A stretch of 64,000 bases of DNA. Source: Lama glama (Eukaryota). Where the stretch lies: the NCBI GenBank assembly GCA_028534125.1, contig CM052849.1, positions 20,646,001 to 20,710,000 on the forward strand. Reading direction: 5' to 3'. A model generated the notes under the pieces. That model was not told the DNA's origin, did not search any database, and saw only the letters and a list, made by a program, of their open reading frames with translations. Shown here piece by piece: positions 1 through 64,000 of this stretch; the stretch's first letter is position 1; each line of letters starts with the position of its first letter. Position numbers and translations under genes: made by a program.

Positions 1-574
1 CAAAACAGGACAAAGCAACAGAGCGGGAAACAGCTTCAAAAGCAGCAACAGCTCCTGGGAGCATGGAAGTGCGTCTGAGCCCCTCTTCCAGCCGCTCCTA
101 AGACCCACCCACCTCCTGTCCTCCAGGAGATATTGGCTCAACCTTCCTTCAGTTGGCAAATACTCCAATCGCTGTCCTTTCAACACACTCCTTCTGCCCA
201 AGTCAGCCGAAGCCGAAGTTGGGTGTCTGCCATTTGCAACAACAGCAGAAGAAAACCTGACCAATCCAAGCTCATGTCTGGGTTCTCCGTAACCATAGTT
301 AAGTTCTAGAGTTCCGAGGAGCTCAGGAAACGCTTGCTGGATAAACAAAGAAATGAAGGGCAGTGTGGTGCCTGACAGCTGCCAGAACCAGACTCCTCAG
401 GGGTCATTTCTTGCCAGAGCAGGTGGTTGGTGGCACCAGCCCTGACTGAGGGGCAGCCAGGAGCTTGGGAGGTAGCATCGAGCTTCAAGGCACAGGGAAC
501 CAGAGAGCCTGGGGCCCACCCCCTCCTCTGTGGCTTGCATGGGCTTTTGACAGGGTCATTTCAGATTGCACTCC

Positions 575-1060
575 TTCAGTAAGTTGTGCCTTATGGCAGA
601 AGATTCAACCTGGATTAAGCAAAAAGGGAATATATTGAATCTTGTGTATTTAAAGTCCACACATAGATCTCACTTCAGGTACAGCTGGATCCAGAAGTTA
701 AAAAAATGTCTTCAGATCTCCTTACTCAGCTTCCTCCACCCATTCCCTAGCAGGCATTCCCCATGTGATGGCAAGACCCCAGCTGACACCTGCCTTCCCC
801 CAAGACCTGAGGGAAAGAGGGAACCTGCCTCCCATGGTTACCACCTGGGTCATGTGCCCATCCCTGGACCAATCACTGGGGACAGAAATGGGATGTCCCA
901 ATTGGCAAAGCTTGACTGACACACTCATACCTGGAGCCAGAGATGGAGTTAACACCTCCCTAATTTCAAAGAGTCAGTGTAGGAGAGGAAGGATTCCCCA
1001 GAGGAAAATCAGGGTGCCATTACCAAACACATGAAGGACAACAGATGTGGGACAATTCTC
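575..1060 (-). mobile_element. Old MaLR LTR (MLT1J/K-like) fragment
   Basis: Blocks 'ttcaggtacagctggatccag', 'ggtcatgtgcccatccctggaccaatcactg' and 'cccagaggaaaatcagggtgccattacc' resemble the recalled MLT1 reverse-complement consensus. Bounds are approximate. Confidence 0.6.
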
Positions 1061-1477
1061 ACTGTCCACTAAATAGCCACCCATGCCCCTCTTTCCAGCT
1101 CACAGAGCCTCATTTTGTTCCATAAGAGGCAGAAACTCCTGGGCCACAGGAAAGACTGACCACCCAATGCCAGCCTTATGATATGTGGTCTACCAAATTA
1201 GTAAATACACACCCCTTGCCAGATTGCCCTCTCTACGTGGGCACTGCAGTGAGGACGTGATGCCTAGAGCTGCATGTTGTATCTACAAACCATCAAGTAA
1301 GAGAAATAAAAGCCAATGCTGCGCGTCATGTTCTATTTCTTGACTGTTACACGGGCAACATGGAACACATAACATTTTGTGAGAATTTACTGAACCCTGC
1401 ACTTTTCCACCTGGGGAAAGCTAAGAATTGCAATTAAGAACTGGTAACACCTACCAACTGAAAGTCTTGTATCAGTT

Positions 1478-1575
1478 CAACTAAGAGATTAAGTGAATTA
1501 ACATGTGAAAAGTGTTTGGAATCACGTCTGATAAATTCTCGGGGAGTGATAGCTGTTAGCATCATCACCATCACC
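1478..1575 (+). mobile_element. MIR SINE 3' end fragment
   Basis: 'gagattaagtgaattaacatgtgaaaagtgtttgga...tgttagcatcatc' resembles the MIR 3' consensus. Confidence 0.5.
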
Positions 1576-1758
1576 ACTCCTGCTGGCCTAACATGCAACG
1601 CTTCCTCCGTGGGGAAGCTTCTCTTGGCCCCACATTCCTCTCCAGATACTTCCCACTCCATGGTCCCCCTCACCGTTAAACTCGTTGATTCTGCCTTAAC
1701 GTCACACCCACAGCTACCAGCCATGGTTTCCACCACTTTCCATGGCGGAAACTGGTAA

Positions 1759-2277
1759 TGAGACAGGAGGAAAGGGGTAGGGCACAGCCATTCAAGGAAT
1801 GACACAGCAATTAACACCAAGAGGCGGAAGATTCAACTCCCATTGGACCCTGAGCTTCATTATACGCTCACTGTAACATATCAGCATGGGAAATTGGCTC
1901 TCCCGCAGGCGCCGTGGCAGTTCCGAGGCTGACCAGAAAAGGTCAAGAAGTGGGCGGTGGCCCAGCTCCTGGGAATCCCCTCCCCTTCCCCAAAAGCAGC
2001 GGGAATAATCCTCCCACTCGCTAGCATTTGAAGCTACCGAGTCCGTGAAAACTAGCAAACCCCATACCTTGTGGCCGCTCTGTCTGCTGAGTGAGACAGC
2101 CTGCCCTCTGTCTACGGAGTGTGCATCTCTGAATAAATCTACTTTTACTCAGTTGTGGCTGACTCTTGACTTCTTTCCTGCACGAAGCCAAGGACCCACA
2201 CTTGGCAGGGCGCATCCCAGGGACTCAGCCAAGACCTGGGATGTGGCCATCCTCTCACCCACATCTTTCCTGTATCA
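1759..2277 (+). mobile_element. Solo ERV (ERV1-type) LTR, 519 bp
   Basis: Starts TGAGACAGGA and ends TCCTGTATCA (terminal inverted repeat, 1 mismatch, TG...CA ends). Flanked by a 4-bp TSD GTAA (1755-1758 and 2278-2281). Internal AATAAA at 2132-2137 is followed by a U5-like tail. Confidence 0.85.
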
Positions 2278-2589
2278 GTAACTTGGAGTGTGAGGCCTTG
2301 TTAATACTCATCTCCACTTGCTGACTGCAGGCCCCCGGGGACCAGGTCTGTGCCTCTAGAGGTCACCACCACCTCCACTGCACACAAAGATGTTCTGAAA
2401 GTTGTGCAGAACCAACAACTTGCTCCCGCAGGCTGGCAGAGCAGACCCGTGCTGGTCCCTAACTGGTGGGCTCATCACAGTCCGTGCCTGAGGCACCCAG
2501 CCATAGCCAAGGGGCTATGGGAGATCTTTTCTGAGCCTGGCTGCATGGACCCTCCACCCTGCTCATCCCCATTTGCATCAGTCAACTAG

Positions 2590-2900
2590 TGCACAAAGTG
2601 CTGAGTAACAAACAGCCCCAAGAGCCCAGACTCTTGAAACAGCAAGTATAGTTCATGTGTTTGGAGGTTGGCTGAACTGCTCACTTCAACTGGAATCACC
2701 CATTCCAGGTGTGTCTCGCCCTCCCTGTCCTCCTGGATCCAGTGGGCCAGCCTGGGCATGGCCTTCTCACGGCCCTGGCAGAGGCACAAGAGAACAAGTG
2801 GAAACACACGGGGTCTCTTGGGTCTAGGCTCAGAGTGGGCACTTGGTCACTTCCATCCTTCCCATGGACAAAGGCAAGGCATAGCAGGACCCAGGATGGG
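2590..2900 (-). mobile_element. MaLR LTR (MLT1H/I/J-like) fragment
   Basis: 'gcagaggcacaagagaacaagtggaaacac...ctaggctcagagtgggcac...gtcacttcc...caaaggcaag' matches the recalled MLT1 pattern. Confidence 0.55.
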
Positions 2901-2944
2901 GTTTCCAGGACAGGGAGCAACGTCCCACCATCCGAGTAGTGGCC

Positions 2945-3090
2945 TGTAGGCATTTCCTGTGGCCAAAAACTTGGTGGCTTAAAGCAACAGACAGCCATTC
3001 TCTCACAGTCCTGGAAGCTAGAGGTCCTAGATCCAGGTGTCAGGAGGGCTGCGCTTCCTCTGACAGCTCTGAAAAGACTGCCTCTTTGCT
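2945..3090 (-). mobile_element. MaLR LTR (MLT1A-D-like) terminal fragment
   Basis: 'aacttggtggcttaaagcaacagacagccattctctcacagtcctggaagctagaggtcc...ggtgtcaggagggctgcgcttcctctga' is the typical MLT1 end. Confidence 0.7.
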
Positions 3091-5924
3091 GCTGACCTGA
3101 ACTTGGCAGACTGAGACTTGCACCCATCACCTCCCCAGGGAAAGCCAGTCTGAGTCCATTCCGGCCCAAGGCCCAGTTGGACATCTAAAGTTCCACAGCA
3201 GAGTAAGCCAGCCTGGGTCTGGGTTTCTGTTACCTCCAAGCGGAAGAGCCCTGCGGCCCCCTCCTCCCTCCCACAGGCTGCCCCCCACCACCTGCCCTGC
3301 ATACCGCTCAGGGCCAGGTTGGAGGGCAGGGTCCACGCAGACAGGGCCTGCCTGCCTTCCCGTTCTTGCATGAGCCTCCCATTCCTCCCCCAAGGCTAGC
3401 CCTGCTGGATGACACCCTCCAGGGAGAGTCAGGAAGTCAGGACGCCTGGGTCACCCCAGATAAAGGCCACTTATGGCCCCCACTGTGCGCCGCCACCGAG
3501 TCAGGCCCACAACCTCTGTTCTGGAGACAACGTGCCCCTGAAGGACAGGAGACCAAGACGGCAGGAGGGCACCCGATCCTGGAGAGGCCTCGGGCCCCCG
3601 AGGTGCACTGTCTGTGGGATTGGGTGCCAAAGCCTGACCTTCCACGGTGGACAGCTGGGGTGGTGGGGACAGCCCTGATGGGCGTGGCCTGTGTGTCTCT
3701 AGGGCGGCCAGGAGTCTGGGTGGCAGCTTTCAAGATGCAGAGCCCAGACAAACCCAGGGTCCAGAGGGGACCTCTCGCCACCCCCGCCTGCAGGACACAG
3801 CCATCCCACAGAGTCCGGCCCTTCCTCAGGACCCCAGGAGGTGGCCAGAGATGGACGGAAGCCCCCAGGGCTGCAGCCTGGAGCTGCCCGAGCTGCCTGG
3901 AGGTGGGGGGTGGGGGGTGCTGGATCGTAACACTGTGCGTGACTGCAGCAGGCCGGGCGCCTTGCGGGGACCCCCGGAGGTGAACTGGCCGCTCTTGCTC
4001 TCACTTCTGTTGGCCAGAGCACACGGCTGTCTCATGTGGGCAGCCCTGACCCGCCACCCGGTAAGGGGAATTCTGAGAAATGTTCCCACCTGGCTGAGTC
4101 CACCCAGCACGAAGCCACCAACTTCGGGGAGAAGTGACATCTGAGTTAGGAGTGATGAAGTGGGAGGGTGCGGACACGGCAGGACGGGTGGGGGTCAGGA
4201 CAGCTGGGCTGATCCTGTGGAGCAGGAATTAGGGGAAGGGGCACACTTGGGATGAGGACACCCCAAATTTCAATCCCTTGGATACACACCATTGGACTGG
4301 CATCGCCTGGGAGACCTGCTGTGACGAGTGGGAATGCAGTCCCCAAACCTTTACTTCCCGTTTGTAGTAGGCCCACACACCTGCCCCTGCCACATAACCA
4401 CAGTGCCCCCTCCCCCAACTGGAGTGGAAGGCATCAGCTTCCTGCCCTATGAGTGATGGCTTTGGCCGAGTAACTTGCTTTAGACAGGATGTCGCCCGAT
4501 GAGGCTTAAAGCACAGGCTTTCCATGTGCCCGTGCGGCATGGCTCGGCCCCGTGAAGATGCCTCAGGTGGCTTACTTCTTGCAGCCTGAATCCCAGAGAC
4601 AGAGCCTTGGACAGACCTGAACTTGACCCATAGTCTGACGCAGAGCCCCTCTAGAAACCCACAGCCTTGTGGGAAAGAAAGAAAGAGTTGATATTCTAAG
4701 ACACAGAGATTCTGGGGGCTGTTTGTCACACAGCATTATCGTGACGGGAGCTAGGACATCTGCCCGTTCCTGAGCCAGGAAAGCGAGGAGCATCTCAGTG
4801 AGCTGTCCACCTCCCCAAGACTGCATCCCTTGAAGTAGGCTACATAGCCAGAAAGAGGTGGGATGGATACTGGGAAGGCTGAAACCAAACCACCATGATG
4901 GAGCAAAGAGCTGGCTCACAGATGTGGCACCAGGGCTGGCCTGTTAGCCAGAATTCATTTTCTGGCTGTCATCCTACAAGTAAAAAGTGTGTCTGAACCC
5001 CAAAGGGCTTCCGGCTCTGATGATTTATAGGGCCTGAATCAGAGCTGTGAGAGCACATTGAATTTTGAATACAATTCCACATCAATTAACTTTGCTCTGA
5101 GCCTTACAGAAAAGCAGGGACTCTAAAGCTAACCCGAACAGAGAAGACTGATGTGAGCCTATGGGCCACCCTGGAAGCAAGCCATTTCCAACAATGGCTT
5201 TCAGAGCTCTGCGGGGGAGGGCGCTCTACTGTGTGTGGTGACTGGGTGAGGGTCTGGGCTGCAGGTGGTGACCAGGTGAGGACCTGGCTCTGGGAGTGGG
5301 AACCAAGTGAAGGCTGGGCTTCAGGCCACACAGCAGTGGGCCAGCACTTTCAAGGTAGGCTGAGGGTGGGGAGAGGCTTCTCTCTGACAGCGTCCTGCCC
5401 TTGGGAAGGGGTCCCATTTCCCTGATTGGAGTCCTCAGGGATGGGAGGAGGCAGAAGGAGAGACCTGGGCCGGCTGCAGACTGGAACCCTGAGCCCTGAG
5501 CCCCAGGGGCCTGGGAGGAGCTAGTGAGAGGCTGGGGAGAAGAGGGAGGAAGTCAATGTCATCGAGAGCCACGCTGCCGGGGAGGTGGGGCAGGGCGTTA
5601 AAGGAGCCCACCCTCAGGGACCCTGGTTTGTTGCACATGAACAAGAGGGGCGCTGTTGGAGGCACACAGCCTCTGGCCCCCAGCCTCCCAGCCCCAGCCC
5701 GTTGGAAATGCAAATTTTTGAGCCCCAAGTAGGACCAGGACCAGATGAGTCTGGTATGTTACCAAGCCTCCGTCCCTGTGTGACTCCAGGCCTCACCTGA
5801 ACCACACACCACAGAGGGTATCGCGTCACACCTGGCCCCCTCCCCCTGTTTGACACAGAGAAGCTGGGTCATTTGCCCACAGTCCCGTGAGAGGAGCTGA
5901 GGTTGGAATCCAGGCAATATTCCA

Positions 5925-6075
5925 TTTCAGATTAAAGGTAATAAATAAAATGTGCAATTCTGTTCTTCAGTTGCACGAGCCACATCTCAAGGGTTCAAGG
6001 ACCCTGTGCGACTGGTGGCCACCAGACTGGACGGCAGAGATCTAGCAAGTTCCCATCACTAGCGTGATCTAGAAG
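5925..6075. mobile_element. MER3-like hAT-Charlie DNA transposon fragment
   Basis: 'aattctgttcttcagttgcacgagccacatctcaag...ctggtggccaccagactggacggcagagat...ttcccatcact' resembles the MER3 consensus. Confidence 0.65.
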
Positions 6076-6620
6076 CTTAGTCACTTTGGGCTTCCACACC
6101 CCACACCCGCCAGACCCTCCAGGAAGAAGAGGACAAAGTTGTATGCAAGCGAACAAGTCAGAACAAAAAGCAGAGCAGGCCGGGCCCCCCGCCACACCCA
6201 CCACACCAGCCGGGAGCCAAGGACGCGGAGCTCAGCCCCACAGGCCCCTGTAAATCCTGGGGAGGAAGCTCGGAGTCCTGGCAGGTGTCTAATCATTCCT
6301 GTACCATCTGCATGGTTGAGGGGCTGGAGGGCGGGGGTTGATGCACACAAGTCAGGCAGGCCGGATTCTGCCCTGACCACCCGCCCTGCCTCTCTCCTGA
6401 GGGTAGGTTTTCTGTGCCCAGAATCCTGAGGAGATGGAAGCTGATCCCTGAGGTGCTGGCTAGCCCCCTGAAAATGAATCAAAAAAGGGAAAACACCTCG
6501 GGGGGCTCCTCCTGGGGGAGAGCTAAGGATCCCAGAGAAGATGCCCCACATAGGGGTCTACAGAAACCCCATCCTTCACCTTGAATACACATCTAAGCAT
6601 CTTCAAGAACAGGTGATCAG

Positions 6621-6746
6621 GGAGGAGGGTATAGTTCAAGTGGTAGAATGCATGCTTAGCATGCACGAGGTTCTGGGTTCAATCCCCAGTACCTCTTCTA
6701 AAAACAAATAAACCTAACTACCCCCTCAAATTAAAAAAAAAAAAAG
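6621..6746 (+). mobile_element. tRNA(Ala)-derived SINE (camelid vic-1-like)
   Basis: A-box-like 'tagttcaagtggtaga', B-box 'ggttcaatccc', tRNA-Ala-like 'ttagcatgc' and a poly(A) tail. A 16-bp TSD flanks it: aagaacaggtgatcag (6605-6620) and aagaacagatgagcag (6747-6762), 2 mismatches. Confidence 0.85.
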
Positions 6747-7409
6747 AAGAACAGATGAGCAGATACAGGAGTTTCTGTCCTTGAAAACTTCATCAGCAGA
6801 ACTCAAACTTTCCCAAGCATTTTTCTAGGAAAGTGGGGAAGGGGTGGCAAGAAAGGACCCACTGGAAGCCCCTTGCAGTCCCCACGATCAGCGGCCCAGG
6901 ATACACAGAGGCCTGCGGGGCCCCTGGGGACGGGCAGGCAGGCCCAGTGTTACCCCTAGGACTCCCCCCTACCACCCCCATCCCAACACACACATTTTCT
7001 GGCCTTCTGTCCTCAGAGAGGAATTAGGGCCTCAGGAATGCAGAGGAAGTTTTCTGTCCTCCTAACAAGGCTCTTAAAAATCAAAAGGAGGCTGCTGGGG
7101 GGAGTCAGAGTTATACGAAAACCTGCAAGGGGAAAAGGAAGAGGGGGAGGGGACCCTGCCCCCACCCCGGGGAGGCTAGGAGGTGGGGGAGGTTCCCAGA
7201 GCAGAGAGCCTGACGGGGTGGGCCTGGGTGGACTGGAGGCCAGCAGCTCTGGGGGCCTGGGATCCCCACCCCCTGTATCCAGAAGCTCTGTGGAGCTGCC
7301 TTCCCAACTACTCCCAGGGACGACCCTGACAACTGTCTGTGACAACCCAGACCACGCAGCTCCCTACCCTGCACACCCTAGGGCCCTGGGACGGCTGGCT
7401 CCTTCTCAT

Positions 7410-7650
7410 CTGCTAGGTCTCAGCTCAGATTGTCACTCCTTGGAGAGGCCTTCCGGGACTACCCCATGCCAGCTTTCTATGACACCTCCCTATTGTGTTT
7501 TCTTCATGTGATCCTTTGATATTATCTTATTTGGCTCTGTGTTCAGGTTCTCTCTCACTTATAACAGGGCCGTCTGTCTCATCCATTAGTGCATCACAAA
7601 CAGCGCAGGATGTACGGCATTTGGTAAATATGTGTTGAATGAATTAATGA
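7410..7650 (+). mobile_element. L2 LINE 3' end
   Basis: 'ggtctcagctcagattgtcactccttggagaggccttcc' through the tail 'gtaaatatgtgttgaatgaattaatga' matches the L2 3' terminus. Confidence 0.7.
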
Positions 7651-8527
7651 CCTTAAGATTTGAGGAAGACAGTGGCCGCTCCCCACTTGCAGTGGGTCCT
7701 TGCCGCAGTCTCCCCTGGGTGAAAGAGGAAGTTCCTCCTTATTTCTAGCTTTCAGCTCTCCAGCTGCCCTTTCTCATTGTTCCCTCCCAGATGCAGCCTT
7801 CAGTGGAGAGCGGTTCCAGCAGCGCAAGCCACTGTCTCTATGCAAACCAGGCAGCCCACCCAGGGTGGTGAGGTGGCCCCCATAGGGCACAGTCCATGGT
7901 CCCGGGCTCTAGTCTTGGGAGCGCTGCCTTACTGTAAAGCCTGGCGAACTTGACCCAGGAAGAGGGTGAAGAGATGCACTTCGTGTAGAACTCCCCCTCT
8001 TGACCCCTCCTGCCCCCAAGACTAGAACTCAGAGGTCGGGGTTGCCTGAGCAGGGAGTGGTGGAGAGCACCAGGAGCCGCGGAGGGGCAGGACCAGCCTT
8101 CAGGGAGACCCCGGGGTAGGGGAGCAGGGCACACGCGAAGAAGCCCTGGACTGGGGTCCAGGGTAATGAGGGGGCCGTGAAACCCTCACATGGCTTTCAC
8201 ACACCTCCACTCTTGGGGGGGTGGTCGGTCCCCCCTCACGAGCCGAGTAAGACCCTTACCCCCTGCCCCCGTATTAGGAGTGGTGGCGAGGACGCCTCAC
8301 GCATAGCCCGCCATCATGGGTGGGGACGAGGACGCCCCATCCTTGCTCCCCTGCCCCCAGCTTGGGAGTGACGGTGAGCGCGCCCCTTCAGTCCATATGT
8401 CTAGTATGGCTGGAGGGGCCTCCCACTTTTCTGTTCATGCGCTCCCATTTAAAGATTCTTTCGGAATGAGGCCGCGGCTGCGGAGGTGCAAAGACGCCCC
8501 CAACTCCGCAACGGGAAGAAAGGGTAG

Positions 8528-9463
<936 letters not shown>

Positions 9464-10819
9464 GTAGGTGGGCCCCCGCGAGCACGCTGCGGCCAGAGTC
9501 GCGAGCGGGGCTCCCCCGGGCCATCGGGACACCCACCCCCCAGGGCTCCGCGGGCTGCGTGGGCCCCGCGGGTCTTCCGGGTTGCTCTTGAAGGACCCTG
9601 GAGCCTGCGGTTGGTGCAGGGATGTTTGTGTCTTGAGGCTGTGACTTAAAAATCTCTAAATTGCACTGTCCGCAATGGGTCTGTCTAGCTACTCAGTCGG
9701 CCTTTTTTTCAGTTGTGTTTCTGTTGCCAAGATATCACTCTGTTTAGTTCGGGATGTGCTAGGGAGGTGGACACTGCTGGACTTGGAGGTGAAGGTGATA
9801 AAATGGATACTTAGAGGATTCTTCCTGTTCCTCTCCTCCCGTCTGAGGTCTCTGTTCAGATGGGGAGAGGGACGGTCATATTTTAGCTCCCTCTCTGGGA
9901 CCACTGTTTGCTGCGTGGTTAATAGGATGCCAAAAAAATACTGCTTGTCTGGTTGACTTGACATGGACTGTATTTGTTGAGCAAATACTTCCCTTCTTGC
10001 CTGAACCCAAGTGAGTGGAGAAGGAAATGAATGCTGTCAGAGGTGGCAAGTGGACTGGTTGGGTAGCTGCTGTCTCCTAGAACTGGCAGGCCTCAGAACC
10101 CTGTGAGCCTCAGCCAGCCAGCCTACCCCTCCACCCTCCAGGGGCCCCATGCAGCACTTACTTTGGGGGACCAGCATCTGCTGGGTTTGGGGTCCCAGGG
10201 ACTGCTCAGTTAGCAGCTCCCCTTCCCTTTCCCTGGGGCTTGGAGGCCAGCGACCTAGGATTCCCCAGTCTCAGAGGCTGAGCTCTAGGAGAGGGGAAGT
10301 CCCCATACTGCAGATCCCTGCAGTGAGCTCTCTCCAGGGGGCGGGGGTGCCTGGTCTGTAGAGAGCCTCAGGGTCAGGCGCTTGCAGCCAGGGGGAGGTG
10401 GCCCAGGGACAGGTTTGCTGCTTTCTGTCTGGGCACATGGGTGCACAGGGGTGGGGCACCTGCGTCCGAGCTTGTGCTAACACACAGCTCCAGGATCCTC
10501 TGTTGTGCACATCTAGAAAGCCTGAGATGGCTCCTGGGCCGAGGGATCCTCAGCTGACGCGCTTTGGTGGCGTATGGGGGCACCTGCCTTGGCTCTTTAT
10601 TGGGGAGGGGTGGCCCCAGGGCCGAGTTTTCCACCTTTGTACAAGCCAGGTCTTGCCCTGCAGCCTCTAAGAGTGGATACACCACCTGCCTTCCAGATGT
10701 AACCACTCTGTCAGGTGGAGGGAAAAAGAACCCTAACTGCAGCCTCCAAGGTTCTATGCTCCATCAGCTGCTCTGACAGCTGGACTCTGGCACCAGCCCG
10801 TCAGCCTCTTTCAGGTTAT

Positions 10820-11125
10820 GCCTCAGGGCCTCCGTACTTGCTGTTCCTCTGCCTTGGTCACTTGGTACCTTCCTGTCTCAGCACGGATGTCTCTCAGAGA
10901 GCCTCTCTGGCCTGACACAGCATCCCTTTCCCCCCACAGGTCCTTCTCCCCATGTTATTTTATATACTTTCTTTCCTGTCAGTTCCCATTCTCTCCCATG
11001 CTGTCTTGTAATTTGCTCACTCAAAACAGGTGCTCTCCCCACCAGAACTAGTAGCTCTGGCATCTTGTCTGTGTGTGTGCCCTGTGGGGTCCTAGTGCCC
11101 CAGACATGGTTGTGGAGTGAACTAG
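10820..11125 (+). mobile_element. L2 LINE fragment
   Basis: 'cctcagggcctccgtacttgctgttcctctgcc' and 'ctcagagagcctctctg' resemble the L2 3' region. Confidence 0.55.
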
Positions 11126-14100
11126 TGAGAGGAGAAACCGAAGTTCAGGGCGGCTGCGCCCAAGGTCACTCACAGGCCCTGGTGAAATGAGCCTGGTCCA
11201 CTCACTGCCTGCAGTGGCTCTGGCTGTACCTCTCCTGCATCAGGGGACACAAAATACAGCTTTGGGTTTAGGGGACTTCTGCAGGCTCAGACCAGACGAG
11301 ACTGAGCCTCCCTTCTGCTTGGCATTCACACAGACGCATCACCCTGGGGCTGCTCCGTGTGCCTTTCTCTGCCCTTCTGAGCCAGGGAGAGGGCTGCTGC
11401 CTTGGAAAGTACGGGGCTTCTGGGCAAGTCATGACTTCTAGATCGGCCTGCTTGTTTGGCCTCATTTCTTGCTGAAGTGTAGTGGTTTTCCCCCAGAGCT
11501 CAGATAACTCACGATGGCTAGCATGCAGCGATCGAGGACTTGGCCAGCGCTGTTTGGAGCCTGCTTGTCCCCACTGCACAGATAGGGACTCTGAGGCCCA
11601 GCGCCGTGAGTGTCATGGCTTTGGCCTGCCCAGTCTCAGATCTCTGCCAGGCCCTCAGGAGTCTGTCTTGGCCTCCATGTGGACATAAGCTGCCACCCTG
11701 GGAGCATAAACAACCAAATGTCAAGTGTAGACCCGCTCAGGAGGTGGGACCCATGCAGAGTGCCAGTGTCCCTCAAGTCCTCCTTTGTCCTGATGTGGTC
11801 CTCCCCACCCCCCACATCCCAGTAGGCCCCCCGCCCTCTATGCCCTGGGAAGGCCTCCTCCCACCCTGTTCCCCAGGCAGACCTCCCACCCACCAGGTCC
11901 CAGGCAGGTGCCAGACTCCCCCACTCTCAGCCCCATGTACTGCTGCTTTTCTGTGTCTGCCCCTGAGGGACAATGAGACAGATCCCTGCCTCTGGGGCAG
12001 CTGGGAGGGTCACCGGCCACTTCTGTTAAGTGCTGTGGGCAGAGCAGGCACTCTGTAATGTGGTGGCGATATTGTCAGCTGAGAAAGAGCCCCTAGGTGT
12101 GGCCTGACTCAGGATGTGTCAACAGGTCTGGGGATAGAGTTGTCTCCATTGGAGCCCTGGGTTGTACGGCTGGAGTCCAGTGTCTGAGCTGAGGGTGTGC
12201 AGAGGCCACAGTCTGGGCACGGGGTCACACCCCTGAACCCTGTCCCACATCAGCTTTCTGATTCTCCATTAATCAGGGTAGGGGCCGTGAGCAGGTAGCA
12301 GTGGGATGGGGTCTTGTGTTGGGGCTCTATTTTCTGTTCTCAGGGACATTTGGCATGGACCAATGGACAACTCTTGCTGTCTCTCTGGTTCCTGTGACAT
12401 CTCTGCCTCCTGATGTGTTGACCAGAGGTGATGGAGAGGCCCTTGGGGGACAGGCCAGAGCAGCGCTGTGGTTCTCTACCTAGATCTGCCCTTCTTCCCT
12501 ATGACAAAAGCCGCTCTTGGACTGCAGGGCAGGTTGTGCAGGCCCCTGGGTGTCCCAGGAGATCCACCTTGCAGGCAGAATTAGGACGGGCCTGGCAGAC
12601 CTACGTGTGCCTCTTGGTTGCCCTCGGGGTTGGCTGCACAATGCTCCGGCCCTTGCTCCTCAGTGCTCTGTCTGTGCAGGTCTAGAGGGTTTGCCACTAG
12701 CACCCAGTGGAAACCACCCTTCTGGTTTGGCATCCGTATGATTCCTTGTTGGTTTGCTTTTCAAACAGTAAAACACTTTTACCTGGTTCAGAGGAATCAA
12801 GCTCTATGGAAAAGCGTATTTTGGAAGAAGTCGGCTCCAAACTAGCCTCCTTCAGTAACTACTCTCACCAGCTCTTGGTGAGCATGTTTCCGGGGCATGT
12901 TACACAGCTGTCACCATACCGACTTGCAGTCTCTCCTTTTTTGTTGAAGGCAAAGATCATTCACCACATCTGTACCCATGTCTGGGAGGTGTGTACCCAG
13001 GAACAGAGATGGAAAGGAAAACACCCCAAGTTTTAGCTGTGGTCACAGGTGACTTCCTTTCTCTAATTCTGCTTCCTACTTTCTGATCAACATATGTTAA
13101 CTTCTATAGCCCACAAAACGTACACCTGAAGCCACATGTGAACGACTCACTGAGAAACCCTGCTCCTCCCCCCACACACCACATCAGCAGGTGGGTGGGT
13201 GGTCCTGGTCTGGCCGCCCAGCTCCCAGCCTTCAGGGCTGTCCAGGGCTGCCCAGCGGCTTGCATTGCATTTCTGCTGAAAATAACGGAGCTCTTCCCAG
13301 CTTGGGATATGCGCCTCAAACCCGCTGACTGCAGCTGAGGGGCGGGTTTAGCTCTGGACATGGTCCCATGGTGGATGGGGTGGTCTGTGAAGGGAGCCAA
13401 GACTCCCCCGACCCTGGGTCACATCCAGTAGGCTCAGGACTGGTGGCGTCTCTGCAGGCAGGATTCCGCATCCTTCAGGAGTAGGGAGCACGTGATCTGT
13501 GCTGGCTCTGGGTGCTCAGGGCCCGGAGTGTGGGGACCTGGGTGTAGCTCCACTGGCCCATGGATAGAAGGAAGCTCATGCTGTCGGTTTGTCTGGGGGT
13601 CCACGTACACAGCCCAACCCCCTGACAGAGGGAGAACAGGGCTGAGACCACGCACATGACTAGGCTGGGTGAGGAGAAGCCTCCAGGCCACAGCACCTCC
13701 TCCAGGCTACCTTCTGCTCTTCACATGGGGAACCTGAGCCCCAGAGAAAGAGAGTGCAGGCACAGGCTGGCAGTGTGGTACTGAGACTGGAAACTGCCTA
13801 GGACAGTGTTAGGCTGCTCCATCTTGCCCCACAAAGGCCCACAGCTTGGGGTGGGGGGCACTGCTCCCTCCAGAGGGGACCCTTCCAGCCAGTGATTGGA
13901 AAGCCATCGCACAGCCCCCTTGGTCCACGTGAGCATCTGCCACCCTAAGGCAGCAGGAGATTTGCTACTTGCAGGGTGGGGGGGCTCTGGGCGCAGCCTG
14001 CCCCCGCACTGCTACTGTCTCCTATTGTGGGTTAGCGCCTCGTTGTCCGGGAGCCAAGCACTGTGGGCACAGCGGTGACAACAGCTGCTCAGGGCATGTC

Positions 14101-14941
14101 TGGAGGACTCCCCGTCCTCACACGTCCACCTTGTAGACGAGGAAACCGAGGCCCTGGGTGGTGAAGTCCTTGCCCGAGATCTGCCCACCTCAGTACCAGT
14201 CTGCACCTGGACTTGGGCTGCATTTTTCGGATGCTCTTTGTGGAGAATCAGAGCTTGAGCAAGGGTGGTTCTGTGCAACATCTGAAGGGGTAGCCTTTTC
14301 CTGGGCTGTAGGAGCGATGTTGTGGCCCTGGGCCGGCTGCCTGACCTCTGGGGAAGGGCCATCTCTGAACACTGCGGGTATAGACGTCAGTCTGCAGAGC
14401 CTGCAGCTGCACGCGGGCTGGGAGGGGTCCGCCGCGTCACCCACAATCCCCACAGGCTCCTCATGGGAGGAAGGGCCCAGGCGAACACAGCAGTGGAGGC
14501 AGCCTCAGTCCTGGTGGGCAGTGCCTATCTTTGCTGGCCAGCTCATCACCCTCACCCACCCTTGAGCACAGGTGAGGGCCTTGAGCCCCATGTAGGGGGC
14601 GGGGCCATCTCCTGGGCTCCCCCAAGGCTGCACAGCACTGTGGCGTCTGGGCCTGTTTGTGTCCTGCCCATACTGTGCCCTGGCCCCTGTGAAGGCCTGT
14701 GGGGCTAAGGACAGTGAGGGTGGCAAACCGTCTGTCTCCCCACTTTCACCTCCACTGAGCACCTGGAGGCTGTGCTGTGCTTGAGGGGAGCCAGGGGAGG
14801 TGTAGCAGCATGGTCCCCGTCTTCCCACAAGTTGAATTTGCCCAGGAGGGGCAGCGTGGGCTGTGGGGGCACCCCTGTAGCATGCGGCAGCCCATCTTCC
14901 CTCTGCCCCTGCTGAGTTTCTGGGCAGAGTTGGGGTCCGCA

Positions 14942-14967
14942 GTGTGTGTGTGTGTGTGCGCGCGCGC
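14942..14967. repeat. (GT)n(GC)n alternating purine-pyrimidine microsatellite
   Basis: gtgtgtgtgtgtgtgtgcgcgcgcgc read directly. Confidence 0.9.
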
Positions 14968-16714
14968 TGTGGGGGTGGAGGGGTGGGTCCGCGTCCCAGA
15001 TACTTGTATGCGTGTGTGCACACACGGGCGTCTGTCTGGTGGGGCTGTGCCTGGTACATGTGTGAAGCCCCACGCGTGTCCATGCGCCCAGGACCTATCT
15101 GGGTCCAGGTAGTGAGTCAGGGAACCATGGGACCAGCGGGCTGGAAGCCGGGTCAGCCGGCCCCCCCAGAGCAGGGCTGCCTGGGACGGGAGGTGCTGAG
15201 AGGGGCACCTGTGTGCTGGCAGGTGTTAAGGCTCTGGGCGCCGTCCCATCACATTCTGTGCCGGTGGGCAGTGGTCGACTTCTGGAGAAAGGATGCTGGA
15301 GTCCAGCAGCCACTCCCACCGTGGGCACGGGGATCACTGTGAGCTGGGGGCAGCTAGGGTGACAACAATGGCACACAGTGACTGAGCGAGACACCTGCTG
15401 GGAGCCACCACCGTCCTGGCCCTGACCCGTTTGGCTCACGTGCAGTGTGCGGAGCCCCAGGAGGTGGGGGTCAGTCAGCCGTCTGCCGACGGACAGACCC
15501 GGGTGTGGGCCTCTGCTGCTCGCCTAGGGCAGGGTTACAGGTCTGGGCCGAGCCCACGCTGCCCAGGCCGTGTTGCCTGCTCCACCTCCTCTGCTGAGAG
15601 CCCCTTCCTGCCCATCTTCGGTGACTGGCGTGCGTGCTGGCCCGAGGACATGTCCCCAGGTGCAGTCTTCACAGGGCCTCCGGGCAGCTGGGCCACCTCC
15701 CAGTCAGGTTTTCAACACCAGGGGTTGCATAACAGCCGTGGCCTCCCTCCTCCAGCCAGGGCTGTTGCTAGGGAGGGTCTCTTAGCTCTCACACCTCGGG
15801 GCTTAGGCAGCAGTAGCCCCAGGGCAGGCCACGCCAGGCTCGAGTGGGGCCGCTGGCCGGCAGGGAGGCTCTGACCCATGCTCCCTCCCTGACTCCCTGA
15901 GCGGTGCTGAGCACAGCTGTGTCCCTGGCCTCTGCCAGCTGCGGGCTTTGCTCCAGGCAAAGGAGGCAGACAGTAACTAGACGGGCCGGAGACTGAGAGG
16001 AGACAACTGGCAGGTTCTGGGGAGGGGCCGGGGCCAGGTGGGGCTTTCAGGTTGAGATGTCTGGGGAAGGTCAGTGAGGCCACTGGCGGAGGGGCGGCTG
16101 GGTAGGGGCGTTGGGTGTCACTGAGGTCACCTGAGGCACTTTCTCTGTTGGGAGCTGGAATCTGAAACCTCCATGCAGTCAAGTGCTCTGGGGACTCGGG
16201 GCAGATGTGTTTGGCCCCAGTTTGGAGTGGAGAACCTCCCAGTGCCCTGGTTTGCCCCAGTAGTTCTGGGAAGAAAACTCACCCGAGTTCCCCACATCAT
16301 GCAGCTCACCAGGACTCTGCGTGCACACGGAGGGAGGGCTGATTGGGCCCCTGACGCCAGCCCGGCTGTTAGTACGCGCATGTCGTAGGGGTGACGCAGG
16401 GGGCTGTGAGTGTGTCTACATGGGGAGGGACTGCCCGCCTCTACTTCTTCCTGGGAGCAGCCATTCGGGATGGTCACTGCCTTCTGGACTCTGCACAGGC
16501 CGCAGGCATGGAGTTGCACACACTGACCCGGCTACAGGTGCCTGTGGGCCCCAGACAAGGGAGGGTTCTCTGGTAAGAGCCTAGTGTCAGCAGGCGTGGC
16601 GGGGAGCATCCTTGTGAGGCACAGGTGTGGCCTTGTCAGGGGGCCGCCACCCACACACGTGATCTGCGTAGATGCTGAAAGTCATGGGAAGCAGGAACGA
16701 TGGCAGTCAGAGTC

Positions 16715-16855
16715 TCCACTTGCTTCATCCTCCTAGCAGCCCCTGCAGCAGGTGCTTGCTGTCCCCATCGTGTAGACGAGAGAACTAAGGCATGGGGGTT
16801 AAGTCACATGGCTGGCAAGTAGCAGAGCAGGATTGGAACCCAGAGCAGGTCTGGG
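16715..16855 (-). mobile_element. MIR SINE
   Basis: 'tcatcctcctagcagccc...ccccatcgtgtagacgagagaactaagg...ggttaagtcacatggct...gcagagcaggattggaaccca' matches the MIR reverse complement. Confidence 0.7.
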
Positions 16856-19800
16856 GCGGGGGTCTTTGCTGCGCCTTGAGGGGTTGCGGATTGGAGGCCA
16901 TGCGACCTGAGAGCAGCAGGGCTCCTGCCCGTCCAGCGTGGGCTTCACCGCTCTAGTCTAGGGCCCATGTGTGGCCGCTCTGCCTTTCTGTCCTTGGAAG
17001 GGGCCTCACAGTTTCACACTGCGTCAGGAGTTGGCCCCATGGACCCTGATCCTTGCTGGGCTGGCAGGTTCCTAGTGGGACATCCAGACCAGCTCCCATG
17101 GGAGCCCCGGCCCACTGATCACCCCCAACCTGACATGTTGTGCCATGTGGGGTGCCTGGCAGCTGCTGCCCTCCCTGCAGATACACTCTCCAGCCTTGGA
17201 TTGTGGGGTGTTCATGCTCATGTGACCCCAAGACTCCTGCCTCAGGAAGAGCCAGAGTCCCCACAGGAACCCTTGGGAGCCGGCCATGGCCTTGTCACTT
17301 ACCTGACGTCACACATCACAGCTGTCCCTCCGACCCCAGCCCCACGTGCTGGTCTTCAGACCCTGGCAGGGCCCTGGCCAGTGCTTTTCCCACGTCCTGC
17401 ATGGCCTGCCCTCAGCCCCAGTGAGGATTTGTCAGACAGAAGCACGCCTAGACTCGTCTGCTGGGTAACACCAGGGGCCCCTGGCCCCTGAGATCACATC
17501 TCTGCCTGGCCCAGATCCCCCAAGGGTCCCCTTTCTGTCATCTGTGGAAGAACTCGTGTTGCCCTGGAGACCTGGCCCAGCCCATCTCCTCACCTCAGGC
17601 CCCGCCCCTGGACCACCTGCCTCGGGCCTCTGCCCCTGGCTCTTGCCGTCTCCCAGGCCCTCCCGGCCAGCTGAGGCGGCCAGTGAGGCTAGAGAGCGTC
17701 TCCTCCTCCTCACACGTGGCCCCAGGTTGCCCTGTCCTGCTCTGGGACTGTTTCCTCATCCAGGGGGTGACGAGATGCAAGTGCCTGCTGGGCTGCCTCA
17801 CGTCCTCCCGTCTCCTCTCTGAGGCCCTCCTCTGAGCTGACCCTGTAGTTTGTTTCTCTTTGTCCCCCACCCCGGACAGAAGGCAGGCACGAGATGCTTC
17901 GGCGGTGGCTGCTCTGGCTCCTGGCCTGCCTAGGCTGCTCCCCCTCCCGAGGTGGGCCAGGCGGGCTGGCTGGCAGCAGCTGTGCAGGTTCGGGGCACGG
18001 AGGGGGAGCTCCCGGGGAGCGAGCCTGAGACCTGCTTGGGCACTTGTGGGCGAGCACGGGATGCACCGTCTGGGTGTGCAGGGGCTGGCGGTCGGAGCCT
18101 CTGGGCTCGGTGCTCGGAGTCCTCCCCCGGTGTCACAGGCTAAGAGGGCCCTGGACAGAGACTGACTTCAGAACGTAATTGTCGGGACAGTGGTTGTGAA
18201 CATTAAGTCCCAGCTGAATGTTGATCAGAGGGCAGCTCAGTCAGCCACGGGGCAGGTCTGTCTTCTTTCCAGGTGACTCTTCGCTGTCGCAACAGCACAC
18301 AGCGGGGGCTCAGCGGACTTGTGAAGGAGTGGCTGTCTTCACAGGGCCCGGGAGGGGGCTTAACCCCGGGAGGGGCCTCCCTGCCTGCGGACTGGGGGCC
18401 CAGCGCTCAGGAAGCAGCCGCAGTGCTGACAGAGGCTGCAGGCATCCTGCTGGGGCTGCCCTGTGGCTGCCCGCCTGACTCCTGGGTCTTAGACCATCTG
18501 CCCTCCAGCCATGCTGGCCTCACCAGGTGTTGGGTGCCCAGAGCGCACTGTGGGCAGGGACTCAGGGACAGGGTACTGAGGACAAGTGCAGTGAGCCAAC
18601 AGAGGACTGACCCAGAGGGGCCAGGATACAACAAGCAGGGTCCAGAAGCTTTTGGAGCGGCTGAGGTCAGTGAGGCCTTCAGGAGACCATCCTTGGAGGC
18701 AGTGTGACACTTTAGCGGCCATGGTGGACGGTGCTGGGCCAGGGAATGAGGGGCCTCTCAGGTGGGGATGCCTCACCTGGGAGTTGGCAGACTGGCAGTG
18801 GGGTTGGGGAGAAGGTGGGGAGCAGTGCCTGTGTGGTGTGAGTATGAACTTAGGAGGGAGACGGGACAGGGAGGACAGTCCTGTCCCAACAGTGTAGCTG
18901 GAGGGGGCGACTGGACCTGGGCCCCATACCAGGGTGGAGGCAGCCCAGCCAGCTTCCAGTTCAGCGTTTGACCCGAGAGAGGTCAGAGGCAGGTATTGGA
19001 GGTGCCCCAGGATGGGGGTTGGGCCAGGCAGAGGGACCTTCCCACCCGCTCCATCCTGGCCTGCAGGACACTGTGGGCAGGGAAGGGCAGAGGCTGTCTG
19101 CTTGGAGGAAGGCACTGTTTGGGTGGTTCATGGGGCCTCCTTGGTTTCTCTGGGGCTTCCCCTGTTTTAGCACTGAAGCCCCACACCCCAGAAGCCCTCT
19201 CAGTCCCAGGCAGACAGGGAGACTTGGCCGCTTGAAGGTGGGGTCACCAGTTGCTGGTAGGCGGTGCAGAAGCCACTCTTTTTTGGCCAAGACGGAAGGG
19301 GAGGGGGTCCCTCTTGAGGAGTGACTCTGCGCTAAACCATGCGTTCCCCTGAACACAGGGAAGGACGTGTGGTCTGCCCCATGGTGCAAACCACAGCTGA
19401 GTAATCCAGGCGATGAGTGGGGAAGGTGGGGCAGGACTCTGGGTTGCGGGGAGGTTTGAGCCAAACTCGCAGGTGACGGGAAGTGAACCACGTGGCTGCC
19501 AGGGCAGAGGGCAGAGCCGAGCCGAGCCCCAGGCAGACGTGTTCTGAAGGGTGTCCAGGCTGGGGGGTGACAGGCTGCCAGGCGAGCTGTGAGGGAGGCT
19601 CTGAAGGTAGAAGGGGTGGGGCCGCACTCCGACTAGACGTGGGTAGGGTTCAGCCTGCACTTCTGGAGCCATGGAGAGCTGGTGCCGAGCCGCAGATCCC
19701 GGAGGGCTGCTGGGGCCCTCAGGTCCAGGAGCTTCTGAGACACAGGCTACCGCAGCTGCCCACAGCCTTCTGGCGCCTCACTGGGAGGGAGCTGTCATCC

Positions 19801-20682
19801 ACCAGGACCTCCCTCCCACACAGGGCGGGAGGTTGAGGGGCAGGTGGGGCCAAGGGCTGTGGTGAGGGCTCAGGTGGGTGGTCCCCTGGGGCCAGGCTTT
19901 CCTCTCCTCCTGATGGGGCCAGTGACAGGGTTGCCCGTGTTTGGTGACAAGAGGTGGGCTCTATGGGGCTGGGGCCCAGGTATCAGGAAGCAGGCCCCAG
20001 TGTGCTTCCTGGAGCAGGGGGGCTCCCACCTGGCTGGAGGGGTATGGCCATGCCTTTGCCTACAGGGCCTGGGGGCCTGGAGGAGCCTGGTCCGTGTGGG
20101 GACAAGGAGCCTCAGCCCCCAGTGAGGGGAATCATTCCTAATCTGTGTGTGTCAGCTATAGTTACTTTTCTCTCTCCCCGGTCAGTTCACTGATGCAGTT
20201 AGAGACTTCATTGGTGCTGTATAGTAATAATGTTTAGGAGAGCTGAAAGTAGTCATGTAAAATCACTACAGGAAAATCTAACCTGTGATTTCACAACAGC
20301 TCGCACCCCGCCCCAGTGGTCCAGGGAGGGTTCAAGGGCTTGGCCACTGCCAGGGGTGCTGGGGGCTTCACTGTGGGGTGACTGCCTCAGGCTACGAGGG
20401 GTTGTGCACTGCTATGCTTGGCAGTGCCTGCTCTGTAGGTTCCCTGCACGCGGGCATGGGCACATCTGCCCGTGTCTGTGTGCTCACAGGTGTGCACTGA
20501 CCCAGGTGGGTTGCACAGGTAGGTCTGTGCGGGGGAGGGGTTGGCTCAGGCTCTGCTGACTGAGGCCCTGCCTGGACCCCTCTTCAGGTCTCCTCACTTG
20601 GAGGCAGACACTCTGGTGACAGCAGGAGCTGGCCACCCCCGGGGCTGGCTAGAGGGTCTGGGGTGCCAGTAGACATGACCCT

Positions 20683-20718
20683 AGACCCCAGACCCCAGAC
20701 CCCAGACCGACCCCAGAC
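20683..20718. repeat. Short 7-mer tandem repeat (AGACCCC)n
   Basis: agaccccagaccccagaccccagaccgaccccagac. Confidence 0.8.
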
Positions 20719-23700
20719 TGCTGGAGTGCCTCCCGGCTCACCCTGAATCATTGTAGCCTCGGCAGTGCCTTGGTTTCCCCATTTGTACAGTGGAACACTT
20801 GTATCACCCAAATTGGTGGGCTCACCTCCACACACCGCAGCCTCGCTCCTCCCTGTGGGTCTCCCCATAGGCTCTCTGATCTGTAGCTCTGATTTCAACT
20901 TCTGGGCACAGCACTCCCTGGGGCCCTTGGTGTGGCGGTCGTTGTTGGGCTCAGCATCACTGGGAGCCTCACCCCAGCCTGGGCGCAGCTGCAGCCCCAG
21001 TCTACAGATGAGGCAACTGAGGCTGGGCAGGGCCAGCACTCCCAGCACAGGCTCAGTGGGGGCAGAACTGTGGCACTGCGTGTGCCCGAGCGCAGGTGAG
21101 CCTCCAGAAAGGGCCCAGACACACCCTGCAGGAGTGGCATCATGGGCGGAGGGCAGCTCGTGCTCCCCAGCTGTGTGCTGTGGAACAGGTGCCTGCCCCT
21201 GTGACCGCGGGCCCGTGGGACAGACGCACAGGATCTGTGCCCTGAAGCCCAGGGACCTTGGGTCATGCTCAGGGCAGTGGCTCAGTGGGAGCCGCTGCTC
21301 CTGGACCCTGTGCGCCCTGCTGTGGAGAGGTCCTGTTGAGATGGTGGTTTTCCTTCCAGGAGAGGGAACTGGCGGGGCCGTCGGCTTAGTTCATCCTCTC
21401 CAACCTTCAGGCAGGATGTGCACTGCAGGAGGCCCCTGCCCGGGAAAGCCGGGAGGAGAGAGCCTGTGGTCTCGCTGTCCCCTCGGTCTGCACAAGGCCC
21501 ACGCCTGCTGCACACTGGCTCACCCTTGGCCTGGCCAGCGCCGGCAGCTTTCCCGCTCCCCTCCTTCTAGGTGCAGGAGTTCCTTCCCTGGGCCCTACCT
21601 GACACCATGGGCTGTGGCCAGGATGGAGCTGGACTGAGTCCAGGCTGGGGAAGAGGCCCAGGCACTGATGGTTCAAGGATTCTGACAGCCTAGTTGTTAA
21701 ACACCAGAATGTTGGACACGGGTCTACAGAAAATATGATGAACTAGAACAATTTGTGGTTGACAAGTGCGTCCTTTTTGCCACGTGAACAGCACAGTGGC
21801 TGGATGTGTCTGGAGAGATAGCCTGGAGTTTTCCTGAGGCCTTTCTAGAACCTGTGGAGGGGCAGAGGTGGGCCCTGTGCAGCCCCCACCACAAAAGTCA
21901 CCAGGCCTGCTTTGCTGCGCGTCTGCCCCTTTGTCGTCTTTGCTCACAGATGCTTGTAAGAAAGACAGATCCCAGCCCAGCCAAGTGTCCCCGTGTTTCA
22001 TAGTCAGTAGTGGAAATGGTAACACGTTCCGTGTGTTTGCTCAGACTTCTAATCAGACACACCACAGACAGCCCTGTTCCCTTTCCAGGGCTCAGACATG
22101 AGAGCTCCAAGATCATCCCCCAGGCTAGAAGCGGTTTCTGTGACATTAGCCAGGTAGGTAAGAAGTGGCCTCGGACAGCCTAGGAAGGCCCTGAGTGGCT
22201 CCTTCGCACAGAGTGAGTGGCTCCCCTGCAAAAGTGGGGCTAAGCCACAGTGACTCGGGACGTGTGTGTCACTGGGTCAGGTCACCCAGTGGCAGCATGC
22301 TTACTTTTTCCAGAAGGAAGTGGGAAGCTGGGGAGAGCTAATTGGCCGCCTTCTGTGGCAGTTGGAAGGTCAGAGAGGCCCAGGGGGCCTGTCAGGTCAG
22401 GGCTCTGGGGGCCTCACTGCTCCCGGGGGCCTGTGTGAGAACAGCCTGTGAGCAATGAGATCCTCGCAGGCTGGGTGACCAGGAATAGCGCTGGACATCT
22501 CGGGCCCTTGGACTCTGTCTCTGAGGGGGGACAGCACTTGTGTCGGGGGGGCACCAGCAGTCAGTAGTTATTAAGTACCCTGCGGTGGGGAGTCAGTTCC
22601 TGTCTTCACCAGTACTTTGTCGCTGGAGGGACAGCATCCATTTTCTTCCCCAGGGAGGCCTGTGCCGTATGCTCGGCCAGCTGCTGACCGATGGAGCCTC
22701 CCTCTAGCATCCCTGTCCCTGGGAGATGGGCACCAGAGGGAGAGTGGAGCTCCTCGCCGCCTCAGAGACTTTGCACCAGCTGCTCCCAGTGGGAGGCTCC
22801 CCAGGCTCTGACCGAGGGTCCTCCCCACGCTCTCTGAAGCGGCTCCTTCCCTTCTGCTTCCTCCCTATGTTACCTTCCCACCTGTTTGTGTGTTGTGACA
22901 ACTTGCCTTTTGGGCAGGCTCCCTCCTGAGCTAGTTATAGCTACCTGGAGGCGAGCTTGCACACGGTTGGCGCTCGCTGCCAGTTAAAGGGAATGACCTG
23001 ATGCCCGTGAACAGGGCAGGCGCTGGGAAGTCCTGGGGTCAGCGGGGGCTCCGTCGTCAGGGCACGAGGGGAGAGTGGTCCCCTCGGGCTGAGATGAGCT
23101 GGTGCTCTGAGAGGATCGGGGTTGGTGAGGACATCTGACCAGGGCTCTAGAGGAGGCCACAGAAACGCAGGTGGCCTGGGGTGTCCCTCCAGTCTGATAG
23201 CTCACAGTGGCTATCCTGCGACTGGGAAGTTGCTCAGGCAGAAGCCTGTGGAACTTTGGGCAGACCCACGTGTGTGGGCCAGGCAGGTCATCAGCTGGGA
23301 CCCGAGTTCCAGGCTGGTAGGGCCGCTTCCGATAGGGAGTGCTTCTGACCTCATAGACTTTCCAGAACAAGCACCGTGCTTGTGGCCTCATGGCTCAGCT
23401 GACTTTTAGGAGCCCCCAACCCTACTGGCACACCAACCCTTAGTGTGGGGTCAGAGGTCAAAGGCTGCTGTATGCCCCCTCTTGAGAGGCTCTGGAGGGC
23501 CTGTCCCTCCTCAGATCCTGCAGTGAGCCCCGGATCTGTGTGACCATGGCTTTGGGCCCCTCCTTGGGCAGTCAGTCCGGGAGACGGAAGGAACCTCCTG
23601 CCGCCATGGGCAGCCACAAGCCTACCGTGCCCATGACTGCTCCCAGACCAGGCTGCTGGTCACACGTGGCGGGGCAGTCGTGGGAGCTTTCACACCGAGG

Positions 23701-24803
23701 GGCACTTCCTGTGGGACCATGGGGCTGTCACTGAGGGGCATTTCCTGTGCGGCCGTGAGGGTGGCACCTGGAATGTGGGGTAGCACCTGGGATATGTCAC
23801 CACTGCCCTCATTTAGGCTGGCCTCCCCACCTCCTTGGGCAAATGCTTTCAGAATCTTGTGGGTCGCTTGTTGGTATTCCCTTACCTCTCTGTTCAGCAG
23901 CCCAGTGTAGCTGGGAGGGGTGCCACCTCACCTGCTCACCAGCAGAAAATACCAGGCCCTCTTGGGCTCTGGGCACATTGGTGGGGCTGCAGATGGGCGT
24001 GGGTCCAGGACCACCTCTGCATAGTAGGAGCCGTGCAAGTGCGCAGGCCTGGCTGGGGGCAGGGGAGACCACGCTCCGTTGTCGGTATCAGTGTAGCACG
24101 TGCTTACTGAACACCCGCCGTGTCTCAGGCCCTGCTCGAGGCACTGGGTGCAGCCATGCAGGCAGGCACAGGTCCCTGTTCTAGGGACGAGAGCTGGCTG
24201 AGATGGGGCCTGCTTTCCCAAGACAGGCTTCCGTGGCATCAGGATGCCCTGCTGCGTGGAGCTGGGCTGCTGAGTAAGCCCTTGGGTGGCTCAGGACCAG
24301 GGGATGGGCGACTGGAGCTGCAGCGTGTCTGCCTGTGGCCGGCTACTGTGGTGGTGGCCCTCTGCCCAGGAATCCAAGGGGCACCCCCCAGGAAGAGCCT
24401 TCCCTCACTGAGGCTAGCACAGCTGCCAGTCTCAGCACCTGCTTCCTGCTGAGCTTGGGCGAGGCCTCACGCTGGGCCCAGATCAGGGCCCTCCATTACC
24501 GGCTGGGAAACTCACTCCCCCTCCCCAGACCCCCAGTCCTGACAGGCCCACACATATCTGACCCATCTGCCCCCTACCCATCCGTCCATCTCCTTTCATC
24601 CTCCCTCAGATGGAGCCCCCCCAGGGTGGGAGGCTCCTTCCCAAGGTATGAGTGTCAGCTTGCGAGCCCACTCAGGGCAGGGTAGGGCGGGGCCGGCACC
24701 TCCAGGTGGGTGCTGCCACTGCCCAGGTCCCCGCTCAGCACCACAGTCTCACACGGTGTCCCTGGTGGGGTGACACGTGGAGTCGTGGGTCGCTGCCGAT
24801 TAA

Positions 24804-25175
<372 letters not shown>

Positions 25176-25894
25176 TAGGGGGCACACGTGGACTGGGGCC
25201 CAGGGCAGCCGCCCGCTGGAAGTCCGGGTCCTGAGCAGAGGCAGGAGACCTGCCCCAGGTGGGTCACAGCCAGGGAGAGGCCAACCCGGGCCAGGAACCC
25301 AGGGGTTGGGGGTAGGGGTGCTCAGCTGAGGCGGGGCGGGAGGATGCGCTTGCTGATAGGCTGGCCCCGTTTCCCCACTGCGTCTGTCAGGCTCCGCCGA
25401 CTGCAGGGTGGCCAGCGTGTCTGTAATGCGTGGGGACCGGGCTCATTGCTAAGTGCTCTCCATCTGCTAAACTTAAGTGAAATGCAGTGTGTCTGCGAGA
25501 CGGGGAGGGAGTCATGTCACTTGCGGTTGGTGGTCCAGGTGCAAGGAGCAGCCCTGCCCCGGGGCCTTCCTCTGCAGCTGCTGGGGGTGCGCCCTCAGGG
25601 GGAGGGGCTGTCCTTGCTGGGACGGGGCTGGGAGACGGGTCAGGGGCTCTCTCCCCGAGCGCAGGGTTCTGTCCTAGGTGTCGGCTCGGCACTGCAGCTG
25701 CTCTCCTCTTCAGGGACTCACTGGTTTGCGCCTTCTTTTCAGAGATGGGTTTTCTTGGTGTTTCACACTCCACTTTCAACTCCCTTGGGGATTGGAAGGC
25801 TGGTGAGGGGGCAGCATGTCTCAGGGACCTGGGCTGGATGGGGGGTCTGCAGGCACACCTGCCCAGGTGGACACGTGCTCTTTCTTCCATGCAG

Positions 25895-27226
25895 GTGTGC
25901 TCCCCAGAAGGGGGGCCGCTCCCAGCCAACCACTGGGACCAGAACAGCCCGGCCCAGCACCAGCAGCAGCTCCAGCCCAGCCAGCCCCAGGGGTCACTCC
26001 CAGCCCCGTGTCAGCGCTGCCAGCCCTGTGGGGCTCTCCCGGACCCTGGGCAGCCCTGCCAGCCCCAGCGGCCACTCTCGGGTCAGCGCAGCTGGCCCCA
26101 GCGGTCACTTCCAGGCCCAAGACGGCCCTGCCAGCCCCGGCGGTCACTTCTGGGCCCAGGTCAGCCATGCCGGCCCCAGCAGCTGCTTCCAGCCCCAGAT
26201 CAGCACTGCCGGCCCCAGCGGTCACTCCTGGCTCAGCCCCACCAGCCACGTTGGGCACTGCTAGCCCCCAGGCAGCGCTGCCGGCGCCTGCGCTCCCTCC
26301 TGGCCCCGTGGCAGCGCTGCCGGCCCCTGCGGTCCATCCTGGCCCCCTGTCACCTCTGTCGGCCCCTGCGGTCTATCCTGGCCCCATGGCACCGCTGCCG
26401 GCCCCTGCGGTCCATCCTGGCCCCGTGCCACCTCTGTCGGTCCCTGCTGGCCCTCTGGCACCGCTACTGGCCCACGCGATCGTGGATGGCCCCACGTCTC
26501 CGCAGCCAGCCCAGCAGGGCATCCTCGGGGCAGCGGTACCGGCCCCTTCGGTCACTGCTAGCCCAGTGCCAGCGGTGCCAGCCCCCACAGTCACTCCTCA
26601 TGCTGCGTCCACGTCGCCGGCCCACCAGCTCACTCTCAGGCCAGTGCTGCTGCCCCCGGCGAGCATCCCTAGCCCTGGGCCAACCCCGAAGGTCCCTCCT
26701 GGGCCAGCCCAGCCGCCCTCGGCGGTCGCTGCTGGGCCTCAGTCAGCCCCAGCAATTAGTTGAAGCCCCAGAGCAGCCTGGCCCCACCAAGTCTTCGCTG
26801 CTGGGCCCCGGACAGCCGTGCCAACAAAAGCGGCCACTCATGGACCCAGAACAGCCTCACCCACCCAAGCGGCCACTCCTGGGCCCAGAGCAGCCGTGCC
26901 GACGAAAGCGGCCACTTATGGGCCCGAAACAGCCCTGCCAGCCCCTGCGGTCACTTCTTGGCCCAAGCCAGCCCTGCAAGCCCCAGCCATTACTCCCCAT
27001 ACCCGAGCGCCCGTCACTCCTGGGCCGGCCAGCCCCACCCCGCAGGCCTCTCCTGGGGCCCCCAAGCCCGCCACGGCAGTCCCTGCTGGACCTGGTTCGG
27101 GCCCATCAGCCCCAGCTCTCACTCTTGGCCCTGGGCCAACCCTGCCGGCCCCTGAGGTCACGACGGACTCGATCCTCTGCCCCTGCAGTGGCCCGCCAGG
27201 CCCCGTCTGTGAGCCCCGGAGCCTGA
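25895..27226 (+). CDS. FBRSL1: FBRSL1 alternative terminal exon (short N-terminal isoform), 443 aa repeat-rich tail
   Basis: Acceptor ctctttcttccatgcag|GTG is in phase 0 with exon 2. 1332-nt open frame starting VCSPEGGPLPANHWDQNS. Repeat-unit indels preserve the frame and substitutions between units fall at third positions. A poly(A) signal lies downstream. Confidence 0.8.
   Translation: MCSPEGGPLPANHWDQNSPAQHQQQLQPSQPQGSLPAPCQRCQPCGALPDPGQPCQPQRPLSGQRSWPQRSLPGPRRPCQPRRSLLGPGQPCRPQQLLPAPDQHCRPQRSLLAQPHQPRWALLAPRQRCRRLRSLLAPWQRCRPLRSILAPCHLCRPLRSILAPWHRCRPLRSILAPCHLCRSLLALWHRYWPTRSWMAPRLRSQPSRASSGQRYRPLRSLLAQCQRCQPPQSLLMLRPRRRPTSSLSGQCCCPRRASLALGQPRRSLLGQPSRPRRSLLGLSQPQQLVEAPEQPGPTKSSLLGPGQPCQQKRPLMDPEQPHPPKRPLLGPEQPCRRKRPLMGPKQPCQPLRSLLGPSQPCKPQPLLPIPERPSLLGRPAPPRRPLLGPPSPPRQSLLDLVRAHQPQLSLLALGQPCRPLRSRRTRSSAPAVARQAPSVSPGA
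26006..27170 (+). repeat. Degenerate coding minisatellite, ~32 units of 39 nt (variants 33/30/24 nt)
   Basis: Recurrent 'cagccctgccagccccagcggtcactcctgggccc'-like unit. Peptide consensus is roughly P-x-Q-P-C-x-P-x-R-S-L-L-(G/A). Confidence 0.88.
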
Positions 27227-28459
27227 CACCCATTTTTGCAGACCACCGCAGGTGTGGCTGTGCAGGGCGGGGCCGAGGCCCCTCACCCTGCCACCTGAGA
27301 TGCGCTGTCAGACTGGCCGGAGGCCTTCTCCAAGCAGGCCGGGCTGTTGGCAGTTGGAAGCTGAGGCTCAGCAGAGGCAGGAGCCCCCTGCAGGGCTGCC
27401 ACCAAGCTGAGGCCTGCCCACGCCAGGAAGAGAGGAGAGGACCCGCAGCGGCTTCCCACCTCCCCGCCACGGCACCCCCCCCCCCGTGCCCACTGCTTTG
27501 TGACGCGCATGCCCCGGGGAGAGGGGACACAGCCACCCCCTGAGGCTCAGACTTGGGGGGGCCCTCAGCATCTCTCTGTGCCTCTGAGGTGCCCACGTAC
27601 ACCTGTCCCAGCTGCGCTGAGTGCGAGTTTTTGTGTGAACGTATGTGGCATGTGGTCTGGAGTGTGTGCGTGTACGTTGGAGGGGAGCCTTGCCCTCCTT
27701 GGGCCCTGCTCAGTCCCCCACCGGCAGGATGTAGGCACAGCTGGAGCGGGGCCTCAGGTCCCGCTTACCTTCCCTCAGGCAGAGGGTGATGTGTGTCCAC
27801 CTCCAGGGCCCTGTGGCGGGGGAGGGGGCGTGAGGGGCGCTTAGGGCCGTCTGTGGTTGAGTCTGAACTGCTGGTGACGAGGAGGGTCTCCCTCAGGACT
27901 CTGCCTCCACCCCAGAGGCTGAGCGCTGAAGTGGGGGGCAGAGTCTCACGTCCCCCCTAGCTTTGGACCAAGAGAGCCTGCAGGACCCGAGGCCATTCTC
28001 AGAATGTCCCCTTCCTACAGCTTTCCCACTGCTGGCCCCCTAGGATGTCCCCTGTTGGGACACACCCCGCACTGCAGGGCTTTCTCTGCCCCACCCACCT
28101 CACACCTGTGCTCAAGGTCACCCATCCCTCGCCCCAGGCCTCTGACTCAGGGCAGCCCCACACCAGTGCTCCTGGAGCCCCGGGCACGTGGTGGGCAAGC
28201 AGCACCGGCCACAGGGGGCGCCCTGGCCAGGCTCCCAGTCAGCGCTTTGTGCGCCTAGTCTCACGGAGCCGTGACAGCCACCTCCGGTACCGGCCCGGTT
28301 CGTGGAGGCCACAGAGGGGCCCCTCTGTTTCTGGGTCCAGGCCTTCCTCCCTGGCCTCCCGGGGCCCTGACGAGCCAGACGTGGTGTCTGCCCCGTAGCC
28401 TGGCACCCAGAGCAGGGCCCCAAGGTCTCCCTCCCAGAAACGTGGGGCTTATTTTTCTG

Positions 28460-28520
28460 ATTAAAGGAAATAAAAAGTGCTGTGCCATTATTTTTATAAC
28501 AGCATCAGTGTTTGTAATTT
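28460..28520 (+). terminator. Candidate intronic poly(A) signal for the short isoform
   Basis: ATTAAA at 28460-28465 and AATAAA at 28469-28474, with a U-rich element upstream and 'tttttata'/'gtgtttgtaattt' downstream. Confidence 0.6.
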
Positions 28521-30684
28521 AACAGACAAGCATGTGCCGTGCGGGAAATGGTTTATTCCGACAGGTGGTTCTCTGCACATCTGTGCTTGCCTCTCGCTCG
28601 TGACGTCCTGGCTGAGCCGCAGGAGAGCGGCCCAGGGAGGGGGGCGTGCAGCCTGGACACAGCTTGCTGCATTATGCAGCTTGGGGGGACTCCAGCGTGC
28701 CATGATTGCCCTCCAGGCCACCCTGGCAGCCCCCTTGCTGGGCTGGCTCCTCCCATCCTGTTTCTCGGAGCCCTCGCTCGGGAAGGGGTTTTTTCCTAGA
28801 TGCCCCTGAAGGTGCCTCTGAGGTCTTGTCATTGACCCCTCGAGTTCCCACTGTCCCCTTGTCATGCCCTGAGGATGGTGAGGCTTCAGGCGCCCCTCCT
28901 TCCCACTCCCCTGGAATCCTCCCCACCTGAGGGGCAGTGTGGGCACCTGTGCCCCGTGGGCCCCGTGCATGCTCATGTCTGGGCTGGTCACAGGCGGGCC
29001 AGGCCTGCACAGCGTAGCCACTGCCTTCCAAGGCCTTTCTGCTCAGGGAGTGTTGGCTGCAGTGCTTGGTTGCCACTTAAGGGGGAAGACAGAACTGTTG
29101 GGCACCAGCGCTAATGGCAGGAGAGAGCAGAGGCCACAGCCCCCTGGGCTGAGCGCACAGGGTGCCCGCAGCCAAGGTCTGGGGCTGCCCTACTTATCCA
29201 TCCAGAAGGGCCCCACCCTGGGTGACCCCTAGGGTGAGTAGGGGTGGGGCCTATTCCCTGCACAATCACTTGCTGAAGAAGGAGCTTGGGTTCCTCTGAG
29301 CCCAGAGAAGCCCACCGAGCCCTGTGCGTGACTTCCACCCTCACCATGGCTGGCCTCAGGTTCAAAGTGCCAGGACCCTGAGGGGCGGGCACTCCTGCGA
29401 GGCACCCGCTGGCCGTGTCGGGGACTAGAGGACATGTGTCGTGCGTGTCCTGGGGGCTCGTGTTGCCGTAGGTCCTGTGTGGCCAGGTCTTCATGTTTCT
29501 GAGAGCAACTGGAAACCTGGGGTTTTTTGTGGGGTCAGTGATTTTTGAAACATTGGTGGCTAATTCTAATTTGATGACTCACCTTGTAGGCAGAGAACAC
29601 AGGTATGTGGGCTCTGTGTGTCCCAGCGGCACAGGTTTGGACCCTGATGACTGATCTGGCCCCGAGGCCAGGAGTGTGGGGTGTGGCCCACCCTGCCACA
29701 GAGAGAGTTGGGCAGCCCTGCCTGATGGGTGGAGGTCTGGAGGAGGCCCCACGCTGCCCCGGGGACCCCGAGGATGGAGACCGCAGCCTGGGCACAGTGC
29801 TCTCCTGGGGCCTCTCCTCCTCTGAGCCCTGCAGCCGCCTTCCCCTCTGCAGCCCAGGCTGTAGGCAGGGGGCTCGCACCTTCTGTAGAAGAGCCCCCGC
29901 TAGGCCCGTGAGGAGCGAGGGCAGTGGTTGTGGTCTGCTGTCGGGTGGAGGCGTAACCAGGTTGCTCCCTGCAGAAGCAGCACTGACAGGGCATGCTGCA
30001 GGTGCCTACTAAGGAGAGTCCCTTGGGATCCCCCCAGAGGGTGGCAGGGCGGCCCCAGGAGGGGAGGGGTGGGAGCATGGGTGACCCTGATGGGTCAGTG
30101 GGCTCCCAGTCCTTGAAGGGGGTCTGCACGCCCGACCAGCGTCCACCTGGCAGTTCCCTGGGGACGATCGCGTGTGGAGGTGCTCCCCAGTGAGTGCCTG
30201 GTCACTCACTCCCAAAGGTTCTGCGCCTTCACGTTGGCGACGCCGTGGTGGGAACTTGAATGGCGCTGGGCTGCGCCCTGCCTGGAGCGTCCCCCTGCCC
30301 CGTGGAGCCTGTGCTCTGGCAGATACAGAACGTGAGCCAGGGCCTCAGCACGTCAGAAGGGGCAGGCGTGCGTCGGTCTGCACTGGCGTTTGGCTGGGCA
30401 GAGACGCTGGCCAGCCCTCCTCCCCGAGCCGGAGGCTGCACTGACTGCGAGATATCCCCAGCAGCTCACCAAAGCAGGGTCGAGGGTGCTGGCCGTAAGG
30501 AAGACAGTGTCCGCGTCCAGCGACCCACCCTTGCCTGGAAGACTTGGCAAGAAGCCTGTCCCAGGGCTGGGATTTGGGGGACCTGAGACTTCGGGGGCCA
30601 CCACCCAAACCCCTGGGGGGATCCCAGAGGCCTTGTTAAAGGCAGGTTCTGACCCTGCAGGGAAGCTCAGAGCAGCGACCCTTA

Positions 30685-31060
30685 TGGGAGCTACATCCAG
30701 AATCGTAAATGTTCCAGTAGCCACATTAAAAACATGAAAAGAGGAGACGAAAGTGACCCTAGTACATTTCGATCCATACGCCCTAAGCTCTGTGCATCTG
30801 CAGATGCCGAGGGCTGACCGTGCTACGTCCTTTAATATAAGAGACTTGAGCATCCCACATCCGTGGGTTTTGGTATCTGCAGGGGGGTCCTGGAACCAAT
30901 CCTCCACGGATACTGAGGGACAACCATATCCTAAATCCTACTGTTTCAGCACGTAGTCAGTATGAAAATTATCAATAGGATATTTGACTTTATTTTTGTC
31001 CCAAGTCTTGGAAAGGCAGCGTGTATCTTACTCAGCCCTTCTCAGTTGAAACTGGTCCAG
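30685..31060. mobile_element. MER33-like hAT element interrupted by a MER2-like element
   Basis: Left part 'ttccagtagccacattaaaaacatgaaaaga'; right part 'tatgaaaattatcaataggatattt...aagtcttggaaa...gtgtatctta'. Confidence 0.6.
30780..30928. mobile_element. MER2-like Tigger (TcMar) MITE fragment
   Basis: 'gacttgagcatcc...gttttggtatctgcaggggggtcctggaaccaatcctccacggatactgagggacaacc' followed by TA matches the MER2 terminus. Confidence 0.75.
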
Positions 31061-31449
31061 TGTGGCTCAGAGTGGGCAGGGTGGGGAGGGTCCAGGCAGA
31101 GGTGCCCTTTCTCGAGTTCCCTTTCTCCTCACACGTGCTGCCTTCATTGGTGTTCTTCTCTGGCTCGGCCCGCCCTGTGGTTTGAACCCCAAACACGTGA
31201 CGGCCCAGGGCCTCCCCTCTGGGCTGCAGGCCTGTGTATCCAGATGCTCCACTCGGATGCCACAGCGCCTCCCCGAGCGTGAACACGCCAGAACACATGA
31301 GCTCCACCCTTCCCCTCATCTCGGCGATGAGCCTTGCGTCTGTCCCGGTGATCAGACCAGAAGCAGGAGTCCCCTCCCACACTCTCTCTGACCCAGGCCA
31401 GCCCTTTGCTTCCACCTCCTAAGTGTCCCTCTGAATAGGGTTTCGTTAG

Positions 31450-31960
31450 AAAATAATTCAAGGCAAATGAAAACAAGAATTCATCAGAATGTGCAGGGTG
31501 CGGCTAAAGCTGTGTCCGCAGTAAGACCGCCAGCTTCAGGGCTCGTGTTGGAAAAGACTGTGGATTCAAGATCCATGACCTTAAGAACCTGGGAAAAGAA
31601 GAGGCATCCCAAAGGAGAAAGGAGGAGACGCAGATGAGGGAAGTCGGTGAACAGGAAGCAAACAATCGGTGGACGCAGGCAGAAGCGGTTTCCTGGAAAG
31701 CATCAACAGAACTGGGGAATCCCTGGTTAGGAAGCTCCCCCTCAAAGAGCAGATCACCAGGGCTGGAGGCGGAAGAGGAGATACCACGGCAGGGGCCCCA
31801 ACATTGAAGGATGGGACGGAGACAGTTTCACTCCAGTAATTGAACAACTCAGGTGAGATGAACACATTTTTTGAAGATTACAATTTACCAAAACTGACTT
31901 AAGATGAAATGGACGCTCTGAATAGTCCTGTGTCTGTTAAAGAAACTGTATTTGTCATCT
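31450..31960 (+). mobile_element. Ancient L1 ORF2 fragment (post-endonuclease region)
   Basis: Purine-rich strand. 'aacaactcaggtgagatgaacacattttttgaagattacaatttaccaaaactgacttaagatgaaatggacgctctgaatagtcctgtgtctgttaaagaaa' resembles the L1 ORF2 LDEMDKFLE..LPKL..EEIENLNRPI region. Confidence 0.75.
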
Positions 31961-32084
31961 GGATGTCCGTGCCTCCCCATCACTGCCAGCCCACCACCGT
32001 CTTAGCAGCTGAGAGAAGGTGACCTTATCCAGCGTTTGGGCACTGTCCCCGGGGGTAACGGAGCAACTCACTTAACCGGACCAC

Positions 32085-32250
32085 ACCCTGTTATGACCAT
32101 TTTTCAGATGAGGATACTGAAGCGAAAAAGAAGAAGGAAAAACAAAGCAAAACAAAAAAAATCCAAACGAAGAAGCATTTAAGTAACTTGCCCAAACAAG
32201 CAGGAAAAGTGGCTGAGTCAGGAATCAAACCAGGATCGGCTCCAGAATCC
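32085..32250 (-). mobile_element. MIR SINE with internal A-rich insertion
   Basis: 'ccatttttcagatgaggatactgaagc' [A-rich 32124-32178] 'ttaagtaacttgcccaa...aagtggctgagtcaggaatcaaacc'. Confidence 0.7.
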
Positions 32251-33179
32251 ACGCCCTTGACCCTGACCTTTCCCTGGAATGCAGCAGCCACAGCCTCAGC
32301 AACTACTGGCCGCCTCCTGTCTCCCTGCCCCTGCCCGTCTGCAGCAGCCACGTTCCCTCTGAGGAGCCCATTTGAGCACGCCCTTCCCTTGATATTCCTC
32401 CCTGAGGGCTTTTGGGGTTAGTGAGTGAAAGTCAGAACCACGCTGGTCCCGTGGAGCTGGCACAGCAGTCTGGCTCCTGCTGCGGTGATGGGTGCTCCCA
32501 CCTCCCCCACTCTAGGCCTGGGCTGTAGCTTGGGGAGCAGCCGCCTGGGGCTCCCCTGGGTGGCTCTGCAGTCCTCACTGGCGTGTGGGCCACACACACG
32601 GAGCCAGGGCCACGGCTTGGCCACTTGGTCGCCTCAGGCCAGTGACTGCTCCCTTCTGGGCCTGTATCCTCCTCATTGGGGCTGTCCAGACCACATGCGT
32701 CTCAGGTTGTCGAGATGGGAAACTGAGCTGGCGTGCGCTGTCCCTGCTGGATGCGCGTAACACACACGGATTCGCTGCCGTTAATGCGATGACTGCTCTA
32801 TCATTCATTACTGTGGGATGGTTTCTCCCGCCTCTGGGGTGAGACCTGGCCGGCGAGGCTGGCTCATCTTCGGCCTCTTTGGCAGGCTCACCTGGTCCCC
32901 TCGGGGTGGCCATCCTGGAAGGGCCTGTGGGGAGAGCCTTGGGCGCCTGTGCCTGGGGCCGTGGAGTCCCAGGGGGTGAAAGCGAGGCTGCCCTCAACCC
33001 CTGAGCACCCGCCCCCGGCACGGCCCTCCTGTGAACCGAGCATCGTGGGGGCCTTGCTGGCAGGCTCTGCTGGGAGGATGGTGGCGGAGGGTGGGCGCCC
33101 GGGGTGTCCCCTCCCCCCGCCTGCTGCCAGGTCACAGCCTCAGTGGAAAGGGAGGGCTCGCCATCAGCATGTGCTTCTT

Positions 33180-33410
33180 TGGGCTTGGTGGTCAGTTCCT
33201 GTGTGGGCCCCGGGATGCCACGGTGACTGAGACAGGTGACAGCCCCTGCCTTCATGAAGGTTCGATTCCAGACAGGCATGAAACGAATCGGGGGATTTTG
33301 AGGTGATAGCCGGCCTGCCTGGGAATGGAAAGGAGGCAGCTTTAGACCAGGGGACTGGGGAGGCCTCTTCCAGCAGGTGACCAAAGCTGAGGCCCGAGTG
33401 AGCAGGAGAC
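33180..33410 (-). mobile_element. L2 LINE fragment
   Basis: 'gggatgccacggtgactgagacag...cccctgccttcatgaagg' and 'ggaggcctcttccagcaggtgac..agctgaggcc' resemble the L2 reverse complement. Confidence 0.55.
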
Positions 33411-36400
33411 ACCTGGCCAGTGCCCCCTAGGCGAGCATGGACATCTCTGTTCTGCAGGGGGGGCAGCTGGGGAGTTTTAATCAGCACAGTGACATGAGTT
33501 ATGGTTTTAAAAACTCACCCTTGGGGGAGCTGGGCAGCTGTGGGATTGACTGGGGGACTGTTGCAGCTGGAGGGCGGGGCATGTGGCTTGAATCAAGTCG
33601 TTAGTCCTTTGGGCAGATGGGGACAGCGATGAAGCCCAGAGGACCTGCCCCTGCTCTGGAGGCACATGTACCAGAGCCCACTGACCACTGTGGGGCAAGA
33701 CACGGCTGCCTCACCCCTGTCCATCCAGCAAGAGGGACCACACTCAGGCCCAGGCAGGGCGCCGCAGACACTCACGGGCACTTGGTCACATACAGCTTGT
33801 GTCGCCTGGGGCCTGCTGGCCATGCGTCTCCTGGGACGGTGGCCTCCACTCAGCCAGCATCCTCTGTGAATCTGTTTAACACCTCCATTCCCCCATCTGT
33901 GCCTCATCTCCCACTCGCCCGTCTGTCCATCTGTCCACCCACCCGAGTCCCAGGGGAGGAATGTGGAGCAGTGCGGGGTGGCCAGCCCCAGAGGGCAGCA
34001 AGCATTCTCCCTGGCTCCGCTGGCTGTGGGAACATGCGGTCACCGCCTCGCACTGCTGGAGCCCCTCCTCCCTGTGCCAGGCCCAGCGCGCCACGTGAAG
34101 GGGACAAAGGACTGCTCCTTTGGGCATTCGCAGCCTATTACAAGGAGAGGGACAGCCAGCCAGCGACCCTGCCTCGCTCTCAGAGGGACCCCTGGGGCCA
34201 CAGGGCCCTGAGGGGCCTTTCCCCAGCCTGGCTGACGGAGGCGTAGAGGGAGAGTCGGGAGGAGTTCCAGGAAGAGGCAGGGCCCGCCCAGAGCCTGGGT
34301 AGGCATTAGCTAACCCAGAGAGAGGGAGCACCAGGGTGTCCTTACAGCCGACACCCTGGCTCTGGCGCCTCGACCCCACTTGCAGCCCCGAGAGCCCCTC
34401 CCGCCTCCCTCCCGCGGGCACACGGCGGCTGCAGTACCACACTTCACCAGCAGGCGCTGCTGTCATTGGATGACGCAGTGTCCGAGTGACCTGGAGGTGT
34501 GGGTGGCGTGCACACAGAGGAGAGGCTGCAGGCTTGTGGGGTGGGGAGCAGGGCCTGGCCTTCCCTGTGCACCCCAGCATCTCATCCTTCCACCAGCCCC
34601 ACTCACGGGTGTGTTTACATGGTCTGCGTGAAGTGTCCCCTCCCTGGCCGGCCTTGCTCTGTGGCCCTGCCCTGAAGTCCACACCTCCCCGAGGCAGCTC
34701 CTGCCCAGGTTCCCACAGAACTGGAGGCACAGCACAGACCTCTGCCAGACACAGGTGTGGGCACCGAACTTGGAGGGCGGGGGCGCACTGAACAGAATAA
34801 AGTGTATGACACCCTCACTGCTGTTACATGCTGGGGGTGGAGGGAGGTCACCCCGGGCCGAGTGCTGCTGGGTAGGGCAAGGGTGCAGGTTCAGTGGGGT
34901 TGGGAGGCCCCACTGAGCACCAGGGACCCGAGTGCCTCTTGACAGTGGAAAAAGCAAGCATGTGGGGTCTGGCAGACACCCAGGCCTGGGGACACAGAAG
35001 GGGCTTCCCGAGCAGAGCTGGGGGTTTACAGCCCTGGGGAAGTGAGGTACCAGGTGTGACGGAGGGGGCAGGGAGTGGGACGCCCAGGGAGAAGGGGGCC
35101 CCCACCCCTGGCACAGCGCAGGCCCCAGACCCTGCACTGTGAGAGCTTCAGGTGGACAGGACAGGCCATCACCCCCAACTCAGCCACGTGAGGCACCTGC
35201 TCCAAGGGTTAATGCCAGGATTTGGGGCCACAGAAGGCACTGGACGCTGGGATCGGCTGGAACGAGCAGGGAAGGCGGGGTGGGGGGAGGAGGCCAACGA
35301 GTTCTCATGAATGAACACAGCTCAGCCCCCCAGTCCAGCTGGCAGGGGCCCAGTCAGGGCCAATGGCTTGGCTTCGGCTGCTCACTCAGCAGGGGCCTCG
35401 ACCTGGAGCGCCCAAGGAGGTCTCTGGGACCCGGATCCACCGTGATCCATCCCTGGGAAGGCCCAGGGGTTTTAGTGCCCTCCAGAGGGCACAGTTGTCA
35501 GGGGGGTCCCTGAGAGGAAAATGGGGTGCTGTGAAGAGCAGGGAGTGAAGAAGTGGCCAGGAGGAAGGTCTTCCCCTCAGGCCTGGGCTGCCACGTGGCC
35601 CCAGGTCAGGGAGGCCAGGTGTGCGCACGCACGTGGAGGTGGGGGATGGAGGCAGGATGGGGCACCTGGGCCGTCGGGAGTCTGTGCTCAGTTTCTGCAG
35701 GGGCGTCGTGGGGTTGGTTGTGGGGACGCTGGTTCCAACTCCCTTCCTGTCAGAATGGTAGCCTCGCTGTCTAGGGGCTGAGGAAGGGTCACTGGGGCTT
35801 GGCCGGTGCCTGCCCCTTGCCCCACCGCCCAGAGCCTGCCTCCAACTGGTTTGAGGGAGTCTGAGGGTGTCCTCAGCCACATCCCCCTTCTCAGGCTTCC
35901 CCAGGGTCTGAGGCCAGGCCTGCAGGTGTGGGGGCCAAGTGCGCCTCTCTGGAGGCCACTGTGGTCCAGCCGTGGGTCAGAGGCACCTCCCAGCCCTGGA
36001 GGAGGAGAGGTGTGGGGCAGAATCCAGAGCCCTCAACGCTGTGTGTGCTCGTGTACGCTCCCGAGAGCTCTGTGGAATGACCGTTGTCTGAGGGTGAAGC
36101 CGTCTGGTGGGGTGTGAGCTCCTGCGGGGGCTGCCACGGACAGCTGTTCAGGCTGTGCACTGCACAGCTCCAGGGCACTGTTCCCACTGTCTCCACTGGT
36201 GACATGTGCATCTGTGACGTGTAACAGTCGAGCGTGCCGGCGGTGGGGGGTGCCTCTGCTCCGTCTGCACGGAGGGGCTCTGGGGGTAGTCGGAGCCTGT
36301 GTGCACCTTCCAGAGGGGGTCTCTGCAGGGTAGTGAGCGCAGAGTGTTGGGCAGGTGTCAAGAGCAGGTGGGCGCTGTGTCCAGATGTTAGGTGGGTGTG

Positions 36401-37407
36401 GGGCCATCGAGGGGCTCTGGGTGCCCCTTTGTGTCTGTGAAGGGATTGGGGCGGGTTCAGAGTCCCAGTGAGCTTGCTCGCTGCTGGAGAGAGGGGTGCC
36501 CAGGGCTCCTTGGTCAGCCCCAAGGTGTCCCAGGCACAGGTGGCTGCCTGTCCCCCACAGCCTGGGGGGCAGCCTAGGTCCTGCCTCTTGGGCCCCTTCT
36601 GAGCTGTGCCTGGACAGGCCACCCTCAGCCCCACACCCTGTGGGTCTGATCACCAAGTGGAACCACATGTTGCCTGTCTGCGGCCGAGAGCACTTGGCGG
36701 CCGGCCCAGGAGGCAGACGCTTCCTCCTGGAATGTGCAGCAGAGCCCGGGCTGGGGGCCCTGCCAGAGAGGGGTCACAGGAGGGGGTTCTTCATGGGCCA
36801 GCCGCCATGGCCTCACTGTTACTGCTAGAAGGCCCGGGACATGCCAAGATGAGGGCAGTGTCCCTCATGCTGCTGGTCTGACAGCAGTGCCCTAACCACG
36901 CTGGTCTGAGGGAAATGTCCTCTCCCCACCTTTCTGAGGGCTGTGACCTGGCCGTGCCAGGTTGAGGGCAGCGCCCCACTTTTCACACAACCACGAGTCT
37001 GAAGGCAGAGCCCTGGCCCCTCCAGTCTAAGGGTGTGTTTTTGGAAGAGCTGGCTGTTACGTGCTCAGGAATTTCGCAGGCCAGCTGTTAAACTGTCGGT
37101 AGCTGGAAGCAGCCACAGTGTGAGTGTTCTCCGCGCAGAAGCAGAAACTGCAGGCGCTGCATGTCAGGCTCCCCTCCCCCCCAGGGGCCCCTTTGCCCCT
37201 ACCTCTCCGATGGCCTCATGGCCCACTTCCACTTCCAGAAGGGTCACCTTCAGTGAGGCCCGCTTCCCTGCTGTTGCCCTTCCAAAGCACCTGTGGCTGT
37301 CTGCCGGCGTGTGCTGGCCTCTTCTCTGAGGGTTCGGGAGGGCGGGCCCTTGTGTCTATTTGTGCTCACTGCCCAGAACAGAGCCATCTCACGGGCACTC
37401 AGTAAGC

Positions 37408-37479
37408 ACTGGGTGGGTGGTGGATGAACGGTAGATGGGTGGGCGGACAAATGGATGGATGGATGGGTGGGTGGGTGGG
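37408..37479. repeat. (TGGA/TGGG)n microsatellite, probably an expanded L2 tail
   Basis: ggatggatggatgggtgggtgggtggg preceded by 'ggcactcagtaagcact'. Confidence 0.75.
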
Positions 37480-38139
37480 CCACAAGTCTCGGGGTGGGCA
37501 CAGTCACAGGAGCCCCCAGCTGCCCTCTCGGACAGTCCCAGGGACTGTAATCTTGTCTCTCCAGCCCCAGCTGGAGGTGGAGGCGTGCCATCCCTGGCTC
37601 TCTGGCATAGCTGGCCAGCAGCACTTCTAAGCAGGTAGGAAGCAGAGAGGGCGCCAGGACAGCCAGACCCGAGCTTGGTGACCGGCCATCCCAGTGTGTC
37701 CAGGATTGGGGTGGTTCCCAGGGCACATGACTGTTTCACAGGATTTTCTGAGACATGGGACTTCCAGAGCTAAAACCAGCCACCTGAGGAAGGATGGCTG
37801 ACCCCAGCCTGCCCTCTCCGGCAGGGCACCACCGAGGAGTCAGGACAAGGTGTCCCCTCTGGGGACCAGCTCAGAGGAGACAACTCGTGTGAACGTATGA
37901 AGTGGAACGTGGCATCCTCCCTCCTCGCATTCCAGCTACGTGTGGGTTGTGCTTCAGCCTCTGCTTCTCCTCCCCACCTTGCTGGGTGTCCTTGTGCAGT
38001 GAGCAACCTGCACAGCTGTACGCAGCAGCCCTGCACCAGGCCTTTCCAGTCCTTGTAGTATCTCTGGGTCCAGCCACCTTCTTCTGCGGCAGGGACCCTG
38101 CCCTGAGCTCAACCCAGAATACTGTCCCCCAGCAGTGAG

Positions 38140-38208
38140 ACCATCCCTGACAAGCTTCTGGGTGCCGCTGATGCTGCTGGTCCAGGGACCCCACTTTGAA
38201 AACCATTG
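38140..38208. mobile_element. MER5A-like hAT terminal fragment
   Basis: 'acaagcttctgggtgccgctgatgctgctggtccagggaccccactttgaaaaccattg' matches the MER5A end. Confidence 0.7.
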
Positions 38209-39584
38209 GACAGGGGCATTTGTTTTCTTGCAGAGACTCCCCTCAGCAAGGCAGCCAGGAAGGTCCCCCGGGCTGGGATTGTCCCTCCTTTTGGTGAGGC
38301 CTATCATGAGGTTCAGAGGCAAGAAAGGCCCATTCCCACGGGGCAGTTAGAGCCCAGCTGGTGACAACAGGGACACCTAGGGGCTTCTCAGTGCTGGTCC
38401 TGGGCTCAGGCTCACAGGCAGAACCTCTCTCTCACCCCCATAGTGCCTGTGAAGGCTGAAGGCATCCCCATTTCACAGATGAGGAAGCTCAGGCTTGAGG
38501 AAGGTCGGACGAGGCAGCACTAGTTCAGGGTCTCCGCGTTCACCGTTTGGCTGAGCAGGGTGGAGCCAGTGAGGCTGGGGTCCCACAGGCTCGTGACGGG
38601 GGTGGGGGCAGGGGGTCCTGCCTGGGGGAGGCCTGGGACTCTGCTCTGGGCCTGCCGCGGGGAGGGAGGGTGGTACCGAGGCCAGGGCTTCCCGCAGGTG
38701 TGGCTAGTCCAGCTTCCCGAGGGGGCTTGCTCTCGCCTGAGCCCTGGCACCCTGCGCCCCAGGTTGACACTGGTTCTGTGTTTTGTCATTACGCTCTGCC
38801 CTCTACACAACGCAGGGATCAGTGGCTTGGCAGGGGTTGCATCGCACTTCAGGACCTAGGGCTGCCCTGGGGGCAGGGGCTCTGAGGCGCTGCCTTGAGA
38901 GGGGCTTCTGGCTTAGCCCACCATGGGGTCTGCAGGAGGAAGGGCTCAGGCCATGAGAGGGTTCCGCAGGGACCCGAGAGTCTTCCAGAGCGTAGCTGGC
39001 GCACCTTGCTCACCGGTCCTGGCCTTTCACCCCAGCTGGGGTCTCCAGGGCTGAAGGACGCTTAATGACAAAATGGCTGGGTGTGGAGGACTGGGCCTCA
39101 CTGACCTTGGTTTTGGGGCAGATTCTCAGTATTCCAGAGCTCTGAGAGTGTGTGCACTGGGCTGGGAGGCCTGGTGCGTAAAGAGGAGGGAACATCCCGC
39201 AGTGTCCCCACGCTGTCCCATGGGGACATTGGCAGCACCTGCGGCAGGAGTCATGGGGTGCTAGGCAGCGTGCTGGCCAAGAACCATGACTTCGGAAGGT
39301 TTGGACTGTCAGTGTGTGTCCAGACAAAGATGCGGGAATGAGAGGTGGTGGGACAGCAGAGCTCACTAGGTCCTGCAGGGAAGGCCAGGGTGGGGGCAGC
39401 CAGGAGCTGAGGAGACCAGGAGGTGGGAGGTGAAGCCAACGTGGTTCAGGGGTGGCGACTTCCTGGGCCTGGGAGGGTGAGGGGGTCAGGGGCTGTGATG
39501 TGCATCCCTTCCCCGCAGCTTTGTGAGGTGTGAAATTATTTCCAAGTAAAAATTAAAACACAAGCAGGCTTCTGAGTCTACTTC

Positions 39585-39850
39585 CTGCACTGTCACTTAA
39601 CCTCTCTGGGCCTTGATTTCCTCCTCTGTAAAATGGGCACAAAGTGTCTAATCAGGGCTTTTGTGTGAAGAGTGAAAAGCTAAGGGCAGGCTCTCAGTGC
39701 AGCCATGTCTCTGGAGATTCCGGCAGGTATGGGACAAGGCAGCAGCTAGCCTAGTGGGTACTACTTGCTTCATTCTGCAGATGACAGAACTAAGGCACAG
39801 AGAGGTTGAGTAATGGCCCTGGGACACACAGTGGGGAGTGGCCCGGTCAC
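39585..39850. mobile_element. Two MIR core fragments in opposite orientation
   Basis: 'gtcacttaacctctctgggccttgatttcctcctctgtaaaatggg' (+) and 'ttctgcagatgacagaactaaggcacagagaggttgagtaatggccc' (-). Confidence 0.7.
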
Positions 39851-40333
39851 ACACAGCTCTGCAGATCTTGCAGCCCGGACTGCCCACCGTGGATTGTGGT
39901 GAGGACTGAGGAGGCCTGTGAGCGGTGGGCGTATGGGGAGCAGGAACAGGGGTGAATTGCCGCCGCTGGCCTGTCTTGACGCCCGGTGACCCAACCCTGG
40001 TGGAGGGGAACAGCTCAGGCAGCCCACTGGCCTGCTCCCCATCCAGGCGTCTTTCAAATCATCCGCCGGCTGGAGGGAAGGGGGCCACTGCAGTTTTGTC
40101 ATCCTGTGCCAGCCCTTCGCCCCCCGCGGGGCACCTCTTTCCCATTCTGCATAGGAATGGGCATTACTGGGCTGTAAATGGTCAGCTCTGCCCCTCCCGC
40201 CCCCTCCCTGGGTTTCGGCCCAGAGGGATGGGGTCGGGGTGGGGGTGAGGCGCCTGAGCCTGGCCGTGTGCCTGCCCCACCCCACAGGCAGGGCCGTGGT
40301 GTGTTTGCTGAGCCCGTCTCTCCCTGTCCCCAG

Positions 40334-40438
40334 ATGAAGGTCACAGTGTCCAGAGGGGGCGACCACAACAGTGATGGCGACAGCTTCCGAGAAGCCACCA
40401 GCTCCCGGAGGAGCAGTTCTCGGGACCAGCTCAGTGAC
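40334..40438 (+). CDS. FBRSL1: Fibrosin-like 1, canonical coding exon 3 (105 nt)
   Basis: Acceptor tctctccctgtccccag|, donor GAC|gtgagt. Encodes MKVTVSRGGDHNSDGDSFREATSSRRSSSRDQLSD. Confidence 0.93.
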
Positions 40439-42512
40439 GTGAGTACCCCAGCCCCTCACCGCAACGTTCCTGGGTCCCCAGGGTGACTGCCGCAAGCCCT
40501 TTGCTTAGGGGCCCGGAGTCTCACTTGAGGGTTTTGTGCTCACAATTAGCATTCGCCTTCATTAAAACATGATTTTTCACTAATTAGGACTTCCCTGTCG
40601 GGGGCATTTAAATGAGGAACTACCATTCCGCACAGGCAGGAGCCGGTGGAGGCGGCTGTGGGGGGGCTCTGTCCAGCTGGGGCTGGGCGCGGGGTGGGTG
40701 CCAGGCGGTCAGCAGCCCACCCCGCTCCACTTGCTTCCACAGGCAGAGTTGTGGTCTGGGAGGCAGGACTCCCGCCAGTGTGTTTACCAGAAAGGGCGGT
40801 GGGAAGTGCGACTGGCCAGGCGAGTGGTCCTGCACTGCAGGGAACAAGCCGGAAGTTCTCCCACCCGCCCCGCGGACCGCCCTATCCGCTCAGGCCAGCA
40901 GCCTGCATGGTGAGGTGGCGGTAGGGTGCCCCTCTGAGGCAGGTGCCCCTCTGAGGCACAAGCTGGCCTGGATCTGGGGATACCCTTCGGTGTCCTGTCT
41001 GAAAGACAGGTCCCTGAGCTTAGGTCCCTGGGGGCACCAGTGTGGGGGGGCCCCAGGGGCTCCCACTGGGGTTTGACCAGTGACGGGGGTGCTGGGTGGC
41101 CTTCCAGGGCCCCTGCGTCTCCCTAGAGCTTGGAAAGAGTGGATGGGGCTGGTGCAGCAAGGGCTAGGAGTGGGGGCAGAGGGGCCCAGCGGGGAGGACT
41201 CAGGCGGAAGGGTCCCCCAGAAGGAAGCTTCGCTCCCGGAAGAGGCCTTTGTCTCCTTGACCCCCAGCTGCAGAAGTGGCCGCGGAGCAGAGGTGGGTTT
41301 TCTGCCGGGCTAAATGGAACAAGTCTCTTCATTATCATTTAAATGGAGGCTGGGGGAGGGCGGACGCGGAGGCCGGGAGGAGGGCCTAATTGCCCGGCTC
41401 CGAGCTTGTAGCCACAAGACGGGAAAATAGGCTGGTAATTGTCTGGGGCCGCGGGGGCTGCCCTATTTCGAACTCCTCTAATTGTCGGCCAGGATGAATG
41501 GAGAGATTCTGAGCACAGCAAGGGCCGGCGTGAAGGCGCATGCTCATGGGCAATTATGATGCCTTAGCCACCCCCTTCGGCAGGGCCAGGGTCTGCCTGG
41601 GGAAGGGGGAGGGGTCCCCCAACCCCTGCTGAGCAGAGTGGAGCCGCCCAGGCTGCAGTGCCGCCTGCCCTCCCAGACGCCCCTGGGTCCCTCCCAGTGC
41701 ATGCTGGACCCTGGTCTGTGGTTCCCACATCCTGGACAAGCCCGTTCTCGCCAACTGCTGGAGGCCCCCCTCACACACACCTGCCCAGCCAGTCACCGCG
41801 TCCTGTCCTCCTGTGCCTTGGAGGTCAGCCCTGGTGAACACCACCAGCCCTGGGGACCTTGTGAAACACACTTAACTGGTTTCTTTCGTCAGGTCAGAAA
41901 TGCCCATTTGAGCCAAAGGGAGCCCCATCCAGCACTGGGTCACCCTCATGGGGCTTCCTGGGATGGCTGCCAGCCTCCCGGCCACAGCTGACCCATCTGA
42001 CACCTGAGGCCCAAAGTTACCCGCCCAGCTCCTCCTCCAGGAAGCCTTCCCTGAGGTTCCCCGCTGGACCTCGTGACCCTGGGAGGCTGGTGGGTGACAA
42101 GGGACAAGTCGACCTGAGCATAGAGGAGTTTGACCCCCCGCCCAGAACCATGTGTAGAACCCAGGGCTGGGTCTCTGGGAGGGGCCGAGACCTGGCCAAG
42201 GGTTGAGCCCATCCCTGAGGAACATCGGGGCTTTGCCTGCCTCTCTGTTGGGGTGACTCTGCTGGGCTGGACCACGTCTCCCGGGTCTGGGGGTGGCAGG
42301 TTCCTCATGAGGGTCCTCAGGGCTCCGTGATGCTCTGCTGTGTGGTCCCCAGCCCAGAATGCCAGCAGAGACCCAGGAGTGGTCTAACTGGCCTGGCTTG
42401 GGCTCACAGTATCCTGCCAGGCAGGTTCTCTGACTGCTCAGGTCCTCGGGGGGAGGGTGGCCATCGAGGGTCTGCGACCTGGTTTCTAACTGTCCTTCTT
42501 CCTTCTCTGCAG

Positions 42513-42548
42513 AGCTCGGCGCAGGCGGTCTCAGGCAGAGGTTACTCC
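42513..42548 (+). CDS. FBRSL1: Fibrosin-like 1, canonical coding exon 4 (36 nt)
   Basis: Branch-like ttctaac, tract tgtccttcttccttctctgcag|, donor TCC|gtaagt. Encodes SSAQAVSGRGYS. Confidence 0.92.
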
Positions 42549-43014
42549 GTAAGTCTCCCGCTCTCCCACTGTCTGCTCCCCACATGCCCCTCGGGACCCC
42601 CGACTGTGCTGAACGCTGCCTCCAGGCTGGAAGTGGGTTTGTACAGGGGTGGGGATGGGGCCAAAAGTGGGCCAATTCAGAGGGCCCGTCACTCCCTCCC
42701 AGGGTCCTGCCCTGCAGCCCTGGACTGCGAGGAGTGGGCGGTGGGGCAGGACACTCCACCTCTGGGGCCGGTGGGGCAGCGCTTGGTGTCGGGGGCCCCG
42801 GGCATGGAGCAGCACCCCCCTGCCCTGACACCCTCTCCCCTGTCCATGCTCAGCCCAGGCCAGGGAGGCTGCACTGGGGCATGAGCGCCCTAGCTGTCGT
42901 CAGGGGTCTGGTAGGGGGAGGTCCAGGGGAAGGAAGGGGCAGGCCTGTGGTGGCTGATACTCCAGCTATGGCAGGGGTACCCTCCCTGTCCCCCAGCCCC
43001 CTCCTCACATCCTC

Positions 43015-43266
43015 ATGACTTTATTTCATTTCTCCTTAAGTATCAGGAGGAACGTTAATGACACCATAAACCCCAGAGCTCCATAAAGGCCGTTTCTACA
43101 GATTTACAGCCATTTCGGCTCACTGGAGGGCAGGGGCCCAGGCTCCGCCTGCCTCATCCCCACAGCCCCTGATTTACTGCCAGTTCCCAAGTGCCAGGGT
43201 GTGACAGGCTGGCTCTCTAAATCACAGCGGCTTTTTATAGGGTGTGTAATTAACCCATTAATTCCC
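43015..43266. promoter_or_regulatory. Candidate HOX/PBX/MEIS enhancer
   Basis: CCATAAA x2, TGATTTAC, TGACAG, TAAATCA, TTTATAG and TAATTA clustered in an AT-rich island. Confidence 0.5.
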
Positions 43267-44414
43267 TGGTGGTGGGGACAGCCATGGATCCCTGGCCCTT
43301 CCCTCCCCTAGCTCCCCAGCCCCCAGGATCTGCCAGCCCAGGAAGTCTGCCTTCTGCCTCCGGCCTGGCCAGCCATAGCATCTACGAGTCGTTGACCGGG
43401 GGCGCTGCATATCTGGGCGGTGGTCCCGGTGCCACCTGAGGGGAGTTCCCTGGGGAGGACTCTGCCCTCCTTGGGCGGCCTTGGTGCTCTCAGCTGTTGT
43501 CACAGTCATGGTTGGCGGCCCCAGGCTGCTCCTGCCTCCCACAGACCTGGGCAGGCCGACCATGCCTACGGCCCCTGGGAGTTGACCATGTTGGCAGAGC
43601 AGCGTTCGGGCCAGGGCCTGGGCCAGGACCGGGCTCCAGGCGGGAACAGAGCAGGCAGACCTGCACTGTGGGAGGCGACTGACAGTGACGCGCTGGGTGG
43701 TACAAATCGGGACTGGGGAAAGCTGGGACAGTGATGGGGACAGTGGGGGGCCAGAAGGCCCACCAGCACGCACCAGTCCCGGTGGGTCCAGGAGTCCTGA
43801 GGGGCTGGGCTTGGGGATGCCCTGTGCCGAGTCGTGGCTGAGAGACCCAGGGCCGCTGGGATCTCCCTTGGATGGCCGCTCTGCTTCCACATCCCCACAC
43901 GTCATTCATGGTCTTCTCCCCAGAACGTTGCTTTGAACGTTGCCTGGCGAAGACCCTGTGATTGACCCGCCAGCTGCTTGCAGCTTAACCCCCCACAACC
44001 GCTGCACAGGAGTGACAGATGGCGTCAGGCAGGGCCCAGCCTGCTGCTGAGCCATGGGGGTCCCTGAACTGTGTCTGCAGACGGTCTGCAGGTGTGCCGG
44101 CTGGGCCCTGCTGTGTGCCGGCTGGCACTGCAAGGGCATGTGGTCGACCTGGCCCTGGTAGTCCTCTGGTCCACTTGGTGTGATGGCAGGTGGGGCTGCC
44201 CCTGGGGCTGGAGGAGTGGGAACGGGGCCCAGAGGACCCTTGCCCAGCAGGTGGAGGCTCTGGGCTGGGGCCAGAGGGATAGGGCTTGGGGGCCAGCTGG
44301 GCCGAGCTCAGGGCAGCTGCACTCCAGCCTCTAGATACGGACTTCGCCATGGAGCCCTCAAACTGGAGGGTGCACGCTCAGGTGGGGCTGCTTCTGTGTG
44401 GCTCTCAGCGAAAG

Positions 44415-44780
44415 GGGAGTGTGTGGGGTGCTTCCTTGTGTGTTGACATGTGTGTCACATGCACGTGCCAGTGAGGTGGTGTCTCTGTGTGGCCGTGGTG
44501 GGGCTGCAGACCTGCACCCAGAAGGGTTGCATGTTTCTCTCTGGCCGTCTGTGTGAGTCGGGGTCTTGTCCTCTTGTGAATCTGGGGATGCCTGGATGTG
44601 TCTGTGGCTGTGGCAAATGTGCGTTTATGTGCTGGTGAGTGCGTGCATGCCACACGTGTGTGTCTGCATGTAAGTGTCCATCTAGGAGCCTGTGTCTGGG
44701 CATGGCACGGTGCATCTGTGACTCTGCAGTACGTGTGTGTGTGTGATCTCTGGCCACATGACACTGCCTGTGTGTGCGTT
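44415..44780. repeat. Degenerate (TG/CA)-rich low-complexity tract
   Basis: Many tgtgtg/tgcatg/cacgtg units. Confidence 0.6.
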
Positions 44781-47700
44781 GGCCCCTGTGCCCCTTACCG
44801 CCTATGCGTGTCTACAGTTGGGGTCTCAGGCCCAAAAGGGTCATGCTAGGCCTCGCCTCTCCCAGACAGGACCCCCCCACGCCTGTGCTAAGTGATGTGG
44901 GACGTCTGTCATCTGACCTGGTTTATAGACTGTACTTAAAGGGGGTTAATTTGCCAAGGTTTATCCCCAGCAAATCCCCAATTATTGCTCATCCTCCCCC
45001 ACTTCTGTCCCGAAAGCTCAGTGCGGCCTCCCAGCACGCCATCAGATGTTCATTAGTGCCATCAAATTAGTTAGGAAGTCATTTTCTTCATTTGGCGGCT
45101 TGTGACCAAGGACGTGTGGATTCCTCTCCCCTGCGGCAGGGGACTTGGGAGTTTTCGCTACTAAAAAGCAATGAGGATCTACTGAGGCAGAGAGGCCCGC
45201 CCTGCCCCAGTGTGTGGAGTGTTCTGGAAGGGGGCCTGTGCCCACCGCAGGCACCCCTGTCAGGAGGGGCCTCTGCTCGGGGCCGTACTCTGAGCTGAGA
45301 CTCAGGGCCGGGTGGGCCACTGACTCCAGACACGCCCCAGCGCCCCCTCGGCCCTCTCCCACCCAGCACCAGCCTCCACAGGCCCCCGGTCACCGTGGGC
45401 AGGAAGATCGGGCCTTCCCTCCGTCTTACCGCGCCCTGAGCCCACAGCACTGGCGCCCACTTGGCCGCAGGCCTGCAAGTGCCTCTCCCACCCCGCCGCT
45501 TGTTGGCTCACCTTTCCCATCCCTTGGGGACAGCGCTCGCCCGCGCATCAGGGCACATTTCGTAGTCCCTCCTCCCCTCAGCAGCATCTACTGAGCGTCC
45601 CCTGCACCCGTCAGCAGTGCTGGGAAGGGGCCAACCAGCCAGCTTCCCGGCCCCGGGGCTCCTGATCTGGGGGAGAAGGTGCTGAACAAAGCAGCTAAGT
45701 GTGGTCCCCAGGGAGGTAGTGAGTGCTGTGGAGGGACGGGACGGGGAGGGGTAGGCAAGGGGTGGCCCGAAGCCTCCCAGCCTCCCCCGGACACAGGGAG
45801 CAGCTGTGCAAAGACCCTGAGGCGGGAAGGCCTGGGTGAGGCTCTGACTCTGGTTCCCAGCAGAGCAGTGGTGGGTTGGGAGGAAGCAGCAAGTGCCTGC
45901 ACCCCAGGCCAGCAGCCTGGAGGCGGAGGTATGCCTGTGAGAGAGCGGCCTCCAGACTCGGTGCGGAAGGGCACGGGCCGCCCACGGCCCACCTGCACCG
46001 GCAGGGCCCGCCTGCCAAACCTGCCAGGGCAGCCCCTCCCCCGTTACACACACGGCATAATTAGCTGATTGGCTTGATTGCCTCCAGGGGGTTTCTGTTA
46101 ATCTCCCATCACCAACCGTGGCACCTCCTCTGGGTCTCTGGGGCCTCCACACCCCAGGCCCCTGGCCCAGGTGGGTGTCCTCAGATGCCATGCAGCCCAG
46201 CTGGTGCCCTGCCACAGGGCCATGGAGGAAGACTGCTGCAGCCTGTGGCTTGCCCCTGGCTGGGCCCTTCACTCAGAGCCCGGGCGGCAGGGCACAGTTA
46301 AAACTAGCAGCCGGCAGGGCCCCGACAGAGCGGGCCCAAGGCTGGCACTGTGTCGGTCCTTCAGTTGCTGAGAAAGTCTCGCAGGGCAGGTGGGGCGCGG
46401 GAGCTCACCGTGGAAATACCGCAACATCTGGGGCCTCCGGGAGAGTCCAAGGCCAAGGCTGGGGTCAGGGAAGTCTCCTTTACTCCCTTGCCTGGGGCTT
46501 GCTCCCAGCGGGTGGCAGGTGACAGTCCAAGAGCGGGAGCCGAGAGTGGGCACCAGGAGCGGGCGGGAGCAGTGGCGTGGCTTCGTAAGTTCCCGGTCTC
46601 CTGGAGTCGGGGGGTGCTGTAGACAGCAGATGTCTGCCGAGCACCAGAGCCCCGCCGCAGACCAGGCTCTGCCTGGGTGCAGCAACAGGCCAGGCCAGCC
46701 TGCTCAGGTCCGCTTCCCATCCGCCCAGCACGCGCGATCTCCAGTCTGTGCAGCCCATGTGTGCCCGTGAATGTGCACCCCTTCCTCCTGGAAGGGTCGT
46801 CGGGCTCAATGCTCAGGTTTCTCCCCAGGGACACGCTCTGGCAGGAGGGGCGCAGCGCTGCCTTCTGGGAACCCCAGGTGTGGGCTCGGGAGGGCAGAGC
46901 AGGTGGCCCCCGGGGGATGGGGTGCCGAGCTCAGGGTACCCAGATGGTTTCCGTGTGAGCCGGGGATAGTCGTGTTTAGAAATGAGGTAATTGCTGGGGA
47001 GCTCAGCTCTAGGAAGCATCAGACAGCAGAAGGGCGGGTGGGCTGGCAGAGTTGCCTGGGGCCCCTGAGCCGTCCTGAGGCCTGCCTGCCCCACCACGCT
47101 CACCCTGGGGGCAGCACAGGCCCCCCCCACCCCAGACGGCAGAGCCCTCTGCTGCCCTGGCCGGTGTGGGCCTCTGCTGACCCGCACAGTGTGCGGCCCT
47201 GTAGCGCAGGCTCCGCCTTTACGAGGCAGGTTTATGACATCCATTACCCTGCTCCGTGGGCCACTTCCGAGCAGCCATAATTTGTACAAAAGCAATAAAA
47301 AACCCGTCAGCCTCTCCCTGGAGTCGGGGGAGCTGCATTCTCCTTCCACCTTTAAGCACAAGACAGTCCTTAAGCCGGCGGCTGGGAAGTGGCCACTGCT
47401 CAGGGGTCAGCAGAGACGGCGGGTGTGCGGTGGGCAGTGTCCTTACCTGTGATGCAGCCCCAGCCCAGGCCTGGCCTCCTGTCAGGGGATCCACCTGTCC
47501 TCCCGTTCTTCTGTCCAGCCAGCCTTCCCTCAGCTCACCTCTCAGGGTCCCTGGGGTGCAGCTGTGGCCCACATTTGAGCAGTTGGAGAACATGGAGGTC
47601 CTTCCCTGTGGGTTGGTAGAGAGCCGCTGTGCCCCCCGGCCCTGTCTTCAGCATGTCTCCTGGATAGCCGGTGGGTAGGGAGTGGCCAGCACCACTTTGG

Positions 47701-50700
47701 GGGGACTCTGAACGCGGCACGTGGACGCATCCGTGGTTGTTATTCCCAGGGAAGCAGACCTGATGTGGAGATTGACAGGGGTGAGGCTTGATTTTGTGGT
47801 CTGCGCCCTTAGAAGGAGGGCGGGAGGGGAGATTGCCCAGGACAGCTGGACCGTTCATCGTGGTCCTGGGTCAGTGGATGGGGCACCAGGAGGGGTGTGG
47901 CCTTGGGGGCCTCTGCTCCTGAGCTTCCTGTGGGCAGGCACCGCAGGGGCCACTGCCACAGCTGGTTCTTCCTAAAGGGGGTCTCGGCGCTGAATCAGGG
48001 GCACCCTCAGATAGAGCAGGGACTGAATAAGTGGTGAAGAAGAGGAGCAGGTGACCCGCACAATGCTGTACATGTCGACGGTGCCGGCAGAGGGGTGCTG
48101 GGTGTGAGGGGCGCTGCCTGTGGTGGGGTGCGGAGTATGGGGGAGTGTACTAGACTTAGAGGGCTGCTGTCGGGGGAGGGGTTCCGGTATGAGGGAAGGA
48201 GTGCTCAAGGATTCTGGATTTTATTGGCATGAGCCATTCCGAGTGGAGCGGCATGCGTCTGAACACTTTCCTGGCCTGGGCAGTCGCATGGACGCATTGC
48301 TGTATCTGGCCAGCCTCTGCAGGCAGCTGAGTCCCTCACTCTGCTGTCCCACATGGAGGTCAGCCCAGCCAGGGTGGGTGTGCAACAGGCAGGCCAGGGC
48401 AGCCCAGGGAACAAGGGATGGGCACCTTGGAGGGTCCTGGGGACCCACCCTCCTGGCCAGGAAACATCCCACCCCCACCCTTCTGTCCTGCCAGATGCTG
48501 GAGGGGAGGAGGCACCCTGTGCTCCCTGGGAGTTCCCATCCCAGCATCTTGGCCCTGAGCTTGTGTGTACTGGGGTGGGGAGGCCATCCGAGAGCCCCCA
48601 CGGGTCACTGTCAAGCTGGGATGTCACAGATCTGGACAGCTACTTGCCCCTAGGGCTTTGGGCATTGAGGAGTTAGCGCTTGACCCAGCAGGATGGCTTG
48701 GCCCTCCAGCGCAGTAAACACTCTGGCTCCTGGTTCTGCTGTATCAGGAACACTGCCAGAGCTGCCTGCAAAGGTCACGTGTGGCCTCAGGTGCTGAGCA
48801 GGGGAGGGGTAGGGATGGCAGTGCCAGAGGCCACTAGCCCCCGCCTGCCTGGGGGCTGCACCGCAGTCCAAGTTTCTGCGAAGCCCTGCCAGGGGTGAGG
48901 GGCCGACTGGGCAGGGCCCAGCAGGGTCTCAGGTTGGGAGATGGAGAGGGGGAGCTGCCACCAGGCTGGGTGCCACCCGGTGCCTCAGTCTTCTCGTCTG
49001 TGAGAAGGTGGAGCCGCGGTACCCGCCGCAAAGGGCTGTGGGCAGAATAAACGGGCCCGCCAGGCACCTGCTGTTACTGCCAACTCCCTCGCTCTGCACT
49101 GTGGGGCGGGTCGCTGTCACCTGCCACGTGTCTGCCTGTGGCATCACTGAGGGCTGTGGCCTCTGTGCCGCCCGTCCTGGGGCCCTGCTCCACTGGGCTG
49201 CAGCCGAGCAAGTCTCAGCGTCCCTGCCCTGGTTGGGGGCCAGTGGCAGAAAGCAGGTACGCCAGCGGCAGGTACTTCCAGACCGCGCTGGCTGCTGTGG
49301 TGGCACCTGGTGGCAGCCGTGGCGGGGGTCAGGTCAGCACCCCAGAAGAACAGCAGGGACGTCAGGCTGAGGGCAGACGCAAGGTGGGGTGCAGGTGCGC
49401 CGGGGCCCCAGGGGAGGAAGGGAGGACCCTCCGGCTCCGGCCTCAGCGGGGCTTGTCCCAGCCACCCAAGCGCATCGGGCCCTTTGGCGCTCCTCGGTGG
49501 GCCGCCCCTTGGGAGCTGTGGGGAGTGGTCAGCAAGGCGGACTGGATGCTGGGAGGTGCTCTGCTCCAGCTTGGGGCCTGGAGCCCCAGGCTGGGTTTTC
49601 CGGGCCCCAGGGCAGGGTGATGTGGGTGTGTCCCCCCAACCCACGTGTCTTGTGCTGTCATCAAGCAAGGGTTGGATTTAGTGGCAGGAGAGCGTTCGCT
49701 CATGAAAAACCCTCCAGTCTCTGTGGCATTTTTCAACCGTCTTTAAACCTTCCCCACTCCCATTATTTTATTTCAAACTGGCAGCAACCTGGTGAAGAGG
49801 CACCAGCCACTGAGAGGCAGAAGCTGGGGTGCACACGGCAGCCCACTGACCAGAGAACATCCCCACCCAGCACATGCGGGGTGCGGCCTTCTGTGGGCCC
49901 CAGATTTGCACCCCCTGGTCACTTTGCAGGGACTGCCAGGGAAGCCACTCCAGATGCCCTCTGGGGCCCCTGCCCTGCAAGCCCCTCTGGCTCCACGCGG
50001 AGCCCCTGGCTTCCACACAGGGTCCCTTTCCTCCCCTGCTCTCCACGTGGAAGGCTCCAGACACTCTAGATGCCACTGGCACCCCAGAGCTGTCTTGTCA
50101 CACCCCGCTGCTCTGTGAGCTCAGCTCTGGGGGCTCTCCTGCCCACCATGGTGTGGCCGGGCTGCAGGCCACAGGCGCTCACCTGGCTCCTGGGAGGGAA
50201 TGGCCTCAGCCTCTCCAGGGCAGCTTATGGCCCTCCATGGGGGCCTCTCGGTGGTGCAATGGGATGCTCGGGGCTCCTAGCGGGCAAAGAAGCCATGGGG
50301 CTGGCTTGGGTGCGGTCCTCCCCTGGGTACCTCTCCAGAGGGTGGCCTGCGGGGAAGGGAGTGTGAGGCCAAGCCTTGGACTGCATTGTCACTGTCAAGT
50401 GTCCCCTGGGCTGGGACCACACATGGTATGGACTCTGGGGGTCTTGTGGGGGCCACCACCGCCCCCTCACCTCTGCCGGGCCCTCCCCAGCCTCCTCCCT
50501 CTCCCCTCCAGACAGGGGACAGCTTCTGCCCCTGGACCCCTCTTCCCACCCATCTTGGCCTGCAGCCAGCACCTGGGGCAACTGCAGAGGGGTAGGGGTG
50601 GCAGGCCCACTCCCCTCCTGGCCCCTGCGGTCCCTCCAGTGAGGGCTCACCACGGCTTCCGGCCCCTGCTAGCCCCCAGGGCTTCCTCGCCCCTTACATC

Positions 50701-51084
50701 ACCTGCGTGTCTAATTCCCTGCTGCTGGTTGAGGTCCCCAAGTGGGTCTGCCTTTCTGCCTGGACCCTGATCACAAGTTGGTCAGCCGCAGGCAGGCCCC
50801 AACCCCTCAGATTAGCCCAGAGCAATGAGGCCCCCCCCGAGGCCTTGACCTCCCTCACACCTTCAGGCATCGTGAGCCAAAGGCCTCACCATCCTGTCCC
50901 TGGAAGCTGGACACAGATGTTCTGGACAAACCTGCAGGAGCCCTCAAGGCAGCAGCCAGATGTGCCTGGAGCCACAGCTGGAGGGGTGGTCAGCCCGGGG
51001 AGCAGGTGGATGACAGACTGGGCCACTGGGAAGCTGACATTCAGTGCTGTGGAACCGGCGGGGCTTCTGGGGCACAGGAGGCTG

Positions 51085-51400
51085 GGAATTAACGTTAACT
51101 CTGTTCTGGTGAAGACTTTTTGTGTTGATAAATAATTCATAAGGCAGTTAGCGCTCCGAGTCTGACAACACGAGAATATATTAATACAGTCGACTCCACG
51201 AAAGGTCAGCCGCCGCGCGCAGCGGGCGGGGCCGGGGACCGCCTTTTATGCGTTCTCTGACACGGGCTCATTCGTCATTCCGGCCCAGCAAGGGCTGCGC
51301 CTGGAGAGCCGCTCATGAGGGAAAGGGGGCGCGGGGCGGCATAACACGTGGTCCGCGGGGCGGAGGGAGAGGGGGCCCGAGGTGAGGCCCCCGAGACCGG
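51085..51400. promoter_or_regulatory. Intronic CpG-rich element with adjacent AT-rich motif block
   Basis: AT-rich 51085-51190 followed by 'gccgccgcgcgcagcgggcggggccgggg' and 'ggggcgcggggcggc...cacgtg'. Confidence 0.45.
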
Positions 51401-53609
51401 AGCAGAGGGTCCCCTGCCCCTGCAGCTTGCGTGGGGCCGGGGATGGGTGGGGAGAGTCGCACAGGGACCCCAGAACTGCTGGCCGTCCCCAGGCGTTGGT
51501 GGTGCCCTCACTGTGGTCCAGGTGCCACTCCAGGCCCCAAGGTCAGAGGATTCAAGAAAACCCAGAAGTCCCTGCTCTGGTGGGGGCCATGGAGGGAGGG
51601 GCAGATGGGAAAGAGAAGTCAGAGGTGTGGTGTGTCAGCAGAGCGCACGGAGCCAATGAAGCCGGAAGGGGAGAGGGTGTGGCGGGGCACCAGTGTAGGT
51701 TTGGAGGAGCAGCCTGGCCTCTTGGGGTACCTGGGGGACAGGCTCTCCTCAGGGGACCAGCATGAACGGGCCCTGCCTGTTGTGTCAGTGTGTGTGTGCA
51801 GGCCGGCGTGCATGTGTGGCCGGCAGGTGGTGGCGGGGGTGCCAGGTCAGCTGGTGGCCTTTGGGGCCTGTGGAGGTCTGGGGACATCACGTTTGCCCCA
51901 GGAGTGAGACGCTTTTGGCTGCTGCTGTCACCAGGAGCTGCCAGCGGGGACAGATGAGGCACCGAGCAGGGGATGGGAGGTGGAGGGACAGATAGGTTCG
52001 GCCCATCTGGGGGCAGAGGATTTGCTCACGGGACAGGCGGAGGCTTCCGGGGACTCAGGGAGGGCCCCCTGGAAGGACGGGGCTGCGCCAGCTGCAGCAG
52101 GAGATGGCAGCCTGGTGGAGGTGGCCTCCGTGCCTGTGGTCACAGCATCCTGCATCACCCCTCAGGGTGGGGACCACATGGCCCCAGGACAGAACTAGAA
52201 AGCAGAGAGTGCGCCTCGATGAAGCAGAGGGGAAGAGAGAAGTCATCTAGGGAAAATGAGTCCGTTCCGAATGGGAGCAGCGAGCCTGGGTCCGCCGGCC
52301 GCCGGGCGAGTCCCAGCGTGGCTCCGCAAAGCCGGGGCCCCGGGGCCTCCCAGCGCACCCTCACCTGGAAAAGCACCCGCAGAGCGCTGCCCCAGTTGTT
52401 GATGGCCTTGGTAACCGGAGAAAATGAAAAGTCATTTTGTGTTTTTCATAGCTGTTAGGGTCAAGGCTCTGGAGATACCAGGCAGGTTTTCATCTTCGTG
52501 AACTTCATCTCCCGGAACATTCCAGAATCGTGTGAGGTGCTGAGCAGTGCTGTGGGGACGGCCTGCAGCACAGGCAGTGCCCCGACTCTGCGCTCCCAGA
52601 GCTCCTTGAGACCCCGGGTGGGGAGGAGGAGGGTGGGGCAGTTCACAGGTCAATGGTCAGAGCTCACGTCATCGTAAGTCCACTCGCTCATTCATTCATT
52701 CATTCGTGCATCCATGCCCACGCCATACTGCAGGAATGAGATCTTAGTTCTCAGGGAAACTGGGTTCAATGGAATGAGACTGATGATACACAAACTAGCA
52801 GCTAATTGAAGCCGGTTGTAGAGCAAGGGCAGGACTGTGAATCGGCGCTCTGTGGGGTGCTGCCTGACCAGAGCTCCGGGGAGAGCGAAGGGGCCAGATT
52901 GGCAGGGATGTGGGGGCTAGGCAGCAGGCAGGTCACACAGGCCAGGCATGGGAGGGACCAGAATTCTGTTCCAGGTCCTCTTGAGATTGGCAAGTTAGGA
53001 GGGTGGCTTTTTCTGGGCTGGCCTCCCTTCTGACCAGGCACGGACTCCACCCCAGACTCTCCCCACTGAGGACAGACCAGGCACTGACCCCTCATAAGCT
53101 GCGGTGTCCACAGCGACATCTCAGACTTGAGGCCCAGGGTGGTGCCAGGCTGCCCTCAAGCCCTGCACCATGTTGCTTTGCGTTCCCCCAGAGTGCTCTC
53201 AGCCAAGTCTGAAAATGCAGGAGGAGGCCCGGAGGCACCCCCGGTCCCCCAGGGCCCTGCGAAATCCACCGCCCAGCCGCAGGACTGTTTCTTCTCAGCT
53301 GGGTGTGGTGGCCTCTGTGCCCTACCTCCCAGACCACTGCCTAGACCACAGGCCACCCTGAGCTCCCCACAGGGCCAAGGGTGGGAAGGGGCTGTGCGCT
53401 CTGGCCCTCCCGGCCAGGAGGGGCTGTGGGGTGTGCACACGAGTGGCGTGGGGGAAGCACCTGGCCAGGGCGGGTTCTGTCCCCACCTGTAACAGATGGC
53501 GGCCCTGCCTCCCACATGCACCTGAGTGGTCCCAGCTGCGCATCTCTGCTCAGTGGGTCTCACTCACCATCAGCTCCCAGAAGCAGTCTGCTCTCGGGCT
53601 ATTAGGATG

Positions 53610-53614
53610 CAGTC

Positions 53615-53662
<48 letters not shown>

Positions 53663-53755
53663 GCCTAAACACTCATAAAAAGTGAATTAGCTGAGTAAAC
53701 AAGAATGGAATTTTTCAGGATCCGCCCTCCATTATCCTGCATAAGTAATCAGGCC
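53610..53755. promoter_or_regulatory. Candidate homeodomain/forkhead enhancer
   Basis: TTAATTG x2, TAATTAG, CTCATAAAA and GTAAACA within about 90 bp. Confidence 0.5.
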
Positions 53756-55984
53756 TGACTGTGACTTCCTGGGCCGAGGTGGCCAAGGGTCCTTTGAGAG
53801 GCAGTGCTGAGAGCTAGGTCCAGTCTCAGCCACCATGAGGGAGCCTCTGGCGTGGGGCCCTGACCAAATGGGCCAGGCTAAGACCATGGGCTCCCTGAGG
53901 CCCAGCCACTCAGCCTCAGCACCCACCTCTGTGAGCAGGTGGGCCTGGGGGGAACGAGTGACGTGTGTAGACATGACCCCAGTGAACAAACACAGCGTCA
54001 GCCCCACGCCCTGTGGTTTTCTGGGCCTTTGCCACCAGCAGGATGTCAGGGAGACTCCCCTCCCCTCCCCTGCCCCCACTCCTGCCAGCCCCACGGTCCC
54101 AGGACTGCCGCCCAGCAGAGCCCAGACCCCAGCACAGTTGACCAGGGCACAGGGCCCGCTGGGGTCTAGACCCAGCTCCCAGCCCCTGCTCACTGGCCAC
54201 GTGGCCATGAGCAAGTCCCTTTACCCTTTGAGCCTCTGCTTTCTCCTCTGTGAAATGGACTTTCGCACTGTGAGTGCTGGCGGCCGCAGGTCCCACCTGG
54301 AGCAGCGCCTGCCAGGTATATTGCCCAGCGCTTCAGACCCAGTCACCCGATGATCCCACGGCCTCCCCATTCCACAGTCGAGACAACTGGTGATCCCCAG
54401 GGGAGGGCCAGTGGCCTCCCTGCCCCCAGGTCTACCCCTGAGGGGGAGGGGAAGCCCAGCCAAAAGCTTTATTTACGTGATTGAGGTGAGGATACAAGGG
54501 TGAAAAATGGCCTTTACGCCTACTCCAGACAGTGAAGGAACAGCAGTGCCATCTCCCAGGCTGCTCCCGCCAGTTGGGGCTCGTAGCCTTGTTTGACTCC
54601 ACATTTTAGCTGAAGCACTTAATTGGCATGTGTTCGACATCACGAAGGAGCGTTTGCAGCAGAAACGAAGGGGACACCTCAAGCCTTTCCTAGTGAAGGA
54701 TGGATTTCTGCCCGGGTGGGGTCACTCTGCTCCCTCTGTGGAGCCGCGCCTCCCTTCCCCCAGTTCTTCCAGGGCGGCTCCGACACACAGAATGTTTAAT
54801 AAGCCGGAGCTGGTGTGCGGGGCCACGGGAGGGCGAGAGCCTGAGCACAGACACGGACTGACCGCATAATCGGTGCTCCTGGGCCACACGCATGGGGCCA
54901 CGTGGCCCCGTGGCAGGAGGATGCCCGGTCTCGGCACATGTATGCGCACGGCACACGTGAGCCGTGAGCACATACCCAGCGAGCGCTGCCGCCCGCACCA
55001 AGGACTGATGCCAAGCAGTTCCCAGGTGTCCCAGGCACGCCTCTGGCCACGTGGGTGCAGCCCAGGATGGGGTTCTGCACCGACTGCCCAGCAGCTCAGA
55101 CCTTCCTCACCCCGATGCCCAGGTGGGCTGAACAACGTCCTGTCACCTTCCGCTCACACCCAGGCCACAGATCCTGCCAACTTTTTTCAGTTTGTGCTGT
55201 TCTGGCCTTTGCAGGTGACAGTGCCCACTGGGAGCGTGTCCCAGGCTGGGAAGGAGAGGCAGACCCTCCTTTGCCTCCAGCAGCTCTATAAGCAGCTCAT
55301 GCACTACAGCTGGGGCAGGAACCCAGCCCGCCTCCTGAGCGCCAGGCCATGCGCCACCCCTCGGCCCTCTCTGACCCCTGGATCGAGGCAAGGCTGCCTG
55401 AGTGAGAAGCTGGAGGACAGAAGCAGGGCTGGGAGTGGCTTCATGCCTTCCCCCAGCCACCTTCCTCAAGGGCAGCCCTTCACCTCCGTCCATTGCACAG
55501 TGGAGGCTCCAAAGTGATCAGGAGGGTCCCACTCTGTCCCCACAGGTGTCTCAGGGCCAGGTCTGGATGCTGGAACATCTGATGGGAGCAGAGGCTCAGC
55601 AGCAGGTCTCCTTGCCGATGAATTTTTCATGCCTTTGTCTGAGAAATGGGAGATGGACAGCCTCTCCCAGCTCTGCTGTGACGTGGTCGTCAACGCTCAC
55701 ACCAAGAGAAGAAAAGGCCTGTTTCTATTGCTGCTGAATAATCATGCTGACTTGTGTCCCCAGTCATGGAGGGTGATGAGCGACCTTCACCCCAAGCAAG
55801 CTGTTGCCCAGGTTTCTGGAAGAGACTTAGTGATGGAGTCCAAGTTCTCCAGACCTGTGCAGGTGCCCCTAGGGGAGCAGGCACTGTCAGGAGAGGAGGT
55901 GTCTGTGCCCAGGCACCATGGAGGACTCAGATGCCTCCAAGTGCTAGCCAGGCAGTATGAAGGAAGGGGCTGGGCCAGGTTGCA

Positions 55985-56048
55985 GTGATGATGATGAAGA
56001 TGGCAGTGGTGATGATGGTGAAGATGGTGATGATGACAGTGACAGTGG
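55985..56048. repeat. (GAT/GGT)n trinucleotide repeat at the tail of a minus-strand MIR
   Basis: gtgatgatgatgaagatggcagtggtgatgatggtgaagatggtgatgatgac. Confidence 0.8.
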
Positions 56049-56265
56049 CTCACATGCATGGAGCCCTGACTCCCAACCAGCTGCGGTTCTGAGCAGTCCA
56101 CACATCCTGACTAGTTTTACTCCAAGCCCACGCCAGTGTGGAGGCATCATCCCTTCCCTGTGGATGAGGAAACTGAGGCTCAGACAGATGAAACGAGCTG
56201 CCAGTGTCACCCTGTGTGGAGGAAGCAGGAAGGAACCCTGTAACCAGGCTCCAGAGCCCACTGTG
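56049..56265 (-). mobile_element. MIR SINE
   Basis: 'catcatcccttccctgtggatgaggaaactgaggctcaga' is the MIR core. Confidence 0.65.
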
Positions 56266-57197
56266 TGGCTGTGTTCCCAGCACTTGACAAAGACCAGCAC
56301 TCGGGCCTGGACATCAGGAGAGGCAGGGATGGGCTGCAGCGGAGCCCACAGGGAGCGCTGCTCAGCAGTGGGCAGCGTGGCTTCTCGTTCTCAGTAATCC
56401 ACAGGGTTTCATGAGGAATCTCCAGATTTGTAAATGTTGGCAGATAACTTATTTTTTTCATTAGGCCAAGCTAAGTCCATCAGCAGCCCCATCCAGCTAT
56501 GGCTTCTCAAGCCGTCTCAGGGCCTTGCCCACCCATGGGTGGGGGCGAGGACGGCCACCAACGGAGCCTGGGAGGTACCATGTGATCTGCAGTGGCCTGA
56601 GGCACGAAGCAGCTGAGCCTCAGGGCTTTGGGATGCGGAGCCCCAAGCTCACATCTGCCTCTGACCTAGCTGAGTTTAGGGCTCCCAGATGGGTTCCTCG
56701 CTCTAACCACCCCAAGCCACAGGAGTGCATGCCCAACACAGCCCCTGGGCAGGAGAGAAGAACTGAGCCCACTGGTGTAAGGCAGTGCCTCTCCCAGCCA
56801 ATCATTCCAGTCACCTAGGCCCCAGGCAGTCAGGCAGGTGATTCTGAAGACTGCACTCAGGACTGTAACCCTCTGGGCTGACTGAAGGATGGGCAGAGGA
56901 CAGCCCTGGGCGAGTGGGCCTACTGATACATTGTTTGCTGGCTAGGCCAGGCTGGGAGGAGCTTGTAGGCCAGGAGAGGGATGAGATTTGAACTTGGGGC
57001 AAGCAGGGAAGGAAAGAGTTGAAGTTGGGGTCTCATTAGGGCCAAGGAGGGCTCAGCTTTTGGGCATCAGCTATCAGGGTTTTGGACAAGAGCTGGCACT
57101 TCCAGGGCTGAGAGATACTTCCCCAAAACTCTCAGGTTTGGGCATTCAACCATTCCAAAGGGGCACCCCTCATGCTTTGCCTTGTTGGAAAACAGTA

Positions 57198-58195
57198 NNN
57201 NNNNNNNNNNNNNNNNNNNNNNNNNNNNNNNNNNNNNNNNNNNNNNNNNNNNNNNNNNNNNNNNNNNNNNNNNNNNNNNNNNNNNNNNNNNNNNNNNNNN
57301 NNNNNNNNNNNNNNNNNNNNNNNNNNNNNNNNNNNNNNNNNNNNNNNNNNNNNNNNNNNNNNNNNNNNNNNNNNNNNNNNNNNNNNNNNNNNNNNNNNNN
57401 NNNNNNNNNNNNNNNNNNNNNNNNNNNNNNNNNNNNNNNNNNNNNNNNNNNNNNNNNNNNNNNNNNNNNNNNNNNNNNNNNNNNNNNNNNNNNNNNNNNN
57501 NNNNNNNNNNNNNNNNNNNNNNNNNNNNNNNNNNNNNNNNNNNNNNNNNNNNNNNNNNNNNNNNNNNNNNNNNNNNNNNNNNNNNNNNNNNNNNNNNNNN
57601 NNNNNNNNNNNNNNNNNNNNNNNNNNNNNNNNNNNNNNNNNNNNNNNNNNNNNNNNNNNNNNNNNNNNNNNNNNNNNNNNNNNNNNNNNNNNNNNNNNNN
57701 NNNNNNNNNNNNNNNNNNNNNNNNNNNNNNNNNNNNNNNNNNNNNNNTTGATGATGGTTATGGTGGTGATGGTGATGGTGGTGATGGTGATGATGTTGGT
57801 AATGGTGGTGANNNNNNNNNNNNNNNNNNNNNNNNNNNNNNNNNNNNNNNNNNNNNNNNNNNNNNNNNNNNNNNNNNNNNNNNNNNNNNNNNNNNNNNNN
57901 NNNNNNNNNNNNNNNNNNNNNNNNNNNNNNNNNNNNNNNNNNNNNNNNNNNNNNNNNNNNNNNNNNNNNNNNNNNNNNNNNNNNNNNNNNNNNNNNNNNN
58001 NNNNNNNNNNNNNNNNNNNNNNNNNNNNNNNNNNNNNNNNNNNNNNNNNNNNNNNNNNNNNNNNNNNNNNNNNNNNNNNNNNNNNNNNNNNNNNNNNNNN
58101 NNNNNNNNNNNNNNNNNNNNNNNNNNNNNNNNNNNNNNNNNNNNNNNNNNNNNNNNNNNNNNNNNNNNNNNNNNNNNNNNNNNNNNNNNNNNNNN
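57198..58195. other. Two assembly gaps (57198-57747, 57812-58195) flanking a (GAT/GGT)n island
   Basis: N runs; the island at 57748-57811 reads tgatgatggttatggtggtgatggtgatggtg... Confidence 0.95.
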
Positions 58196-58224
58196 AACAT
58201 AGCATCAGGGTGCATATCGTGATG

Positions 58225-58420
58225 ACTATATACCCAGCACTGTGCTAGTGCTTTGCACGTATTCACTCATATAAGCTGCACAACAACCCAGCAGGCGGGC
58301 TGTTGGCTCTGTTTTACAGAAGCATACCTGAGGCACAGAGAGACCATGAGACCTGCCCAAGGCTGCACAGTGTGCGTGGCAACCTAGCATCAGAGCAGGC
58401 ATCTGCTCCAGAGCCATGTC
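58225..58420 (-). mobile_element. MIR SINE
   Basis: 'ccagcactgtgctagtgctttgcacgtatt...cacaacaaccc...gttttacagaagcatacctgaggcacagaga...ctgcccaaggctgcacag'. Confidence 0.75.
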
Positions 58421-58579
58421 TTGGCCTCCCCACCATACCCAGCACATCCCTTGGGGCCTAGGGTCTGTCCCCTGCCCTGTGGGCTCCCTGCCTGGACTCC
58501 CACCACTATCAGGGTGATGCTCTCCAGGGCTGCCCAGCCTGACCTCGTGAAGGTCGCCTCACTCAGGCAGCTCCTGCAA

Positions 58580-58737
58580 GACAGATGTGGCTCTTTTTCC
58601 CTCCTTCTCCTGATTAATTGCCTCATTCAATTCCGACTCTATTGCAGTTAAACATTAATTCAGTAGGACTTAATAACATGAATTCATTTACGAAGCAGCC
58701 TGGGCTGAAACGGTGAGCTGTTTGGTTAATTATAGGC
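58580..58737. promoter_or_regulatory. Candidate homeodomain enhancer
   Basis: TGATTAATTG, ATTAATT, TTTACGA, TTAATTA and a CAGATG E-box in an AT-rich non-repeat island. Confidence 0.45.
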
Positions 58738-60163
58738 TCCGTGCGCTTGCTGGCAAGCACCCTCCCCCGTCCTCCACGTCGAATCACTCAGCTCTCACCC
58801 GTAGTACTGTCGGAGAACGCTGGAAGAGATGTGAAACCCAGCCTGGGATGGAGGGGACCAGGCCTGGGGGTGTGCCCTGAGGGACGGGTGTGCCACACAT
58901 GAGGCTGGACCCCCCTCCCCTGACAGTTTGATGGGACTGCGCTCAGTGACTAACTGAGCATGAAGAGGCCCGATCGGGGGTCCCTAGTATCTCCTGGCCC
59001 CTCAGCTATGTTGGTATCAGCTGCAGGGTCAGAGGGGTTGTTTCCCCCAATAGCCCTCCTCCTCCAGGACCCCCTCCCCACAGGCCACAACCCCCTGGTT
59101 CCCACCCTCCTCTCCTGGCACAGAGACCGTCCTGAAGTGCCAGTCATGCGGCTCCAACAGCAAAACTCAGTCCAGACTTGCTGTGCCATGAAGCTTTGTG
59201 TGTCCTGGCATGTTCTGGCCGCTCACCTTCCCAGCCTCATCTCCCGCTCTCCCCTTGTCGCCTTCCTGCTCTGCCTCCCGAGATTCAGCCACCCGGCTAG
59301 AGGCTGAGGGGCGGTCTGGCCTCTGACCTTGGTTACAGGGCCAGGAGGCGGCCCACAGCCCCTTCTGCCATTTATAGAGGGACCCTCACCCCGGAGGCCT
59401 TGGGCCAGCCTTGCGGGCTGCAGTGCAAGGTTGGGGGGCGGAGGGTCCCTGGGGGTGCTGGAACAGGAAGGCTGTCGGCCTCAGGAAGACCCCCTCAAGT
59501 GCCCATCCCCGGCTGCAGTGAATGGCTGAGGAAACGCAAGGCAGGTCAGCAGTGAACCCGTCCCCGAAGCGCCACACCCCCACCCTCGGGCGGCAGGGTG
59601 TATGGGTGGGGGGAGGTCCCGTCGCCTGAGTGCGCCTGGTTGAGGACACCCCAGAAGCAGCCCGTGTCTGACTGGGGTCCACCCCCTCCTCTGCGTCCCG
59701 GGGAGGTTTAGTCTCAGCAGTGTGATCCACTTGGCACAAACGTGTCACCGTCGCAGTTGCTGGGAAGGGCTGCTTTCTCCTTTATGTTCTTTTCAGGGGG
59801 AGATCGCCGTGGTTTCTAGAGCAGTCTTTCTTTTTAAAGCTCTGCTTGCTGGAAATGGAAAACAAAGACTCGTTTGCACGAGCATCACCATCTTCCCTTA
59901 ACCAGCTGCGCTCACACGTGGAGTGGTTTCTACTGGGGCGTCTACAGGGGCAGCGGGGTCAGGTGCAGGGTGGCCCCCACCCCAGAAGGCAGCACCTGGG
60001 GCGCAGGCCTGTCCTGACCACTTGTCTTCCCCAGGGTCCCAGCCCGCACTGCCCCTCGCCCTCCCCGCGTCCCCTTCCGTCTCCCACACTCCCGCCTTCT
60101 CACCCCTCAGCACCGGCCTGCGCTGACTCACCCCCTCTCTCTCTCTCCCCCTCCCCCCTGCAG

Positions 60164-60193
60164 TGCGACAGCGAGAGTGACGCGGATGACAAG
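60164..60193 (+). CDS. FBRSL1: Fibrosin-like 1, canonical coding exon 5 (30 nt)
   Basis: Branch-like gctgac, long pyrimidine tract ending cag|, donor AAG|gtaagc. Encodes CDSESDADDK. Confidence 0.92.
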
Positions 60194-63188
60194 GTAAGCC
60201 CTCCCTGCTTCCCTGCCCCCTCCTGCTGACCTTGACCCAGCAAGGCAGGCCCTGGGGACCAGGCAGAAAGGCGGTGGTTCTCCTGTGGGGTGTGCAGGGA
60301 CCATGCGCCCTCCCCAGGCGGTGGAGGCTCGGCCTCACCTGGCTGAGGCCCGGATGCACTGCCTGGCCTCCCTGGAACCACAGGACTGGACCCCAGATCC
60401 CAGCCCTGTCAGCACCCATCTCAGTCCAGGGTTCCCTGGGATGAGGGCACCGAGGGCAGGGCGGGAGCTGTGCTCCGTTGAGGGCAAACGCAGCCCCTAG
60501 CATTTCCAGGCTGGGGCCATTAACATCACCCCAAAACAGAGACCTCTGCTAACAGCAGCAGTGACTAGCTAACTCCGGGTTTAGGCAGCAGGCATGGTAG
60601 CACAGGAGTAACCCAGGGGCCTTCCTGCCGTGTGGGTTTCCTCTGCCCTCCTATCCGCGGCTCCTGCCTTGGCCCTTGGGGTTCGGGAGTCCTTGGTTCT
60701 GGTCGTCTTCCGGGCCCCTCATGCGCCGGGGGTGGGTCGGGGGAGGCCACCCAGAGCTCCCGGCCCAGCAGCTGTGTGTGGGGCACCTACTGCGTGTCCA
60801 GTGGGTGCAAGTGCCCGGGCACTCATTTGTCTGCTTGTCCCGAAGCCCTGTGGGGTAGACATTGCTGCTTCCTGCCCTAGACATGGAAACCAAGGCACAG
60901 AGAGGGTAAGGAACCTGCCTGAGGTCACACAGCTGGGACCCAGCCGGCAGGGCGCGGGGTCCTCAGTGAACAAGCAGGCAGTTCACCTGAAGAATCTCAG
61001 GTGGTGAGGCTGGCGGGAGATGGTGGCACCAGTGTGCTGCACAAGTGTTCAGGCAGTGGGGACAATAACACGAGAGACTTTGTGGGAGACGGACACATGG
61101 GCCAGCTGGACACTGACTGGTGTCTAGGCAGACTTCTGTGAAGTGGAGCGCAGCTCTGTCGGGAGGTCTGTGTGGTGTCTGGTTCTCGGTTTCCACTTCC
61201 CTGGTGGGTCCTGGCCTGCCTGCGTCGGCAGGAGCTGTGGACGGACGACGGCCAGCCCCTCTGGTGTGGGCTTCATGCTCGAGCACAGCCCAGCTGACAA
61301 ATACACGAGCAAGTGTGGAAAGGAGTCGAAGGCCGCCTGGCGGGGCGAGCTGGGTCAGGGCGGCCTGCAGAGGATGCCTGGAGTCCGGGGGAGCAGCCTC
61401 CCGGCAGCGCACTGGTCTGGGCCGGGCAAGCGGCCACTAGCAAGCGTTTTATCCCAGGAGCCGGGGGCGGGGGGAGGAAGGGACCGGGGTCACGTGGTGG
61501 ATGGAGGAGGAGCAGGTGTGGACAGGTGAGGTCTGAGGACGTGCCGTCCACGGTGACTTGGCCCAGAAGCCCTGTGTGGGGTTGTTGCCATGCTCTGGAC
61601 TGTCCAGGGAAGGTGGCCAGAGGGCAGGGCGACTGGGAGGCGTCTGTAGGCCCGGGTGCCCTCCCCTCAGCCGTCCCACACATGCACAGGGCATCAGGGA
61701 CTGAGGGATGTGCTGGGCACTAGGTCAGCTGCCATGTTTCCACAGACACCGTCACTCCTGGGGTCTTTAATGAATCAAATCACAGCACCTGGGGAAGGCC
61801 CACTGCCTTCAGCACCTTCTTTCATTTAAAACCAGTTTGTAGGAAACGCTCTCTGAAGCCAAGGGCTGCTCTGAGGGACGGTGTGGGAACAGGGCTTCTG
61901 AGGCCCAGAGCTGCTGACTGCTCCGGCCAGGGCCCCTGTGGCCTGGCCCCTCCGTCAGTGCTGGTCCTGGCGTGTTTCTCCCTCCACCCCTGGGCCCACG
62001 CCTCCTCTAGGAGCAGGGACCCTGAGAATGGAGACCAGGGGGGGTTAGAAGGGCCCAGCTCCACACAGCAGCTCTGACCATGCACACCGAGAACGAGCGG
62101 TCACTGCTGCACACGGCCATCAATATCGGGCCGGCAGGCTGTGACCAAGGGCTGGTGGGAGGCCGTGGCTTTGGCCTCCTCCACACTCCTGTCTGCCCAG
62201 GAGCTGTGGGCAGTCCTGAGCTTTACTTGAGGGCCTGCCTGGCCCGGCCTGGCTGAGGAATGTTGGGGAGAGCTGGTGTCATCAGCAGGGGGCTGGGGGA
62301 AAGTTCACTCTGCACTGGTCTGGGGTGGGGTCTGGAACTGGTGGTTCTTGTCTTTCTGGAGATTCCCTGTGCAGCCTGAAGGGTTTTCAGGAAGGCCAGG
62401 GTCTGAGTTCTGGAACCTTCTGCTGGGAGAAACTGGCTGGTTTCTGTGTGGGGCTGACTTCTCTGCTGGGCTGGGCACTTGGCCCAAACCCCTCTGGAGC
62501 TTCCGCTGGGGCCTGGGTGTCTGGGGGCACTGAGGAGGAAGGGCAGATGCTGGCCAAGGGCAGAGCCCAGTCTTCCCCACTGCAGTGGGGTCCCAGCCAT
62601 GGCCAAAGTGCTGGGCCCTGTGTGGACCACACAGGTGATGCGGGGTACAGCCTGTCCGAGGGTGTGACAGCCCCTGACTCCATCGCTGGGCAGGCCTTGG
62701 TGGGCCTGACTCTCCTGGGCTACAGAGTTCTGAGTGAGTTAGCACAGAGCACCACCCCGTCTGCTGCTGTTTGTGGGGAGGGGGTCCCCTGAAGTGGGCA
62801 GGGCTGGGCCCTGCTTCAGAAAGCCCGCTGGCTGGTGAGCCGGGAAAAGGTGAAGGTTCCCCCGCAGTCACCCATGTTGCCTTCTCTGTGAGCACATGGG
62901 GCTTCTGTGACACTGGGGTGTGTCTCTGGGCAGCGTGAGATGGAGGCCAGAGGCCAGGGCTGAGATTCCAAGCAGCTGACTGCAGTGCAGCTCAGCCCAG
63001 GTGGAAGGAGGGGTGGCTGGGCTGAGCCCAAGAGCTGCCTGATTGCTGGGAGGTCTCGGGGCTTCCTGGAACAGCCACCGGGGAGAGGGGCTCCCCTCTT
63101 GGGCCCCAAGGCAGCTCACCAGCCAGCAGGGGCGCATCGTGTGATTTCTGCCCCTGGTGCACGTGCTGCCTGTCTACCACAGGGCCCC

Positions 63189-63430
63189 GTATCAGTTAGG
63201 AGCTGTATTTGGCTGCTGTAACAGAAACTGGCCTCAATGTGGCTTAATAAAAGAGTTTGTATTTCTCACCTAAAGCCCAGATGTGGGCCTTCCAGGCTGG
63301 CGTGGCCTGTCCATGGCCATCAGGCTCTGCTGTCTTTCTGCTTGGCCATTCTTGGCATGTGGCTTCCTTCCTCACAGTCACCTCTGAATCCAGAGAGGCA
63401 GCTGTAGCACCAGCCATCTCATCTGCATTC
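63189..63430 (-). mobile_element. MaLR LTR (MLT1J/K-like) fragment
   Basis: 'tatcagttagg...tttggctgctgtaacagaaac...tggcttaataaaagagttt...atttctca' and 'gcagctgtagcaccagccatctcatctgcattcc'. Confidence 0.65.
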
Positions 63431-64000
63431 CTCCTTCCCACACCGTTGATCATACAGAATGACTGACCGTACATATCACTGCAAGAAGTTAAAATTTTGT
63501 TCCAAGTGCAATGGGGAGCCACCATCCTGGGAGGTTCCTGCCCCACAGCCTTGCGCTGGCAGTGCTCCCTGGGGACACTGATTGTACGCTGTGGGTATCT
63601 CCCATGGTCCACAACTCTTCGTCTCCTCCATGGCAGGGCGCCTGGTGACTCGAGGCTCGTTGCTTCCGAGTTGGGGTGGTGGAGGCCAAGTGTCTCTGCA
63701 GTGTTTCCAGGATGCCAAAGTCCTGACCTATGAGCACGGGCAGGAGGCAAAACAACGTCCATTTACAGCAGTGCCCTCGCCTCTCCTGGAGCCTGGCCAT
63801 GAACCAGTACTTAGAATAGGGATGCCTCCCAGACTACACAAAGTCGGAGCAAGCTTGACTCGCCACATTCTTGGTGCACATTCTGACCGGAAGCAGCCGG
63901 TCAGAAGCCACCTGGGCTGCTCTGGGAGGGCAGGTCAGGGAAGGACGGGACGGTGGGAAGCCCCAAGCTCCAGCTCTTCTGGCCAATTTGCTTCTCACGA

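What the first reader, a model, noticed from the sequence alone, without database searches (positions are those of the whole stretch)
25895..27226. Alternative terminal exon built from a 39-nt minisatellite encodes a basic Cys-periodic 13-aa repeat domain
Seen: 863 nt after exon 2, a good phase-0 acceptor opens a 443-codon frame of about 32 units (e.g. PGQPCQPQRPLSG, PWQRCRPLRSILA, PEQPCRRKRPLMG, PKQPCQPLRSLLG). Shortened units are 11, 10 or 8 aa, so the indels preserve the frame. The product is Arg/Pro/Gln/Leu rich and poor in acidic residues, with Cys recurring at one repeat position and four CxxC motifs (CQRC x2, CHLC x2). Splicing here gives a ~600-aa protein that lacks the C-terminal AUTS2 domain. 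Recalled: human FBRSL1 has short isoforms with a stop-containing alternative exon 3, hit by truncating variants in a malformation syndrome and given an FtsK-like domain label. The exon itself is therefore probably not new. Inference: I do not know of a description of its tandem-repeat architecture. It looks like an exonised VNTR forming a repeat module (possibly metal-binding, palmitoylated, nucleic-acid-binding or condensate-forming), and the FtsK label is likely a Pro/Gln low-complexity match.
Basis: partly seen in the sequence, partly recalled or inferred. Interest (0 to 1): 0.75.

Follow-up and report, generated by a model that had tools for sequence, protein, structure and literature searches.

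The report
Known FBRSL1 short-isoform exon, repeat-built
This is the counterpart of the already known alternative last exon of the FBRSL1 gene's short forms; it is built from about 32 worn copies of a 13-amino-acid unit and looks like a floppy, strongly positively charged tail rather than a DNA-pumping or metal-binding domain.

Summary
An AG acceptor at 25893-94 opens 443 codons (25895-27223, TGA at 27224-26). The frame has 39-nt/13-aa periodicity and parses into 32 units: 22 of 13 aa, 6 of 11, 2 of 10 and 2 of 8.

The exon is not new. Nine annotated "fibrosin-1-like" short isoforms match it at E 1e-80 to 1e-134. They come from hedgehog, shrew, bat, four rodents and two monkeys, share the same exon-2/exon-3 junction and all end at the same aligned last column. 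Papers on human FBRSL1 validate the same stop-containing alternative exon 3 and show it is needed in frog rescue assays.

Two points may be new. I found no description of the repeat architecture. The published "FtsK DNA translocase domain" label also looks like an artefact. Pfam and NCBIfam give no match, and similarity to E. coli FtsK sits in its Pro/Gln-rich linker and vanishes under composition correction.

The repeat-position Cys is the least conserved unit position (0.47), and CxxC counts range from 0 to 5, which argues against metal binding. AlphaFold gives pLDDT 42. High positive charge and proline content are what is conserved.

No orthologous DNA was available for dN/dS.

The parts
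25000..25033 (+). last codons of FBRSL1 exon 2 (ends 25031, phase 0) and GT donor at 25032-33
   Evidence: sequence. The orthologous proteins read ...KQ|VCSPEGG across this junction in 9 of 9 cases.
25877..25894 (+). pyrimidine tract and AG acceptor of the alternative exon 3
   Evidence: sequence. The exon-3-encoded part of 9 of 9 orthologues starts exactly at the residue encoded from 25895.
25895..26005 (+). non-repeat, Gln-rich lead of the exon (aa 1-37), well conserved
   Evidence: The 12-aa segments at aa 1-12 and aa 19-30 score identity 0.85 and 0.84 over the 9 orthologues.
26006..27169 (+). array of 32 degenerate 39-nt / 13-aa units (22x13, 6x11, 2x10, 2x8 aa); consensus roughly P-x-Q-P/R-C-R/Q-P-x-R-S-L-L-G/A
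   Evidence: TRF, autocorrelation, parse and per-position residues. The unit HMM gives 29 hits in the exon, all on the + strand, and only 6 chance-level hits (E 2.2-9.2) in the rest of the window.
26306..26461 (+). younger two-unit (78-nt) duplication inside the array
   Evidence: 65 of 78 bases are identical between the halves, and 53 of the first 57. It matches a 26-aa block absent from 7 of 9 orthologues. This is the TRF block with 85% matches.
27170..27226 (+). conserved C-terminal tail and TGA stop (27224-26)
   Evidence: The last 12 aa are the most conserved segment, identity 0.87. All 9 orthologues end at the same aligned column, and 5 of 9 are identical in the last nine residues.
27227..28474 (+). 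putative 3' UTR up to paired poly(A) signals (ATTAAA at 28460, AATAAA at 28469); inferred, not shown
   Evidence: Pattern scan.

Best explanation
Window 25895-27226 is the coding part of the alternative, stop-containing last exon ('alternative exon 3') of FBRSL1. It is spliced to exon 2 in phase 0 to make the short N-terminal isoforms that lack the AUTS2 domain. This identity is shown by homology.

The exon arose by tandem amplification of a 39-nt unit before the placental orders sampled here split. Since then it has mostly decayed in place, with a few local unit gains and losses.

It encodes a 443-aa tail rich in Pro, Leu, Arg and Gln, with net charge +59 and pI 11.8. The tail is predicted to have no fixed fold.

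Inferred mechanism: the tail works as a multivalent, charge-driven interaction region. About 30 reiterated short basic/Leu-Leu/Pro motifs would bind acidic partners such as nucleic acid or chromatin, tubulin tails or partner proteins. This would give the short isoform the activity that the long isoform lacks. The tail is not a DNA translocase domain, and the periodic Cys are not a conserved metal site.

My confidence is about 0.95 for the identity and architecture and about 0.45 for the mechanism.
For: Identity:
- 9 of 9 significant hits are fibrosin-1-like short isoforms, at E 5.7e-134 to 9.5e-80. The profile search returned the same 9.
- 9 of 9 share the Q|V(C/G)S.EGG junction and all end at the same aligned last column.

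Frame keeping:
- There are 46 distinct gap blocks among 10 sequences. 40 of them are not multiples of 13 aa, yet the C-terminus is shared.

Age of the array:
- Orthologous identity is 0.67 in aligned cells, against a mean of 0.37 between units of the same protein.

Conserved properties:
- Net charge is +17 to +59, pI 10.0-12.0 and Pro 17-24% in all 10 sequences.
- Unit positions 7 (Pro, 0.82), 1 (Pro, 0.73) and 10 (Ser, 0.73) are the best kept.

No fold or known family:
- AlphaFold2 on a 9-row alignment gives mean pLDDT 42.1 and pTM 0.14, with one helix at 179-190.
- Pfam gives 0 families at E<=10, NCBIfam 0 and PDB sequences 0.

Human papers (passages read):
- Isoforms 3.1 and 3.2 with this exon were validated by RT-PCR and western blot. 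N-terminal isoforms are seen in cytoplasm and nucleus and at centrosomes and kinetochores (PMC7519918).
- Isoform 3.1 rescues frog morphants. The long isoform, p.Q163* and the frameshift within exon 3 do not (PMC11128277; PMC12449339).
- Isoform 3.1 associates with YY1.

Transcription in this species:
- Five runs on record as RNA, from 2 studies, each hold 0.56 of the sampled words of 24700-27500. The part from 25895 onward makes up 0.57 of that stretch.
Against: - The 0.56 share is indirect.
- The open frame is partly compositional. A second + frame has a single stop, and frame 0 was open in 14 of 2000 shuffles.
- Only annotated proteins were compared, so species with a broken frame would not appear (ascertainment).
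- No orthologous DNA was available, so dN/dS is unknown. Identity of 49-65% by BLASTP means constraint on the sequence is weak.
- Low pLDDT from a 9-row alignment does not prove disorder.
- Some Cys are well kept: aa 2, 55 and 79, the CCC at 251-253, and 178/181. A small local metal or disulfide site is not excluded.
- Nothing here tests binding.
Confidence: 0.7

Rival explanations
1. The tail has no sequence-specific role. The exon matters only because its stop cuts off the AUTS2 domain, and the frame stays open because a GC-rich 39-nt repeat has few stop triplets and slips in multiples of three.
For: - The exon is 72% G+C.
- A second + frame has only 1 stop, and other ORFs of 315 and 241 aa overlap.
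- BLASTP identity to orthologues is only 49-65%.
- Whole-unit indels occur: 6 of 46 gap blocks.
Against: - 40 of 46 gap blocks are not unit-sized, yet the frame and C-terminus are kept across four orders.
- The last 12 aa are the best-conserved segment, at 0.87.
- In the human papers a frameshift inside exon 3 and a stop at residue 163 abolish rescue, while the intact short isoform rescues (passages).
Confidence: 0.12
2. The periodic Cys and CxxC pairs form a metal-binding (zinc) or otherwise Cys-dependent repeat module, for example a palmitoylated one.
For: - There are 25 Cys, with Cys at unit position 5 in 15 of 22 full units, and five CxxC in the window.
- Some Cys are well conserved: aa 55 in 8 of 9, aa 79 in 7 of 8, and aa 251-253 in 7-8 of 8.
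Against: - Unit position 5 is the least conserved of the 13 positions (0.47).
- Cys are kept in 98 of 156 aligned cells (0.63), below the overall 0.67.
- CxxC counts are 0-4 in the 9 orthologues, and 0-2 in the four rodents and two monkeys.
- No fold was predicted and no Pfam zinc-finger family matched at E<=10.
Confidence: 0.06
3. The exon encodes a real FtsK-like DNA translocase domain, as labelled in the FBRSL1 papers from the NCBI CDD.
For: - The label is reported in PMC7519918, PMC8602103 and PMC11128277 (passages).
- BLASTP without composition correction aligns the exon to E. coli FtsK residues about 695-900 at E 8e-11. This is higher than any of 100 shuffles of the exon.
Against: - With composition correction the best E is 0.41 or 2.9.
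- The uncorrected matches lie mainly in the Pro/Gln-rich linker; the top HSP runs to residue 900, into the alpha domain. Pfam places the alpha, motor and gamma domains at 840-1324.
- The exon matches no Pfam or NCBIfam family at E<=10, whereas FtsK itself matches four FtsK families.
- No ATPase-like fold was predicted.
Confidence: 0.01

Closest known systems
Human FBRSL1 isoforms 3.1 / 3.2 (NM_001382741.1, NM_001382742.1): alternative exon 3 with stop codon
   Same: It has the same gene position after exon 2, is the same stop-containing last exon, and gives short N-terminal isoforms without the AUTS2 domain. Monkey, rodent, bat, shrew and hedgehog versions align over the whole exon. The papers were read as passages.
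   Different: The species differs. The window has 443 codons against 229-422 in the nine orthologues, including a two-unit block that 7 of 9 lack. I did not compare with human sequence itself. The papers call the region an FtsK domain and do not mention repeats.
AUTS2 N-terminal isoform with an alternate stop-containing exon 5 (described in PMC7732068, passages)
   Same: It is a paralogous gene that also makes a short N-terminal isoform through an alternative exon carrying a stop.
   Different: No sequence relation was seen. Both protein searches returned FBRSL1 proteins only, within the tool's length limits of 0.55-1.75x the query.
Pro/Gln-rich linker of E. coli FtsK (residues about 200-820)
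   Same: It is rich in Pro and Gln and low in complexity. This is the only part of FtsK that aligns, and only without composition correction.
   Different: The linker is acidic and Ala-rich (E 8.7%, A 13.4%, R 5.0%, C 0%). The exon is basic and Leu-rich (R 14.4%, L 15.1%, C 5.6%). There is no motor domain and no significant corrected similarity.
Coding minisatellites that yield repeat-built disordered protein regions (general class; recalled, not tested here)
   Same: Head-to-tail units whose length is a multiple of three are translated into a periodic low-complexity region, with some copy-number change between species.
   Different: Here the array is old and degenerate. Variation within a population was not tested.

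Membership tests
FBRSL1 short-isoform alternative exon 3 (orthology) | Sequence similarity over the whole exon to annotated FBRSL1 short isoforms | tested here: met
   There are 9 hits, all named fibrosin-1-like or fibrosin like 1, at E 5.7e-134 to 9.5e-80. Seven of the 9 cover 99-100% of the query. The profile search gave the same 9.
FBRSL1 short-isoform alternative exon 3 (orthology) | Phase-0 junction to exon 2 at the same residue, with the in-frame stop at the same place | tested here: met
   The junction Q|V(C/G)S.EGG is present in 9 of 9. All 9 end at the aligned last column and 5 of 9 are identical in the last nine residues. The window has AG at 25893-94 and TGA at 27224-26.
FBRSL1 short-isoform alternative exon 3 (orthology) | Spliced transcript 25031->25895 present in this species | tested here: inconclusive
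The only indirect evidence is that 5 RNA runs from 2 studies each hold 0.56 of the sampled words.
FBRSL1 short-isoform alternative exon 3 (orthology) | Purifying selection on the frame and sequence (dN/dS below 1) | not testable with these tools
   No mammalian genome DNA collection is on hand. Only the protein-level frame keeping could be assessed.
FtsK/SpoIIIE DNA translocase | FtsK_SpoIIIE ATPase motor (with alpha and gamma domains) recognisable by profile | tested here: not met
   The exon matches 0 Pfam families at E<=10 and 0 NCBIfam families. As a positive control, E. coli FtsK matches PF01580, PF13491, PF17854 and PF09397.
FtsK/SpoIIIE DNA translocase | Significant composition-corrected similarity to a bona fide FtsK | tested here: not met
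   The best corrected E is 2.9 or 0.41. The uncorrected hits lie mainly in the linker, at about 695-900.
Cys-based metal-binding repeat | Ligand Cys conserved across orthologues | tested here: not met
   Unit position 5 has identity 0.47, the lowest of the 13 positions. Cys are kept in 98 of 156 cells. CxxC counts are 0-5.
Cys-based metal-binding repeat | Compact fold or metal occupancy | tested here: inconclusive
   AlphaFold2 gives pLDDT 42.1 and no fold. Metal binding needs an experiment.
Coding minisatellite / VNTR | Head-to-tail units of 10-100 nt | tested here: met
   Period 39 is shown by TRF, by lag 39 identity of 0.533 and by the 32-unit parse.
Coding minisatellite / VNTR | Copy number variable within a population | not testable with these tools
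   No reads could be laid. Between species, 6 of 46 gap blocks are whole-unit multiples.
Intrinsically disordered basic region | Low-complexity composition, no predicted fold, and charge kept rather than sequence | tested here: met
   P+L+R+Q+S make up 70% of residues. pLDDT is 42.1. Net charge is +17 to +59 in 10 of 10 sequences. This is prediction only.

The most novel reading that the evidence does not exclude
The 13-aa units (P-x-Q-P-C-R-P-x-R-S-L-L-G) are an undescribed array of reiterated short linear motifs. The array's valency and positive charge would carry the short isoform's specific activity, such as association with chromatin/YY1 or with spindle, centrosome and kinetochore. Loss of this array, rather than of a 'DNA translocase domain', would then explain why truncations of the short isoform fail in the frog rescue assays. 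The array would be a placental-mammal innovation created by exonising a minisatellite in intron 2.
Probability: 0.3. Interest if true: 0.5.

Novelty: already known. Interest (0 to 1): 0.33.

Why it matters
The exon itself is known and disease-relevant in people. The value here is a correction and a description.

Several FBRSL1 papers explain the short isoform's function through a predicted 'FtsK DNA translocase domain'. In this orthologue that label reduces to a composition match with the FtsK linker.

Seeing the region as an ancient array of about 32 units of 13 aa, basic and probably disordered, changes which experiments make sense. Useful ones would be unit-deletion series, charge-preserving scrambles, Cys-to-Ser mutants, and binding tests for nucleic acid and microtubules.

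It also gives a clear case of a minisatellite fixed as coding sequence across placental orders.

Tried and rejected
- **LxxLL nuclear-receptor boxes.** I considered them because of the recurring LRSLL. Only 3 strict LxxLL occur in the window and 1-5 in the orthologues, so I dropped the idea.
- **Protein Atlas look-alikes.** Recognition was 770 and the best score 0.83, to bacterial hypothetical proteins. This gives no lead.
- **PDB sequence search.** It gave 0 matches at E<=10.
- **Pfam and NCBIfam.** Each gave 0 families at E<=10.
- **Profile search for older or paralogous relatives.** It returned the same 9 proteins. In the two protein searches 7184 and 7223 candidates of unnamed source were left out, and only lengths of 0.55-1.75x the query are seen. 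A blank for marsupials, birds, frogs or AUTS2/FBRS therefore means little.
- **Exon 1.** tblastn used the exon-1-encoded parts of 2 of the 4 orthologues that carry one (P0004, 97 aa; P0001, 86 aa) against window 1-24800. There was no hit at E<=1e-3, so the ~600-aa product could not be assembled from this window.
- **Earlier findings of the scan.** There was nothing near the place.
- **Other tandem arrays.** There were 0 rows at score >=80 in 27227-57000 and in 9500-24800.
- **Literature on the repeat.**
  - The word 'repeat' has 0 occurrences in PMC7519918, PMC12449339, PMC12690526 and PMC11128277.
  - In PMC8602103 the passages shown that hold 'repeat' concern AUTS2 repeats.
  - In PMC7732068, 12 of 16 places were shown and none concerns this exon.
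  - 'FBRSL1' plus 'tandem repeat' gave 5 papers, none with FBRSL1 in title or abstract. I read passages of one (PMC10048024, a list of horse genes with frameshift indels, no location given).
  - The search with VNTR, minisatellite and internal repeats listed 10 of 749 papers, all with 0 FBRSL1 occurrences, so it was uninformative.
  - Supplementary files were not seen. They may hold domain schemes or alignments that bear on whether the repeat has been described.
Full report
**Observation**

The sequence shows exon 2 ending at 25031 (…AAG CAG) with a GT donor at 25032-33. An 863-nt intron follows, then a pyrimidine tract and AG at 25877-25894. From 25895 the frame runs 443 codons to TGA at 27224-26.

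The other two + frames carry 6 stops and 1 stop, and the three - frames carry 5 to 17. Dinucleotide-preserving shuffles of the exon give about 4 stops per frame. Frame 0 was open in 14 of 2000 shuffles, and any + frame in 0.036 of them. The open frame is therefore unusual. At 72% G+C, and with two other overlapping + ORFs of 315 and 241 aa, it is not strong evidence by itself.

The periodicity is clear.
- TRF reports period-39 arrays at 25973-26228 (68% matches), 26264-26447 (85%) and 26802-26984 (74-75%), with higher-order periods of 78 and 111.
- The best nucleotide lag is 39 (identity 0.533), followed by 78.
- The best amino-acid lag is 13 (0.342), followed by 26.

A hand parse gives 32 units over aa 38-425: 22 of 13 aa, 6 of 11, 2 of 10 and 2 of 8. 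An HMM built from 13 seed units finds 26 units or fragments, so 'about 32' depends on the parse.

Composition is P 19.4, L 15.1, R 14.4, Q 11.7 and S 9.5%, with 11 acidic residues in 443 and 25 Cys. There are five CxxC rather than four. Cys occupies unit position 5 in 15 of 22 full units.

The 39-nt unit is confined to the exon. It gives 29 HMM hits there, all on the + strand. Elsewhere in the window there are 6 hits at chance level, E 2.2-9.2. No other tandem array scores 80 or more in the 45 kb examined around it.

**Identity**

The translated exon finds nine proteins, all named fibrosin-1-like or fibrosin like 1. They come from Erinaceus, Suncus, Pipistrellus, Microtus, Arvicanthis, Psammomys, Acomys, Rhinopithecus and Mandrillus. 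E-values are 5.7e-134 to 9.5e-80 and identities 49-65%. A profile built from the exon-3 parts returned the same nine and nothing else.

In all nine, the part that aligns to the window begins directly after a Gln, at V(C/G)S.EGG. This is the junction predicted for 25031|25895. All nine end at the same aligned last column, and five have the identical last nine residues. Four are 536-576 aa with an exon-1-encoded start. Five are 293-444 aa; four of them begin with Met within the exon-2-encoded part, and Rhinopithecus (415 aa) begins there without a Met.

Papers on the human gene were read as passages only.
[quoted passage not shown] These were validated by RT-PCR and western blot (PMC7519918). 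They are now NM_001382741.1 and NM_001382742.1 (PMC12449339).
- A frameshift variant lies inside this exon.
- Isoform 3.1 rescues frog morphants. The long isoform, p.Q163*, p.W111* and the exon-3 frameshift version do not (PMC11128277; PMC12449339).
- Isoform 3.1 associates with YY1.
- N-terminal isoforms are seen in cytoplasm and nucleus and at centrosomes and kinetochores.

In three rodent orthologues the exon-3 part begins at residue 164. If human numbering matches, which I did not check, p.Q163* removes exactly this exon's product. That is inference.

The exon is therefore already known, coding, and functionally required in people.

**Evolution**

In aligned cells the orthologues are 0.67 identical to the window, whereas units within the window protein average 0.37. 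The units are thus older than the split of the orders sampled, and the array is mostly frozen rather than an actively turning-over VNTR.

There are exceptions. A two-unit (78-nt) duplication at 26306-26461 has 65 of 78 bases identical between its halves. It corresponds to a 26-aa block that 7 of 9 orthologues lack. Several other 13- or 26-aa gaps exist, so 6 of 46 gap blocks are unit multiples.

The other 40 gap blocks are not unit-sized, yet the frame and C-terminus are shared. This points to selection for the frame. Two caveats apply: only annotated proteins were seen, and some gaps are alignment artefacts.

No mammalian DNA collection was available, so dN/dS was not computed. From general knowledge of neutral divergence between these orders, the observed identity suggests constraint that is real but weak. 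This is inference.

**The FtsK label**

The exon matches no Pfam family and no NCBIfam family at E<=10. E. coli K-12 FtsK, used as a control, matches four FtsK families, with the alpha, motor and gamma domains at 840-1324.

Composition-corrected BLASTP of the exon against FtsK gives a best E of 2.9 or 0.41. Without correction and without SEG, the exon aligns to FtsK residues about 695-900 at E 8e-11. That region is mainly the Pro/Gln-rich linker. The match is stronger than any of 100 residue shuffles of the exon (best 42.4 bits against 51.6). It therefore reflects local P/Q-rich patterning rather than overall composition alone.

I could not run CDD itself.

**Cys and structure**

Unit position 5, the Cys position, is the least conserved of the 13 (0.47). 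Positions 7, 1 and 10 are the best kept, at 0.82, 0.73 and 0.73. Cys are kept in 98 of 156 aligned cells (0.63), below the overall 0.67. They are replaced mostly by S, R, Q and Y.

CxxC counts are 5 in the window and 0-4 in the orthologues. Some Cys are well kept: aa 2, 55 and 79, 178/181, and the CCC at 251-253.

AlphaFold2 on the 9-row alignment gives mean pLDDT 42.1 and pTM 0.14, with a single helix at 179-190. PDB sequences give nothing and the Atlas gives no lead.

What is conserved is character: net charge +17 to +59, pI 10.0-12.0 and Pro 17-24% in all ten sequences. Also conserved are the non-repeat lead, the segment LLPIPERPSLLG and the last 12 residues, at 0.81-0.87.

**Expression in this species**

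Five runs on record as RNA, from two studies, each hold 0.56 of the sampled words of 24700-27500. DNA-like runs hold 0.84-0.91. The part from 25895 to 27500 is 0.57 of that stretch, so the share fits a transcript that holds the exon but not the intron. It shows no junction.

I worked beside that stretch afterwards.

Poly(A) signals at 28460 and 28469 suggest a 3' UTR of about 1.2 kb. This is inferred.

**Mechanism and verdict**

The best reading is that this is the orthologue of the known FBRSL1 alternative exon 3, built from an ancient 39-nt coding minisatellite. It encodes a very basic, proline-rich, probably disordered tail. I infer, but have not shown, that its reiterated motifs act as a multivalent, charge-driven binding region that gives the short isoform its specific activity.

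The rivals are a tail without sequence-specific role, a Cys-based metal module and a true FtsK domain. Each is less likely for the reasons above.

The exon is already known. The repeat description and the demotion of the FtsK label appear not to be in the papers I could search (and the term counts). Supplements were not seen. Interest is modest.

Noticed in passing
window 25816-26763 and 26818-27543 (+): Two further long + strand ORFs (315 aa, Ala/Pro-rich; 241 aa) overlap the exon in other frames, and + frame 2 has a single stop across the exon. I read this as a composition effect of the C-rich repeat. No orthologue protein matches these frames.
   Followed up: partly
window 25895-27226: There is strong strand asymmetry: C 591 against G 365 (GC skew -0.24), with 78 runs of three or more C against 20 of G on the + strand. 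The template strand is therefore G-run rich and could form G-quadruplexes or R-loops.
   Followed up: no
window 26306-26461: A two-unit (78-nt) duplication is younger than the rest of the array, with 65 of 78 bases identical. The matching 26-aa block is present in the hedgehog protein but absent from 7 of 9 orthologues. I did not resolve whether the gain was shared or independent.
   Followed up: partly
window 28460-28474: Paired poly(A) signals (ATTAAA and AATAAA, 9 nt apart) lie about 1.2 kb after the stop. They are the likely end of the terminal exon.
   Followed up: no
protein P0009 (Acomys), C-terminal end: A 25-aa in-frame insertion repeats the tail motif just before the shared C-terminus. 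This is a lineage-specific tail duplication.
   Followed up: no
protein P0008 (Mandrillus): It lacks about 200 aligned residues in the middle of the array (two gaps of 101 and 102 columns). This could be a real deletion or an assembly or annotation gap. I left it out of alignment A1.
   Followed up: no
runs X1-X5: The five RNA holders are labelled as reproductive-system metagenome or transcriptome. All five show the same word share (0.56), as if each holds the same transcript part.
   Followed up: no
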